Source: Escherichia coli
Lineage (GTDB): Bacteria; Pseudomonadota; Gammaproteobacteria; Enterobacterales; Enterobacteriaceae
Assembly: GCF_003334255.1 (NCBI RefSeq)
Contig: NZ_QOWU01000006.1
DNA: 64,000 bases
Direction: 5' to 3' (one strand)
Shown: positions 1-64,000 of the stretch, piece after piece
Position numbering within the stretch: the first letter of the stretch is position 1
Layout: each line of letters opens with the position of its first letter
The notes under the pieces: model-generated
Told to the model about the DNA's origin: nothing
What the model saw: the letters and a program-made list of their open reading frames with translations, nothing else
Databases searched by the model: none
Translations under genes and position numbers: made by a program

Positions 1-22
1 AGTTATCGTGAGAGTAATTCAT
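1..22 (-). CDS. ybiX: Probable 5' end of ybiX (PiuC-like Fe(II)/2-oxoglutarate hydroxylase), truncated by window start
   Basis: Only frame on the minus strand still open at the window start, downstream of the fiu stop; ATG at 22..20 (alternative GTG 28..26). Placement follows K-12 gene order (fiu-ybiX operon). Only 7 codons are visible, so identity cannot be verified here. Confidence 0.3.
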
Positions 23-98
23 CGGCACGTTAAATCATATCAGGCGTAATACCACAACCCTTAAGTTAGCGCTTATGGGCCTGCGCCCCACATCTGAA

Positions 99-2381
99 TC
101 AGAAATGCATATTGGCTGTGAGCAAGAAGGTTCTTGGCTCGCCCGGGTGATAACGGTAGCCGCTCTTGTTGATTGAGGCGACGTAATCGGTATCAAACAG
201 GTTGTAAACGTTTAGCTGGAAGTCGAGATTGCGATTAACTCGATACCCCAGTTTGGCATCGGCGACCCAGTAACCTTCGGTAAACGCTGGCGTTCCCACC
301 GCGCCGTCTGAACCTTTATGCATACTGCCGATATAGCGTGCGCCCGCGCCAACAGAGATATCGTCGGTTGCCTGATATTGGCTCCATAAGGTGAAGGCGT
401 GCTCCGGGGTATACGGCAGCGATGAGGAACCATCCTGGGCAACATCTTTGCCGTTTTTGATGGTTGCTTTTTGCTGGGTATAGCCGCCAATCACCTGCCA
501 CGCGGGAGTGATATTCCCGGCCACGGATATCTCATAGCCTTCGACGCGTTTCTTACCGTATTGCGAGTAAGTTCCGTCATCATTTTGCTCAACTTCATTT
601 TCGATATCAGTGCGGAACAGCGCGGCGGTGAGCAACAGACGTTTATCCAGAACCTGCCATTTGGTGCCAATCTCGCTGGTGTTGGCTTTTTGCGGTTTAA
701 AATCGGTGCGGTTGGCACTGTTACCGCTGCCAGACTGCGCAAGGGCGAAGTTGTTGCCGCCCGGAGGCTGCTGGGAAACGGCATAGTTAATATAGACATT
801 GCCGTTTTCCGTCAGGTGATACAGCGCCCCGGCTTTCCAGTTCATCAGATTGCCCGACTTGGCGGTGTCGACGGTGGTGACCGGAGAACCTTTTGCCACA
901 CCAGTTGGGCAGGTGATGGCACCGCGTCCGCTGCCGCCGCAGGCGGTGGCACTGTCATATTCAGTATGATAATTATCCAGACGGATCCCGCCGTTCAGCT
1001 CAAAATCACGGGTGATTTGCAGCGTATCAAAGGCGTAAATTGCGAAGGTATCCGTCTGACCATTGGCGTTTGCGCCGTTGCGCGTCAGGCCGCCGGGATG
1101 AATGCTGCTGTCAGGATGATAAATATTTACCGCGGGTAACGTCACCGGATTAACGCCGTAGTTAGTCTGCGTTTCACGGGTAAATTCCACGCCGGTACTG
1201 ACATCATGACCGATAGAACCGGTATAGAACGTCGAGGTCAGGTTGGTCTGGTTGGTGAGAATTTTATTACTCACATCTTTGGTATTCGCCGTGCGTGACC
1301 AGGTCCAGCTATTCACATCGCTGGTGGGCTGAGTAATATTCGACGCCCCGCCCATAATCGCCGTCATCAGGTAATCCTGCTTTACGCGCGACCAACGGGT
1401 AGTATTGCGAATGGTGGTGTTATCGTTGATGTCGTGCTCAAAACGCATGGTGGCGGTGTCGGTGGTCGAATCGTCGTAATCGGAATCCGTGCCGTAAAAG
1501 TTATGAGTATCAACTTTTCCGGAATGATTCAGGGCCGCCGTTCCCGCAGATGGGGCAGAATAGCCCGGCAAACCGATGGTCGGAATGCCGCCGTCTGGCG
1601 TGTTGTGCTGGGTGACATGCAGATAATTAAGATACAAACGATTCGCTGTACCAAGGCCAAAAGCGACAGAAGGGGCGACGCCGTAACGCTCATTTTTGAC
1701 TTTGTCGCGTCCGGCATCGTGCGTTTTTTCGCCCATTACATTCAGGCGCACCGCGGTGGTATCACCAATGACCTGATTGACGTCCAGCGTGCCGCGGCGG
1801 AACCAGGCGCTGCCAATACTGGCGGAGGCGTCAATGCCGGAATCATTGCGCGGCTGCTTGCTGATCATATTGATCGAGCCTGTCGGTGCGCTGCGCCCGT
1901 AGTCGGTGCCGGACGGCCCTTTAATCACTTCGACCTGCTCGGTATTGAAGGTGTCGCGCGAGACGCTGCCGATATCGCGAATGCCATCAATATAAATACT
2001 GTTAGAGGTATCGGCACCACGCATATAAATGGCGTCGCCAGTGGTGGAGTTACCGTTCTCACCCGCAAAAAACGCACCCACGCCGGGGACGTTTTTGAGC
2101 GCGTCGGTAAGGTTGGTTGCGCCCTGATCTTTAATCACTTGTTCAGAAATTACCGTCATCGTGCGGGTAGTATCCGCTACCGGACGCGAGAATTTCGGAT
2201 CGGCAGATTGTTGTGGCGCATAAAGCGAAGGCGTTGATGCTTCGACAACCAGCGTGTCATCCGCGTTAGTTTGCCCTTCGGCGGCGAGTGCCTGAGCCAC
2301 AGGCGTGATGCCAATACAAAGACCGGCAAAGAACGTGAGCGAATGAAATTGTCTGGCAGGGAAATTGTGATTGTTTTCCAT
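99..2381 (-). CDS. fiu: TonB-dependent outer-membrane catecholate siderophore receptor Fiu
   Basis: 760-aa ORF with signal peptide, TonB-box-like DTLVVEA near the N-terminus and C-terminal ...ANMHF ending in Phe, typical of OM beta-barrels; Fur box upstream. Confidence 0.93.
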   Translation of the reverse strand: MENNHNFPARQFHSLTFFAGLCIGITPVAQALAAEGQTNADDTLVVEASTPSLYAPQQSADPKFSRPVADTTRTMTVISEQVIKDQGATNLTDALKNVPGVGAFFAGENGNSTTGDAIYMRGADTSNSIYIDGIRDIGSVSRDTFNTEQVEVIKGPSGTDYGRSAPTGSINMISKQPRNDSGIDASASIGSAWFRRGTLDVNQVIGDTTAVRLNVMGEKTHDAGRDKVKNERYGVAPSVAFGLGTANRLYLNYLHVTQHNTPDGGIPTIGLPGYSAPSAGTAALNHSGKVDTHNFYGTDSDYDDSTTDTATMRFEHDINDNTTIRNTTRWSRVKQDYLMTAIMGGASNITQPTSDVNSWTWSRTANTKDVSNKILTNQTNLTSTFYTGSIGHDVSTGVEFTRETQTNYGVNPVTLPAVNIYHPDSSIHPGGLTRNGANANGQTDTFAIYAFDTLQITRDFELNGGIRLDNYHTEYDSATACGGSGRGAITCPTGVAKGSPVTTVDTAKSGNLMNWKAGALYHLTENGNVYINYAVSQQPPGGNNFALAQSGSGNSANRTDFKPQKANTSEIGTKWQVLDKRLLLTAALFRTDIENEVEQNDDGTYSQYGKKRVEGYEISVAGNITPAWQVIGGYTQQKATIKNGKDVAQDGSSSLPYTPEHAFTLWSQYQATDDISVGAGARYIGSMHKGSDGAVGTPAFTEGYWVADAKLGYRVNRNLDFQLNVYNLFDTDYVASINKSGYRYHPGEPRTFLLTANMHF

Positions 2382-2645
2382 TTTGCAGGTGACTTTTTCT
2401 TATATGTTGAAATTTTCACTGCCACGAGAAAGCCTCTCTGCGGATGCGATGCCACTGTTAATCCCGTGATAGTGCTCGTGAAAGTGATAATAATTTTGAT
2501 AAGCATTATCACTTGGAGCGATTTTCTATCACCCATTGCGCGAAAAAGAAATACATTTATTTACATTGAGTTCATATTTGATGTTTTTTGATTACAAAAC
2601 AGACGAAAACTGCATCCAGAGGCGAATGCAGTTACGTTGGTGGGG

Positions 2646-2906
2646 TTATTTGTAGATGGTTGCAGTACCGAACATCTGGTCATTTCCGCCTGCGGAATTA
2701 ATGACATAACCTTTCGCGCCTTGTTCGCGCGCTTTTTCTGCCAGTTTATCCTCCAGATCGCTTAGGTTTGATGCGCCAGTTGCCGAAACGGTACCGGCGG
2801 GCCGTAGCTGACCGCTGTCCAGGTTACTCATCGGTTGCGCGGCATAAGCCGTGAGAGAGATTCCGCTTAGGACGGTGGCAATCAGTAGTGTGAGGCACTT
2901 TTTCAT
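2646..2906 (-). CDS. mcbA: Small periplasmic protein McbA (YdgH/DUF1471-like; colanic acid/biofilm associated)
   Basis: 86-aa product MKKCLTLLIATVLSGISLTAYA... with signal peptide. The track ORF (134 aa) extends upstream; I chose the internal ATG at 2906..2904 that directly precedes the signal peptide. Confidence 0.8.
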   Translation of the reverse strand: MKKCLTLLIATVLSGISLTAYAAQPMSNLDSGQLRPAGTVSATGASNLSDLEDKLAEKAREQGAKGYVINSAGGNDQMFGTATIYK

Positions 2907-3181
2907 AATGACATCCTCATAAATACAACGGGTAGTGCCTGATAAGTGTAGGTCGCCTGCGCGATGCAAATGACGCAAAAAATTGACAGAGATGTGCTTA
3001 TTTTTTGAACGATATATTTTTACAAAATAAGACAAATCAATGACATGCATAATGCTGATTTTTATGATGAATTGCCATAAACCATAGCCATGTTAAGGTT
3101 TTGGGGAATGATAAACGCAGCCAGATATTTACCCTGTCGCGTTATGCGGGTATCTTACGCCGCTGCTTAAAGGAGAATGCT

Positions 3182-4108
3182 ATGTCCGCCCAGAAACCGG
3201 GGTTGCATCCGCGCAACCGTCATCACAGCCGCTACGATCTCGCCACGCTTTGTCAGGTCAATCCTGAACTCAGGCAATTCCTCACGCTTACACCCGCCGG
3301 GGAGCAAAGCGTAGACTTTGCCAATCCGCTGGCGGTGAAGGCGCTCAATAAGGCGTTGCTGGCCCATTTTTACGCCGTAGCGAACTGGGATATCCCCGAC
3401 GGTTTTCTCTGCCCACCAGTACCGGGCCGGGCGGATTATATTCATCACCTTGCCGATTTACTGGCAGAAGCAAGCGGAACAATTCCAGCGAATGCCAGCA
3501 TTCTGGATATCGGCGTTGGTGCGAACTGTATTTATCCGCTGATTGGCGTACATGAATATGGCTGGCGTTTTACCGGTAGTGAAACCAGCAGCCAGGCGTT
3601 AAGCAGTGCGCAGGCGATTATCAGTTCTAATCCGGGGCTTAACCGCGCCATTCGTCTGCGTCGGCAAAAAGAGAGTGGGGCGATTTTTAACGGCATCATC
3701 CATAAAAACGAGCAATACGACGCGACCTTGTGTAACCCGCCATTCCACGATTCCGCCGCTGCGGCACGGGCAGGTAGTGAGCGTAAACGCCGTAACCTGG
3801 GGCTGAACAAAGACGATGCACTGAACTTTGGCGGCCAGCAACAGGAGTTGTGGTGTGAAGGCGGTGAAGTCACCTTTATCAAAAAGATGATTGAAGAGAG
3901 CAAAGGCTTCGCGAAGCAGGTGATGTGGTTTACATCACTGGTATCTCGTGGTGAAAACTTACCGCCGTTGTATCGTGCCCTGACGGACGTGGGCGCGGTG
4001 AAGGTGGTTAAAAAAGAGATGGCCCAGGGGCAAAAGCAGAGTCGCTTTATTGCCTGGACCTTTATGAACGACGAGCAGCGCCGCCGTTTTGTCAATCGCC
4101 AGCGTTAA
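3182..4108 (+). CDS. rlmF: 23S rRNA m6A1618 methyltransferase RlmF
   Basis: 308-aa product starting [20 protein letters not shown]; AAGGAG RBS 7 nt upstream of ATG 3182; SAM-MTase motifs ([15 protein letters not shown]). Track ORF start at 3101 is an upstream extension. Confidence 0.9.
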
Positions 4109-6330
4109 AGCGTTGGTTCCCCCGGCGGTAACGGTTCAGCCGGGGTCGCGCCCGGAGCAGGCAGCACCTGATAAGTCTGCACTGGCGCGCGAACGCCCGC
4201 CAGGTCGAAATGTTTTTTCACCTGGCTGTCGAGGGCAAAGCGTACCGTCCACTGTTTGAGTGGCAGCGTGGTGAACGAAACACGCAGTGTAAACGCGGTA
4301 TTGCTTAAGCCGACAATCCCGGCAAAATTCGGTTCACCAATAATCAGCCCGCGAATTTCTTCGTTTTCCATTAATTCCGCTACCGCATCTTTCAGTGCCT
4401 GATTGGCTTTATCAGCATCTTCATGGCGATCAACATCATAATTTGCCACCACCGAACCAATGCCGCGGACAAAGTTAGCAAAGGTGGTTATCGAAGACCA
4501 CGGAATGATGTGATACGCCCCGGTATCCTGTCGTACGCCCACGGAGCGAATCGACATCCGTTCCACTGTGCCGGTCAACGGCCCGATAGTCACCAAATCT
4601 CCAGTGTTCATGCCGTTTTCAAACTGAATAAATACCCCGGTGATAATATCTTTCACCAGCGTTTGCGAACCAAACGAGATAGCCAGACCTAATGCCCCGG
4701 CACCTGCCAGCAATGGCGCGATATTGACGCCGATTTCCGACAACACAATCATGATGGTGATGGTACTGATAATCACCGCCAGCGCGTTACGAAACAGCGT
4801 AAGCAGGGTACGCGTGCGGGCGCTGGGTAGCGGGCGGCCATGAATATCCGAAGCCAGCCGGTTTTCGATCAAACTGGCGAGCACCGTCCAGCCAACCGCC
4901 GAGAAGAAAAGAATGAGTGCGATACGGATCAGGATATCTACGGTTTTCTGCCCCGCGCCGTTTTGCAGCCAGTTCCAGAAATCGAACAATCCCCATGCGC
5001 TCAACAGCAACATTACCGCCACGCAGACTGTCAGAATACGCGCCGTTTTCAGCGCCGCCGACAGCCAGCCATTCAACCGTTTTTGCAGCTCCGGATAGTT
5101 ACGCTGAGTATGTGGCGAGAGAGTGATGGTTTTCGCCAGCCAGCGGGAAAACATACCGGAAACAAACGCTGCGATACCAATAATCGCCAGGCTGCGCACC
5201 GTTGCACCCATCATAAATTTCAGGCTGTTGCCCGGATCGAACAACGAAAAGAAAAACAGCACGATAAAATAGGCGCTTGCCAGCCAGTGCCACACCAGCG
5301 CAAAGGCGCGGATAAACAGGCTGAAAAAGGCCAGCGAATGCTCCGCGAAGTTGAGCAAATGCTGGGTAATCTCTTTTTTATTACGAAAGATCAGGTACAA
5401 CGCCCAGACGGTCATGCACAGCATAATGATGACGTTCGCCAGCGCACCTATCTGTACATTCACCTGATTAGAGATAATCGGCACGGCCACAATCAGGCCA
5501 TAACCTATCAAACTGCTTAACCAGCTCAGGCGACGACTCCAGTAACGGGCGCTCTCGTCCTGAATCGTGAACGGGCGCAGCTCCGCCACGTTTGGGCAAA
5601 AAATCAGGCGTAGTACGGCTTTGAAAAATTCAATGAGGGCAAAGGCGTTGAGAAACAAACTTTGTTGGAAAGCGATGGTGCGACTGCCTGCATTCAGGTT
5701 GTCGCTTAATACCTGGCCGACAAATAATGTCAGGGCCAGTAACAGCAGGTCGATAATAAACGCCCCGATAATCATCGCCGGAAGCTGCAACCAGTTGCTG
5801 CGCTCACGATTTTTTTGCCGCGCCCACTGACCCATTTTGCGATACAGCGGCAGTGCGCACAGGCGAATCAGCCAGTAAAAACCAAACACTAATACCGCTA
5901 ACATTGAAAAATGGGTCAGCGCATTGCTGAAGGTTTGTGGATTAAACGGCTTATGCGGGGAGCCGGTGATATTGCGATAAAGTTGCCCGAAGCGGGCGGA
6001 AAGGGCTTCACCATAATGGCGGCTGACTTCGGTGACCTTTTGCAGCACGGTTTGCTCTTCGACCAGCGTCGGCGGCACTATTTTTGGTACCGGTTCAGCA
6101 GGGGGCGTAGCGGCAACGGTGCGCAACTGGTCGATCAACTCTTTACGCGAGGTGTCATTATCCAGCACATCCGCCAGTGCGCCATAGGCCGCTTTTTTTT
6201 GTTCGATATCCGGTTCCGGGGCCGGTTCAGTCGTTGAGTCCGTTGTCGTTGTGGTTGTAACGCCGGGTATGGATACCGCGTGGGCAGGTGCGCCCAGCAG
6301 GCAGAAGAGGATGAACAGGATCCACCGCAT
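4105..6330 (-). CDS. ybiO: MscS-family mechanosensitive channel YbiO
   Basis: 741-aa product starting [18 protein letters not shown] (signal peptide), multiple TM helices and C-terminal MscS-like domain; ATG at 6330..6328. Its 3' end overlaps the rlmF stop by 4 nt (convergent). Confidence 0.88.
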
Positions 6331-6480
6331 GACTCCTCCAGTGAGAAAATAGAGCAAAAAGATAAGTATAGATGCTGGAGGAGGGGCGATTTTAAATGAG
6401 AGGAATCTGGTGTGCCTCCCTTTCGGGTGAAAGGGAGGAAGGGATATTAAGCAGGTTGCTGACAACGTGCGGGCTTTTTT

Positions 6481-6585
6481 GCCGGATGCGGCGTGAACGC
6501 CTTATCCGTCCTACAAGTTCATGCAATTTTAATAAGTTGCCAGATATCCTGTAGGCCTGATAAGCGTAGCGCATCAGGCAATGTG
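6481..6585. repeat. REP/BIME cluster 3' of glnQ
   Basis: GCCGGATGCGGCGTGAACGCCTTATCCGTCCTAC ... TGTAGGCCTGATAAGCGTAGCGCATCAGGCA; canonical REP palindromic units. Confidence 0.9.
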
Positions 6586-6590
6586 TCTTA

Positions 6591-7313
6591 TTAAGAGACG
6601 TGCTGCAAAAATTCCTGCAAGCGCTGGCTCGGCGGGTTCTTGATCAACACCTGCGGATTGCCATCTTCCGCAATCCGGCCTTTGTCGATAAAGATCAGCC
6701 GCGAAGCTACTTTCTCGGCAAAACCGATTTCGTGGGTCACGATCACCATCGTCATCCCTTCTTCAGCCAGATCCTGCATAACCTTCAGCACTTCATGGCG
6801 CAGTTCCGGGTCAAGAGCGGAAGTCGGTTCATCAAACAGCATCATTTTCGGCTTCACCGCCAGCGCGCGGGCAATCGCCACACGCTGCTGTTGACCACCA
6901 GAAAGTTCGGAAGGGTAGTGATGTGCACGTTCTGCCAGACCGACTTTCGCCAGCAGCTCACGTGCCAGTTTTTCCGCCTCTTCTTTGTTCGCGCCACGCA
7001 CGCGTAGCGGGCCAAACATGACGTTTTCCAGCGCTGTCAGATGCGGGAAGAGGTAAAACTGCTGGAACACCATACCTGCTTCCTGGCGAATCAGGCGCTC
7101 GTCAACTTTCGGATCGTTAACCTTCAGGCCATCGACAATCAGATCGCCGGAGGTGATTTCTTCCAGTTTGTTGATGCAGCGCAGCAGGGTCGATTTACCG
7201 GAACCGGACGGCCCGATAATCACCACGACTTCGCCCTGGGCAATGTTCAAATCGATATTGTGCAGCACCTGGGTTGGGCCAAAGTGCTTGGAGACGTTTT
7301 TAAATTCAATCAC
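6591..7313 (-). CDS. glnQ: Glutamine ABC transporter ATP-binding protein GlnQ
   Basis: 240 aa; Walker [13 protein letters not shown] signature LSGGQQQRV, Walker [13 protein letters not shown]. Confidence 0.95.
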
Positions 7314-7969
7314 AGGATTTTCATCCTTCTTTCCAGACGACGCAGAATAAAGCTCAGCACCAGGGTAATAATCAGATAGAACACCGCCACGGCGCTCCAG
7401 ATCTCAAGGGCGCGGAAGTTACCGGCAATAATTTCTTGCCCCTGACGGGTCAGTTCCGCCACGCCGATCACAATAAACAGCGAGGTGTCTTTAATGCTGA
7501 TGATCCACTGGTTACCCAGCGGCGGCAGCATACGACGCAGTGCCAGCGGTAAAATGACGTAGCGAATGGTTTCCCAACGTGAAAGACCGAGCGCCAGTCC
7601 TGCTTCACGAAAACCTTTGTGGATAGACAGCACCGCACCACGCGTGATTTCCGCAATATACGCGCCGGAGTTGATCATGATGGTGACCACCGCCGCAGTA
7701 AATGGGTCGATGCGTAAGTCGTTAAACGCCATCGGCAGGGCGAAATAAATAAACATCACCTGGACGACGATAGGTGTGCCGCGGATCACTTCAATAAAGA
7801 CCAGCGCGACGTGGTTGGCTATCCAACCTCCGAAGGTGCGTGCAAAACCTGCCAGCAATCCGATTACCAGACCGCCTGCCAGACCGAGGACCGAAATCCA
7901 CAGGGTCATTTTGGCACCTTCAATCAGAAGCGGAATGGCAGGCCAGATGGCACTCCAGTCAAACTGCAT
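7310..7969 (-). CDS. glnP: Glutamine ABC transporter permease GlnP
   Basis: 219-aa polytopic membrane protein with binding-protein-dependent permease signature; stop overlaps glnQ start (translational coupling). Confidence 0.95.
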
Positions 7970-8053
7970 ATGTTGTTCCTGTTACCGTGGTGTAAATAAT
8001 CAAATTCAGGGTAATTAATGGCCCCGGAGCGGGTTTGCGCCCCTCACCCTAAT

Positions 8054-8074
8054 CCTCTCCCCATAGGGGAGAGG
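8054..8074 (-). other. GC-rich intercistronic palindrome between glnH and glnP (CCTCTCCCCATAGGGGAGAGG)
   Basis: Near-perfect inverted repeat inside the 138-bp glnH-glnP spacer; could form a stable stem-loop in the glnHPQ transcript (partial terminator or mRNA stabiliser). Confidence 0.5.
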
Positions 8075-8107
8075 GAACTGCCAGTGCGTTTTACAGGTGT
8101 AGCGTTA

Positions 8108-8869
<762 letters not shown>

Positions 8870-8904
8870 CTATCCACGGGACGATCCCCTGCGTGACATT
8901 CACA

Positions 8905-8924
8905 TATATGAAAAAATCGTGCCA
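8905..8924 (-). promoter_or_regulatory. Sigma-54 promoter glnHp2 (-24 TGGCAC / -12 TTTCA)
   Basis: Minus strand reads CTGGCACGATTTTTTCATAT about 45-65 nt upstream of the glnH ATG; -24 GG element is perfect, -12 deviates from TTGCA. Confidence 0.6.
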
Positions 8925-8997
8925 GTTTTGCAACTCCTTGATTTTTCGAGATGCGGCAAAAACGTGATGCACGATTTATAGGGCAATACCCTGAAGA

Positions 8998-9027
8998 TGC
9001 ACCATTCTGGGGCACCAATCTGGTGCG
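8998..9027. promoter_or_regulatory. Tandem NtrC (NRI) binding sites upstream of glnHp2
   Basis: TGCACCATTCTGGGGCACCAATCTGGTGCGC contains GCACCA-N3-TGGTGC (9012-9026), a good match to the NtrC palindrome, overlapped by a second half-matching copy; about 90 bp upstream of the sigma-54 -24 element. Confidence 0.6.
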
Positions 9028-9257
9028 CTAAAATTGTGCACTCAACACAGTGATTATTTAGCGTAAAACCTGATGAAAAAACAATCTTTATGTAACGATT
9101 GTGTGATGATGTGGATACAAAAAATTTACTTAATCAGCTGGAGATAGCAGATGGATGCACTAAATAAGTGCGTTGAGGTGGGCTGCAAAACAAAACGGCC
9201 TCCTGTCAGGAAGCCGCTTTTATCGGGTACTAAAGTTCTGCACCATCAGCGATGGAT

Positions 9258-9905
<648 letters not shown>

Positions 9906-10021
9906 TTAGATATATTGATAAGAACAATTCTTATTTATCTGCTCGCCAGGAATTTTCGGAATAAATATGCTTTTGCATAATTCGATATATAAAGACGGTG
10001 TAGAGGAAAAGTAGCGAGAAA

Positions 10022-10051
10022 TTCTGCATGGTTATGCATAACCATGCAGAA
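10022..10051 (-). terminator. Perfect 30-bp palindrome immediately 3' of rhtA (probable rhtA terminator/insulator)
   Basis: TTCTGCATGGTTATGCATAACCATGCAGAA is its own reverse complement (15+15, no spacer), 8 nt past the rhtA stop; a moderately U-rich stretch follows on the minus strand. Confidence 0.55.
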
Positions 10052-10059
10052 ATGTAAAT

Positions 10060-10947
10060 TTAATTAATGTCTAATTCTTTTATTTTGCTCTCTTTGCGTA
10101 CTGTCAGCGTAGACCCCATTGAAGCGGCGATGATAGCGCCGAGCGCCAGTAGCTGTATGGGTGTCAGTGTTTCTCCGAGGAAAATCATCCCGGAAACGGC
10201 AGCCAGCGCCGGTTCCATGCTCATCAGCGTACCAAATGTCCGTGTTGGCAAACGGGTGAGGGCAATTATTTCCAGCGAATAAGGCAGAGCGGTCGAGAGA
10301 ATAGCGACAGCCAGACCCAATGGAATAACCGACCAGTGCCAGAGTGCTTCACCAGCCTGAAGCGCTCCAATTGGCACGAAAATTAACGCTGCAATCAACG
10401 AACCAATTGCCACCGTCGCAGGGCCATGTTCCGCTCCTGCGCGTTGCCCACTTAAAATGTAAATAGCCCAACAAGCCCCGGCCCCCAGTGCCAGCGCACA
10501 GCCGGTTAAATCGACATGGGAAACGTCTTGCCCCAGCGGTAGCAGGAACCACAGACCAAGAACCGCCAGCACAACCCAGACGAAATCTACCGGGCGACGA
10601 GAAGAGAACAGCGCCACCGCCAGTGGTCCGGTGAACTCCAGCGCCACCGCAATACCCAGCGGTACTGTCTGAATAGAAAGATAAAAAAGATAATTCATCC
10701 CACCCAGCGAAACGCCGTAAAACAACAGCGGTAACCGTTGCTCTTTGGCAAAGCGCAGTCGCCATGGCTTAAAGAACGCGATGAGGATCAGCGTTCCTAA
10801 TGCCAGACGCAGCGCAGTGACACCCGGTGCGCCCACCAGAGGAAAAAGTGACTTAGCTAACGAGGCTCCACCCTGAATAGACGCCATGGCAACGAGCAAT
10901 ATGACTATTGGTAACCAGACCGGCATTTTACGTAATGAACCAGGCAT
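10060..10947 (-). CDS. rhtA: Threonine/homoserine exporter RhtA (DMT/EamA family)
   Basis: 295-aa ten-TM protein starting MPGSLRKMPVWLPIVILLV; ATG at 10947. Track ORF begins 4 codons upstream. Confidence 0.88.
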   Translation of the reverse strand: MPGSLRKMPVWLPIVILLVAMASIQGGASLAKSLFPLVGAPGVTALRLALGTLILIAFFKPWRLRFAKEQRLPLLFYGVSLGGMNYLFYLSIQTVPLGIAVALEFTGPLAVALFSSRRPVDFVWVVLAVLGLWFLLPLGQDVSHVDLTGCALALGAGACWAIYILSGQRAGAEHGPATVAIGSLIAALIFVPIGALQAGEALWHWSVIPLGLAVAILSTALPYSLEIIALTRLPTRTFGTLMSMEPALAAVSGMIFLGETLTPIQLLALGAIIAASMGSTLTVRKESKIKELDIN

Positions 10948-11299
10948 CCTTTCTCCCACAAATATCTAGACTTAAGTAAAGCGTGGAGTGTACTGGATAT
11001 ACCCAATGCTGGTTGAGCATTTGTTGAAAAAATTTTCCCCCGTTTTGACTAAAATGCGCCAGGATTGATGGAATCATTAGTCTGGTGATTAGGAATAATC
11101 TGGATGAATGACAGGGAAAACATGCGTAATACTTACGCAGTTCTCTGAAAAAGTGATTTAAATTTAGATGGATAGCGGTGTATGGAAACGTTCTGTTACA
11201 TGAAATGGCCCGTTAGACATCACAAATCGCGAAGAGTTTCCCATTAATTTTTGATATATTTAAAACTTAGGACTTATTTGAATCACATTTGAGGTGGTT

Positions 11300-21018: not shown

Positions 21019-23451
21019 TTACAGCATATGTTCAGTACGGGCGATGATATCGTCCTGTGCGTCTGGAGAGAGCGCGGTGAAGAAGGCGGAATAGCCCGCG
21101 ACACGCACTACCAGATCGCGGTACTGATCCGGATGTTTTTTCGCCTCCAGCAGCGTTTCGCGGGAAACGATGTTGTACTGAATATGCCAGCCTTTATGCA
21201 CTTCAAAGAAGGTGCGCAGCAGGATCATCAGTTTCTGCTTGTCAGATTCGTTCTCCAGCGTTGCTGGATTCAGTTTCTGGTTGAGCAACACGCCGCCGAG
21301 AATCGCTGCCGTAGGCAGTTTACCCACCGAGCCAATGACCGCAGTAGGGCCAAGATGATCAGTACCGGAAGCCGGGCTTGCGCCTTCTGCCAGCGGGGTG
21401 TGGGCTTTACGCCCGTCCGGTGTTGCCATAGTCTGCGCGCCAAACGGTACGTTAGCGGAGATAGACGACGTACCCGCGTAATAGTTGCCGCCAACCGGAC
21501 CACGACCGTAGCGTGGGTTATGGTACTGTTTCAGTTCGTCGATATAGGTCTGATAAGCGCGAGCCAGCAGCGTATCGACGGTATCATCGTCGTTGCCGTA
21601 CTTCGGCGCACCGTTAATCAGCCGCTGACGCAGTTGCTCATGAGTCAGGCCATCGAAGTCATCCGCCAGTGCGGCAGCCAGCTGTTGCTGACCAATCGCA
21701 CCCTGTTCAAACACCAGTTTCTTCACTGCCGCCAGGCTGTTGCCGAGGTTGGCAATGCCAACCTGCAGGCCAGAAACCCAGTCATATTTCGCGCCGCCTT
21801 GCTTGATACTTTTCGCTCGCTCAATACAGTCATCCACCAGCGCCGAGCAGAGAATATCGTGTACGTTCTCTTCCAGCATGGTGTCGACGACATATTCGAT
21901 TTCGATTGATTTACGCGTGTAATAACGGATTTGCGTATCCCACGCGTCCATTACTTCATCGAAATTGTTAAAGTTGCCTGCCGACAACGCTTTTTCTTGT
22001 GGCAGGAACACTTTGCCGCTGGTGGCATCACGCCCGCCTTCCAGCGCCGCCAGCATCACGCGGGCGAAGTTGATAAAGCTCATGCCGGTACAGCGATAGC
22101 CCCATTTGCCACCGACGGCGGTTTCGATACAACCAATCGCTGCGTAGTCGTAAGCGTCCTGCGGTTCAATACCGAGTTTAATAAATTCCGGGATCACGAT
22201 TTCGTCGTTGTTGAACGCCGGCATCCCGAAGCCGCAACGGATCACCTGTACGCAGGCGTCGAGGAAATCATTACTCATTCCTGCATGGTAACGCACGCTG
22301 AGGTTAGGCTGAGTGGAACGCAGGCGACCGCAGGATTCGAGGATCGCGTAAGAGAGGGGATTCACTGCATCCATTGGTTGACCATCAACCAGATTTTGTC
22401 CGCCAATGGTAACGTTCTGATACAGCGGACTTCCCGCAGAGGCTTTTGAGTGTGAGCCGGAGCGGATCTTGTTCACTTCCAGCAGTTTCAGCCAGCAGCT
22501 ATGCAGCATCTCGATGGCGTGTTCGCGATCCAGCGTCTGGTTGAGTTCAACGTCGCGGCGATAGTACGGGTAGAGATACTGGTCCATACGACCAAACGAT
22601 ACCGAGTGACCGTTAGATTCGATCTGCAAAATCAATTGGATGAAGTAACACAGTTGCAGCGCCTGCCAGAAAGTCTGCGGCGGCTGGTGGGCGATAAGAT
22701 CGCAGTTTTCTGCCATCGTCAGCAGTTCATCGCGACGGCTTTCGCGAGTTTCGGTAGCAGCCATTTCACGCGCCAGGGCAGCGAAACGTTCAATGTGTTC
22801 ACTGACTGCCACCAGCACGATATCAATCGCTTTCAGGAATTGTTCGCCATGTAAATCTTCCAGCACCGTCAGATTGATGCGCGAGCGACGTTCCGCTACT
22901 TTCTCACGCAGACCATCAAGACCTTTTTCCAGCAGCAGCGGGAAATTCACCGCCAGGTGCGCATCGCCGGAGGTCATATTGCCTTCCGCTTTAATGATTC
23001 CGGTCGCCAGCAGACCTTTTTGCTCATCGGTAAACATGCCGTAGCAGCGATCCTGTACGGTCTGACCGCGCCACCACGGGCACACTTCATGCAGAACGCG
23101 TTTGTTCTCTTCGCTCACCGCAAAGCCAGCACCGGGACGATCTGCCAGATCATCAATCTCTTTTTCGATCCACGAGACAGTATATTCCGGGAAGATCGGC
23201 GCGGCGCGAACTTCGCTTGCCTGGTTGCCAATGATCAACTCATCGTGTTTGATCCAGATGGTGCGATTCGCCAGGTGATGCGCCAGTGCCAGCGCGCGAC
23301 GTACCGGGATCGGCTTATCGAGATGTTGTTGATACATCTCGGTATAGTGCTGCGCGCGCTCGGTACAGACTGGCGGTTTCACAATATGCACCAGCGCATT
23401 TTTGTGCGCTTTAATGCGGTCGCTGAGCGTGTCCAGTTTCAGTGTGGTCAT
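21019..23451 (-). CDS. ybiW: Pyruvate formate-lyase-like glycyl radical enzyme YbiW (PflF)
   Basis: 810 aa; C-terminal glycyl-radical motif RVAGYSAFF; PFL-like fold. Confidence 0.92.
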   Translation of the reverse strand: MTTLKLDTLSDRIKAHKNALVHIVKPPVCTERAQHYTEMYQQHLDKPIPVRRALALAHHLANRTIWIKHDELIIGNQASEVRAAPIFPEYTVSWIEKEIDDLADRPGAGFAVSEENKRVLHEVCPWWRGQTVQDRCYGMFTDEQKGLLATGIIKAEGNMTSGDAHLAVNFPLLLEKGLDGLREKVAERRSRINLTVLEDLHGEQFLKAIDIVLVAVSEHIERFAALAREMAATETRESRRDELLTMAENCDLIAHQPPQTFWQALQLCYFIQLILQIESNGHSVSFGRMDQYLYPYYRRDVELNQTLDREHAIEMLHSCWLKLLEVNKIRSGSHSKASAGSPLYQNVTIGGQNLVDGQPMDAVNPLSYAILESCGRLRSTQPNLSVRYHAGMSNDFLDACVQVIRCGFGMPAFNNDEIVIPEFIKLGIEPQDAYDYAAIGCIETAVGGKWGYRCTGMSFINFARVMLAALEGGRDATSGKVFLPQEKALSAGNFNNFDEVMDAWDTQIRYYTRKSIEIEYVVDTMLEENVHDILCSALVDDCIERAKSIKQGGAKYDWVSGLQVGIANLGNSLAAVKKLVFEQGAIGQQQLAAALADDFDGLTHEQLRQRLINGAPKYGNDDDTVDTLLARAYQTYIDELKQYHNPRYGRGPVGGNYYAGTSSISANVPFGAQTMATPDGRKAHTPLAEGASPASGTDHLGPTAVIGSVGKLPTAAILGGVLLNQKLNPATLENESDKQKLMILLRTFFEVHKGWHIQYNIVSRETLLEAKKHPDQYRDLVVRVAGYSAFFTALSPDAQDDIIARTEHML

Positions 23452-23456
23452 GGTTG

Positions 23457-24356
23457 TTATCCTCGTAAGGTCGCGGTTAACCCTTTCTGGCAGGCATACT
23501 GCTGGGCAAAGTCGAGCAGTTCTGGCGCATCAAGCGGTTTTTCCGGGGCGTCATAGGGCAGATTAAGTAAGTGATATTTGTTGATGCCCAGCGTGTGGTA
23601 GGGCAGAAAATGAATTTCGCCAACGTGCAGCTCGTCGGCGGCAAAATCGGTAATGGCTTTTACAGAGGTTTCGTCGGCATTAAAGCCCTGAATCAGCGGC
23701 ACGCGGATAATGATTTTTTTGCCCGCTGCGGCGAGTTTTTTCAGGTTATCCAGCACTCTGGCGGCGTTACCGTCGGTCCACTGTTTAAACGGCGCGTCGG
23801 CAACGTGTTTTAAATCGGCAAGAAACAGATCGATATAGGGCAGAGAAGGGGCGATATATTTCCACGGCACATGCAGACAGGTTTCTACCGCAGTATGAAT
23901 GCCTGCCTCGTGGCTGGCTTGCAGTAGCGCCATCGCCATTTCCGGCTGCATAAAGGGCTCACCACCCGAAAGCGTTAAACCGCCGCCGCTGCGATCGTAA
24001 AACGGTTTATCGCGCAGAACGGTCGTCATGATCTCCTCAACGCTTTTCACTTCACCACACACGGTTAATGCCTGTGTCGGACAGCAGTCGGTTAACGCCG
24101 TCAGATGCTCCGGGGTTAACTTTTCCCGATGAATAAGCAAACCATTCAGCGCGCGCTCAATCACTTCCGGCGCGGCCTTAGCGCACAGCTCGCAGCCTTC
24201 CAGACACAGTCGTGCGTCATACAGCAGATCCTGCGTGCGGGCGCGGCTTTCCGGGTTCTGACACCAGCGGCAGCCCAGCGAACAGCCTTTAAGAAATACG
24301 ACCGTGCGGATACCGGGGCCATCATGGGTCGAGTAGCGCTGAATATTGAAAATCAT
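23457..24356 (-). CDS. ybiY: Glycyl-radical enzyme activating enzyme YbiY (PflE; radical SAM)
   Basis: 299-aa product from ATG 24356 (GAGAGG RBS); CX3CX2C radical-SAM cluster CSLGCRWC plus additional Cys-rich segment. Track ORF starts 9 codons upstream without an RBS. Confidence 0.85.
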
Positions 24357-24486
24357 AGTTGCCTCTCTGTTTCGTTCAAACATTAAAATACTTTCGAATG
24401 AAAGTTAGATTGATGTGCGTCAACTGTTCAGAGAGTTTTCCCGTGATAGTCTACATTCAGACAAAAAGTACATTTTGAGGATGGTT

Positions 24487-25149
24487 ATGGAACTGTATCT
24501 GGATACTTCAGACGTTGTTGCGGTGAAGGCGCTGTCACGTATTTTTCCGCTGGCGGGTGTGACCACTAACCCAAGCATTATCGCCGCGGGTAAAAAACCG
24601 CTGGATGTTGTGCTTCCGCAACTTCATGAAGCGATGGGCGGTCAGGGGCGTCTGTTTGCCCAGGTAATGGCTACCACTGCTGAAGGGATGGTGAATGACG
24701 CACGTAAATTGCGTTCTATTATTGCGGATATCGTGGTGAAAGTTCCGGTGACCGCCGAGGGGCTGGCAGCTATTAAGATGTTAAAAGCGGAAGGGATTCC
24801 AACGCTGGGAACCGCGGTATATGGCGCAGCACAAGGGCTGCTGTCGGCGCTGGCAGGTGCGGAATATGTTGCGCCTTACGTTAATCGTATTGATGCTCAG
24901 GGCGGTAGCGGCATTCAGACTGTGACCGACTTACACCAGTTATTGAAAATGCATGCGCCGCAGGCGAAAGTGCTGGCAGCGAGTTTCAAAACCCCGCGTC
25001 AGGCGCTGGACTGCTTACTGGCAGGATGTGAATCAATTACGCTGCCACTGGATGTGGCACAACAGATGATTAGCTATCCGGCGGTGGAAGCCGCTGTGGC
25101 GAAGTTTGAACAGGACTGGCTGGGAGCGTTTGGCAGAACGTCGATTTAA
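24487..25149 (+). CDS. fsaA: Fructose-6-phosphate aldolase 1 (transaldolase-like)
   Basis: 220-aa product [30 protein letters not shown]...; ATG 24487 with GAGG RBS. Track ORF start 24415 is an extension. Confidence 0.9.
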
Positions 25150-25233
25150 CCGGACGTTCTGCATCCTCATAAATTGCTGATGACGTGGCGGAGTGCACCG
25201 ATGCCTGCCGCGCTTGGAAATCTGTGCCCGAAC

Positions 25234-25318
25234 CGTAGGCCAGATAAGGCGTTCACGCCGCATCTGGCGTCTGGAGCAAATGCCTGATGCGACGCTTGTC
25301 GCGTCTTATCAGGCCTGG
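25234..25318. repeat. REP/BIME cluster between convergent fsaA and moeB
   Basis: CGTAGGCCAGATAAGGCGTTCACGCCGCATCTGGC and GCCTGATGCGACGCTTGTCGCGTCTTATCAGGCC. Confidence 0.9.
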
Positions 25319-25327
25319 AGGTGGCAA

Positions 25328-26077
25328 TTACTGCCCGCACACCTCACACCCCGGATTGCGCATCAGTTTCATTTCGCGAAACTGACAGGTCATCGCATCG
25401 TACATGACGATTTTCCCGCTGGCCGGTTTGCCATAACCTGCCAGCAGTTTGATCGCTTCCATTGCCTGCAACGAACCAATTACGCCGATCAACGGTGCCA
25501 TCACGCCTGCTTCTACGCAGGTTAATGCGTTCTCGCCAAACAAACGGCTAAGGCAGCGATAGCACGGTTCGCCGTCCTGATAAGTGAAGACCGTGATTTG
25601 CCCTTCCATACGAATTGCCGCGCCGGAAACCAGCGGCACCTTCGCGGCAAAACAGCCTGCGTTCAGTTGATTACGTACCGCAACGTTATCCGTACAGTCG
25701 AGCACCAGATCGTGTTCAGCAATCAATGCTGCAAGTTCTGCGTCATCTAGCAGTGCATTGACTGGCGTAATCGCGATATGTGGGTTGATCCGCGTCAGGG
25801 CGTAACGGGCGGATTCCACCTTCGGTTGCCCGACCGTGGCATCACTGTGCAGTGTCTGGCGTTGCAGATTCGAGAGCGAAACCGTGTCGAAGTCGAGCAG
25901 CGTCAGGTTGCCGACACCGGCGCTTGCCAGATACTGCGAAGCTGCGCAGCCGAGTCCACCGAGGCCGACTACCAGCACACGAGAATCTTTTAGCGCCTCC
26001 TGACCGTCAAAATCAAAACCGCGCAGAATGATTTGCCGGTTGTAGCGCAGCATCTCCTGATCGCTGAGTTCCGCCAT
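25328..26077 (-). CDS. moeB: Molybdopterin-synthase adenylyltransferase MoeB (ThiF/E1-like)
   Basis: 249 aa; nucleotide-binding GLGGLGC motif and C-terminal CXXC pairs. Confidence 0.95.
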   Translation of the reverse strand: MAELSDQEMLRYNRQIILRGFDFDGQEALKDSRVLVVGLGGLGCAASQYLASAGVGNLTLLDFDTVSLSNLQRQTLHSDATVGQPKVESARYALTRINPHIAITPVNALLDDAELAALIAEHDLVLDCTDNVAVRNQLNAGCFAAKVPLVSGAAIRMEGQITVFTYQDGEPCYRCLSRLFGENALTCVEAGVMAPLIGVIGSLQAMEAIKLLAGYGKPASGKIVMYDAMTCQFREMKLMRNPGCEVCGQ

Positions 26078-27312
26078 TACAGGCCTCCGAACAACGCGTT
26101 AAACGGTTCTACTTCCACCCATTCGCCCACGTCCACATTGCCGCGATCGCGTTCCAGCACGATAAAGCAGTTGCCGAGACTAAAGGAGCTAAATATATGT
26201 GAACCCTGATGTCCGGTGGTCGTCACTTCAAGTTCACCGTCGGCGTTGCGTTGCAGCACGCCGCGCTGGAAATCAAGACGTCCTGGCGTTTTTTTCAGGC
26301 GGGACGCTGTGCGTACGCGCTGGCGCGCGGGCAGGCCGCTGGCGGTGTTGCCGCTTAGTTTTGCCAGCAAAGGCTGTACCAGTTGATAGAAGGTCAGCGT
26401 CGCTGAAACCGGGTTGCCCGGCAGGCCGCAGAACCAGCTATTAGAAAGTTTACCGAACGCGAACGGTTTACCCGGTTTAATCGCCAGCTTCCAGAAGGCG
26501 ATCTCCCCCAGCTCTTCAAGAATGGTTTTGGTGTAATCCGCTTCACCCACTGAAACACCGCCGGAACTGATCACCACATCCGCCTGGCTGTCGGCTTCAA
26601 TAAATGCGGCGCGCAGGGCATGTGGATCGTCGCGGATAATCCCTAAGTTGATTACCTCGCATCCCAACTGTTCTAACATCAGGTGTACGGCGAGACGGTT
26701 GGTATCGTAGATTTGGCCATCGCCCAGTGGCTGACCGGGCAACTGGAGTTCATCACCGGTAGAAAAAAGCGCTACACGCACTTTACGAATCACCGGAACT
26801 TCGGCAATCCCCAGTGAAGCAATCACTGGCAGTTCAGCGGTAGTCAGGCGAGTTCCCGCCGGGAAAACAACCGCACCTGCAGAGATATCTTCACCGCGAC
26901 GGCGAATATTTTGCCCGCTACGCACTTCAGCAGTAAAACGCACGCCATTGTCCGTTTGTTCAGTCTGCTCCTGCATCACCACCGCTTCGCAGCCTTCCGG
27001 CACCGGCGCACCGGTCATAATACGAATGCAGGTACCCGCAGGCCATTCACCATGGTACGGCTGACCGGCAAAGGATTTACCGGCAACGGGCAGCGGTTGC
27101 CTGGAGGCAATATCGGCTAAACGCACCGCGTAGCCGTCCATTGCGGAGTTATCAAACCCCGGAACATCAAGCGGCGAAACGACATCGCTCGCCAGAATAC
27201 GACCAAAACACTGTACCAGTGGCAGCGTTTCCTGGGCGGTCAGTGGGGTGACGCGAGAAAGCATCTCATTAAGCGCGGTGTCGAGCGACATCAATCCGGT
27301 GGTAAATTCCAT
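26077..27312 (-). CDS. moeA: Molybdopterin molybdenumtransferase MoeA
   Basis: 411 aa; MoeA fold; stop overlaps moeB start by 1 nt. Confidence 0.95.
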
Positions 27313-27515
27313 GAAAACACTCCTTCGGAGGCAAAATCGAATTTGCCTATTATGTCAGAAAAACGCCACAGACTGTATGCCACCTCGGGCGTAGCGTTGG
27401 CTCCTGCCTTTACATGCCATATCCATCTTTCTATATTCAAAAATTGAATGAGTAATTCATAAAAATTCTGATATTTATAGCAAAAGTGGCGAGCCACCCT
27501 TAATGGACGAATACT

Positions 27516-28481
27516 ATGGGCAAAGCAGTCATTGCAATTCATGGTGGCGCAGGTGCAATTAGCCGCGCGCAGATGAGTCTGCAACAGGAATTACGCTACA
27601 TTGAGGCGTTGTCTGCCATTGTTGAAACCGGGCAGAAAATGCTGGAAGCGGGCGAAAGTGCGCTGGATGTGGTGACGGAAGCGGTGCGTCTGCTGGAAGA
27701 GTGTCCACTGTTTAACGCCGGAATTGGCGCTGTCTTTACGCGTGATGAAACCCATGAACTGGACGCCTGTGTGATGGATGGTAACACCCTGAAAGCCGGT
27801 GCGGTGGCGGGCGTTAGTCATCTGCGTAATCCGGTTCTTGCCGCCCGGCTGGTGATGGAGCAAAGCCCGCATGTGATGATGATTGGCGAAGGGGCAGAAA
27901 ATTTTGCGTTTGCTCGTGGCATGGAGCGCGTCTCGCCGGAGATTTTCTCCACGCCTTTGCGTTATGAACAACTACTGGCAGCGCGCAAGGAAGGGGCAAC
28001 CGTCCTCGACCATAGCGGTGCGCCACTGGATGAAAAACAGAAAATGGGCACCGTGGGGGCCGTGGCGTTGGATTTAGACGGCAATTTGGCGGCAGCCACG
28101 TCCACAGGCGGAATGACCAATAAATTACCCGGACGAGTTGGCGATAGTCCCTTAGTGGGTGCCGGATGCTACGCCAATAACGCCAGTGTGGCGGTTTCTT
28201 GTACCGGCACGGGCGAAGTCTTCATCCGCGCGCTGGCGGCATATGACATCGCCGCGTTAATGGATTACGGCGGATTAAGTCTCGCGGAAGCCTGCGAGCG
28301 GGTAGTAATGGAAAAACTCCCTGCGCTTGGCGGTAGCGGTGGCTTAATCGCTATCGACCATGAAGGGAATGTCGCGCTACCGTTTAACACCGAAGGAATG
28401 TATCGCGCCTGGGGCTACGCAGGCGATACGCCAACCACCGGTATCTACCGTGAAAAAGGGGACACCGTTGCCACACAGTGA
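27516..28481 (+). CDS. iaaA: Isoaspartyl dipeptidase / L-asparaginase IaaA (Ntn-hydrolase)
   Basis: 321 aa; autoproteolytic GT motif ([10 protein letters not shown]) typical of plant-type asparaginases. Confidence 0.93.
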
Positions 28482-30339
28482 TGAACTTGATGCCGGTAAT
28501 GTGCTGGCGGTTGAAAATCTGAATATTGCCTTTATGCAGGACCAGCAGAAAATAGCTGCGGTCCGCAATCTCTCTTTTAGTCTGCAACGCGGTGAGACGC
28601 TGGCAATTGTTGGCGAATCCGGCTCCGGTAAGTCAGTGACTGCGTTGGCATTGATGCGCCTGTTGGAACAGGCGGGCGGTTTAGTACAGTGCGATAAAAT
28701 GCTGTTGCAGCGGCGCAGTCGCGAAGTGATTGAACTTAGCGAGCAGAGCGCTGCACAAATGCGCCATGTTCGCGGTGCGGATATGGCGATGATATTTCAG
28801 GAGCCGATGACATCGCTGAACCCGGTATTTACTGTGGGTGAACAGATTGCCGAATCAATTCGTCTGCATCAGAACGCCAGTCGTGAAGAAGCGATGGTCG
28901 AGGCGAAGCGGATGCTGGATCAGGTACGCATTCCTGAGGCACAAACCATTCTTTCACGTTATCCGCATCAACTCTCTGGCGGGATGCGCCAGCGAGTGAT
29001 GATTGCGATGGCGCTGTCATGCCGCCCGGCGGTGCTGATTGCCGATGAGCCAACCACCGCGCTGGATGTCACTATTCAGGCGCAGATCCTGCAATTAATC
29101 AAAGTATTGCAAAAAGAGATGTCGATGGGCGTTATCTTTATCACTCACGATATGGGCGTGGTGGCAGAGATTGCCGATCGGGTACTGGTGATGTATCAGG
29201 GCGAGGCGGTGGAAACGGGTACCGTCGAACAGATTTTTCATGCACCGCAACATCCTTACACCCGTGCGCTGTTAGCTGCTGTTCCGCAACTTGGTGCGAT
29301 GAAAGGGTTAGATTATCCCCGACGTTTCCCGTTGATATCGCTTGAACATCCAGCGAAACAGGCCCCCCCCATCGAGCAGAAAACGGTGGTGGATGGCGAA
29401 CCTGTTTTACGAGTGCGTAATCTTGTCACCCGTTTCCCTTTGCGCAGCGGTTTGTTGAATCGCGTAACGCGGGAAGTGCATGCCGTTGAGAAAGTCAGTT
29501 TTGATCTCTGGCCTGGCGAAACGCTATCGCTGGTGGGCGAGTCTGGCAGCGGTAAATCCACTACCGGGCGGGCGTTGCTGCGCCTGGTCGAATCGCAGGG
29601 CGGCGAAATTATCTTTAACGGTCAGAGAATCGATACCTTGTCACCCGGCAAACTTCAGGCATTGCGCCGGGATATTCAGTTTATTTTTCAGGACCCTTAC
29701 GCTTCGCTGGACCCACGTCAGACCATCGGTGATTCGATTATCGAACCGCTGCGTGTACACGGTTTATTGCCAGGTAAAGACGCGGCTGCACGCGTTGCGT
29801 GGTTGCTGGAGCGCGTGGGCCTGTTACCTGAACATGCCTGGCGTTACCCGCATGAGTTTTCCGGCGGTCAGCGCCAGCGCATCTGCATTGCTCGCGCGTT
29901 GGCATTGAATCCAAAAGTGATCATTGCCGACGAAGCCGTTTCGGCGCTGGATGTTTCTATTCGCGGGCAGATTATCAACTTGTTGCTCGATCTCCAGCGT
30001 GATTTCGGCATTGCGTATCTGTTTATCTCCCACGATATGGCCGTGGTAGAGCGGATTAGTCATCGTGTGGCGGTGATGTATCTCGGGCAAATTGTTGAAA
30101 TTGGTCCACGGCGCGCGGTCTTCGAAAACCCGCAGCATCCTTATACGCGTAAATTACTGGCGGCAGTTCCGGTCGCTGAACCGTCCCGACAACGACCGCA
30201 GCGTGTACTGCTGTCGGACGATCTTCCCAGCAATATTCATCTGCGTGGCGAAGAGGTGGCAGCCGTCTCGTTGCAATGCGTCGGGCCGGGGCATTACGTC
30301 GCACAACCACAATCAGAATACGCATTCATGCGTAGATAA
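28468..30339 (+). CDS. gsiA: Glutathione ABC importer ATP-binding protein GsiA (fused double ABC ATPase)
   Basis: 623-aa product beginning at TTG 28468 (AAAAAGGGGA RBS upstream), read as [12 protein letters not shown]...; two Walker A motifs (GESGSGKS twice). Start overlaps the iaaA 3' end by 14 nt; the start codon choice is the main uncertainty. Confidence 0.8.
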
Positions 30340-30358
30340 CATTCAGGCGGAGAATAAA

Positions 30359-31897
30359 ATGGCAAGAGCTGTACACCGTAGTGGGTTAGTGGCGCTGGGC
30401 ATTGCGACAGCGTTGATGGCATCTTGTGCATTCGCTGCCAAAGATGTGGTGGTGGCGGTAGGATCGAATTTCACCACGCTCGATCCGTATGACGCAAATG
30501 ACACGTTATCTCAGGCCGTAGCGAAATCGTTTTACCAGGGGCTGTTCGGTCTGGATAAAGAGATGAAACTGAAAAACGTGCTGGCGGAGAGTTATACCGT
30601 TTCCGATGACGGCATTACTTACATCGTGAAATTGCGGGAAGGAATTAAATTCCAGGATGGCACCGATTTCAACGCAGTGGCGGTAAAAGCGAATCTGGAC
30701 CGGGCCAGCGATCCGGCGAATCATCTTAAACGCTATAACCTGTATAAGAATATTGCCAAAACGGAGGCGATCGATCCGACAACGGTAAAGATTACCCTCA
30801 AACAGCCGTTCTCAGCGTTTATTAATATTCTTGCCCATCCGGCGACCGCGATGATTTCACCGGCAGCGCTGGAAAAATATGGCAAGGAGATTGGTTTTCA
30901 TCCGGTGGGAACCGGACCGTATGAACTGGATACCTGGAATCAGACCGATTTTGTGAAGGTGAAAAAATTCGCGGGTTACTGGCAGCCAGGATTGCCCAAA
31001 CTGGACAGCATAACCTGGCGTCCGGTGGCGGATAACAACACCCGCGCGGCAATGCTGCAAACCGGTGAAGCGCAGTTTGCTTTCCCCATTCCCTACGAGC
31101 AGGCCACACTGCTGGAGAAAAACAAAAATATCGAGTTGATGGCCAGTCCGTCAATTATGCAGCGTTATATCAGTATGAACGTGACGCAAAAGCCGTTCGA
31201 TAACCCGAAGGTCCGTGAGGCGCTGAATTACGCCATTAACCGTCCGGCGCTGGTGAAAGTTGCCTTTGCGGGCTATGCAACGCCAGCTACTGGTGTGGTA
31301 CCGCCAAGTATCGCCTACGCGCAAAGTTATAAACCGTGGCCTTACGATCCAGTGAAAGCGCGCGAATTACTGAAAGAGGCGGGATATCCCAACGGTTTCA
31401 GTACCACGCTGTGGTCGTCACATAACCACAGCACCGCGCAGAAAGTGCTGCAATTTACCCAGCAGCAGTTAGCGCAGGTCGGGATTAAAGCCCAGGTGAC
31501 CGCGATGGATGCCGGACAGCGGGCGGCAGAAGTTGAAGGTAAAGGGCAAAAAGAGAGCGGCGTGCGGATGTTCTACACTGGCTGGTCGGCTTCAACCGGC
31601 GAAGCGGACTGGGCGCTATCGCCACTGTTCGCCTCGCAAAACTGGCCACCGACGCTGTTTAATACCGCATTTTACAGCAATAAACAGGTGGACGACTTCC
31701 TGGCTCAGGCACTGAAAACTAATGATCCGGCGGAAAAGACCCGCTTGTATAAGGCGGCGCAGGATATCATCTGGCAAGAGTCGCCGTGGATCCCGCTGGT
31801 GGTAGAAAAACTGGTGTCGGCACACAGTAAAAACCTGACCGGTTTTTGGATCATGCCAGACACCGGCTTCAGCTTTGAAGACGCGGATTTGCAATAA
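30359..31897 (+). CDS. gsiB: Periplasmic glutathione-binding protein GsiB
   Basis: 512-aa product [26 protein letters not shown] (signal peptide), family-5 SBP; ATG 30359 after GGCGGAGAA RBS. Track ORF from 30092 is a spurious upstream extension overlapping gsiA. Confidence 0.93.
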
Positions 31898-31914
31898 GCA
31901 ACGCAGGGAGTGGA

Positions 31915-32835
31915 ATGCTTAATTACGTTATCAAACGCTTACTGGGGTTGATTCCGACGCTGTTTATCGTCTCGGTGCTGGTGTTTTTATTTGTGCATAT
32001 GCTGCCCGGCGATCCGGCGCGATTGATTGCCGGGCCCGAAGCTGATGCGCAGGTTATAGAACTGGTGCGTCAGCAGCTGGGGTTGGATCAGCCGCTGTAT
32101 CACCAGTTCTGGCACTATATCAGCAATGCTGTGCAGGGGGATTTTGGCCTGTCGATGGTGTCGCGTCGTCCGGTTGCCGATGAGATTGCCAGCCGCTTTA
32201 TGCCAACGCTGTGGCTGACCATAACCAGTATGGTCTGGGCGGTGATATTTGGTATGGCGGCGGGAATTATCGCCGCCGTCTGGCGTAATCGTTGGCCGGA
32301 TCGATTGAGTATGACCATTGCGGTGTCGGGGATCTCGTTTCCGGCATTTGCGCTGGGGATGCTTTTAATTCAGGTATTCTCCGTTGAACTGGGCTGGCTG
32401 CCTACCGTGGGAGCAGACAGTTGGCAGCACTACATTTTACCCTCCCTGACGCTCGGCGCGGCAGTGGCAGCCGTGATGGCGCGCTTTACCCGCGCGTCGT
32501 TTGTCGATGTTTTAAGCGAAGATTATATGCGTACCGCGAGGGCGAAAGGGGTGAGCGAAACCTGGGTTGTCCTCAAACACGGGCTACGTAACGCGATGAT
32601 CCCGGTAGTGACCATGATGGGCTTACAGTTTGGCTTTTTGCTCGGTGGTTCTATCGTGGTGGAGAAAGTTTTCAACTGGCCCGGACTTGGACGCTTACTC
32701 GTTGACTCCGTAGAAATGCGCGATTACCCGGTGATTCAGGCGGAAATTCTGCTTTTCTCGCTGGAATTTATTCTTATCAACTTAGTGGTGGATGTGCTTT
32801 ACGCCGCCATTAACCCGGCTATCAGGTACAAGTAA
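31915..32835 (+). CDS. gsiC: Glutathione ABC transporter permease GsiC
   Basis: 306 aa; DppB/OppB-like permease. Confidence 0.93.
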
Positions 32836-32837
32836 GG

Positions 32838-33749
32838 ATGCGACTATTTAACTGGCGACGTCAGGCGGTGTTAAACGCCATGCCACTGGTCAAACCTGAC
32901 CAGGTGCGTACACCGTGGCATGAATTCTGGCGACGATTTCGCCGTCAGCATATGGCGATGACCGCCGCATTATTCGTTATTTTATTGATTGTGGTGGCCA
33001 TTTTTGCACGCTGGATCGCTCCCTATGACGCCGAAAATTATTTTGATTATGACAATCTGAATAACGGACCTTCTTTGCAGCACTGGTTTGGCGTCGATTC
33101 ACTGGGGCGCGACATTTTCAGCCGTGTCCTGGTTGGTGCGCAAATCTCGCTGGCGGCGGGCGTGTTTGCCGTGTTTATCGGTGCGGCGATCGGGACGTTG
33201 CTGGGCTTGTTGGCTGGATATTATGAAGGCTGGTGGGATCGGTTGATCATGCGCATTTGCGATGTGCTGTTTGCCTTCCCGGGTATTTTACTGGCGATCG
33301 CTGTTGTTGCGGTGTTGGGAAGCGGCATTGCTAACGTGATTATCGCAGTCGCCATTTTTTCCATCCCCGCGTTTGCCCGACTGGTGCGCGGCAACACGCT
33401 GGTGTTGAAACAGCAAACCTTTATTGAGTCAGCACGCAGTATTGGTGCCAGCGATATGACCATTTTATTGCGTCATATCTTGCCTGGGACCGTCTCGTCT
33501 ATCGTGGTGTTTTTCACCATGCGCATTGGCACCTCGATTATCTCTGCCGCCAGCCTGTCATTTCTCGGCCTCGGTGCGCAGCCGCCGACACCAGAGTGGG
33601 GAGCAATGCTCAATGAGGCACGAGCGGATATGGTTATCGCGCCGCATGTCGCTGTTTTTCCGGCCCTGGCTATTTTTCTGACCGTACTGGCGTTCAATTT
33701 GTTGGGCGATGGTTTACGCGATGCGCTGGATCCGAAAATTAAAGGATAG
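32838..33749 (+). CDS. gsiD: Glutathione ABC transporter permease GsiD
   Basis: 303 aa; DppC/OppC-like permease; 2-nt gap after gsiC. Confidence 0.93.
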
Positions 33750-33926
33750 TTACGTTTGAATATTGCTTGAAAGGGTAATCACCTCACAGGAAATTATTGC
33801 CCTAAGCAAGTGTTGTAACTTTCTGCTGATTTTGTAGAATCGGGTAATTTGGTTAAAAAGCCGCAGCAAGGGACTATTTTTGCAGCGGCACAGCGTTCAG
33901 ATAGTTATTTTGTTAAATGTATTAAC

Positions 33927-36275
33927 ATGCTGAGTTTATACGAAAAGATAAAGATAAGGCTGATAATTTTATTTTTATTGGCAGCACTGTCATTTATTGG
34001 TCTTTTTTTCATCATTAACTATCAACTGGTATCGGAACGCGCGGTAAAACGTGCCGATAGCCGCTTTGAACTTATTCAGAAAAACGTTGGCTATTTCTTT
34101 AAAGATATTGAACGTTCGGCCCTGACATTAAAGGACTCACTGTATTTATTAAAAAATACAGAGGAGATTCAACGCGCCGTGATTCTGAAAATGGAAATGA
34201 TGCCATTTTTAGACTCGGTGGGACTGGTACTTGATGATAATAAATATTATCTCTTTTCACGGAGGGCGAATGATAAAATCGTTGTTTATCATCAGGAACA
34301 AGTAAATGGACCGCTTGTCGACGAGTCAGGGCGGGTTATTTTTGCCGATTTTAACCCATCGAAACGACCGTGGTCGGTGGCTTCAGATGACTCTAACAAC
34401 AGCTGGAATCCGGCATACAATTGCTTTGATCGTCCGGGTAAAAAATGTATCTCTTTTACGCTACGTATCAACGGCAAAGATCACGATTTGTTAGCGGTAG
34501 ATAAAATTCATGTCGATTTAAACTGGCGGTATCTGAACGAGTATCTTGATCAAATCAGCGCTAATGATGAAGTTCTATTTTTGAAACAAGGTCATGAGAT
34601 CATTGCCAAGAATCAACGCGCTCGTGAAAAACTGATTATTTATAATAGCGAAGGTAATTATAATATTATTGATTCTGTCGATACGGAGTATATTGCAAAG
34701 ACATCAGCAGTGCCAAATAATGCATTGTTCGAAATCTATTTTTATTATCCTGGCGGTAATTTATTGAACGCATCAGATAAACTTTTTTATCTACCGTTTG
34801 CGTTCATTATTATCGTGTTGCTGGTGGTATATTTCATGACCACTCGTGTGTTCCGTCGGCAATTTTCTGAAATGACCGAGCTGGTTAATACGCTGGCGTT
34901 TTTGCCCGACTCAACGGATCAGATCGAGGCTCTGAAAATTCGCGAAGGCGATGCGAAAGAGATTATCAGCATCAAAAATTCGATCGCGGAAATGAAAGAT
35001 GCCGAAATTGAACGGTCAAATAAATTGCTCTCACTGATCTCTTACGATCAGGAAAGCGGTTTTATTAAAAATATGGCGATTATTGAGTCCAACAATAATC
35101 AGTATCTGGCTGTGGGGATCATCAAACTGTGTGGTCTGGAAGCCGTGGAAGCGGTGTTTGGTGTTGATGAACGCAATAAAATCGTCAGGAAATTGTGTCA
35201 GCGAATTGCCGAGAAATATGCGCAATGCTGCGATATCGTGACATTCAATGCCGATCTCTATTTACTTCTGTGTCGGGAAAATGTACAGACATTTACCCGT
35301 AAAATAGCGATGGTAAACGATTTTGACAGCAGCTTTGGCTACCGCAATCTGCGCATCCATAAGTCTGCCATTTGTGAACCTTTGCAGGGGGAAAACGCCT
35401 GGAGTTACGCAGAAAAACTGAAACTGGCGATTTCCAGTATCCGTGACCATATGTTCTCCGAGTTTATTTTCTGTGATGACGCGAAACTCAACGAAATAGA
35501 AGAGAATATCTGGATTGCGCGTAATATTCGCCATGCAATGGAAATTGGCGAACTATTCCTCGTCTATCAACCGATCGTTGATATTAACACCCGCGCCATT
35601 CTGGGCGCGGAGGCGTTGTGCCGTTGGGTTTCTGCGGAGCGGGGGATCATTTCACCGCTGAAGTTCATTACCATTGCTGAAGATATCGGGTTTATCAATG
35701 AGCTGGGTTATCAGATTATTAAAACGGCAATGGGTGAATTCAGACATTTTAGTCAGCGTGCGTCGCTGAAGGATGATTTCTTACTGCATATTAATGTTTC
35801 GCCCTGGCAGTTAAACGAACCGCACTTTCATGAGCGTTTTACCACCATCATGAAAGAAAATGGCCTGAAGGCGAACAGCCTCTGTGTTGAGATCACTGAA
35901 ACCGTGATAGAGCGAATTAATGAACATTTTTATCTCAATATTGAACAACTGCGTAAACAAGGGGTACGGATATCGATTGATGACTTTGGCACCGGTTTGT
36001 CAAACCTGAAACGTTTTTATGAAATTAATCCAGACAGCATAAAGGTGGACTCGCAATTTACCGGCGATATTTTCGGTACTGCGGGAAAAATTGTGCGCAT
36101 TATTTTCGATCTGGCACGCTATAACCGGATCCCGGTGATTGCGGAAGGCGTAGAGAGCGAAGACGTTGCGCGCGAATTAATTAAATTAGGATGTGTTCAG
36201 GCTCAGGGGTATCTGTACCAGAAACCCATGCCATTCTCCGCCTGGGATAAAAGTGGAAAATTAGTTAAAGAGTAG
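33927..36275 (+). CDS. pdeI: Membrane-anchored c-di-GMP phosphodiesterase PdeI (YliE; EAL domain)
   Basis: 782-aa product from ATG 33927 ([12 protein letters not shown]...); two TM segments flanking a large periplasmic region; C-terminal EAL domain (EALCRW...). Sequence is visibly AT-rich. Confidence 0.88.
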
Positions 36276-36282
36276 TTTACGT

Positions 36283-37611
36283 ATGTCCAGAATCAATAAG
36301 TTCGTACTTACAGTCAGTCTGCTGATTTTTATCATGATTTCAGCAGTTGCCTGCGGGATCTACACTCAAATGGTAAAGGAACGGGTGTATAGCCTGAAAC
36401 AGTCCGTTATTGATACTGCTTTTGCGGTGGCAAATATTGCTGAATATCGGCGTAGCGTGGCAATTGATCTTATCAACACGCTAAATCCCACGGAGGAACA
36501 GCTGTTGGTTGGTTTGCGCACAGCTTACGCCGACTCGGTTTCCCCCTCTTATTTGTACGATGTCGGTCCTTATCTGATTTCCAGTGACGAATGTATTCAG
36601 GTAAAGGAGTTCGAGAAAAATTATTGTGCAGATATTATGCAGGTTGTGAAGTATCGACATGTCAAAAATACAGGGTTTATCTCTTTTGACGGTAAAACCT
36701 TCGTCTATTACCTCTATCCGGTAACTCACAATCGTAGTCTGATATTTTTGCTTGGTCTGGAGCGTTTTTCTTTACTGTCAAAATCGCTGGTGATGGACAG
36801 CGAGAACCTGATGTTCTCTCTATTTAAGAACGGTAAACCGGTGACCGGTGATGAATATTATGCTAAAAACGCCATCTTCACCGTTTCGGAAGCGATGGAG
36901 CACTTCGCCTATTTGCCGACCGGATTGTACGTATTTGCGTATAAAAAAGATGTTTATTTGCGGGTCTGTACATTGATTATTTTCTTTGCCGCATTGGTGG
37001 CAGTGATATCGGGTACCAGTTGCCTCTATCTGGTACGCAGAGTGATTAATCGTGGTATTGTGGAGAAAGAAGCCATCATTAATAACCATTTTGAACGCGT
37101 ACTGGATGGCGGGCTTTTCTTTTCGGCTGCCGATGTCAAAAAACTCTACAGTATGTATAACTCGGCGTTCCTGGACGACCTGACCAAAGCAATGGGCAGA
37201 AAATCCTTTGACGAAGATTTAAAAGCGCTGCCGGAAAAAGGCGGTTATTTGTGCCTGTTTGACGTCGATAAATTCAAAAACATTAACGACACCTTCGGTC
37301 ATTTGCTGGGCGATGAAGTGTTGATGAAAGTGGTGAAAATCCTTAAATCACAGATCCCGGTAGATAAAGGTAAAATCTACCGCTTCGGCGGTGACGAATT
37401 TGCGGTGATTTATACGGGTGGAACGCTGGAAGAGTTGCTATCGATTCTAAAAGAAATCGTTCATTTCCAGGTGGGAAGCATTAATTTAAGTACCAGTATC
37501 GGTGTAGCGCATTCAAATGAATGTACCACCGTCGAACGCTTGAAAATGCTGGCGGATGAGCGGCTGTATAAGAGTAAGAAAAACGGCAGGGCTCAGATTA
37601 GCTGGCAGTAA
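36283..37611 (+). CDS. dgcI: Membrane-anchored diguanylate cyclase DgcI (YliF; GGDEF domain)
   Basis: 442 aa; N-terminal TM/periplasmic sensor region, C-terminal GGDEF active site RFGGDEF; 7-nt gap after pdeI. Confidence 0.92.
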
Positions 37612-37657
37612 TCATTATTCGCAGGCCGGACAAATGATTTTGCCCGGCCTGAATTAA

Positions 37658-38983
37658 TTAAACCCGGCTACCCCACAAATCGTACTCATCGGCGTGCTCG
37701 ACTTTCACACGCAGGATATCACCCGGCTTAACGTTGGTTTCACCATTGAGATAAACCGCGCCGTCGATTTCCGGTGCATCTGCCATGCTGCGACCAATCG
37801 CGCCTTCTTCGTCCACTTCGTCGATAATCACCAGAATTTCACGGCCCACTTTCTCTTGCAGGCGCTCGGCGGAAATCTGCTGCTGCAGCTGCATGAAACG
37901 GTTCCAGCGTTCTTCTTTAACTTCTTCCGGAACCTGGTCAGGCAGGGCATTGGCGTCTGCACCTTCAACCGGGCTGTATTTAAAGCAGCCAACGCGATCC
38001 AGACGCGCTTCTTTCAGGAAGTCGAGTAGCATCTGGAAATCTTCTTCTGTCTCGCCAGGGAAGCCGACAATAAAGGTTGAGCGTAGGGTCAGTTCCGGGC
38101 AGATTTCGCGCCACTGTTTGATGCGCGCCAGTTGGCGATCTACAGAACCCGGACGCTTCATCAGTTTGAGAATGCGCGGGCTGGCGTGCTGCAACGGAAT
38201 GTCCAGATACGGCAGGATTTTGCCTTCTGCCATCAGTGGGATGACGTCGTCCACATGCGGATAAGGGTAAACGTAGTGCAGACGTGTCCAGATCCCCAGT
38301 TTCGATAACTGTTCGCACAGGCTGACCATGCTGGTTTTTACCGGCTCGCCGTTGTGGAAGCCAGTACGATGTTTAACATCAACGCCATAGGCGGAAGTAT
38401 CCTGCGAGATCACCAGAATCTCTTTAACGCCCGCATCTACCAGACGTTTCGCTTCACTTAACACTTCGCCAATCGGACGGCTCACCAGGTCGCCGCGCAT
38501 AGACGGAATAATGCAGAAGGTGCAGCGGTGATTACAGCCTTCCGAAATTTTCAGATAGGCATAATGACGCGGCGTCAGTTTCACACCTTGTTCTGGCACC
38601 AGGCTCAGGAATGGGTTGTGTTTCGGTTTTGGCACGTAGTGATGAACGTGCTCCAGAACCTGCTCATAGCTATGAGGCCCGGTGATTTCCAGCACTTTCG
38701 GGTGGACTTCGCGGATCTGATCTTCTTTTGCCCCCAGACAACCGGTCACAATTACCTTGCCGTTTTCATTCAACGCTTCACCAATGGCTTCCAGTGATTC
38801 TTGTACCGCGCTGTCAATAAAGCCGCAGGTGTTGACGATCACCATGTCCGCATCGTCATAGCTCGGTACCACGTCATAACCTTCAGTGCGTAGTTCGGTG
38901 AGAATACGCTCTGAATCGACAAGGTTTTTCGGACAGCCAAGGGAAACAAAGCCGATTTTCGGCTGGGGAGTTACTTTGCTCAT
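37658..38983 (-). CDS. rimO: Ribosomal protein S12 methylthiotransferase RimO (radical SAM MTTase)
   Basis: 441 aa; radical-SAM CX3CX2C (CNHRCTFC) and N-terminal MTTase Cys triad. Confidence 0.95.
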
Positions 38984-39195
38984 AGCTTAAAAAATATTCA
39001 GTTACAGGAAAGGTCAGGGCAGGGATTCTACAGAGTTCTGGATAAAATTTGTATCGCAATCTCATTCGCTGGCGGAGGCGAAGGAAATGTAAATTTTGTT
39101 AATTCGGCGTGAAGAATTGATCCTGGACAGCATTTTGCTCAAAAAATAGCCATACTATTTAATTGCAACAAGGCTGGAAAGAGGAGGATCGAAGT

Positions 39196-39579
39196 ATGTT
39201 CGTTGACAGACAGCGAATCGATCTGCTGAACCGGTTGATCGACGCACGCGTTGACCTCGCTGCATACGTGCAACTGAGGAAGGCAAAAGGATACATGTCC
39301 GTCAGCGAAAGCAATCATCTACGAGATAACTTTTTTAAACTGAATCGCGAACTGCACGATAAATCGCTGCGGTTGAATCTTCATCTGGATCAGGAAGAGT
39401 GGAGTGCTCTTCATCATGCTGAAGAAGCATTAGCGACAGCCGCAGTATGTTTGATGAGTGGGCACCATGATTGCCCGACTGTTATTACCGTCAACGCCGA
39501 TAAGCTTGAAAATTGTCTGATGAGCTTAACGCTGAGTATCCAGAGCCTGCAGAAGCACGCCATGCTTGAGAAGGCCTGA
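39196..39579 (+). CDS. bssR: Biofilm regulator BssR
   Basis: 127-aa product MFVDRQRIDLLNRL...; GAGGAGGA RBS 8 nt upstream of ATG 39196. Track ORF starts 11 codons earlier. Confidence 0.88.
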   Translation: MFVDRQRIDLLNRLIDARVDLAAYVQLRKAKGYMSVSESNHLRDNFFKLNRELHDKSLRLNLHLDQEEWSALHHAEEALATAAVCLMSGHHDCPTVITVNADKLENCLMSLTLSIQSLQKHAMLEKA

Positions 39580-39689
39580 AAACTAAGGGGGAGAAAGCGT
39601 CTCCCCCTTCATGTTTAAGTTTTTGTAAAAATGAATTTGTTATCTCCTCCACTGACTACGCTTTAAGCCAGAGTCAATCCGGAGGCGTT

Positions 39690-40805
39690 ATGCATCGACA
39701 ATTCTTTTTCCTTGTGCCCCTTATTTGTCTTTCTTCCGCTCTCTGGGCGGCTCCTGCAACGGTAAATGTCGAAGTACTGCAAGACAAACTCGACCATCCC
39801 TGGGCACTGGCCTTTTTACCCGATAATCACGGTATGTTAATCACTCTGCGCGGCGGCGAGTTGCGTCACTGGCAAGCAGGAAAAGGATTATCTGCGCCGC
39901 TTTCCGGAGTTCCGGACGTTTGGGCGCACGGGCAGGGCGGCCTGCTGGACGTGGTTTTAGCGCCTGATTTTGCTCAGTCTCGCCGCATCTGGTTAAGTTA
40001 TTCCGAAGTTGGCGATGATGGCAAAGCCGGAACTGCTGTGGGTTATGGCCGCTTAAGTGATGATCTCTCAAAAGTGACCGACTTCCGCACCGTCTTCCGC
40101 CAGATGCCAAAACTGTCTACCGGCAACCATTTTGGCGGGCGGCTGGTATTCGACGGTAAAGGTTATCTTTTTATTGCTCTGGGCGAAAACAATCAGCGCC
40201 CGACGGCGCAGGATCTGGATAAATTACAGGGCAAACTGGTGCGTCTGACCGACCAGGGCGAAATCCCGGATGATAATCCTTTTATAAAGGAATCCGGTGT
40301 GCGCGCCGAGATCTGGTCTTATGGCATTCGTAATCCGCAAGGAATGGCGATGAATCCGTGGAGTAATGCACTGTGGCTGAATGAACATGGCCCGCGCGGT
40401 GGTGATGAAATTAATATCCCGCAAAAAGGCAAAAACTACGGCTGGCCGCTGGCAACCTGGGGAATCAACTATTCAGGCTTTAAGATACCGGAAGCGAAAG
40501 GGGAGATCGTCGCCGGGACCGAGCAACCTGTTTTTTACTGGAAAGATTCGCCCGCTGTGAGCGGCATGGCCTTCTATAACAGCGATAAATTCCCCCAGTG
40601 GCAGCAAAAATTATTTATTGGCGCGCTGAAAGATAAAGATGTCATTGTGATGAGCGTCAACGGCGACAAAGTGACAGAAGATGGCCGTATTTTAACGGAC
40701 AGAGGGCAGCGAATTCGTGATGTTCGCACTGGACCCGACGGTTATTTATACGTTCTCACCGACGAGTCCAGTGGGGAATTACTTAAAGTTAGCCCACGCA
40801 ATTAG
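39690..40805 (+). CDS. yliI: Soluble aldose sugar dehydrogenase YliI (PQQ-dependent beta-propeller)
   Basis: 371 aa with signal peptide; GGAGG RBS. Confidence 0.92.
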
Positions 40806-41428
40806 CTAACGGGAATCATCACCACTTTGCGCACTGCGGGGCGTTCAGTGAGTTGCTGATACCAGCGTTGCAGATTTGGACGCGGTGTCCAGGTCAGGCC
40901 AACGTTAAACAAATTGTAGATGAACGGTGCGATAGCGATATCGCCCACACCAAACTCGTCGCCAGAGAACCATTTTACTTTTGCCAGTTCCGCATCGAGC
41001 AGGGCAAACAGGGCGTCGCACTCTTTGCAACTGGCATCAATGGCGGCCTGATCGCGCTCTTCCGGTGGTGTTCTGACTAATCCCATCAGGATCCCGCGAT
41101 GAGCATTACTGAGCGTCTGGTTTGCCCAGTCCATCCATTTTTCCGCTTCCGCACGACGTGCCGGTGAGTCGATCCACAGACGTTTTTGCCCGTACTGTGC
41201 CGCCAGATAGCGGACAATGGCGTTTGATTCCCAAAGAATGAGATCACTTTCGTCGTCACGCAACAACGGCACCAGCCCGTTAGGGTTCATCGCCAGAAAA
41301 TCAGCATCGTGATTTATCCCAAACTCACGGCCCGCGAGAATTTGCTCATAAGGTAGTTCCAGTTCTTCGAGCGTCAGCAATACTTTTTTTACGTTGGTTG
41401 AATTATTCCGACCCCACAGCGTAATCAT
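40802..41428 (-). CDS. gstB: Glutathione S-transferase GstB
   Basis: 208-aa product from ATG 41428 ([12 protein letters not shown]...); GST N- and C-terminal domains. Converges on yliI with a 4-nt overlap. Confidence 0.88.
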
Positions 41429-41674
41429 ACTCACCCCTTTTCCGACAGGCAGCCACAGGCTGAACAGGACTCCGATGGTGAAGTAAAGTTAACTTTTAAG
41501 CAACAGCTGGCAAAAAAATGACACCAGAAGCAGCGAAGCGGCAGGATATTGCATAAACTTTAAAAACTTTACCAACTTACGGTTTCTTTAAGTTTGTGTG
41601 TGCGTTATTAATCACCGAACTTATCATACGGCGATATAACGTATTTTTTTTGAATGGATACTCGGGTGGCATTT

Positions 41675-42877
41675 ATGACGCAATACTCCTCTCTCCTTCG
41701 TGGTCTTGCAGCAGGTTCTGCATTTTTATTCCTTTTTGCCCCAACGGCATTCGCGGCGGAACAAACCGTTGAAGCGCCGAGCGTGGATGCGCGTGCATGG
41801 ATTTTAATGGATTACGCCAGCGGTAAAGTGCTGGCAGAAGGCAACGCGGATGAGAAACTGGATCCCGCGAGCCTGACTAAAATCATGACCAGCTATGTGG
41901 TTGGGCAGGCGCTTAAGGCCGATAAGATTAAACTCACCGATATGGTGACGGTCGGTAAAGATGCCTGGGCGACGGGAAATCCGGCACTGCGTGGTTCATC
42001 GGTAATGTTCCTCAAACCGGGCGATCAGGTTTCGGTGGCAGACTTGAACAAAGGTGTGATTATCCAGTCCGGTAATGACGCCTGTATTGCGCTGGCCGAT
42101 TACGTTGCCGGGAGCCAGGAGTCATTCATTGGTTTGATGAATGGTTATGCCAAAAAACTGGGTCTGACCAACACTACCTTCCAGACGGTGCACGGTCTGG
42201 ATGCGCCGGGGCAGTTCAGTACCGCGCGCGATATGGCATTGCTGGGTAAAGCATTGATCCACGATGTGCCGGAAGAGTACGCCATTCATAAAGAGAAAGA
42301 GTTCACCTTCAACAAAATTCGTCAGCCTAACCGTAACCGTCTGCTGTGGAGCAGCAATCTGAATGTTGATGGCATGAAGACAGGAACCACGGCAGGCGCG
42401 GGATATAATCTGGTTGCTTCGGCTACCCAGGGCGATATGCGTTTAATCTCCGTAGTGCTGGGGGCGAAAACTGACCGTATCCGTTTTAATGAGTCTGAGA
42501 AATTATTGACCTGGGGTTTCCGCTTCTTTGAAACCGTGACGCCAATTAAACCTGATGCCACCTTTGTGACTCAGCGCGTCTGGTTTGGTGATAAGAGCGA
42601 AGTGAATCTCGGGGCAGGTGAAGCGGGCTCAGTGACCATACCGCGTGGGCAGCTGAAAAACCTGAAAGCGAGTTATACGTTAACGGAACCGCAGCTTACC
42701 GCACCGCTGAAAAAAGGTCAGGTTGTCGGGACCATTGATTTCCAGCTTAACGGTAAATCCATTGAGCAGCGTCCGCTGATCGTGATGGAAAATGTGGAAG
42801 AGGGCGGATTCTTTGGTCGGATGTGGGATTTCGTGATGATGAAATTCCATCAGTGGTTCGGCAGCTGGTTCTCTTAA
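41675..42877 (+). CDS. dacC: D-alanyl-D-alanine carboxypeptidase DacC (PBP6)
   Basis: 400-aa product from ATG 41675; signal peptide, SXXK (SLTK), SGN and KTG motifs. Confidence 0.9.
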
Positions 42878-42884
42878 TCTTCTG

Positions 42885-42917
42885 ATAACCGGATGGCGCG
42901 AAACGTCATCCGGTTAT
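42885..42917. terminator. Strong hairpin between convergent dacC and deoR (terminator-like, weak U-tracts)
   Basis: ATAACCGGATGgcgcgaaacgtCATCCGGTTAT: 11-bp perfect stem. Confidence 0.5.
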
Positions 42918-42923
42918 ACGTCA

Positions 42924-43682
42924 TTAATACATCAACTTAATGCGCTGCGTCTGCGCGTACTTCACATACTCATCTTCCGGGCAACAATCGCTCACCACAA
43001 TATCAAAGCGTTTCAGGTCACCCATGCGCGCCGGACGCACCTTGCCAAATTTACTGTGGTCGACAACCAGCACATGCTTTTGCGCCATCGACATGGCCCA
43101 GTGTTTTACCGGCAACTCTTCAAGATTAAAACAGGTAGCGCCTTTACTGACATGCACGCCCGCCGCGGAATAAAAAGCGATATCCGGGCAAAAATTATTC
43201 AACGTTTGCTGAAAATCGATGGGTTTGAAAATGGCGTTGCTGGCGTGAAATTCACCACCGCACAGAAATGCGCGGCAATGGGGTTTCTCTTTCAGCGCCA
43301 GAAAGGTATTTAGCGAATAACAAACGGCGGTAAAAGGGATTTCATTATCAATCGCTTCAATAATCCACGGCGTGGTGGTGCCACAGTCAAAAAAGAGGGT
43401 CTGATCGGGTTCTACCAGCGTCGCAGCCAGTTTTGCCGCCCGGCGTTTTTCTTCCACCAGGCGGGATTTTTGATCGCTTAACAGGTAATGGCTGGCACTG
43501 CGCGGTTCCAGAACAATATAGCCGCCGAGCAAAACGACGGGCGCACTGTGGTTGTTCAGATCGCGACGAATCGTCATCTCCGAAACCCCAAGCAGGGCGG
43601 CGGCGTCTTTAAGATGTAACTTATCGCTGCGTTTTAATTCTTGCAGCAGCTGCCCGATACGCTCTTCGCGACGTGTTTCCAT
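42924..43682 (-). CDS. deoR: Deoxyribose operon repressor DeoR
   Basis: 252 aa; N-terminal HTH (DeoR family) plus sugar-phosphate-binding domain. Confidence 0.95.
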   Translation of the reverse strand: METRREERIGQLLQELKRSDKLHLKDAAALLGVSEMTIRRDLNNHSAPVVLLGGYIVLEPRSASHYLLSDQKSRLVEEKRRAAKLAATLVEPDQTLFFDCGTTTPWIIEAIDNEIPFTAVCYSLNTFLALKEKPHCRAFLCGGEFHASNAIFKPIDFQQTLNNFCPDIAFYSAAGVHVSKGATCFNLEELPVKHWAMSMAQKHVLVVDHSKFGKVRPARMGDLKRFDIVVSDCCPEDEYVKYAQTQRIKLMY

Positions 43683-43739
43683 AATCCCTCTGAATAGTTA
43701 TTGAAGCGAGCCGCTCAATACTACACTTTTTAGCAGAGA

Positions 43740-44336
43740 TCAGTCACGCACCCAGCCTTTGCGGATCGGTAATGCAAAACAGACGCGATACCACGATTGC
43801 AGACGTTGATAGAGTTTATGCCCCATCGCTTGCCAGATAATCTGGGCACTAAGGCAGCCAATCATACCTGCCAGCAATCCACCGAGCATATCCAGCGGCC
43901 AGTGGACGCCAAGATAAACGCGCGACCAGGCAATGACGACGGCCAGCACCATTAAAAGTGAGCCGGACCACAGGCGATGCCAGCATAAAAATGCCAGTGC
44001 AAAGGTGAAAATCACCGTACCGTGATCGCTTGGGAATGAGTCATCCGCCGCATGATGCAGGAAGTTATAGCCGATATTTTCGACAAAGGGTCGGTCGTGC
44101 GGAAAAAGATGTCCCATCGTCCAGGACACAAACAGGCTGACCGCCAGCGCGATAGCGATTTTTATCACCAGTTGCCGTTGTGCTGTAAGCCCCCACAACC
44201 AAAGTACCACGGCCAGCAACGGCACCACGGTAATCAAATCTTTAGCAATAAAAATCGCCAACGAGATCATCCACGGAGCCGAGTCTGGCGTCGCGTTAAT
44301 AAGAGAGAATAGAGAGAGATTCAAATTTTCCAGCAT
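43740..44336 (-). CDS. ybjG: Undecaprenyl-pyrophosphate phosphatase YbjG (PAP2 family)
   Basis: 198-aa product from ATG 44336 (MLENLNLSLF...); PAP2 motifs (PSDH, SRVYLGVHWPLD). Confidence 0.88.
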   Translation of the reverse strand: MLENLNLSLFSLINATPDSAPWMISLAIFIAKDLITVVPLLAVVLWLWGLTAQRQLVIKIAIALAVSLFVSWTMGHLFPHDRPFVENIGYNFLHHAADDSFPSDHGTVIFTFALAFLCWHRLWSGSLLMVLAVVIAWSRVYLGVHWPLDMLGGLLAGMIGCLSAQIIWQAMGHKLYQRLQSWYRVCFALPIRKGWVRD

Positions 44337-44620
44337 AACTTCCCGACGCAAAGTGATTAAAAGGGAGCCAATACAGGCAAGTCGTTGAGAATAAAGTGCA
44401 GGTTAAACTGGGTAAAGCGGCATCGTCTTATTTCCCTCAAGCGGCCTGTTTACGGTGGGTGATTGTAACGGGCATAGGTTAAATAAAACTTAAAGAAAGC
44501 GTAGCTATACTCGCAATAATGTAAGAATGTGCTTAACCGTGGTTTCAGCTACAAAATTCGCTTTCTCGTTAGCTGCGCTTTTATTAAACTCTGCGCGATT
44601 ATTATTGGCGAAGAAATTGC

Positions 44621-45853
44621 ATGCAAAATAAATTAGCTTCCGGTGCCAGGCTTGGACGTCAGGCGTTACTTTTCCCTCTCTGTCTGGTGCTTTACGAATT
44701 TTCAACCTATATCGGCAACGATATGATTCAACCCGGTATGTTGGCCGTGGTGGAACAATATCAGGCGGGCATTGATTGGGTTCCTACTTCAATGACCGCA
44801 TATCTGGCGGGCGGGATGTTTTTACAATGGCTCCTGGGGCCGCTGTCGGATCGTATTGGTCGCCGTCCGGTGATGCTGGCGGGGGTGGTGTGGTTTATCA
44901 TCACCTGTCTGGCAATATTGCTGGCGCAAAACATTGAACAATTCACCCTGTTGCGCTTCTTGCAGGGCATAAGCCTCTGTTTCATTGGCGCTGTGGGATA
45001 CGCCGCAATTCAGGAATCCTTCGAAGAGGCGGTTTGTATCAAGATCACCGCGCTGATGGCGAACGTGGCGCTGATTGCTCCGCTACTTGGTCCGCTGGTG
45101 GGCGCGGCGTGGATCCATGTGCTGCCCTGGGAGGGGATGTTTGTTTTGTTTGCCGCATTGGCAGCGATCTCCTTTTTCGGTCTGCAACGAGCCATGCCTG
45201 AAACCGCCACGCGTATAGGCGAGAAACTGTCACTGAAAGAACTCGGTCGTGACTATAAGCTGGTGCTGAAGAACGGCCGCTTTGTGGCGGGGGCGCTGGC
45301 GCTGGGATTCGTTAGCCTGCCATTGCTGGCGTGGATCGCCCAGTCGCCGATTATCATCATTACCGGCGAGCAGTTGAGCAGCTATGAATATGGCTTGCTG
45401 CAAGTGCCTATTTTCGGGGCGTTAATTGCGGGTAACTTGCTGTTAGCGCGTTTGACCTCGCGCCGCACCGTACGTTCGCTGATAATTATGGGCGGCTGGC
45501 CGATTATGATTGGTCTGTTGGTCGCTGCTGCGGCAACGGTTATCTCATCGCACGCGTATTTATGGATGACTGCCGGGTTAAGTATTTATGCTTTCGGTAT
45601 TGGTCTGGCGAATGCGGGACTGGTGCGATTAACCCTGTTTGCCAGCGATATGAGTAAAGGTACGGTTTCTGCGGCGATGGGAATGCTGCAAATGCTGATC
45701 TTTACCGTTGGTATTGAAATCAGCAAACATGCCTGGCTGAACGGGGGCAACGGACAGTTTAATCTCTTCAACCTTGTCAACGGAATTTTGTGGCTGTCGC
45801 TGATGGTTATCTTTTTAAAAGATAAACAGATGGGAAATTCTCACGAAGGGTAA
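44621..45853 (+). CDS. mdfA: MFS multidrug efflux transporter MdfA (Cmr)
   Basis: 410 aa, 12-TM MFS; N-terminus [30 protein letters not shown]. Confidence 0.95.
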
Positions 45854-45887
45854 AAAAATGCCTGACTGCTTTGTGCGATCAGGCATT
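45852..45887 (-). terminator. Intrinsic terminator shared by convergent mdfA and ybjH (U-tract on minus strand)
   Basis: AAAAAAATGCCTGActgctttgtgcgaTCAGGCATT: on the minus strand the stem is followed by TTTTTTT. Confidence 0.75.
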
Positions 45888-45893
45888 CTCGAA

Positions 45894-64000: not shown

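Follow-up and report, generated by a model that had tools for sequence, protein, structure and literature searches.

Genes and signals between mcbA and fiu

The window, by which we mean the whole 64,000-nt stretch of DNA analysed, is Escherichia coli chromosome colinear with K-12 MG1655, and a window position equals the NC_000913.3 coordinate minus 839150. Within it, mcbA and fiu lie in tandem, both on the minus strand, and not convergently, as a first-pass annotation of the sequence had described them. The features of this region are listed below in the direction of transcription, with positions relative to the fiu transcription start site (TSS) where these apply.

2646 to 2906, minus strand: mcbA coding sequence, codirectional with fiu.
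2595 to 2633, minus strand: intrinsic terminator of mcbA, just past the stop codon, consisting of a 10-bp hairpin and then a U-rich tract, UUUUCGUCUGUUUUG.
2549 to 2566, minus strand: ATGTAAATAAATGTATTT, the most conserved block of the spacer (-52 to -35; mean column identity 0.92 in 20 species).
2521 to 2528, minus strand: candidate -10 region TAGAAAAT, placed from the TSS position, with GAAAAT at -12 to -7 or TAGAAA at -14 to -9.
2514, minus strand: fiu TSS, an A, giving a 133-nt leader with the ATG at +134.
2382 to 2513, minus strand: fiu 5' leader, with both Fur boxes at its 5' end.
2497 to 2511, minus strand: Fur box A, the 7-1-7 motif TGATAATgCTTATCA on the fiu strand, with one mismatch (13/14), +4 to +18.
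2486 to 2510, minus strand: the 25-mer GATAATAATTTTGATAAGCATTATC, 105-129 bp upstream of the fiu ATG, +5 to +29.
2485 to 2499, minus strand: Fur box B, the 7-1-7 motif TCAAAATtATTATCA, with two mismatches (12/14), +16 to +30.
99 to 2381, minus strand: fiu coding sequence, a 760-aa open reading frame for a TonB-dependent catecholate siderophore receptor, with its ATG at 2381.

The spacer between the two genes is 264 nt long and AT-rich (39% GC). Of 5426 complete E. coli genomes, 5422 match a 701-bp query across it, the hit invariably falling between these two genes, and in MG1655 the 25-mer GATAATAATTTTGATAAGCATTATC occupies 841636-841660 (NC_000913.3). The mcbA terminator, which lies ~90 bp before the Fur boxes, was missed by a simple terminator scan (T-run rule) and detected by folding: it has a dG of -15.9 kcal/mol (z -4.0), and none of 200 shuffled sequences folds as well.

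An Rfam scan of positions 2300-2700 returned no family, and no known leader RNA element is thereby indicated. Most of the fiu leader is poorly conserved apart from the Fur boxes and an ATAAG..AAGTCAC patch (2389-2403, minus strand), 8-22 nt before the ATG. This patch is kept in all 20 species of the alignment described below, with a mean identity of 0.80; it may serve in ribosome binding or as a target for an sRNA.

A pair of overlapping Fur boxes in the fiu leader

The first-pass annotation had placed a Fur box 105-130 bp upstream of the fiu start and credited it with a 13/14 match to the Fur half-consensus. Both statements stand. The 25-mer at 2486-2510 lies 105-129 bp from the ATG, and the 14-mer TGATAAGCATTATC within it (2497-2510) matches TGATAATCATTATC at 13 of 14 positions; it is the sole match with at most one mismatch in the 64-kb window, and 100 shuffles yielded none. 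Read on the fiu strand, the 25-mer consists of four contiguous head-to-tail NAT(A/T)AT hexamers (GATAAT, GCTTAT, CAAAAT, and TATTAT, followed by a C), which match at 5/5, 4/5, 4/5, and 5/5 specified positions, respectively. An array of NATWAT hexamers is one form of Fur site, in a model reportedly put forward by Escolar et al.

The palindromic 7-1-7 form of the motif, scanned as TGATAATNATTATCA, resolves the same DNA into boxes A and B, which are offset by 12 bp and overlap by the shared trinucleotide TCA. Across the whole window, matches with at most two mismatches number five, against 0.21 expected. As a local control, the 264-nt spacer alone was shuffled 20,000 times with dinucleotide content preserved. 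At least one 7-1-7 match with no more than one mismatch arose with a probability of 0.0005, and two matches (6-18 bp apart) arose in 0 of the 20,000 shuffles; a chance origin of the Fur-box pair is excluded. The classical 19-mer GATAATGATAATCATTATC gave no match at three or fewer mismatches, and the site scores only 15/19 (four mismatches) against it, as its 7-1-7 units are offset by 12 bp and not by 6.

Three further 7-1-7 matches in the window are intragenic. One, TGATGATTATTATCA (20116-20130; one mismatch), lies at the 3' end of ybiV, with the ybiU ATG ~205 bp downstream; the others, at 12117-12131 and 34235-34249, lie in opgE and pdeI. Published MG1655 Fur ChIP-exo peaks overlap none of the three; the closest, P25, is at ~18644-18656 in the window, at the ybiU stop codon. 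These intragenic matches are probably nonfunctional.

Fur occupancy and Fur-dependent repression

To relate the boxes to Fur binding in vivo, published data were mapped onto the window. In MG1655, the ChIP-exo peak P24 (840869-840893) is labelled intergenic with fiu-ybiX as its target, is occupied solely under iron-replete conditions, and is tabulated as present in the earlier dataset of Seo et al. as well (PMC10164565; Gao et al. 2023). The peak coordinates belong to an older genome version, since in NC_000913.3 they fall inside the fiu coding sequence. We take the offset to NC_000913.3 to be +777 here (776 bp of IS1 and one further base pair), a conversion that was checked only to within a few bp. 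It agrees with the fepA-fes peaks, which reach that spacer only once shifted, and with the published ybiU ArcA site, which then falls within a few bp of a triple GTTA repeat. After this shift, P24 corresponds to window positions 2496-2520 (-6 to +19 from the TSS), overlapping the 25-mer by 15 bp and spanning the TGATAAGCATTATC core of box A. The W3110 peak at 842081-842093 needs no conversion; with the fiu ATG at 841953 in that numbering, it corresponds to 2509-2521.

Fur ChIP had been named in the first-pass annotation as a check on the box, and the published peaks of both MG1655 and W3110 map onto the site. The ChIP-exo footprints are centred 5-15 bp to the promoter side of the box pair, and box B (+16 to +30) is outside the direct cover of the reported peaks. 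P24 and the element described here are the same site, with the published footprint ~10 bp nearer the promoter than the coordinates of the 25-mer.

Expression data agree in showing Fur dependence of fiu. Deletion of fur raises fiu, ybiX, and ybiI by log2 fold changes of 5.47, 5.21, and 3.04 in MG1655 and of 10.0, 7.1, and 5.3 in W3110, which for fiu is an increase of 44-fold to ~1000-fold; across fur mutants of nine strains, the fiu log2 fold change (DESeq) ranges from 5.2 to 10.0, and fiu is among the 36 genes of the core Fur regulon common to these strains (PMC10164565). The gene is also part of the Fur-1 iModulon. A fiu-lacZ fusion is repressed by Fur (PMC4676285; Beauchene et al. 2015), and Fur repression is not the same in aerobic as in anaerobic growth. 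In the literature searched, no in vitro Fur footprint on an E. coli fiu fragment was found. The ChIP-exo peaks, the derepression in fur mutants, the fiu-lacZ fusion, and the cross-genus conservation presented below support the annotated assignment as a Fur box of an iron-repressed fiu operon. The 25-mer is the already documented Fur operator of E. coli fiu, ordinary and well conserved.

Transcription start, promoter, and transcript end

In SMRT-Cappable-seq supplementary data, fiu has a single TSS, 841664 on the reverse strand of NC_000913.3, represented by 7627 reads in M9 medium versus 143 in rich medium (PMC6131387). This start, at 2514 in the window, puts the Fur boxes (+4 to +30) in the leader, downstream of the TSS and not over the -35 and -10 elements, in a region normally contacted by RNA polymerase. 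The 25-mer is consequently upstream of fiu only in the sense of the start codon, as the first-pass annotation had it; relative to the TSS it lies downstream, at +5 to +29.

The TSS points to TAGAAAAT as the candidate -10 region, accompanied by a weak -35. Of 20 orthologues, 14-17 carry TAGAAA, TAAAAA, or TAAGAT in the corresponding alignment column. Among E. coli sequence variants (loci L050 to L053), single-nucleotide polymorphisms cluster just upstream of the TSS, with T, G, or A found at position 2517 (-3). A T-to-C change in strain 07_3636 at 2521 alters the -7 T of the candidate GAAAAT, and the fiu promoter of this strain may be weakened if GAAAAT is the true -10.

The published fiu transcript ends at 839218 (window 68), and 4821 of the M9 reads (63%) run through this point; the operon variants fiu-ybiX-ybiI and fiu-ybiX-ybiI-ybiJ are tabulated (PMC6131387). 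Folding of the DNA around ~68, between the fiu stop codon (99) and ybiX, found no hairpin beyond those of shuffled sequences (z -0.5), and the transcript end there is not an obvious intrinsic terminator.

Conservation of the operator

To examine conservation, one genome per species was scanned with Fiu, giving 44 loci, 38 of them with a full upstream region. At least one 7-1-7 box (at most two mismatches) is kept in 34 of these 38 orthologous loci, and both boxes are kept in 24; the genera represented are Escherichia, Citrobacter, Klebsiella, Raoultella, Leclercia, Enterobacter, Silvania, and Pseudocitrobacter. The box start lies ~109-132 nt upstream of the ATG in nearly all loci that keep a box, the exception (L020) having boxes at -201 and -189. 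Mean column identity over 20 aligned species is 0.85-0.88 for the box region, compared with 0.66 for the spacer overall; in conservation, the box region ranks second among the blocks of the spacer. Pantoea and E. ludwigii have a diverged form of the boxes, TGATAACCATTGGCGTTATCATT.

E. coli strains differ from one another in the 66 bp around the box, where 1458 genomes are only 90-95% identical. The window was aligned with six other E. coli sequences (seven in total), picked to include divergent ones. All polymorphisms in this alignment fall outside the specified positions of the Fur motifs, and the sole change inside a box affects the central N of box A, which the motif leaves free.

One strain, E. 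coli MSI001 (L054), carries a 768-bp IS1 inserted at 2582-2590 with a 9-bp target duplication, TGTTTTTTG. The insertion separates the mcbA terminator from the fiu promoter, at about -68 to -76 from the TSS; the conserved upstream block, the promoter, and both Fur boxes are intact.

A conserved upstream block and regulatory inputs besides Fur

Conservation in the spacer peaks not at the Fur-box pair but at ATGTAAATAAATGTATTT, at -52 to -35. Published ArcA ChIP peak centres at fiu, 840921 and 840928 in old coordinates, map to window positions 2548 and 2555, i.e., over this block, and no motif was called there ("NA"). In agreement, the ArcA consensus GTTAATTAAATGTTA has no match at three or fewer mismatches in the fiu spacer, and the GTAA/GTAT repeats of ATGTAAATAAATGTATTT are spaced 10 bp apart, as opposed to 11 bp in ArcA sites. 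The block may be an UP element or the site of a regulator not yet recognised.

ArcA binds the fiu promoter region (PMC4676285), and Crp is an annotated regulator of fiu; a CRP site sought by eye gave only poor half-site matches. Given ArcA binding and the oxygen-dependent Fur repression, Fur is not the sole input at fiu. Elsewhere in the window, upstream of ybiU, GTTATAAATAAGTTAATGCAAGTTTA (19965-19990) contains three GTTA repeats with 11-bp spacing that coincide with a strong published ArcA site.

Proposed mechanism and alternatives

We regard it as nearly certain that the 25-mer is the Fur operator of the fiu-ybiX(-ybiI) transcription unit, made up of two overlapping boxes through which transcription is repressed when iron is plentiful. 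This assignment draws on the motif, the iron-replete occupancy, the Fur-dependent repression, the TSS, and the conservation, each of which is seen directly in the sequence or in published data. When iron is plentiful, Fe2+-Fur dimers would occupy the boxes at 2497-2511 and 2485-2499, the four-hexamer array, with a likely stoichiometry of at least two dimers. Fur bound at +4 to +30 would sit on DNA that RNA polymerase needs for its own grip on the promoter (to about +20) and would block the formation of a stable or open complex or else promoter escape, turning fiu off; the exact initiation step at which it acts is our inference. As the Fur array is within DNA needed for open complex formation and clearance, both the fiu message and the read-through message would be blocked. 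When iron is scarce, apo-Fur would leave and the promoter would fire, giving fiu and read-through ybiX, ybiI, and ybiJ transcripts.

With the entire Fur array positioned past the TSS, repression by trapping or blocked escape, and not by exclusion of polymerase, is possible. An elaboration of this scheme, which we put forward tentatively as possible rather than probable, is that the fiu promoter is more than a single Fur switch: Fur would trap the polymerase or block its escape, and ATGTAAATAAATGTATTT would be a noncanonical site for ArcA or for another regulator linking catecholate uptake to oxygen. A rival reading is classical occlusion, in which the true fiu promoter overlaps the boxes, and we consider it unlikely. 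Two arrangements would fit it, one with a -35 GTGATA (2532-2527) and a -10 GATAAT (2510-2505) and the other with a -35 (T/G)TGATA (2512-2507) and a -10 TATCA(A/C/T) (2489-2484). A consensus scan does select GTGATA-16-GATAAT, and a position-weight scan, in which scores reach 10.4, places both arrangements at the same alignment columns in 11-13 of 20 orthologues. Such matches are nevertheless expected, as Fur boxes resemble -10 and -35 hexamers in composition; moreover, the -10 loses its T6 (GATAAC) in Escherichia sp. MOD1 and Pantoea. What decides the matter is the TSS, which in both M9 and rich medium maps 16 and 37 nt upstream of the starts that these candidates predict. Both were set aside on this ground, and promoter-like matches over the boxes are treated as by-products of Fur-box sequence.

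The remaining alternatives bear on the target of the site and on its authenticity. The first-pass annotation had suggested that Fur at the site could also influence the mcbA 3' end. Proximity alone, with the mcbA stop codon 135 bp from the box, speaks for such an effect, which we judge very improbable, as mcbA is codirectional with fiu, has its own strong terminator (2633-2595), and is unchanged in an MG1655 fur mutant (log2 fold change 0.40, P = 0.31; PMC10164565). The suggestion is not supported, and mcbA is insulated from the Fur operator. That the boxes are a chance match in AT-rich DNA, with fiu iron regulated indirectly, e.g., by RyhB or another regulator, might draw on the base composition of the spacer and on the three intragenic 7-1-7 matches of the window. 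Against it stand the shuffled spacers, in which even one box is rare and the pair is absent, the ChIP-exo peaks on the site in two strains, and the retention of the boxes across genera while their flanks drift, and this reading is left with only the slightest probability.

Relation to known Fur sites and significance

Fur control of fiu is textbook knowledge. Canonical Fur operators take the form of the 19-bp GATAATGATAATCATTATC, of two overlapping 7-1-7 motifs, or of three or more NAT(A/T)AT hexamers. The fiu site shares its regulator, its motif family, and the logic of an iron-loaded repressor with the canonical boxes of fepA-fes, fhuA, cirA, and iucA, and fepA, cirA, and fhuA further resemble fiu in having an iron-replete-only ChIP-exo peak in the same dataset and in belonging to the core regulon and the Fur-1 iModulon. 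Its peculiarities are only mild. The 7-1-7 units are offset by 12 bp, whereas those of the classical 19-mer are offset by 6 bp, and the array lies wholly past +1 (+4 to +30), unlike operators placed over the -35 and -10 hexamers, as many other Fur operators are.

A Klebsiella pneumoniae fragment from upstream of fiu is positive in both FURTA and EMSA (PMC5998039). The 19-mer reported there, GCAAATGATAACTATTCTT, differs from the E. coli site and from TGATAATGATTATCA, seen in the aligned Klebsiella species, which are others than K. pneumoniae.

The site is already present in genome-wide ChIP-exo tables, and its recognition here adds little. What is added is detail, namely, an operator at +4 to +30, a box pair with a 12-bp offset, conservation across eight genera, and the insulation of mcbA. 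Together with CirA, Fiu is an entry route for catechol-conjugated antibiotics, cefiderocol being an example, and for siderophore-microcins. As Fiu admits such antibiotics, the exact position of the operator and the TSS aids the reading of promoter mutations in clinical isolates, which gives this detail a modest practical interest.

Follow-up and report, generated by a model that had tools for sequence, protein, structure and literature searches.

A BoxC repeat hairpin in the glnH-glnP spacer of Escherichia coli adjoins a mapped RNA 3' end and may stabilise glnH mRNA

REP elements located between cistrons stabilise upstream mRNA in the malEFG and hisJQMP operons. Newbury, Higgins and colleagues reportedly described REP/BIME sequences as intercistronic mRNA stabilisers at malE-malF and hisJ-hisQ in 1987. 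At both junctions a stable GC-rich hairpin that lacks a U-tract and has an RNA 3' end at its base lies between the gene for the periplasmic binding protein of an ABC importer and the genes for its membrane components, and the same arrangement is found between glnH and glnP in Escherichia coli. The glnH-glnP element differs in coming from an unrelated family, without the REP consensus or GGCCTAC tail, and stabilisation of glnH is what we infer from its context. More generally, Dar and Sorek (2018, PMC6061677) showed that stable stem-loops lacking a U-tract mark steady-state 3' ends trimmed by exonucleases and give protection from PNPase and RNase II. The glnH-glnP hairpin shares with these the missing U-tract and a steady-state 3' end directly downstream; they were reported chiefly from the ends of Rho-terminated units, whereas this hairpin lies inside an operon, with no Rho region listed nearby.

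The family to which the hairpin belongs, named BoxC, PIT or TMECO, is said to have been treated by Bachellier et al. and by Hoyne and Maher. Catalogues describe BoxC as roughly 56 bp long and present in some 32 copies that share a stem-loop, its function being unassigned (PMC2267715, PMC5172473). In the 30 years or so since it was first listed, it has been studied only as a DNA triplex motif, and purine-motif triplexes are reported not to form in RNA (PMC4666352). As that paper summarises them, earlier PIT/TMECO studies found no role in gene expression; they assayed promoter and terminator activity, and the summary mentions no test of mRNA stability. The property of BoxC that is relevant at glnH-glnP appears instead to be the RNA hairpin.

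The glnH-glnP palindrome and the BoxC repeat

The DNA analysed here, referred to as the window, is a stretch of 64,000 nucleotides from E. coli, in which the glnHPQ operon lies on the minus strand with dps upstream. The operon is of the E. coli K-12 type: a 341-nt locus query is 100% identical to K-12 strains, and MG1655 coordinates equal window coordinates plus 839150. The features of the locus are as follows.

8108-8854, minus strand: glnH, upstream cistron, encoding the periplasmic glutamine-binding protein; its mRNA ends at the hairpin
7970-8107: glnH-glnP spacer, 138 nt
8038-8090, minus strand: full BoxC unit, its G-rich strand being the mRNA strand, AACGCACTGGCAGTT-CCCTCTCCC-CTATG-GGGAGAGGA-TTA-GGGTGAGGG-GCG
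8054-8074, minus strand: RNA hairpin, with its 5' arm at 8074-8066, loop at 8065-8063 (UAU) and 3' arm at 8062-8054
8040-8049, minus strand: third G-block of BoxC, GGGTGAGGGG
8020-8048, minus strand: second hairpin predicted by folding, GGU..GGGGCG-CAAACC-CGCUCC..GCC, locus-specific and outside the repeat, using the third G-block
7992-8019, minus strand: AU-rich spacer stretch AUUAAUUACCCUGAAUUUGAUUAUUUAC, predicted to be unpaired in the fold
7974-7991, minus strand: pairing site of the sRNA GlnZ, CCACGGUAACAGGAACAA, overlapping the glnP Shine-Dalgarno region, placed by published compensatory mutations and by duplex prediction
7310-7969, minus strand: glnP, permease, downstream cistron
6591-7313, minus strand: glnQ, ATPase, last cistron

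The palindrome at 8054-8074 reads CCTCTCCCCATAGGGGAGAGG on the plus strand and is a perfect 9-bp inverted repeat with a 3-nt loop (CCTCTCCCC-ATA-GGGGAGAGG); the mRNA strand folds into a 9-bp hairpin of -18.3 kcal/mol. No comparable palindrome match arose in 100 dinucleotide shuffles of the window. With G or C at 7 of 9 arm positions, it is tied for GC-richest among the window's perfect 9-bp palindromes, which (9-bp stem, 3-8 nt loop) number 17 matches at about 10 loci, compared with an average of 2.3 and at most 6 in shuffles. None of 100 shuffles folds as well as the exact spacer (z = -2.8), and a somewhat longer stretch of 156 nt gives z = -1.7. The window's other perfect 9-bp-stem palindromes, at 10024-10049, 11833-11858, 18416-18440, 39585-39609, 53393-53417 and elsewhere, are presumably terminators or REP-type hairpins.

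Sequence comparison identifies the palindrome as the stem-loop of a BoxC copy that has decayed slightly. A covariance model was built from 11 aligned BoxC copies at ten other MG1655 loci, the glnH-glnP copy being excluded, and it matched the window at 8038-8090 on the minus strand over positions 1-53 of 53, with 44.9 bits and an E value of 6.6e-13. This is the sole BoxC unit that the model found within the 64-kb window; the model's other matches were the same hairpin on the opposite strand and an insignificant one at 10226-10265 (E 0.21). Read on the mRNA strand, GCACTGGCAGTT-CCCTCTCCC-CTATG-GGGAGAGGA-TTA-GGGTGAGGG-G has the three-block BoxC layout, and the locus thus shares with the family both the full 53-nt unit and the type A order CCCTCNCCC-loop-GGGNGAGGG-TTA-GGGNGAGGG. 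The strict TMECO consensus is CCCTCNCCC N3-6 GGGNGAGGG N3 GGGNGAGGG (Holder et al. 2015, PMC4666352). The glnH-glnP copy departs from this three-block pattern in block 2, which is GGGAGAGGA with its last G replaced by A, and this substitution explains both its failure to match and its absence from the published 23 TMECOs (PMC4666352). The ortholog in strain E69, a divergent Escherichia, does fit the strict pattern, so that the K-12 copy is a decayed member of the family. Its stem carries a T where most BoxC copies have a G that produces a G.A mismatch; the glnH-glnP hairpin therefore pairs throughout and exceeds in stability the other K-12 BoxC hairpins examined (-18.3 versus -15.7 kcal/mol).

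BoxC is abundant across the species. A 65-nt element query was present in all 5,426 complete E. coli genomes, at 52,582 places in total and a median of 11 per genome. All ten sampled copies are intergenic, and the glnH-glnP copy lies about 34 nt past the stop codon, as do most others. A further copy occurs in the pstA-pstB spacer of pstSCAB, another ABC-transporter operon (MG1655 3908495-3908530), 19 nt past the pstA stop codon; here the mRNA carries the C-rich strand, and Term-seq showed no 3' end at this copy.

Neither stem arm differs among seven E. coli alleles and the E69 lineage, while the loop varies, being TAT, TCT or GCC among the seven; three of these seven have a G>A substitution or lack one nucleotide in the third G-block. 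Invariant arms together with a varying loop and third block fit a constraint on an RNA hairpin better than one on a three-strand DNA triplex, the sample being small and an invariant stem giving no covariation. An intrastrand purine-motif DNA triplex would be weakened by the G>A substitution of block 2 and by the block 3 variants. The second predicted hairpin (8020-8048) shows one compensatory change, G-C to A-U, in the E69 lineage. An RNA G-quadruplex is a possible additional structure in GGGGAGAGGAUUAGGGUGAGGGG.

The preliminary description of this DNA had singled out the palindrome with exact coordinates, and that part stands, none of 100 shuffles having produced its equal. The GC-rich flanks that it mentioned are real as well, 8040-8049 being the third G-block of the repeat. 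It was right that the canonical REP sequence does not match, as neither the REP consensus nor a GGCCTAC-type tail occurs in the 8054-8074 element, and it did not recognise the element as BoxC. Its treatment of the palindrome as an operon-specific element has to be given up in view of the match to other BoxC copies, and the genome-wide search for a palindrome family that it suggested does recover a family, which is the known BoxC repeat. Rfam models searched over the element at a permissive threshold gave chance-level matches only (Antizyme_FSE and whalefall-1, both E>1), so that no curated RNA family covers it. The idea that BoxC had inserted into an older REP-like hairpin, raised by the resemblance of the left flank GCACTGGCAG to GCCCGGCAG, was rejected, since other BoxC copies include the same flank in their repeat unit.

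RNA 3' ends and GlnZ in the glnHPQ transcript

Term-seq places an RNA 3' end at MG1655 847200 on the minus strand in three growth conditions (Adams et al. 2021, PMC7815308, Supplementary file 1), with scores of 30331.8 (LB, OD 0.4), 130459 (LB, OD 2.0) and 42295.2 (M63). This is window position 8050, 4 nt past the foot of the hairpin (...GGGGAGAGG-AUUA; the printed context runs ...CCCTCTCCCCTATGGGGAGAGGATTA up to the end and GGGTGAGGGG beyond it). Adams et al. classed the end as 'orphan' because it is 58 nt from the glnH stop codon (PMC7815308). The third G-block lies downstream of it and is accordingly missing from the stable glnH RNA, and the second predicted hairpin, also downstream, belongs to the glnPQ-proximal fragment. 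The operon-distal end at 845561 was called in M63 only, where it scored 29,295 versus 42,295 at 847200 (PMC7815308). The published SMRT-Cappable-seq supplements contain no entry for glnH. A consensus promoter scan of 6400-9400 returned no sigma-70-like promoter, leaving an internal glnP promoter unsupported.

Several other BoxC copies, in either orientation, have a Term-seq end just beyond the hairpin, namely those with ends at ppiC 3959467, lldD 3781065, 4231270 and 632098 (+11). By contrast, called 3' ends are absent at most BoxC copies, and at all canonical type-A copies on the G-rich strand; the effect is therefore either not universal or dependent on expression level. Confinement of the ends to copies with a perfect stem was considered and rejected, since those at 4231270 and 632098 carry the mismatch.

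Other ends and termination regions were mapped along the operon. Upstream, a Term-seq 3' end at MG1655 848057 (window 8907, minus strand; LB, OD 2.0) falls inside the glnH 5' UTR, 53 nt upstream of the start codon, and a Rho-termination region at MG1655 848222 (window 9072) lies between dps and glnH; these may represent premature termination or a leader fragment of glnHPQ transcripts. Downstream of glnQ, a BIME at 6411-6575 (minus strand) consists of two classic REP elements, TGCCTGATGCGCTACGCTTATCAGGCCTAC and GTAGGACGGATAAGGCGTTCACGCCGCATCCGGCA, and the REP pair is followed by a perfect palindrome, CCTCCCTTTC-ACCC-GAAAGGGAGG, at 6415-6438. The 845561 end, at window 6411, sits at the foot of this palindrome, with a Rho region 10 nt further on. 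A weak Rfam naRNA4 match at 6450-6511 reflects the REP sequence after glnQ and not the glnH-glnP spacer.

The same spacer carries the target of GlnZ, an sRNA derived from the glnA 3' UTR that represses glnP and whose pairing has been proven by compensatory mutations (PMC9731577; bioRxiv 10.1101/2022.04.01.486790). Duplex prediction, using the glnA 3' UTR of an STEC strain rather than K-12 (found with tblastn of GlnA against plasmids), puts the site at 7991-7974, and the published C-18G mutation maps to window position 7987. The site corresponds to the 3' segment of the spacer, CACCACGGTAACAGGAAC, and is kept in nearly all orthologous species. GlnZ pairing at the glnP ribosome-binding site is a separate, conserved regulation, distinct from the BoxC hairpin. 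A pulse of GlnZ in Salmonella lowered glnP and glnQ more than 4-fold, glnH not being in that list, which suggests that the glnH segment acts there as a separately stable RNA. A 1.0-Mb E. coli entry named 'plasmid pSTEC639_1' (CP061233.1), which carries glnA with its GlnZ-type 3' UTR, probably represents part of a chromosome misfiled as a plasmid.

The intercistronic slot across Enterobacterales

The comparison covers 80 orthologous glnP loci, one genome per species, with the spacer extracted from 78; the E69 ortholog, read directly, and the window complete the set of 80 spacers. Their lengths range from 75 to 466 nt. Every one of the 80 contains a hairpin of -15.6 to -30 kcal/mol, and the z score of the whole-spacer minimum free energy averages -2.74 with none above 0, the species being related and the values not independent. 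The hairpins fall into the following classes, which overlap in that the CAGAGG spacers of Klebsiella and Raoultella also fit the REP-like pattern.

39 spacers: REP-like GCCCGG...CCGGGC palindrome (Citrobacter, Salmonella, Enterobacter, E. albertii, E. whittamii and L002, a genome labelled E. coli)
24 spacers: GGGGCG...CGCCCC hairpin with a T-run, terminator-shaped (Kosakonia, Buttiauxella, Cedecea, Leclercia)
7 spacers: terminal CAGAGG...CCTCTG hairpin with a T-run (Klebsiella, Raoultella)
2 spacers: BoxC (the window and E69)
13 spacers: other hairpins (various taxa, every one with a hairpin)

The slot thus holds a terminator-like hairpin, a REP or a BoxC element depending on the lineage, as if selection favoured having some stable hairpin there and not a particular sequence. 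REP-like hairpins occupy the slot in E. albertii, Citrobacter, Salmonella and Enterobacter. In E69 an intact canonical BoxC stands at the same site. Within E. coli the BoxC allele is fixed, 5,401 of 5,426 genomes covering at least 80% of the locus query. The REP-type allele of L002 was considered as a variant segregating within E. coli and rejected, because coverage of it reaches 80% in none of the 5,426 genomes. One E. coli match of low coverage was inspected and proved to be an IS26 insertion.

Several spacers and their surroundings deserve separate mention. In Enterobacter sp. kpr-6 an inverted pair of BoxC copies (L053:2882-2964; 48.3 and 32.9 bits) directly follows glnQ, and the glnH-glnP spacer holds a terminator-like GGGGCG hairpin instead of BoxC. 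Unusually long glnH-glnP spacers occur in Serratia sp. H1w (L079, 232 nt) and Intestinirhabdus alba (L031, 466 nt). The insert in the Serratia spacer (..CCCCAGGAGCTTAC..GTAAGTGACTGGGGTGAG..) may be an ERIC/IRU element, which would be a further sign that the spacer accepts dispersed repeats.

Explanations for the hairpin and their meaning

We consider it probable, with moderate confidence, that the BoxC hairpin acts as a barrier to 3' exonucleases and so makes glnH mRNA more stable, leaving a glnH-only RNA after read-through. RNA polymerase would transcribe through the element, as follows from glnPQ having no promoter of their own, and the 9-bp G+C-rich hairpin would fold in the transcript. The untranslated, AU-rich distal spacer or the glnPQ part would then be cut or degraded, and the stretch at 7992-8019 could, in such a scheme, be the entry site for endonucleolytic decay of the glnPQ part. 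PNPase and RNase II would trim in the 3'-to-5' direction and stall at the hairpin, so that a stable glnH-only RNA ending in AUUA at window position 8050 would remain. The lifetime of glnH mRNA would thereby be uncoupled from that of glnPQ, favouring an excess of binding protein, and GlnZ at the glnP ribosome-binding site would supply a second, regulated layer of control. As in stabilisers of the malE-malF type, the hairpin combines an intercistronic position, a stability of -18.3 kcal/mol and a Term-seq end at +4. One observation runs counter to the simple form of this scheme: the hairpin at 8020-8048 should also slow exonucleases down, but the mapped 3' end is upstream of that hairpin, a position for which the simple model does not account.

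A Term-seq end looks the same whether it arises by termination or by processing, and two forms of termination therefore compete with exonuclease stalling. The hairpin might halt a fraction of RNA polymerases, perhaps with the help of NusA/NusG or of pausing on the G-rich block, and so reduce the number of glnPQ transcripts. Like intrinsic terminators and attenuators, it is a GC-rich hairpin past a stop codon with an RNA 3' end adjoining it, and at least 24 of the 80 spacers, including those of Kosakonia, Buttiauxella and Cedecea, pair their hairpin with a T-run in the canonical shape of an intrinsic terminator, such that attenuation at the slot may be the ancestral solution. Unlike them, the BoxC hairpin is followed not by a T-run but by AUUAGGGUGAGGGG, the consensus terminator scan called no site at it, and its 3' end is at +4; for the intrinsic terminator of dps the Term-seq table gives an end at +7, within the U-tract. 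Earlier studies cited in PMC4666352 moreover found that PIT/BoxC neither terminates transcription nor affects RNA polymerase. Partial termination by the hairpin itself is therefore unlikely in E. coli. Rho-dependent termination in the spacer or early glnP, especially when GlnZ blocks translation, followed by trimming back to the hairpin, would let polarity set the ratio of glnH to glnPQ. It would draw on the 138 nt of untranslated spacer RNA, on the repression of glnP translation by GlnZ and on the fact that Rho-terminated RNAs are typically trimmed to hairpins without a U-tract (PMC6061677). The bicyclomycin dataset, a published table with its own thresholds, lists no Rho region in the spacer or glnP, the nearest being at 845551 and 848222 (PMC7815308, Supplementary file 2). 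Directly beyond the hairpin the sequence is rich in G, unlike the C-rich, G-poor make-up of a rut site, and LB, in which GlnZ is reportedly low, gives a strong 3' end; we regard this route as very improbable.

A different kind of explanation holds that BoxC is a neutral or selfish insertion in a tolerant spacer, that DNA-level properties such as triplex formation or local instability are what matter, and that the 3' end is incidental, with a negligible effect on the GlnH:GlnPQ ratio. BoxC is indeed dispersed, lacks a demonstrated function and is associated with locally variable DNA; the spacer takes many different repeats across taxa, long insertions included; and GlnZ already provides discoordinate control. 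Set against this, a strong hairpin persists in all 80 spacers despite the turnover of sequence families, and E. coli is fixed for the BoxC allele, with the REP-type one in none of its genomes. The sampled alleles, moreover, keep the stem while block 2 and the triplex-forming third block have decayed, whereas selection on a DNA triplex would be expected to give the opposite pattern. We hold neutral insertion to be rather doubtful, and exonuclease blocking by the BoxC hairpin remains the reading that we prefer.

The preliminary description had proposed that the stem-loop either partially terminates transcription or protects upstream mRNA. The second half fits the Term-seq end at +4 and the ubiquity of a hairpin in the slot, and the first is disfavoured by the missing T-run, by the position of that end and by the lack of PIT terminator activity. 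RNA 3' ends at the palindrome, on which that proposal had been staked beforehand, are present and reproducible, 4 nt past the hairpin in all three conditions. GlnZ pairing at the glnP ribosome-binding site, the proven instance of discoordinate control in this spacer, had escaped its notice.

In kind, the element is modest: an ordinary intercistronic stabiliser hairpin in an ABC-importer operon, of which the new aspects are BoxC in that role and the replacement of one another in the slot by unrelated families. The principle is well known from REP elements, and the advance is accordingly incremental. For annotation, the lesson is that a comparison with dispersed-repeat families should come first whenever a GC-rich palindrome turns up within an operon.

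On the preferred reading, one copy of BoxC would gain a concrete job at the RNA level, and an 'orphan' Term-seq 3' end in a much-studied operon would be explained. Two layers of discoordinate control would also be set apart in glnHPQ, a constitutive protection of glnH mRNA and a GlnZ-regulated repression of glnP. The comparative picture amounts to a natural experiment on one intercistronic position. More tentatively, and as a possibility to which we give somewhat less than even weight, BoxC elements may act at the RNA level as exonuclease-blocking, 3'-end-defining hairpins that are interchangeable with REP and terminator-type hairpins, with glnH-glnP as a conserved 'hairpin slot' that three or more unrelated families have filled in turn as the enterobacteria evolved, and that selection for discoordinate expression of the binding protein has maintained.

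Follow-up and report, generated by a model that had tools for sequence, protein, structure and literature searches.

The nitrogen-regulated promoter glnHp2 of Escherichia coli, with family-wide conservation of its off-consensus -12 element and of its enhancer-IHF-promoter geometry

The feature at positions 8905-9027 of the DNA analysed here (a stretch of 64,000 nucleotides from Escherichia coli, hereafter the window) is, with near certainty, glnHp2, from which the glutamine ABC-transporter operon glnHPQ is transcribed under nitrogen control. It is the known promoter itself and no mere relative, so it is already known, and its main features hold nothing new. glnHp2 is one of the model promoters that served to establish how DNA bending and promoter strength act in enhancer-dependent bacterial transcription, and its dependence on sigma-54 and NtrC, its occupancy in vivo and the involvement of IHF have been shown by published experiments. 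We give the exact coordinates of its elements, show that their combination is non-random, and show that the elements, their spacings and an off-consensus T at -14 are conserved across the Enterobacteriaceae. Judged from the aligned sequences, the conservation of this T and of the enhancer-IHF-promoter geometry across the family is what we add to the known promoter, together with a non-conserved third NtrC-like site at -135 and an unassigned, conserved GTGCA at -75 to -71. The original prediction, made from the DNA letters, named the promoter, its sigma factor, its activator and its target operon, all in agreement with the published data and the sequence. A sequence-only reading had recovered a real, experimentally validated regulatory region at the right coordinates, and none of the evidence that we met contradicts the identification.

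dps, with its stop at 9258, and glnH, with its ATG at 8854 on the minus strand, are separated by 400 bp, and the feature lies in this spacer. The open reading frames and the RefSeq annotation of identical DNA place glnH at 8854-8108, glnP at 7969-7310 and glnQ at 7313-6591, all on the minus strand, so that the operon driven by glnHp2 spans 6591-8854. Many E. coli genomes, K-12 derivatives included, match the 701 bases around the promoter at 100% identity, and 5422 of 5426 complete genomes contain them. The dps-glnH region is likewise 100% identical to that of K-12-type E. coli, and the whole regulatory region is identical to that of MG1655. Compared with glnHp2 of E. coli K-12 there is no sequence difference, and the motif string equals that in Table 1 of Bonocora et al. 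(PMC4591121).

The window is colinear with MG1655, save for a few SNPs elsewhere. Two further published sigma-54 ChIP-seq motifs (PMC4591121) were located in it, both on the plus strand: OS07 (TTGGCGAAGAAATTGCA, in the rcdA region) at 44605-44621 and OS08 (TATGCACGTTTATTGCA, upstream of potF) at 54656-54672. Both lie approximately 90-98 bp beyond the positions given by the MG1655 offset, so that, at some point between 9 and 44 kb, the window carries a short insertion that MG1655 lacks. The Rfam families that scored past the gathering threshold were RybB sRNA (48924-49002, minus strand), the REP-derived naRNA4 (25238-25315 and 61700-61780, both plus) and ES036 (60678-60720, plus). Just upstream of the region of the second glnH promoter, glnHp1, the dps terminator hairpin, GCGGCUUCCUG...CAGGAGGCCGU followed by UUUUGUUUUG, occupies 9183-9220 on the minus strand with a folding energy of -19.4 kcal/mol; a simple terminator scan did not report this obvious hairpin.

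The sigma-54 element reads TGGCACG (8924-8918), ATTT and TTTCA (8913-8909) on the minus strand, as had been claimed. The -24 element TGGCAC (8924-8919) carries its GG at -26/-25, the N5 spacing is exact, and the -12 element retains the TT and A of the class together with the C (8910, -13). The sole mismatch to TGGCAC-N5-TTGCA is the G-to-T change already pointed out in the -12 element, a T at 8911 (-14) in place of the consensus G. This T does not exclude the site from the sigma-54 promoter class, and the literature lists the site as bound and confirmed. Searching the 64-kb window for TGGCAC-N5-TTGCA with at most one mismatch returned a single match, exactly at glnHp2, where 2.0 are expected by chance.

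Published work allows the transcription start to be placed. Mao et al. 2007 (PMC1865078) describe a fragment spanning '-289 to +63 of glnHp2' and give both primers; each primer end independently gives +1 = 8897 (minus strand), which we use as the literature numbering and which puts the glnH ATG at +44. Under the rule of Bonocora et al., by which the start follows the motif centre by 19 bp, it falls at 8898, 44 bp from glnH. Their ChIP-seq site OS06 (PMC4591121) has the motif C-TGGCACGATTTTTTC-A on the minus strand with its centre at 847290, which corresponds to window position 8917 using the U00096.2 offset; they report a distance of 44 bp to glnH and mark the site as having experimental confirmation in EcoCyc. 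In the same study only five genes that have an intergenic sigma-54 site upstream rose in expression on sigma-54 overexpression, and glnH was one of them. Transcription from glnHp2 requires sigma-54 and NtrC-P (PMC1865078), and in Salmonella the orthologous site TGGCATGATTTTTTCATT was bound by sigma-54 in ChIP-chip, with expression of glnHPQ 7.1-fold higher in the wild type than in an rpoN mutant (PMC3844500).

Upstream of the promoter lie two dyad-symmetric, consensus-like NtrC sites, as expected of an NtrC enhancer, and both are conserved above background. Site 1, cGCACCAgatTGGTGCc, occupies 9027-9011 on the minus strand (centre 9019, -122) and has two mismatches, both at the outermost positions. 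Site 2, TGCCCCAgaaTGGTGCA, occupies 9014-8998 (minus; centre 9006, -109) and has one mismatch to TGCACCA-N3-TGGTGCA. The two overlap by 4 bp, with their centres 13 bp apart, and their positions are those reportedly given in the abstract of Claverie-Martin and Magasanik 1991 (PNAS). The palindrome of the original prediction is present as GCACCA-gat-TGGTGC at 9026-9012 (minus), the 'atc' of its spacer being the same palindrome read on the plus strand. Its placement about 90 bp further upstream also fits, since the near edge of the palindrome is 87-88 bp upstream of TGGCAC. The second site had been called half-matching, and this was wrong: it matches 16 of 17 consensus positions against 15 of 17 for site 1, so site 2 is the better one. 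An NtrC ChIP-seq peak has been assigned to glnHPQ (Brown et al. 2014; PMC4066584). Assuming U00096.2 numbering, an older numbering suggested by the position of their glnK peak, its interval maps to window positions 8888-8968, 30-110 bp promoter-proximal of the NtrC sites.

A third NtrC-like site, TGCACAATTTTAGCGCA (9040-9024, minus; centre -135, 13 bp from its neighbour; three mismatches), was considered and rejected as a conserved element. It is present in Escherichia, the sequence outside Escherichia is unrelated, and its conservation is 0.55 against a background of 0.57, a value reached by 11666 of 20000 random column sets. Elsewhere in the window, CGCACCATTATGGTGCG at 55892-55908 is a nearly perfect NtrC-like palindrome whose two mismatches are both terminal. 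It is situated just inside an open reading frame starting at 55858, and the potF sigma-54 site lies approximately 1.2 kb upstream of it; the palindrome holds no enhancer position relative to any promoter identified in the window.

Between the NtrC sites and the promoter is an IHF core, AATCAAGGAGTTG, at 8943-8931 (minus; -46 to -34), which the original prediction had not named. It is a perfect match to WATCAANNNNTTR and ends only 6 bp from TGGCAC. Looping at glnHp2 needs the IHF-induced bend (PMC2709558). An IHF footprint is cited in PMC8407004, where IHF ChIP-qPCR was also performed at glnH; we mapped the amplicon to 8901-9006, with the IHF core inside it. Binding of IHF at glnH was below the high threshold in GeF-seq (PMC8407004). 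In most other genera the core is AAACAA-N4-TTG and not AATCAA, a poorer match to the consensus, and the perfect IHF consensus is thus an Escherichia feature.

Taken singly, none of these motifs stands out from a sequence of this size. Beside the single sigma-54 match, the 64-kb window holds six NtrC-like sites (3.6 expected) and six IHF cores (2.6 expected), all within chance, and this is what speaks for the motifs having met by coincidence with no promoter function. Their combination is far beyond chance. We simulated the window 300 times with a composition-matched first-order Markov model and searched for NtrC-like sites (at most two mismatches) 60-160 bp upstream of sigma-54-like matches. 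Among the approximately 650 sigma-54-like matches in the 300 simulated windows, none had even one such site at that distance, whereas at glnHp2 the real window has two, with an IHF core between them and the promoter. The full composite occurred in none of the 300 simulations, conservation across 80 species extends to the elements and their spacings alike, and both sigma-54 and NtrC are found there in vivo (PMC4591121, PMC4066584). Chance co-occurrence is refuted by the published ChIP-seq and primer-extension data, and we give it a negligible probability.

The conservation was determined from the glnH loci of 80 Enterobacteriaceae species (Escherichia, Citrobacter, Salmonella, Klebsiella, Enterobacter, Kluyvera, Cedecea, Kosakonia and other genera), for which the 336 bp upstream of the ATG were aligned, giving 81 sequences. 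The mean majority-base frequency was 0.97 for the sigma-54 positions, 0.96 for the IHF core, 0.86 for NtrC site 2 and 0.82 for NtrC site 1, against 0.57 for the other 106 columns between -1 and -150. No random set of non-element columns out of 20000 reached the observed conservation for any of the four elements. This sampling from non-element columns replaced a test in which the mask of each element was slid over -1 to -150, which says nothing about the NtrC sites, since the mask often falls on other conserved elements.

The spacings are fixed. Measured from the left half of NtrC site 1, TGGCA is 102 ± 1 bp away in 70 of the 79 sequences, and the remaining distances, of 89-91 bp, are the same measurement catching NtrC site 2. 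In each of the 67 sequences that match the pattern CAA-N4-TTG of the IHF core, 16 bp separate it from TGGCA. Among divergent E. coli strains, polymorphisms are seen only at unspecified positions (the site 1 spacer, the N4 within the IHF core, and the DNA between elements), and the sole one within NtrC site 1 is in its spacer.

These invariant distances bear on how IHF acts. It might mainly recruit or stabilise the sigma-54 polymerase on a weak promoter, rather than serve enhancer looping, by bending the upstream DNA against the alpha C-terminal domains. The IHF bend at the Pseudomonas Pu promoter brings upstream DNA to the alpha C-terminal domains in this way, and such a role is compatible with the identification as glnHp2. 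It would fit the position of the core, 6 bp from TGGCAC and at an invariant distance (16 bp, CAA to TGGCA), as well as the weakness of the promoter (bioRxiv 10.1101/086108). However, the effect of IHF has been attributed to looping (PMC2709558), and the enhancer-promoter distance is also invariant at 102 ± 1 bp, as expected if the helix face matters for looping. We therefore consider recruitment as the main role of IHF rather unlikely, and favour delivery of NtrC through the bend.

Within the sigma-54 element, both the -24 GG and the -13 C occur in 81 of 81 sequences. The base at -14 is T in 80 of them and C in one (Buttiauxella), and is never G. On these counts the weak -12 element looks selected, and we infer that it has probably been kept by selection to tie activation to the correct geometry of enhancer and bend. 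The original prediction held that the weak -12 element brings strong dependence on the activator and on DNA bending. The first part was loosely put: all sigma-54 promoters depend absolutely on an activator, so this dependence is not specific to a weak -12 element. What a weak -12 element does predict is low occupancy by the closed complex, and therefore a need for the enhancer-bound NtrC to be delivered efficiently and in the correct phase through the IHF bend. The T-to-G change at -12 has reportedly been made already, by Claverie-Martin and Magasanik (J Mol Biol 1992) and by Carmona et al. (PNAS 1997).

Would a G serve equally well at this position? The T could be a neutral flaw that is simply tolerated and means nothing for regulation, and the scores of the site, which lie in the range of consensus promoters (PSSM scores of 10.8 in E. 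coli, PMC4591121, and 20.8 in Salmonella, PMC3844500), are consistent with that. So is the Salmonella sigma-54 ChIP signal at glnH, which at 16 is among the higher ones (PMC3844500) and sits awkwardly with weak binding. Yet a neutral site should drift and an advantageous G should appear, whereas T is fixed in 80 of 81 sequences, with no G, beside non-element columns that average a 57% majority base. Functional data also argue for a weak promoter. In a synthetic-enhancer system glnHp2, cited there as a previously reported weak sigma-54 promoter, gave lower expression than the glnAp2, nac and glnK promoters, and a remote enhancer did not cross-activate it (bioRxiv 10.1101/086108). In E. coli ChIP-seq its FAT (fold above threshold) was 6, against 17-21 for prpB, glnK and the gltI-region site (PMC4591121). 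Neutrality of the T is accordingly improbable, and we retain the reading of a selected, weak -12 element.

A weak -12 element could also act in the direction opposite to that of the original prediction, by loosening the block on spontaneous isomerisation and so raising activator-independent basal transcription. The general biochemistry of -12 region mutants points this way, and work from the Gralla and Buck laboratories is reported to have found that the -12 region keeps sigma-54 closed complexes silent. Against such leakiness, glnHp2 without its own enhancer behaved like a no-promoter control (bioRxiv 10.1101/086108) and the promoter is described as NtrC-P-dependent (PMC1865078). We regard a loosened block as very improbable, and keep to a weak -12 element that makes activation depend on enhancer and bend.

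Upstream of the NtrC sites lies the sigma-70 promoter glnHp1, whose region (9048-9120, minus) was found by locating in the window the CRP site sequence given by Mao et al. 2007. This degenerate CRP site, at 9120-9099, is centred at -61.5 of glnHp1 and falls in a conserved block; its position places the glnHp1 start near 9048, upstream of the NtrC sites. The transcript from glnHp1 consequently reads through the NtrC sites and glnHp2. A sigma-70 scan of 8800-9300 found no promoter-like site, a result that is uninformative on glnHp1, which is published as very weak and helped by CRP. The absence of a strong sigma-70 consensus agrees with the 'very weak' binding of sigma-70 holoenzyme reported at glnHp1 (PMC1865078).

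Downstream of the start, the 5' UTR of the glnHp2 transcript (8855-8896, minus) contains a conserved block, GCAGGGGATCGTCCCGTGGAT, and the Shine-Dalgarno sequence AAGGAA. The block, at 8872-8892 (+6 to +26), is nearly invariant across genera, and within the 5' UTR GCAGGGGATCGYCCCGTGGAT is almost invariant; the first transcribed bases vary. The GCAGGGGATCGTCCCGTGGAT block can form a GGGG/UCCC hairpin and has GGA motifs close to the Shine-Dalgarno sequence. A structured RNA element in this 5' UTR is nevertheless unsupported, as the fold is no stabler than that of shuffled sequences (z = -0.16), and variation in the stem across the aligned sequences is one-sided only (U to C).

A close comparison is with glnAp2 of E. 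coli. Both form tandem sigma-70/sigma-54 promoters with the sigma-70 promoter (glnAp1 in that case) upstream, both have two strong NtrC sites approximately 100-140 bp upstream, and in both CRP activates p1 and represses p2. They differ in that glnHp2 has an IHF site and is the weaker, glnAp2 giving higher expression (bioRxiv 10.1101/086108). The NtrC sites of glnAp2 are separate (-108 and -140; PMC1865078), whereas those of glnHp2 overlap, 13 bp apart, and glnAp2 has low-affinity 'governor' sites. In architecture, glnHp2 resembles Klebsiella nifH, Pseudomonas Pu and E. coli pspA, where an IHF site lies between an upstream enhancer and the promoter and productive contact needs a bend (PMC2709558). 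The activators of those promoters are NifA, XylR and PspF, and in glnHp2, unlike in them, the IHF site abuts the -24 element.

The evidence fits the textbook model, which proposes the following course of events. Sigma-54 RNA polymerase would bind TGGCAC-N5-TTTCA as a closed complex, which the T at -14 would make weaker or shorter-lived than at consensus promoters. Under nitrogen limitation NtrB would phosphorylate NtrC, and NtrC-P would oligomerise on the overlapping sites centred at -122 and -109. With IHF at -46 to -34 sharply bending the DNA between enhancer and promoter, the enhancer-bound NtrC ATPase would touch the polymerase and drive formation of the open complex, with transcription starting at 8897, which leaves 43 nt before the glnH ATG. 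In other conditions, expression would be supplied by the CRP-stimulated upstream sigma-70 promoter glnHp1.

One further conserved stretch lies between NtrC site 2 and the IHF site, the pentamer GTGCA at 8972-8968 (minus; -75 to -71). Each of its bases is found in 75-80 of the 81 sequences, a level of conservation equal to that of the promoter. The GTGCA of NtrC site 2 is 30 bp upstream of it, and a moderately conserved TTGC is found nearby at 8983-8986 (-89 to -86). In 47 of the 81 sequences the region fits TGCACCA-N4-TGGTGCA, with a spacer 1 bp too long, at 2-4 mismatches. We know of no factor assigned to the pentamer. Three helical turns from its counterpart in site 2, it may be a third NtrC half-site, of low affinity and governor-like in the manner of glnAp2, or a target for the repression of glnHp2 by CRP.

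The fixed T at -14 and the pentamer can be read together, the T as a selected, deliberately weak closed complex and GTGCA as an undescribed protein contact. We offer this joint reading tentatively, as a possibility that we think will more probably fail than hold; we found no earlier description of the fixation of the T across the Enterobacteriaceae or of a contact at GTGCA. With a closed complex kept weak in this way, glutamine uptake would respond only to correctly positioned NtrC-P plus IHF. The constancy of the -12 'defect' across the family, together with the exact geometry of enhancer, bend and promoter, supports the view of weak sigma-54 promoters as tuned, not degenerate.

Follow-up and report, generated by a model that had tools for sequence, protein, structure and literature searches.

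Some Rho-dependent transcripts of E. coli have their steady-state 3' end at a stable, protective stem-loop that carries no U-tract. In the model of Dar and Sorek (2018; PMC6061677), such messages are terminated at a more distal point and then shortened to the hairpin by PNPase or RNase II. A covarying stem-loop of this class, lacking a U-tract and associated with a 'C>G bubble', has been described for talB in Escherichia, Citrobacter and Enterobacter (Jin et al., preprint, 10.1101/2023.10.02.560326). Canonical intrinsic terminators, by contrast, have a G+C-rich stem base, a U-tract of 7-8 nt and often an upstream A-tract. Two other kinds of palindrome can occupy similar positions: REP elements, which are extragenic palindromes downstream of genes that are able to stabilise the upstream mRNA and that form a multicopy sequence family, and the palindromic operators of dimeric regulators, which keep both their sequence and their spacing.

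Here we analyse a perfect palindrome between rhtA and dps in a 64,000-nt stretch of Escherichia coli DNA, the whole of which is called the window below. Like the stem-loops of Dar and Sorek and that of talB, the rhtA hairpin is stable, lies near the stop codon and has an energy like that of intrinsic terminators; it is likewise without a U-rich tail or an upstream A-tract, is followed on the sense strand by sequence in which C exceeds G, and covaries across the Enterobacteriaceae while its flanks drift. It differs from them in that its membership of the class is putative, and in that the self-complementary loop of Escherichia turns the DNA into a perfect palindrome. Moreover, unlike the U-less class, the E. 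coli rhtA hairpin is followed by a short run, UUU(U)CU, and could be an intermediate. The dps terminator (a hairpin followed by GUUUUGUUUU, ending at window ~9190) and the ompX terminator (11832-11859) resemble the rhtA hairpin in stem length, energy and position after the stop codon, but where canonical terminators have a G+C-rich base and a U-tract, rhtA has an A-U base and the tail UUUCUCGC. With REP elements the rhtA hairpin shares its extragenic position downstream of a gene and the capacity to stabilise the upstream mRNA, and with operators its dyad symmetry; however, it is single-copy, and it keeps pairing while varying in spacing and sequence.

Results

A single-copy palindrome in the rhtA 3' UTR

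Positions 10022-10051 of the window (TTCTGCATGGTTATGCATAACCATGCAGAA) are their own reverse complement, with 15-nt arms and zero spacer, which bears out the exact 15+15 inverted repeat described in the initial annotation. The ORF coordinates also agree with its placement 8 nt past the rhtA stop and about 260 bp before the dps start: the rhtA stop codon occupies 10060-10062 on the minus strand, the hairpin falls within the rhtA 3' UTR, and 260 nt lie between the palindrome and the dps ATG at 9761. The mapped dps start site (window 9800) is 222 nt downstream of the palindrome. In MG1655 (NC_000913.3) the palindrome is found at 849172-849201, coordinates being converted by adding 839150 to the window position, an offset anchored on the tabulated positions of the ompX start and of the 3' end of the dps terminator. 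The features of the region are as follows.

10060..10947, minus strand: rhtA coding sequence, threonine/homoserine exporter, 295 aa (ORF, RefSeq annotation of identical DNA, synteny)
10052..10059, minus strand: 8-nt spacer from the rhtA stop codon to the hairpin (ORF coordinates)
10022..10051, minus strand: perfect 30-bp palindrome (exact inverted repeat; hairpin with covariation in 72 Enterobacteriaceae loci)
10014..10021, minus strand: tail adjoining the stem on its 3' side, UUUCUCGC, with U at 4 of 8 positions, at most a weak U-tract (sequence)
9872..10013, minus strand: C-rich, G-poor stretch, candidate Rho-utilisation region and distal dps upstream region (base counts)
9967..9980, minus strand: small hairpin, ATGCTTTTGCATAA, a partial repeat of the palindrome core (86%), then UUUAUU (sequence)
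9258..9761, minus strand: dps coding sequence (ORF; start site 848950 in MG1655, window 9800, from the SMRT-Cappable-seq table)
8108-8854, minus strand: glnH (ORF, RefSeq annotation of identical DNA)
11294, plus strand: ompX start (ORF, RefSeq annotation of identical DNA)

A palindrome of this kind is expected by chance at a frequency of 64000 x 4^-15, or about 6e-5; shuffled sequence never gave a 30-mer match, and the runner-up among spacerless palindromes in the window is only 14 bp long. The window holds one copy. A search for other genomic copies, which had been proposed together with the view that the element is not a REP unit, was run on 5426 complete E. coli genomes and returned the palindrome at one locus in 5421 of them. 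The 298-bp rhtA-dps spacer, used as a query, was found in 5422 of the 5426, at a median of one place per genome, and a 50-nt query around the palindrome hit two places per genome, these being the two strands of a single site. Within these 50 nt, roughly one E. coli genome in four departs from the window sequence. REP identity, which needs a multicopy sequence family, was therefore rejected for an element that is single-copy both in the window and in E. coli genomes.

In the rhtA mRNA the element is predicted to fold into a 13-bp stem with a UGCA loop (-18.7 kcal/mol, z = -4.7), the 5' arm spanning 10039-10051, the loop 10035-10038 and the 3' arm 10022-10034. A 4-nt loop is forced upon the RNA, and therefore only 13 of the 15 arm positions are able to pair. 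The stem is only 40% G+C and has A-U pairs at its base; the corresponding DNA hairpin is predicted at about -13 kcal/mol per strand. The window contains further perfect stems (13, 12 and 11 bp), so that the initial annotation's comment on the rarity of terminators of this length and perfection was overstated. The element is conspicuous as DNA and ordinary as a hairpin.

The stem-loop is conserved across the Enterobacteriaceae

With Dps as the query we fetched 80 loci from different Enterobacteriaceae species, 79 of which were usable. In every one of the 79, rhtA and dps are adjacent and co-oriented, with rhtA upstream, and 72 of the loci, from about 25 genera, have a hairpin of -13 to -31 kcal/mol (mean over the 72, -18.8 kcal/mol) located 0-16 nt past the rhtA stop. 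As in the protective class, the E. coli stem-loop is stable and within ~130 nt of the stop (-18.7 kcal/mol, 8 nt). Across genera the offset from stop to hairpin has a median of 7 nt and a standard deviation of 3.8, whereas the distance from hairpin to dps ranges over 91-357 nt (sd 31). The position of the hairpin is tied to the rhtA stop, not to dps.

The arms UUCUGCAUGG/CCAUGCAGAA are common to Escherichia, Salmonella, Citrobacter, Enterobacter, Lelliottia and their relatives. Within this clade the arms stand 8-10 nt apart and the loops differ in sequence and in length (4-8 nt); over all loci, loops range from 3 to 9 nt. Buttiauxella, Cedecea, Kosakonia, Phytobacter, Leclercia and Raoultella have different arms in which pairing is kept (for example UUUACCGUGG in Buttiauxella, AUUUAAUGCGG in Cedecea and GUUCUGCACGAGGC in Raoultella). 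A clade of Enterobacter and Silvania (L025, L028, L032, L044, L050, L052, L062) has added an outer, G+C-rich GGCC/GGCC helix that extends from the stop codon and lowers the folding energy to between -23 and -31 kcal/mol. In Trabulsiella and Pseudocitrobacter (L013, L015, L046, L060, L065), the distal spacer and the hairpin are lost together, the rhtA stop being 115-130 nt from the dps ATG; rhtA there ends almost at the dps promoter, and enough sequence is left for the proximal dps promoter.

Covariation points to the sense transcript

The 72 sequences were aligned with MAFFT, by sequence only, and folded with RNAalifold, which recovered exactly the rhtA hairpin helix, with changes on both sides in 11 of 11 pairs. 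When the 13-pair helix was specified by name, 92.4% of its 905 cells were standard pairs and all 13 pairs showed double changes, amounting to 167 compensatory cells; the loci are related by descent, and counting cells inflates the tally of independent events, but several clearly different stem types are represented nonetheless. None of 500 shuffles matched the pairing and covariation values of the named helix, and sliding the 3' partner by 1-3 columns as a control caused pairing to fall to 31-46%.

The alignment also discriminates between the strands and between RNA and DNA, since G·U cells are pairs only in rhtA-sense RNA and the matching A·C cells only in antisense RNA, while neither pairs in DNA. 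The counts are 49 for G·U cells and 22 for A·C cells, and fold stability favours the sense strand in 50 loci and the antisense strand in 17. This excess of G·U together with the greater stability of the sense fold indicates sense rhtA RNA rather than DNA. The palindrome is thus very probably the DNA image of a conserved RNA stem-loop in the rhtA 3' UTR, and what selection maintains would then be pairing within the sense RNA and neither the DNA sequence nor its symmetry.

Perfect symmetry is a state of the Escherichia loop

All four Escherichia species carry GG-TTATGCATAA-CC, in which the TTATGCATAA loop region is self-complementary. The loop reads TT-TGCATAA or TT-GCAT-AA in Citrobacter and T-ATGCATA-A in Salmonella, and the loops of Enterobacter are unrelated. 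Because the loop is self-complementary only in Escherichia, the perfect symmetry is a genus-level loop state laid over a much older hairpin. The length of the palindrome also differs between strains: K-12-like E. coli have the 30-bp form, four sampled non-K-12-like E. coli genomes have CAGAU in place of CAGAA, which gives a 28-bp palindrome and a stem one pair shorter, and E. coli strain SCPM-O-B-8794 (L002 among the species-representative loci) has a 34-bp palindrome. The perfect 30-bp symmetry looks like an accidental by-product that is specific to Escherichia.

The hairpin tail and the downstream C-rich stretch

On the rhtA strand the tail in the E. coli window reads UUUCUCGCUACUUUUCC, with UUU right after the stem, and in the 28-bp variant of E. 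coli UUUUCUCG (UUUUCU) replaces UUUCUCGC. With a TransTermHP-style tail score, the window tail (UUUCU) scores -4.0 and the common variant (UUUUCU) -4.5, values comparable with that of the dps terminator. These tails, the stability of the hairpin, the monocistronic rhtA transcript (see below) and the presence in Klebsiella grimontii and K. oxytoca of an unrelated, more terminator-like hairpin in the equivalent position all speak for an efficient, self-sufficient intrinsic terminator, unusually strong, that shields the dps promoter from rhtA read-through. However, the U-tract holds only 4 U in 8 in E. coli and is absent in most genera that keep the hairpin. Measured after the outermost G:C pair, the longest T-run past the stem is at most 3 in 71 of the 72 loci, as in the protective class without a U-rich tract, E. 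coli being borderline (UUUCU); by this metric the contrast with the hairpins downstream of dps is only modest, the selection on the dps side also catching REP-like hairpins. The mean tail score of -2.7 across loci is no better than that of shuffled spacers (-3.1), and 11% of shuffles of the AT-rich spacer give a tail as U-rich as that of E. coli.

The stem argues in the same direction: a simple consensus terminator scan did not call the rhtA hairpin, which is matched in length by other stems in the window and has 40% G+C and an A-U base where a G+C-rich stem followed directly by 7-8 U would be expected. An unusually strong terminator, as put forward in the initial annotation, is therefore unsupported by the stem, by the tail UUUCUCGC and by the lack of a U-tract across the family, and efficient self-sufficient intrinsic termination is unlikely. 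The accompanying idea of shielding survives in part, in that a stop-anchored, covarying hairpin behind a monocistronic gene delimits the rhtA transcript at its 3' end and sets rhtA apart from dps, without being a strong terminator. Some intrinsic termination may occur in E. coli at the UUUCU or UUUUCU tail.

On the rhtA-sense strand, the sequence beyond the hairpin is rich in C and poor in G. The first 60 nt hold 14 C and 5 G in the window and on average 14.5 C and 6.6 G in the 72 loci, C exceeding G in 67 of them. Over the ~150 nt past the hairpin, C stays at ~0.19-0.26 and G at ~0.10-0.13 in these loci, after which the two become equal, and the median C/G ratio is 2.0 over the 100 nt past the hairpin versus 1.04 in the last 100 nt of rhtA. 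The downstream sequence thus has the rut-like C-over-G enrichment of the protective class. This stretch overlaps dps upstream regulatory DNA and its composition may have other causes; the negative correlation expected between U-run length and C/G ratio was absent.

Published transcript ends and starts

In the SMRT-Cappable-seq operon table (PMC6131387), the rhtA start site at 850130 covers b0813 only, and a b0813|b0812 variant is absent from the table. Since rhtA is monocistronic in these data, stable rhtA transcripts end in the rhtA-dps spacer. The Term-seq lists of Adams et al. (2021; PMC7815308) contain zero 3' ends and call no Rho-dependent region between 848852(-) and 850273(+), and the missing 3' end counts against intrinsic termination at the hairpin as well as against the end-defining role proposed below. 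An rhtA entry is likewise absent from the TERMITe supplement and from the inverse-folding terminator-identification supplement (PMC9262186). Our search of the literature for rhtA in combination with dps, palindrome, terminator, Term-seq, bicyclomycin, ProQ or Hfq found nothing relevant. We presume that rhtA is weakly expressed, in which case its absence from Term-seq would be of little weight.

An RNA element need not mark a transcript end: the hairpin could be a regulatory structure, either the 5' stabilising hairpin of an upstream dps transcript initiated at P3 or a recognition hairpin of the ProQ type. The stem sequence is indeed conserved beyond the need for pairing, and one study reports a distal promoter-like site, P3, within the fragment F1-R1, in which the palindrome lies (PMC4433220). 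Against this, SMRT-Cappable-seq gives 848950 (window 9800) as the sole dps start and none near the hairpin (PMC6131387), and our promoter scan of 9000-11400 found no promoter-like sites. Nor did an Rfam scan of 9200-11300 at permissive E-values return more than chance-level matches (E of at least 0.58, with scores far under the gathering thresholds), and we found no literature linking rhtA to ProQ or Hfq data sets. We regard a regulatory element of either type as quite improbable.

The palindrome as DNA

According to the accessible part of the Ozoline group's study of the dps 'regulatory region' (PMC4433220), fragment F1-R1 (window ~9985-10182) includes the palindrome, primer F2 destroys one palindrome arm, and a Dps-protected site (window ~9979-10011) adjoins the palindrome, which is given no role in that part of the account. 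The fragment containing the site is reported there as necessary for maximal dps expression, and this, together with the perfect dyad symmetry and a half-site (TTCTGCATGG) that is identical in Escherichia, Citrobacter, Enterobacter and Lelliottia, would fit an operator for a dimeric transcription factor regulating dps or rhtA. Yet the spacing of the half-sites is not fixed, varying between 8 and 10 nt in the very clade that keeps them (with loops of 3-9 nt overall), and in other genera the stem is built from different sequences, each arm carrying compensatory changes. There is an excess of G·U over A·C pairs, a second copy is absent from the window and from the genome, and the site lies 222-251 nt upstream of the dps start site. 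In addition, Trabulsiella and Pseudocitrobacter have lost the hairpin and retained enough sequence for the proximal dps promoter. The variable spacing, the differing stems and the compensatory changes contradict the suggestion of a protein-binding palindrome, and we consider an operator very unlikely. The central ATGCAT is reminiscent of an NsrR half-site, and TGCA...TGCA of NtrC sites; both candidates were rejected for misfitting flanks and spacing and for a centre that is not conserved outside Escherichia, Salmonella and Citrobacter.

Palindromes this short seldom extrude in vivo. A cruciform-prone, supercoiling-sensitive site, possibly a target of Dps or of other nucleoid proteins that bind branched DNA, would accord with a spacerless perfect palindrome with an AT-rich centre, with the DNA hairpin of -13 kcal/mol per strand and with the preference of Dps for branched DNA and inverted repeats reported, alongside protection of the adjoining site, in PMC4433220, but it is equally far from probable and this further suggestion of the initial annotation goes unsupported, since perfect symmetry is confined to Escherichia and varies within E. 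coli (28, 30, 34 bp), the non-complementary loops of 4-9 nt in other genera disfavour extrusion, and the strand asymmetry of both the G·U signal (G·U over A·C) and the C>G tail indicates RNA.

Discussion

We think it reasonably likely that the hairpin is an end-defining, protective element of an rhtA transcript, with Rho, weak intrinsic termination or a combination of the two ending transcription. In such a pathway RNA polymerase would pass the hairpin, possibly terminating at low efficiency by the intrinsic route at UUUCU in the case of E. coli, and Rho would load on the C-rich stretch and terminate transcription before or around the dps promoter. The transcript would then be trimmed by 3'-to-5' exonucleases as far as the hairpin, which would define and protect the steady-state 3' end of monocistronic rhtA mRNA, and the dps promoter would be insulated in consequence. 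What we infer for this locus is the dependence on Rho, the trimming by exonucleases and the precise 3' end of the rhtA mRNA.

Because the UUCUGCAUGG 5' arm is identical in several genera, beyond what pairing alone requires, and the element is exactly palindromic throughout Escherichia, the hairpin might have a second, sequence-specific role, as a site for an RNA-binding protein that governs the fate of rhtA mRNA or as a switch between read-through and insulation towards the dps promoter. We see only a slim chance of this; if the switch variant were true, rhtA transcription (or local supercoiling) would be coupled to a dps promoter 220 nt downstream.

A protective hairpin gives rhtA a specific 3' UTR feature and probably locates the end of its transcript, which is of little importance beyond annotation. 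It also explains a conspicuous palindrome inside the DNA fragments of published dps regulatory studies, and it adds one more clear, covariation-backed case of a conserved U-less 3' stem-loop with a C-rich tract following. Where rhtA is overexpressed for threonine production, the native 3' hairpin probably aids mRNA stability and the insulation of dps.

Further observations

Perfect-stem hairpins of 13, 11 and 10 bp at 18413-18443, 53392-53418 and 6415-6438, respectively, have no U-rich tail on either strand, and these may be further U-less 3'-end stem-loops. A mini-hairpin of 5 bp, UAUGC-AAAA-GCAUA, lies about 45 nt downstream of the main hairpin on the rhtA/dps strand. Upstream of glnH, at window ~8990-9030, there are repeats of the TGCACC...GGTGC type that may resemble NtrC enhancer sites. 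In the same neighbourhood, one condition list in the Term-seq data of Adams et al. (PMC7815308) has an 'orphan' 3' end in the glnH leader at 848057(-), window ~8907, just after GGCACGAUUUUUU, and the same list has two 3' ends internal to dps, at 848673 and 848852.

Two of the sources from which loci were fetched are of doubtful assignment. The 703-bp contig NZ_VIRN01000042.1 (L005) carries the label Marinobacter sp. BW6; its Dps shares 97% identity with the E. coli protein, and the contig is most likely an assembly contamination. The metagenome-assembled genome CAAEVH01 ('uncultured Raoultella') has two rhtA-dps loci (L063, L072), one Raoultella-like and the other Citrobacter-like with a hairpin identical to that of C. 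braakii, which suggests a mixed bin.

What the first reader, a model, noticed from the sequence alone, without database searches (positions are those of the whole stretch)
28360..28481. gsiA appears to start at TTG inside the 3' end of iaaA
The six-frame ORF for gsiA opens at 28360, deep inside iaaA. The most plausible start is TTG 28468 (AAAAAGGGGA RBS 6-15 nt upstream), which overlaps the last 14 nt of iaaA. This suggests translational coupling of an isoaspartyl-peptidase with the glutathione importer, linking peptide salvage to uptake. A non-ATG start predicts low intrinsic initiation.
Basis: partly seen in the sequence, partly recalled or inferred. Interest (0 to 1): 0.25.

Follow-up and report, generated by a model that had tools for sequence, protein, structure and literature searches.

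The report
gsiA TTG start overlapping iaaA
The glutathione-importer gene gsiA of E. coli does start at a TTG codon 14 bases inside the preceding gene iaaA, but this is already the reference annotation, has ribosome-profiling support, and the overlap looks like an ordinary by-product of a lost stop codon.

Summary
The gsiA-frame ORF opens at 28360. TTG 28468 sits 6 nt after an AAGGGG Shine-Dalgarno, and iaaA ends at TGA 28479-28481, giving a 14-nt overlap. This TTG is already the gsiA start in the curated K-12 record (b0829, NP_415350.2) and in the PGAP-annotated genomes inspected. Published tetracycline-inhibited ribosome profiling put the initiation peak on this TTG and none on the older GTG start. 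I compared 66 distinct iaaA-gsiA junctions from enterobacterial genomes and metagenomes. The aligned codon is GTG, TTG or ATG in every one. All rival in-frame starts are non-conserved or cut off by in-frame stops. The coding signature starts at codon 2. The overlap is derived. Most lineages end IaaA at ...YRE-TAA inside the SD, 10-11 nt before a GTG or ATG start. Escherichia and Citrobacter carry AAA instead of TAA, which adds 8 residues to IaaA and creates the overlap. Translational coupling is possible but unproven and probably not obligatory. The ancestral layout is the independent-initiation type, E. fergusonii keeps the TTG without iaaA, and -14 overlaps are not the efficient reinitiation class. 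Verdict: real, ordinary, already known.

The parts
27516..28481 (+). iaaA CDS (isoaspartyl/beta-aspartyl peptidase, 321 aa), stop TGA 28479-28481
   Evidence: ORF list. Full-length match 1-321/321 to the NCBIfam NF007589 equivalog. RefSeq annotation of identical DNA. PDB structures of the same protein.
28468..30339 (+). gsiA CDS (glutathione ABC transporter ATPase, 623 aa) starting at TTG 28468
   Evidence: RefSeq K-12 b0829 and PGAP records use the same start. NCBIfam NF007613 matches 1-623/623 at 1377.7 bits against a cut-off of 1077. A TetRP peak lies on this TTG. The aligned codon is a start in 66/66 junctions.
28453..28462 (+). Shine-Dalgarno region of gsiA (AAAAAGGGGA; core AAGGGG 28456-28461, 6-nt spacer), lying inside iaaA codons E-K-G-D
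   Evidence: Best anti-SD duplex of all in-frame candidates, -7.8 kcal/mol. Purine-rich (T/A)AAGG(G/A)G is conserved in the sampled lineages.
28468..28481 (+). 14-nt iaaA/gsiA overlap (phase-1 type)
   Evidence: Direct reading. The same overlap is annotated in K-12, CFT073 and E2865. Citrobacter werkmanii has 17 nt.
28455..28478 (+). 8-codon C-terminal extension of IaaA (KGDTVATQ). The AAA codon at 28455-28457 occupies the position of the TAA stop of most other enterobacteria.
   Evidence: Codon-by-codon comparison. 40 of 66 unique junctions end at YRE-TAA/TGA and 22 carry AAA/CAA plus the extension. Other homologous PDB chains align only up to IaaA residues ~294-315.
28360..28362 (+). Rejected start: first ATG of the mechanical ORF (also ATG 28369)
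   Evidence: No SD. 28 of 66 orthologous junctions have an in-frame stop 6 or fewer codons upstream of the true start. This frame upstream is simply iaaA read out of frame.
28450..28452 (+). Rejected start: in-frame GTG, 6 codons upstream (629-aa product)
   Evidence: No SD (-3.0 kcal/mol). Present in only 10/66 junctions. It is GCG in E. albertii and in one E. coli strain (L003), and GGG in Citrobacter and Salmonella. TetRP did not flag it as a second candidate.
28501..28503 (+). Rejected start: GTG used in the 2006 K-12 annotation (612-aa product)
   Evidence: TetRP signal 0/0/3 here against 46/140/71 at the TTG. The codon is GTA/GTT/GTC/GAA in 22/66 junctions, which is Val wobble. There is no SD.
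28534..28536 (+). Rejected start: first in-frame ATG downstream of the TTG (601-aa product)
   Evidence: ATG in only 4/66 junctions. Anti-SD duplex is +0.4 kcal/mol. This start would remove the conserved residues 2-22.
27409..27437 (+). Promoter-like site upstream of iaaA (TTTACA-17-TATATT). Consensus match only.
   Evidence: It is the only + strand promoter-like match between moeA and the end of gsiA. The region is conserved in E. fergusonii, where it directly precedes gsiA.

Best explanation
gsiA is translated from the UUG at 28468. This start is selected by its own Shine-Dalgarno sequence (AAGGGG, 6-nt spacer), which lies inside the last codons of iaaA on the iaaA-gsiABCD operon mRNA. The 14-nt overlap is not an ancestral design feature. 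In most enterobacteria IaaA ends at ...GIYRE-TAA, with the stop codon abutting the SD and a GTG or ATG start 10-11 nt downstream. In the Escherichia/Citrobacter lineages the TAA became AAA. IaaA then reads on for 8 more codons, through the SD and the start codon, to a TGA inside gsiA. Initiation at the UUG is therefore primarily ordinary SD-directed initiation at a weak start codon. Ribosomes translating or terminating iaaA 11 nt downstream may add some coupling, through local unfolding or reinitiation, but this is inferred and probably not required. Shown: the coordinates, the start position, conservation of the start, and the stop-loss origin. Inferred: the relative contribution of de novo initiation versus coupled initiation.
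For: The reference annotations match this start, and the NCBIfam equivalog covers residues 1-623. In vivo TetRP in K-12 BW25113 gave a signal of 46/140/71 at the TTG and 0/0/3 at the former GTG start. No second candidate was reported (PMC4909307 Table S2). The 3'-end mapping places an iaaA-terminating ribosome 8 nt away from this position. In the comparative set, the aligned codon is GTG in 37, TTG in 24 and ATG in 5 of 66 unique junctions, which fall into 32 clusters at 90% identity. An in-frame stop lies 6 or fewer codons upstream in 28 of 66. Codon-position variability for codons 2-8 in the 40 non-overlapping junctions is 0.10/0.05/0.27. Pro2, His3, Leu7 and Asp8 are near-invariant. For the stop loss, TAA/TGA and AAA/CAA occupy the homologous codon, and the 8-aa tail occurs only in the AAA/CAA lineages. 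E. fergusonii has iaaA replaced by about 70 nt of unrelated sequence. Homology to E. coli resumes at 28466, and TTG plus TAAGGAG are retained. Literature identifies stop-to-sense mutation as the usual origin of long phase-1 overlaps (-8, -11, -14). It also describes a +10/11 peak in E. coli with the SD in the spacer (PMC10666635).
Against: No N-terminal peptide of GsiA was found in the datasets I could read. The TetRP table has an empty 'N'-peptide' field, and the TRAINSPOTTER supplement lists only IaaA, though that file is truncated. Ribo-RET (Meydan 2019, as tabulated in INRI-seq Table S2) and in vitro INRI-seq both gave no peak at this start. Direct experimental support therefore rests on one dataset. 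Because of poly-A trimming and the SD-like motif, the TetRP peak cannot be assigned to a reading frame with certainty. The INRI-seq null on the isolated -30..+130 fragment, set against a strong in vivo peak, could mean that initiation does depend on iaaA translation. A neighbour-joining tree places Salmonella and a GTG/TGA lineage among the TTG/AAA lineages. A single origin of the stop loss is therefore not established.
Confidence: 0.85

Rival explanations
1. Obligate translational coupling. gsiA's UUG is essentially silent on its own. It is used only by ribosomes that have just translated iaaA, either by termination at 28479-28481 followed by back-scanning 11 nt to the SD/UUG, or by unfolding of the initiation region.
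For: The isolated initiation region gave 0 CPM in 5/5 in vitro INRI-seq replicates, whereas TetRP shows a strong in vivo peak. UUG is the weakest canonical start. In all iaaA-containing lineages sampled the stop lies within +5..+11 or -14/-17 nt of the start, so the junction is always tight. The SD is predicted to be partly paired, with P(unpaired) 0.27-0.48.
Against: 30% of annotated E. coli starts are undetected by INRI-seq, so a null result is weak evidence. E. fergusonii lacks iaaA yet retains TTG and a consensus SD. The gsiA SD is strong and well spaced. Local structure is no stronger than in shuffled sequence, with z = -1.2 and dG(-30..+15) equal to the shuffle mean. Huber et al. 2023 place efficient reinitiation at -8..+10 nt and state that stop-loss overlaps are typically long overlaps without coupling.
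Confidence: 0.2
2. The true start is the GTG at 28501 (the 2006 K-12 annotation, 612 aa), and the TTG/SD match is fortuitous.
For: It was the annotated start until 2014. It is GTG in 44/66 junctions. Homology to generic ABC ATPases begins at about residue 11-12.
Against: TetRP signal is 0/0/3 at this codon. There is no SD (-3.0 kcal/mol). In 22/66 junctions the codon is GTA/GTT/GTC/GAA. Residues 2-11 upstream show amino-acid conservation with third-position wobble, so they are translated.
Confidence: 0.02
3. A longer GsiA starts upstream, at GTG 28450 (629 aa) or ATG 28360/28369 (the longest ORF).
For: These codons are in frame and open in this window. Some gene callers chose the GTG equivalent in a Leclercia-like contig (P0024).
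Against: None has an SD. The GTG equivalent is present in only 10/66 junctions. It is destroyed in E. albertii, Citrobacter, Salmonella and one E. coli strain. 28/66 junctions have in-frame stops within 6 codons upstream. TetRP listed no second candidate within 60 nt.
Confidence: 0.02
4. Dual use. UUG 28468 is the main start, but a minor N-terminal proteoform arises from a neighbouring NTG (28450 or 28501) in E. coli.
For: Alternative in-frame starts are common in E. coli datasets. Both GTGs exist in this strain.
Against: No alternative gsiA start appears in the INRI-seq alternative-TIS table or in the TetRP second-candidate column. Neither codon has an SD.
Confidence: 0.08

Closest known systems
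E. coli K-12 MG1655 gsiA (b0829, formerly yliA), NC_000913.3 867520..869391, protein NP_415350.2
   Same: Same start codon (TTG), same 14-nt overlap with iaaA (866568..867533), same 623-aa product. TetRP mapped initiation to this codon.
   Different: Nothing of substance. The window is a non-K-12 E. coli strain. It is 100% identical over 801 nt to strain E2865 and others, and carries Ser where the K-12 sequence in the TetRP table has Asn in ELSEQ[S/N]AAQ.
Stop-loss-derived long 'phase 1' gene overlaps (-8, -11, -14 ...) described by Huber et al. 2023 (PMC10666635) and earlier work cited there
   Same: The upstream stop mutated to a sense codon (TAA to AAA). The next in-frame stop falls by chance inside the downstream ORF. 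The overlap is -14, which is phase 1, and cannot be shortened to -4 or -1.
   Different: Here the ancestral and derived states are both directly visible in close relatives, and the SD of the downstream gene becomes coding sequence of the upstream one.
Salmonella / Lelliottia / Leclercia iaaA-gsiA junction (+10/+11 nt, the E. coli '+10 peak' class)
   Same: Orthologous genes, the same SD position and a homologous start codon, followed by a conserved PHS(D/E)ELD N-terminus.
   Different: IaaA is 312-313 aa and ends at TAA inside the SD. The start is GTG or ATG rather than TTG, and there is no overlap.
Termination-reinitiation coupled pairs with -4/-1 overlaps (for example moeA-moeB in this same locus, 1-nt overlap)
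   Same: Co-directional genes on one transcript with stop and start close together (for moeA/moeB coordinates; for the mechanism).
   Different: The iaaA stop lies 11 nt downstream of the gsiA start rather than overlapping it. A strong SD is present, and coupling has not been tested.

Membership tests
GsiA, glutathione ABC transporter ATP-binding protein (NCBIfam NF007613 equivalog) | Full-length match to the equivalog model above its curated cut-off | tested here: met
   Residues 1-623 match profile positions 1-623/623 at 1377.7 bits against a cut-off of 1077.
IaaA, beta-aspartyl peptidase (NCBIfam NF007589 equivalog) | Full-length match above the cut-off | tested here: met
   Residues 1-321 match 1-321/321 at 714 bits against a cut-off of 567. 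The protein is identical to crystallised EcAIII chains.
Canonical SD-led bacterial translation start | NTG start codon preceded by an anti-SD-complementary motif at 5-9 nt | tested here: met
   TTG with AAGGGG at a 6-nt spacing, -7.8 kcal/mol, the best of the in-frame candidates.
Canonical SD-led bacterial translation start | Start codon conserved as a start in orthologues, with the coding signature beginning at codon 2 | tested here: met
   66/66 junctions have GTG, TTG or ATG at this codon. Codon-position variability is 0.10/0.05/0.27 for codons 2-8.
Canonical SD-led bacterial translation start | Initiating-ribosome footprint or N-terminal peptide at that codon | tested here: inconclusive
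   A published TetRP peak lies at the TTG. Ribo-RET and INRI-seq show no peak. No N-terminal peptide was found in the held supplements.
Translationally coupled gene pair (termination-reinitiation) | Co-directional genes on one transcript, with no room for a terminator or promoter between them | tested here: met
   The CDSs overlap by 14 nt. The only + strand promoter-like match within or upstream of iaaA lies 5' of iaaA, at 27409-27437.
Translationally coupled gene pair (termination-reinitiation) | Stop-start distance within the range shown to support efficient reinitiation (-8 to about +10 nt, Huber et al. 2023) | tested here: not met
   The distance is -14 nt in E. coli and -17 nt in C. werkmanii.
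Translationally coupled gene pair (termination-reinitiation) | Downstream translation drops when upstream translation is blocked or terminated early | not testable with these tools
   This needs reporter genetics. The only indirect hints are the INRI-seq null against the TetRP peak, and E. fergusonii lacking iaaA.
Stop-loss-derived gene overlap | Orthologues carry a stop at the homologous codon, and the extension is confined to a subclade | tested here: met
   The stop is TAA/TGA in 40 unique junctions and AAA/CAA in 22. The tail KGDxVATQ occurs only in the latter. Outgroups on the NJ tree all carry the stop.

The most novel reading that the evidence does not exclude
The stop-loss changed how gsiA is initiated. 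On this reading, the AAA/TTG haplotype turned an independently initiated GTG start with a +10-nt spacer into a weak UUG start. That UUG would fire in vivo mainly when ribosomes translate iaaA through its SD. GsiA output would then be tied to IaaA synthesis in Escherichia and Citrobacter but not in Salmonella. This would explain the strong in vivo TetRP peak alongside zero in vitro signal on the isolated fragment. It would also explain the near-perfect association of TTG with the overlap.
Probability: 0.2. Interest if true: 0.3.

Novelty: already known. Interest (0 to 1): 0.12.

Why it matters
Practically, it confirms that the 623-aa GsiA with N-terminus (M)PHSDELD is the right construct boundary. 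It also shows that the longest-ORF start (28360) and the pre-2014 start (28501) are wrong. Conceptually, the locus is a clean natural example of how a gene overlap arises. A single TAA-to-AAA change lets an upstream gene read through the downstream gene's ribosome-binding site, and both ancestral and derived states survive in close relatives. A third state also exists, in which iaaA is deleted in E. fergusonii. This makes it a convenient natural test-bed for asking whether longer phase-1 overlaps couple translation. It does not open a new question.

Tried and rejected
It yielded only two enteric orthologues, L005 and L006. I replaced it with protein search plus look-up of encoding contigs and a degenerate DNA pattern on the iaaA C-terminus in metagenomes.

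(2) I tested whether RNA structure sequesters the start region. For the 101-nt fold, z = -1.2. dG(-30..+15) is -9.7 against a shuffle mean of -9.5. The SD is only partly paired. There is no support for a dedicated unfolding switch, so I did not pursue covariation.

(3) I considered programmed frameshifting. The A5G4 run resembles slippery or SD-stimulated sites, and IaaA-GsiA fusion ORFs exist in databases. However, moving from the iaaA frame to the gsiA frame needs a +1 shift, and no suitable +1 site is present. The fusions are explained by 1-nt deletions in the DNA. I rejected this idea.

(4) I considered whether the TTG-overlap association reflects functional co-evolution. The two characters are 13 nt apart, so linkage or a shared haplotype explains the association. 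No stop codon would arise in iaaA with GTG or ATG at that position. The question is left open, not supported.

(5) Several supplement look-ups gave nothing on gsiA: the Meydan preprint (no files held), TRAINSPOTTER (only IaaA, file truncated), the acid-stress Ribo-seq study and the Salmonella riboproteogenomics study. My guessed PMC id for Li et al. 2014 was not held.

(6) Searches for 'gsiA + start codon' and 'yliA + ybiK' found no paper dealing with this junction.

Full report
**1. What is in the sequence**

The window around the finding is the E. coli moeA / iaaA / gsiA / gsiB locus. An 801-nt query spanning the junction matches all 5426 complete E. coli genomes. It is 100% identical to several strains, and the annotated features under the match are iaaA and gsiA.

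- In the gsiA frame there is a TAA at 28345-28347, and the first ATG is at 28360, giving a 659-aa mechanical ORF.
- An in-frame TTG lies at 28468.
- AAAAAGGGGA occupies 28453-28462.
- iaaA (27516-28481) stops at TGA 28479-28481.
- The TTG-initiated CDS therefore overlaps iaaA by 14 nt.

I compared all in-frame ATG/GTG/TTG/CTG/ATH codons between 28360 and 28705. The TTG has by far the best pairing to the 16S rRNA 3' end, at -7.8 kcal/mol over AAGGGG with a 6-nt spacer. The longest-ORF ATGs (28360, 28369), GTG 28450, GTG 28501 and ATG 28534 have weak or no SD.

**2. The start is already the reference annotation**

In NC_000913.3, iaaA is 866568..867533 and gsiA (b0829, NP_415350.2) is 867520..869391. 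That is the same TTG and the same 14-nt overlap. PGAP annotates identical boundaries in strains E2865 and CFT073 and in four further sampled genomes. The 623-aa product matches the NCBIfam GsiA equivalog end to end (1-623 of 623). IaaA matches its equivalog 1-321 of 321.

**3. Experimental evidence from the literature**

Nakahigashi et al. 2016 performed tetracycline-inhibited ribosome profiling on K-12 BW25113 in glucose-limited MOPS culture. Their Supplementary Table S2 lists yliA (gsiA) with a new initiation site 33 nt upstream of the 2006 annotated start. The start codon there is TTG.

The TetRP signal at the TTG was 46.3, 140.5 and 70.6 in three samples. At the old start it was 0, 0 and 3.0. 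The new site agrees with the 2014 re-annotation, and the translated sequence begins [13 protein letters not shown] (PMC4909307). The old start corresponds to GTG 28501 in this window. No second candidate is listed and no N-terminal peptide was recorded.

Signals in that study are 3'-end counts taken 15-16 nt from the first base of the P-site codon. A ribosome terminating on the iaaA TGA has its P site at 28476, so it would map 8 nt away from the TTG position. Poly-A trimming blurs positions across the GAA at 28483-28485. Frame assignment is therefore not absolute.

Two other datasets are silent on this start. In INRI-seq Table S2 the gsiA start (867520) has 0 CPM in all five in vitro replicates. 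The same table records 0 in the Meydan et al. Ribo-RET data, and no alternative gsiA start appears in the alternative-TIS table (PMC9825163). INRI-seq detects about 70% of annotated starts and Ribo-RET about 18%. These nulls are therefore weak evidence. A recent N-terminomics supplement contains the IaaA N-terminus but not GsiA, and the stored file is truncated.

**4. Comparative test of the start**

I collected orthologous junctions from three sources:
- named genomes of E. albertii, E. fergusonii, Salmonella, Citrobacter amalonaticus, C. werkmanii, Lelliottia, Leclercia, Pluralibacter and Enterobacter sp. Bisph1;
- 97 metagenomic loci found with a degenerate DNA pattern on the conserved IaaA motif [11 protein letters not shown], designed to exclude K-12-like E. 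coli.

This gave 85 alignable junctions, of which 66 are unique. They fall into 32 clusters at 90% nucleotide identity. The results are:
- **Aligned codon.** It is a canonical start in 66 of 66 junctions (GTG 37, TTG 24, ATG 5).
- **Upstream stops.** In 28 of 66 an in-frame stop lies 6 or fewer codons upstream. Usually no other start codon lies between, which pins the start.
- **GTG 28450 equivalent.** It exists in only 10 of 66. It is GCG in E. albertii and in one E. coli strain, and GGG in Citrobacter and Salmonella.
- **GTG 28501 equivalent.** It is a Val codon that drifts among GTG, GTA, GTT and GTC.
- **ATG 28534 equivalent.** It is ATG in only 4 of 66.
- **Indel lineages.** Three further lineages have small N-terminal indels, with an ATG a few codons away.

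The coding signature begins directly after the start. In the 40 non-overlapping junctions, where only gsiA can constrain the sequence, codons 2-8 vary at positions 1/2/3 with frequencies 0.10/0.05/0.27. Pro2, His3, Leu7 and Asp8 are nearly invariant.

Within E. coli, the 65-mer around the start is identical in 4114 of 5426 genomes. The sampled variants change neither the SD core nor the TTG.

**5. Origin of the overlap**

Codon-by-codon comparison of the end of iaaA shows two states:
- **Ancestral-type state.** Salmonella, Lelliottia, Leclercia, Enterobacter sp. Bisph1 and most metagenomic lineages end IaaA at ...GIYRE-TAA (TGA in one group). The stop abuts the SD (gaaTAAggggg). The gsiA start follows 10-11 nt after the stop, and IaaA is 312-313 aa.
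- **Derived state.** E. coli, E. albertii and the Citrobacter groups have AAA at that codon (CAA in one lineage). IaaA continues as KGDxVATQ to a TGA inside gsiA, giving a -14 overlap (-17 in C. werkmanii).

Among unique junctions, 40 are non-overlapping and 22 overlapping. All overlapping junctions have TTG. Non-overlapping junctions have GTG or ATG, with two exceptions. One is a single metagenomic lineage (L192) with TAA plus TTG. The other is E. fergusonii.

In E. fergusonii, iaaA is absent. Homology to the E. coli moeA-iaaA intergenic and promoter region is followed by about 70 nt of unrelated sequence ending in TAAGGAG-N6-TTG. Homology to E. coli resumes at 28466.

A neighbour-joining tree of gsiA places all outgroups in the stop-containing state. 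However, it nests Salmonella and one GTG/TGA lineage among the TTG/AAA lineages. The number of origins or reversals is therefore unresolved. The two characters are only 13 nt apart, so shared haplotype or recombination is enough to explain their association.

This route is the one the literature regards as the usual origin of long overlaps: stop-to-sense mutation, with the next in-frame stop falling inside the downstream gene. The result is a phase-1 overlap that cannot be shortened to -4 or -1. The +10/11 arrangement is a recognised E. coli class in which the SD sits in the spacer (PMC10666635).

**6. Mechanism**

The best-supported reading is ordinary SD-directed initiation at a weak canonical start. 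UUG accounts for about 3% of E. coli starts, and AUG, GUG and UUG together span 10-100% of AUG activity.

Coupling to iaaA translation is possible. The terminating ribosome sits 8-11 nt from the start. The contrast between a strong in vivo peak and no in vitro signal on the isolated fragment is also suggestive. Several observations argue against obligate coupling:
- a strong, well-spaced SD;
- no exceptional local RNA structure;
- the ancestral +10 arrangement;
- retention of TTG plus a consensus SD in the iaaA-less E. fergusonii;
- experimental work placing efficient termination-reinitiation at -8 to about +10 nt.

I put obligate coupling at about 0.2 and some measurable contribution from coupling somewhat higher. 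Neither has been tested.

**7. Comparison with what is known, and verdict**

The feature is the known gsiA start of E. coli. It was re-annotated in 2014 and supported by TetRP in 2016. The operon organisation iaaA-gsiABCD is also in the literature (for example PMC10355420).

What this analysis adds is the comparative proof of the start and an explicit reconstruction of the overlap as a stop-loss extension of IaaA. That is a textbook mechanism rather than a new one. Novelty: already known. Interest: low.

Noticed in passing
window 28458-28461 (GGGG run in the gsiA SD); proteins P0002, P0003, P0004, P0007: Several public E. coli assemblies encode 911-940-aa IaaA-GsiA fusion ORFs. In P0002 and P0004 the join is ...GIYREKG|[10 protein letters not shown], as expected from a 1-nt deletion in the GGGG run. 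P0003 shifts frame slightly earlier. These could be homopolymer sequencing errors or real mutants. P0004 is seen on 4 contigs.
   Followed up: partly
L086 1268-1500 (E. fergusonii), equivalent to window ~27488-28465: E. fergusonii lacks iaaA. The moeA-iaaA intergenic and promoter region is retained at 76% identity. About 70 nt of unrelated sequence then supplies a consensus TAAGGAG six nt before the conserved TTG of gsiA. An in-frame ATG also lies 7 codons upstream of that TTG.
   Followed up: partly
L003 (E. coli strain ExPEC, NZ_CM172609.1) 1869-3685: In this strain gsiA is annotated as a truncated 'ATP-binding cassette domain-containing protein' followed by a pseudogene fragment. The glutathione importer ATPase therefore appears disrupted.
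   Followed up: no
window 28100-28900: Five of the 5427 matches to the iaaA-gsiA junction in complete E. coli assemblies lie on records typed as plasmids rather than chromosomes.
   Followed up: no
window 26077 (moeA/moeB boundary, - strand): By the RefSeq coordinates of K-12 and E2865, moeA and moeB share one nucleotide (a -1 overlap, TAATG type). This is a classic reinitiation-type junction only 1.4 kb from the -14 junction. moeB also gave no INRI-seq peak.
   Followed up: partly
window 48924-49002 (-), 25238-25315 (+), 61700-61780 (+), 60678-60720 (+): Rfam gathering-threshold hits: RybB sRNA (105 bits), two naRNA4/CssrE elements and ES036/CssrF. No tRNA genes occur in the window.
   Followed up: no
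window 28461-28478 (IaaA residues 316-321): PDB entry 2ZAL chain B lists only IaaA residues 179-315, while other entries list 179-321. Other homologous chains (e.g. human, plant) align only to residues ~294-315. The lineage-specific 8-residue tail (314-321) therefore lies at or just beyond the end of the region aligned by any other homologous chain and may be disordered.
   Followed up: no
L192 (metagenomic contig), junction region: This single lineage has the IaaA stop intact (TAA) but a TTG start. Its spacer (GGAGAGACCG) resembles the overlap haplotype. It is a candidate precursor, or a revertant, of the Escherichia/Citrobacter state.
   Followed up: no

Follow-up and report, generated by a model that had tools for sequence, protein, structure and literature searches.

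The pdeI-dgcI locus of Escherichia coli as a genus-specific member of a small family of AT-rich EAL-then-GGDEF cassettes

Why a phosphodiesterase and a diguanylate cyclase should stand side by side in an AT-rich part of the Escherichia coli chromosome is the question raised by the pdeI-dgcI locus. We analysed a 64,000-nt stretch of the E. coli chromosome (the window), in which the plus strand carries pdeI (yliE, b0833; c-di-GMP phosphodiesterase) at 33927-36275, starting at ATG 33927 and comprising 782 codons for 782 aa, followed by dgcI (yliF, b0834; diguanylate cyclase) at 36283-37611, with its ATG at 36283 and 442 codons for 442 aa. An earlier note made from the letters had named these two genes and placed them 7 nt apart. 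Both points hold: the same open reading frames bear these names in the RefSeq annotation of all 5426 complete E. coli genomes, and the spacer between the pdeI stop codon TAG and the dgcI ATG occupies exactly the 7 nt at 36276-36282 of the plus strand. The pair is 100% identical to that of strain G1/2 and 98.8% identical to that of K-12. Compared gene by gene with K-12, pdeI and dgcI show 98.4% and 99.2% nucleotide identity and 99.5% and 98.9% protein identity, the neighbours are gsiD and rimO in both genomes, and the differences are allelic only. The segment 33927-37611 is the already annotated pdeI–dgcI (yliE-yliF) locus, and its identification adds little beyond that; the genes, their domains and the bcs-linked paralogs were all previously published. 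PdeI and DgcI are among the least understood of the 29 GGDEF/EAL proteins of E. coli, and the analysis contributes context for them, leaving knowledge of c-di-GMP signalling as it was.

The AT-richness that the earlier note had judged by eye against the flanking gsi operon and rimO is confirmed by measurement. Sliding-window GC is 0.40-0.44 over 33.5-37.5 kb, whereas the gsi operon stands at 0.51-0.56 and rimO at 0.52-0.53, and the low-GC insert (33750-37657, unstranded) runs from the gsiD stop to the rimO stop, taking in the whole cassette and both flanking spacers. The GC values of pdeI (0.418) and dgcI (0.435) are the lowest of the 51 long ORFs in the window; the other 49 have a mean of 0.524 (sd 0.026, minimum 0.451), which places the two genes at z = -4.1 and -3.4, respectively. 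The deficit is present at all three codon positions, with GC2 at 0.31-0.32 and GC3 at 0.45 and 0.51, the lowest and fourth lowest among the 51 ORFs. Part of this composition belongs to the proteins, as indicated by the low and constant GC2 together with the enrichment of F, Y, M, I, N and K, which make up 33-35% of PdeI and DgcI residues compared with 22-25% in GsiD and RimO. Codon usage gave a divided answer. When the window's own ORFs served, leave-one-out, as the reference for a codon adaptation index, neither pdeI nor dgcI was an outlier (z = -0.4 and -0.8), while the pair uses the rare codons AGA, AGG, ATA and CTA about 2.4 times as often. GC sets the two genes apart from their neighbours, and atypical codon usage is seen only through GC3 and the rare codons, not through the index. 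A scaled chi-square of synonymous usage was dropped as dependent on gene length and uninformative.

The insert lies at a convergent junction, dgcI and rimO facing each other across 46 nt. Among 80 non-coli Enterobacterales species loci with gsiD, the pair was found once, in E. albertii; 43 sites were empty (gsiD and rimO less than 500 bp apart), 17 held unrelated cargo and 19 were rearranged. The empty junctions come from Citrobacter, Salmonella, Enterobacter, Klebsiella, Kluyvera and others, and REP-like palindromes are found in empty sites. E. fergusonii, shown apart from this survey, carries pdeI-dgcI at the same site, and a PdeI fragment of 88% identity has an E. marmotae source name. Far from being universally conserved in the Enterobacteriaceae, the pair sits between gsiD and rimO only in Escherichia species. 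Within E. coli it is core, with at least 80% of the region present in 5381 of 5426 complete genomes (99.2%). The E. coli and E. fergusonii copies examined have both ORFs intact; the type strain of E. albertii has a frameshift in pdeI, and Shigella records include truncated forms. The description of the segment as fast-evolving is right relative to the gsi neighbours, whose dN is exceeded 2-4 times and whose population diversity is also lower, but the ratio dN/dS is only about 0.05-0.07 (E. coli-E. albertii and E. coli-E. fergusonii), indicating purifying selection. These findings support an ancient, genus-specific acquisition that E. coli shares with E. albertii and E. fergusonii.

Outside this site, a cassette with the EAL gene first and the GGDEF gene second recurs in at least six lineages at 34-43% identity, its order and orientation constant in all contexts examined. 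The homologous cassettes encode proteins of 772-782 and 442-448 aa, with a junction of -11 to +9 nt in the pairs measured. Mobile members have a GC of 0.32-0.35, lie on plasmids or islands and keep the catalytic residues invariant. A cassette precedes bcsABC on an E. ruysiae island and bcsA-bcsB-bcsC on an IncHI1B plasmid; other copies lie on a raffinose plasmid or are flanked by IS1, IS3 and IS21 elements. Directly downstream bcs genes, which are accessory cellulose synthase genes, occur in only two of five informative mobile contexts. A DgcI paralog below 60% identity occurs on 98 PLSDB plasmids (34-41% among the matches listed). An exhaustive profile search with GAPES2, the periplasmic domain of DgcI, against 1.84 billion cluster representatives returned only 41 matches, mostly fragments, with no relative, and hence no donor, outside the Escherichia/plasmid family. 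A word-index search with the PdeI N-terminus returned Escherichia fragments only, and two further family members, divergent but full-length, were found on contigs of about 1.5 kb that offer no gene context. Across the family GC3 rises from 0.28-0.31 in mobile copies through 0.37-0.51 in Escherichia copies to about 0.59 in the neighbouring genes, and GC2 is about 0.31-0.33 in mobile and Escherichia copies alike. The third codon positions of the Escherichia copies have drifted part-way to host composition, with the AT-coded amino-acid make-up unchanged. We infer the direction of transfer between chromosome and plasmids from base composition alone.

The suggestion that the module was horizontally acquired is upheld by its absence from the gsiD-rimO junction in 79 of the 80 non-coli loci, by the near confinement of GAPES2 to Escherichia and plasmids, and by the greater AT-richness of the mobile paralogs. 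Composition and patchy distribution support a horizontally acquired islet, and hallmarks of mobility are lacking at the site, with no flanking direct or inverted repeats bracketing the cassette and no mobility gene between gsiD and rimO. An ancestor of Escherichia gained the cassette at the convergent gsiD/rimO junction, and vertical inheritance under purifying selection followed.

Both proteins have the membrane-anchored architecture with a large periplasmic sensor that had been read from their translations, as Pfam matches and two hydropathy-defined membrane segments in each attest. PdeI is ordered as membrane segment, periplasmic sensor, membrane segment, linker, degenerate GGDEF and EAL. 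Its membrane segments (residues ~7-36 and 282-310) flank a loop of about 245 residues, the first part of which is a CHASE9 segment (residues 35-150; 34029-34376, plus strand) that matches positions 1-116 of the 116-position profile PF17153 with E = 2e-62. The degenerate GGDEF (approximately residues 366-525; 35022-35501, plus strand) has its signature motif replaced by LYLLLCREN, and the EAL domain (PF00563, E = 2e-69) spans residues 532-767 (35520-36227, plus strand). The EAL residues E562-A-L-C-R566, N623, E655-I-T-E658 (E655/T657/E658), D685/D686, K706, E740-G-V-E743 and Q760, which serve metal binding, substrate binding and catalysis, do not vary across five lineages, in agreement with the published entry for YliE (EALR / QRDD / TE / ENEEDKEQ; PMC3484386). 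By this full residue set PdeI is predicted to be a catalytically competent phosphodiesterase. Overexpression of pdeI confers resistance to phage N4, as with other active phosphodiesterases (PMC7553319), and a yliE insertion has been reported to alter expression of type 1 fimbriae.

DgcI runs from a membrane segment through periplasmic GAPES2, a second membrane segment and a linker to GGDEF. Its membrane segments (~4-31 and 223-251) flank a loop of about 190 residues holding GAPES2 (residues 26-229; 36358-36969, plus strand; PF17156, E = 2e-141, profile positions 1-204 of 204), and the catalytic GGDEF domain (PF00990, E = 1e-24) spans residues 295-437 (37165-37593, plus strand). The motif R367-F-G-G-D-E-F373 and the metal- and GTP-binding residues (D327/D329, N335, D344, K432 and R436) are invariant in six sequences, and on these residues DgcI would qualify as an active diguanylate cyclase. 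No trace of an RxxD inhibitory site was found upstream of the DgcI GGDEF, where the sequence reads DKGKIYRF. This allosteric site, five residues upstream of GGDEF, is common in the GGDEF family and does not define it. A published table gives the YliF motif as KNDHDRGGDEF and lists its I site as 'GE' (PMC3484386).

The predicted folds of both periplasmic domains are dCache-like, at medium confidence (mean pLDDT about 73, from 5-6 sequences). We took as dCache, or tandem PDC, a pair of PAS-like alpha/beta modules preceded by a long N-terminal helix, together with structural similarity; the models resemble the structures of the extracellular dCache ligand-binding domains of chemoreceptors and histidine kinases (McpU, PctA, CqsR, KinD and Tlp3), at a sequence identity of 8-15%, and Pfam dCache families found no match in PdeI or DgcI. 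Homology of the two periplasmic domains to one another was rejected (hhalign probability 0.4%), and since they lack mutual sequence similarity, a shared ligand is not indicated. The ligand-gated switching proposed earlier is plausible as a push-pull arrangement, given two seemingly intact enzymes with modelled dCache-like sensors.

With regard to transcription, a candidate sigma-70 promoter of the cassette lies at 33813-33840 on the plus strand, about 87 nt upstream of the pdeI ATG (TTGTAA, 16 nt, TAGAAT; 9 of 12 consensus positions), in a block that is conserved among E. coli, E. albertii and E. fergusonii within an otherwise divergent spacer. Scanning the last 1.5 kb of pdeI and the pdeI/dgcI junction revealed nothing promoter-like or terminator-like, and the Shine-Dalgarno-like sequence of dgcI is weak. 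In strain CFT073 at 37 C versus 23 C, the log2 fold changes are +2.9 for pdeI and +1.4 for dgcI, with gsiD and rimO at about +0.15, and both genes of the pair rise with BolA. Co-transcription, as the earlier note had it, is supported indirectly by the tight junction in every lineage, the clean 3' part of pdeI and the joint induction at 37 C. In-vitro binding peaks of sigma-54 and sigma-28 holoenzymes reported by gSELEX at the pdeI/dgcI junction suggest that dgcI may also have its own promoter. DgcI is one of only four GGDEF/EAL proteins undetectable in K-12, and PdeI is not among these four, which argues against equal co-production. A sigma-54 promoter for dgcI was considered and set aside as improbable. 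Its only good match, TGGCACCGGTTTGTCA at 35987, encodes the conserved EAL motif DDFGTGLS some 300 nt ahead of dgcI and is probably coincidental. Between dgcI and rimO a GC-rich hairpin (37622-37651, unstranded; inverted repeat I23; -20.3 kcal/mol, z = -4.1 versus shuffles) may be a shared transcript-end structure of the two genes; no T-run follows it on either strand, and it went uncalled in the terminator scan. Another hairpin, terminator-like and on the minus strand (33860-33889), was considered as a relic of the ancestral rimO terminator and rejected, since neither E. albertii nor E. fergusonii conserves it.

We consider it likely that pdeI-dgcI belongs to a small family of AT-rich EAL-then-GGDEF cassettes, acquired by Escherichia, and acts as a co-expressed push-pull source and sink of c-di-GMP. 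One promoter upstream of pdeI would drive both genes as a unit, with weak expression in the laboratory and induction at 37 C. The products would be two inner-membrane enzymes, each with its own, sequence-unrelated, dCache-like periplasmic sensor, DgcI making c-di-GMP and PdeI hydrolysing it, and periplasmic or extracellular cues read by each sensor would set the net output of the module. Two mobile relatives stand directly upstream of accessory bcsA-bcsB-bcsC operons, from which the family would originally have served, in all probability, to control how much c-di-GMP reaches a PilZ-dependent cellulose synthase. If the family did begin in this way, the chromosomal copy of Escherichia would be an orphan.

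A stronger form of the model, which we regard as possible but unlikely, makes PdeI and DgcI the halves of one heteromeric membrane sensor moving as a unit between replicons: the dCache-like domains would touch or share a periplasmic partner, the invariant periplasmic cysteine pairs would add redox control, and the complex would flip net synthesis or hydrolysis of local c-di-GMP for a dedicated effector (BcsA in the mobile copies). At the other extreme, the adjacency may be historical only, each enzyme acting on the general c-di-GMP pool or on its own local target. The unequal detection of the two proteins in K-12, the possible internal sigma-54 and sigma-28 sites and the unrelated sensor sequences fit such independence, as do the separate phenotypes of single-gene mutants, where the yliE insertion affects fimbriae and a yliF deletion in CFT073 is reported to raise adherence. 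We nevertheless judge it distinctly improbable: pdeI and dgcI are induced together and their neighbours are not, and order, orientation and tight junction persist in at least six lineages at 34-43% identity in unrelated contexts, IS-flanked plasmid copies included, which would be hard to account for if the pair were not under selection.

Two further readings concern the origin and fate of the DNA itself. Were the cassette silenced, largely dispensable foreign DNA in decay, its AT-richness would expose it to a xenogeneic silencer, H-NS for example. Reported expression in standard conditions is very low, if any, overproduction of DgcI was toxic, and temperature induction is common to many silenced AT-rich genes; the lesions in E. 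albertii and Shigella, and a slight excess of disruptions (45 E. coli genomes, compared with 4 and 8 for the flanks), also point that way. Decay is difficult to reconcile, however, with a dN/dS of 0.05-0.07 across both species divergences, with the intact ORFs of those E. coli and E. fergusonii copies that were examined, with a region kept in 99.2% of 5426 genomes, with retention of all catalytic residues, and with the reported mutant and overexpression phenotypes, and we give this reading only a slim chance. That the pair is instead ancestral to the Enterobacteriaceae and was lost many times, its AT-richness reflecting the amino-acid needs of membrane and sensor proteins, would agree with the low, constant GC2 and the F, Y, M, I, N and K enrichment, with synonymous codon choice that is no outlier on the local index, and with the lack of mobility scars. 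Against this stand the 43 empty junctions across several genera, the absence of GAPES2 relatives outside the Escherichia/plasmid family among 1.84 billion representatives, a GC3 that is likewise low (the two genes rank first and fourth from the bottom among 51 ORFs), and the existence of plasmid-borne mobile copies with GC3 of about 0.28; we lend it almost no credence. The preferred reading remains that the pair, specific to the genus, is one of a small family of mobile cassettes, was acquired long ago and has since been partly ameliorated. This reading offers hypotheses for the study of PdeI and DgcI: a paired source and sink, dCache-type sensing, possible disulfide control and a link to cellulose.

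Close relatives are the YliE/YliF-like pairs beside the horizontally transferred bcsA2-bcsA4 cellulose clusters (bioRxiv 10.1101/2025.05.09.653004), which share architecture, order and domains with the chromosomal pair at 34-43% full-length identity and keep the catalytic residues. Those bcs-linked pairs lie on plasmids or islands at a GC of 0.32-0.35, often upstream of bcsA-bcsB-bcsC, whereas the chromosomal copy has no adjacent bcs genes and a GC of 0.42-0.44. In its layout of two membrane segments, a periplasmic loop and a C-terminal EAL domain, PdeI also resembles PdeC, PdeB, PdeD, PdeG and PdeN. In these CSS-domain phosphodiesterases a disulfide between a conserved pair of periplasmic cysteines controls activity. 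PdeI differs in carrying CHASE9 and no CSS Pfam domain, plus an extra degenerate GGDEF; its periplasmic part contains two cysteines and no more, C166 and C174, which are invariant, and by analogy redox control through them may be conjectured. DgcI has an invariant pair of its own in the periplasmic domain (C104/C115). As a pair of opposed enzymes, the locus compares with the dosC-dosP (dgcO-pdeO) operon of E. coli. DosC and DosP are cytoplasmic haem-based oxygen sensors with the cyclase gene first, whereas at the pdeI-dgcI locus the phosphodiesterase gene leads and both products are membrane proteins that carry predicted dCache-like sensors in the periplasm.

The window is E. coli chromosome, and its 4-kb segment at 33700-37700 has the same sequence as strain G1/2 (100% identity) and matches K-12 at 98.8%. 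Matches to this segment are present in each of the 5426 complete E. coli genomes; there its ORFs are annotated as pdeI and dgcI, flanked by gsiD and rimO. Separated by exactly 7 nt, the two genes lie on the plus strand and encode proteins of 782 aa (pdeI, 33927-36275) and 442 aa (dgcI, 36283-37611). Pfam places CHASE9 (residues 35-150) and EAL (532-767) in PdeI, and GAPES2 (26-229) and GGDEF (295-437) in DgcI. The earlier note, which had described this pair by eye as an AT-rich segment, was right: windowed GC is 0.40-0.44 over the pair versus 0.51-0.56 over gsiA-D and 0.52-0.53 over rimO. At 0.418 (pdeI) and 0.435 (dgcI), their GC contents are the two lowest among the 51 long ORFs in the window (z = -4.1 and -3.4; mean of the remaining 49, 0.524, sd 0.026). 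GC3 is 0.45 and 0.51, respectively (first and fourth lowest of the 51), GC2 is 0.31-0.32, and F, Y, M, I, N and K account for 33-35% of PdeI and DgcI residues versus 22-25% in GsiD and RimO. The rare codons AGA, AGG, ATA and CTA occur at ~2.4 times their frequency in other window ORFs. A leave-one-out codon adaptation index, with the window's own genes as reference set, did not set the pair apart (z = -0.4 and -0.8). Because the GC deficit extends across all codon positions and this local index is unremarkable, the anomaly is mainly one of base and amino-acid composition, rather than of distinct synonymous codon choice.

To follow the site across species, we collected 80 loci with a GsiD ortholog (77-97% identity) and 10-kb flanks, one genome per GTDB species, and searched each for PdeI, DgcI, RimO and BssR. 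The pair lies 3' of gsiD in one locus, that of E. albertii. The site is empty in 43 of the 80, with convergent rimO at most 500 bp away, so the pair is not universally conserved in the family. These empty sites are found in Citrobacter, Salmonella, Enterobacter, Klebsiella, Kluyvera, Lelliottia and others, and their gaps consist of REP/BIME-like palindromes. In 19 rearranged loci, mostly from Erwiniaceae and Yersiniaceae, rimO is absent from the 10 kb downstream. The remaining 17 hold unrelated cargo before rimO, for example citrate-transducer-like chemoreceptors, sugar-utilisation genes, a sigma-54 activator accompanied by sugar genes, MFS transporters, or alpha-glucosidase with a GPH symporter. 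The convergent gsiD/rimO junction (window 33750-33926 and 37612-37657) is a recurrent insertion site across Enterobacterales (loci L005, L010, L013, L016, L022, L025, L041, L045, L048, L054, L061, L067, L075 and L081 of our gsiD-bearing set). The order gsiC-gsiD-pdeI-dgcI-rimO was also reached on a contig via a 77%-identical DgcI homolog, its proteins being E. fergusonii by exact-sequence look-up, and a PdeI fragment of 88% identity has the source name E. marmotae. The pair therefore occupies the gsiD-rimO site in Escherichia species and nowhere else within this sample.

Further support for acquisition comes from divergent relatives. Among 5.8 billion proteins there are very few full-length GAPES2-GGDEF homologs, and a profile covering the first 293 residues gave only 41 matches, mostly fragments, against all 1.84 billion cluster representatives. 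For every divergent homolog with available context, a PdeI-like EAL gene lies directly 5' in the same orientation. Such cassettes are found in an island adjoining ycaM in E. ruysiae, on Salmonella and E. coli plasmid-type contigs (CcdAB, KfrA) beside a raffinose operon, as IS-flanked copies, and upstream of bcsA-bcsB-bcsC on an IncHI1B plasmid. The measured pairs encode proteins of 772-782 and 442-448 aa with spacers of -11 to +9 nt, and the paralogs are 34-43% identical to the window proteins. A DgcI paralog below 60% identity is present on 98 PLSDB plasmids (34-41% among the matches listed). These contexts agree with the report that YliE and YliF homologs adjoin horizontally transferred bcsA2-4 clusters (bioRxiv 10.1101/2025.05.09.653004). 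In the E. ruysiae locus (L083 11426-21196), the island is inserted 3' of dmsABC-ycaC, beside the ycaM-type permease gene; after the cassette come a second cellulose synthase cluster (bcsA, bcsB, bcsC) and a GAPES3-GGDEF-EAL gene, giving three c-di-GMP turnover genes.

The AT-richness had been taken to suggest either horizontal acquisition or rapid evolution. GC is 0.32-0.35 and GC3 0.28-0.31 in the mobile copies, while GC3 is 0.37-0.51 in Escherichia chromosomal copies versus ~0.59 in host neighbours; GC2 stays within 0.28-0.34 across every copy. The most economical interpretation is that the family is intrinsically AT-rich and that its chromosomal member has partly ameliorated at silent sites. 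We found no direct or inverted repeats bracketing the cassette and no mobility gene inside it, as an old acquisition would lead one to expect. The idea of a horizontal origin is supported, in the sense that a cassette mobile in other settings was anciently acquired at genus level. Rapid evolution holds in relative terms: the pair's rate is 2-4 times that of the gsi genes beside it, with dN versus E. albertii of 0.063 (pdeI) and 0.033 (dgcI) against 0.017 (gsiC), 0.014 (gsiD) and 0.001 (rimO), and identities to E. fergusonii of 69% (PdeI) and 77% (DgcI) against 92% (GsiC) and 87% (GsiD). No single fast-evolving domain stands out within either protein. Over the 5426 genomes, three 4001-nt queries reached at least 99% identity in 31% (cassette region), 55% (gsiA-C) and 79% (rimO-gstB) of genomes, and were at least 80% covered in 5381, 5422 and 5418, respectively. 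Given this coverage of the cassette and dN/dS values of 0.057 (pdeI) and 0.052 (dgcI) versus E. albertii, the pair is a core, selectively maintained locus, neither decaying nor hypervariable.

Some exceptions were seen. About 45 of the 5426 genomes are without most of the cassette; the one examined (hit H20, NZ_CM149861.1) has an IS1 element together with a hypothetical gene in the gsiD-rimO interval. For Shigella flexneri, truncated forms of DgcI are on record. In the E. albertii type strain (L002 9132-9248), pdeI aligns full-length in nucleotides but is one base short; its longest ORF starts at GTG and encodes a 743-aa protein missing the first membrane segment, likely a frameshift pseudogene or an N-terminally truncated form. 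E. fergusonii gsiC/gsiD (L082 1-2596) are 78-80% identical to E. coli in nucleotides, as distant as Citrobacter and Salmonella copies, and the rimO 3' end is 87% identical; this gsi region may have an atypical past, for example one involving recombination.

Several observations favor a single transcription unit. A candidate promoter (TTGTAA-16-TAGAAT, 33813-33840, plus strand), a promoter-like match, is kept in E. coli, E. albertii and E. fergusonii; neither promoter-like nor terminator-like sites were found at the junction or in the final 1.5 kb of pdeI; and a stable hairpin lies between dgcI and convergent rimO. In CFT073 RNA-seq, pdeI and dgcI increase at 37 C relative to 23 C (by 2.9 and 1.4 log2 units) with gsiD and rimO unchanged, and both go up with BolA. 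As caveats, in-vitro genomic SELEX placed peaks for the sigma-54 and sigma-28 holoenzymes at the junction of yliE and yliF, and DgcI belongs to a group of only four GGDEF/EAL proteins that escaped detection in K-12, where dgcI expression is described as very low, if any, and DgcI overproduction is toxic. A near-consensus sigma-54 element, TGGCACCGGTTTGTCA (2 mismatches, 35987-36002), lies inside pdeI ~300 nt 5' of dgcI and encodes the conserved EAL motif DDFGTGLS, so any EAL gene with these codons would have it; this coding origin may bear on the published sigma-54 peak. A hairpin in the pdeI leader (33860-33889) has a T5 run after it on the minus strand and so resembles a terminator of antisense transcription; E. 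coli has it, but its conservation does not extend to E. albertii or E. fergusonii.

The canonical EAL and GGDEF catalytic residues are all present and invariant across divergent lineages, matching the published YliE/YliF residue table (PMC3484386), and DgcI has no RxxD inhibitory site. Overexpression of pdeI confers phage N4 resistance, like other active phosphodiesterases (PMC7553319), and yliF deletion in CFT073 increases adherence, which the cyclase WspR complements. Neither enzyme is a degenerate member of the pair, and putative push-pull switching, proposed earlier as ligand-gated, is plausible.

The genes, domain families and bcs-linked paralogs have all been described previously, and the finding is known biology; the added value is modest and lies in the survey of empty sites, the gradient of amelioration, the evidence that the family is narrow, the modeled dCache-like folds and the invariant cysteine pairs. 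Two strongly hydrophobic segments surround a loop of ~245 residues in PdeI and of ~190 residues in DgcI. AlphaFold2 models from 5-6-sequence alignments (mean pLDDT ~73; ~85-91 for the PdeI periplasmic part) predict dCache-like periplasmic domains, and no sequence relationship was found between those of PdeI and DgcI. Each loop has exactly two cysteines, invariant in all lineages: C166/C174 in PdeI, inside the motif YNC-x7-C, and C104/C115 in DgcI. Disulfide control of the pair would, by analogy, be a lead rather than a result: CSS-domain phosphodiesterases are under disulfide control via their cysteines, and the invariant pattern in PdeI and DgcI is reminiscent of these enzymes.
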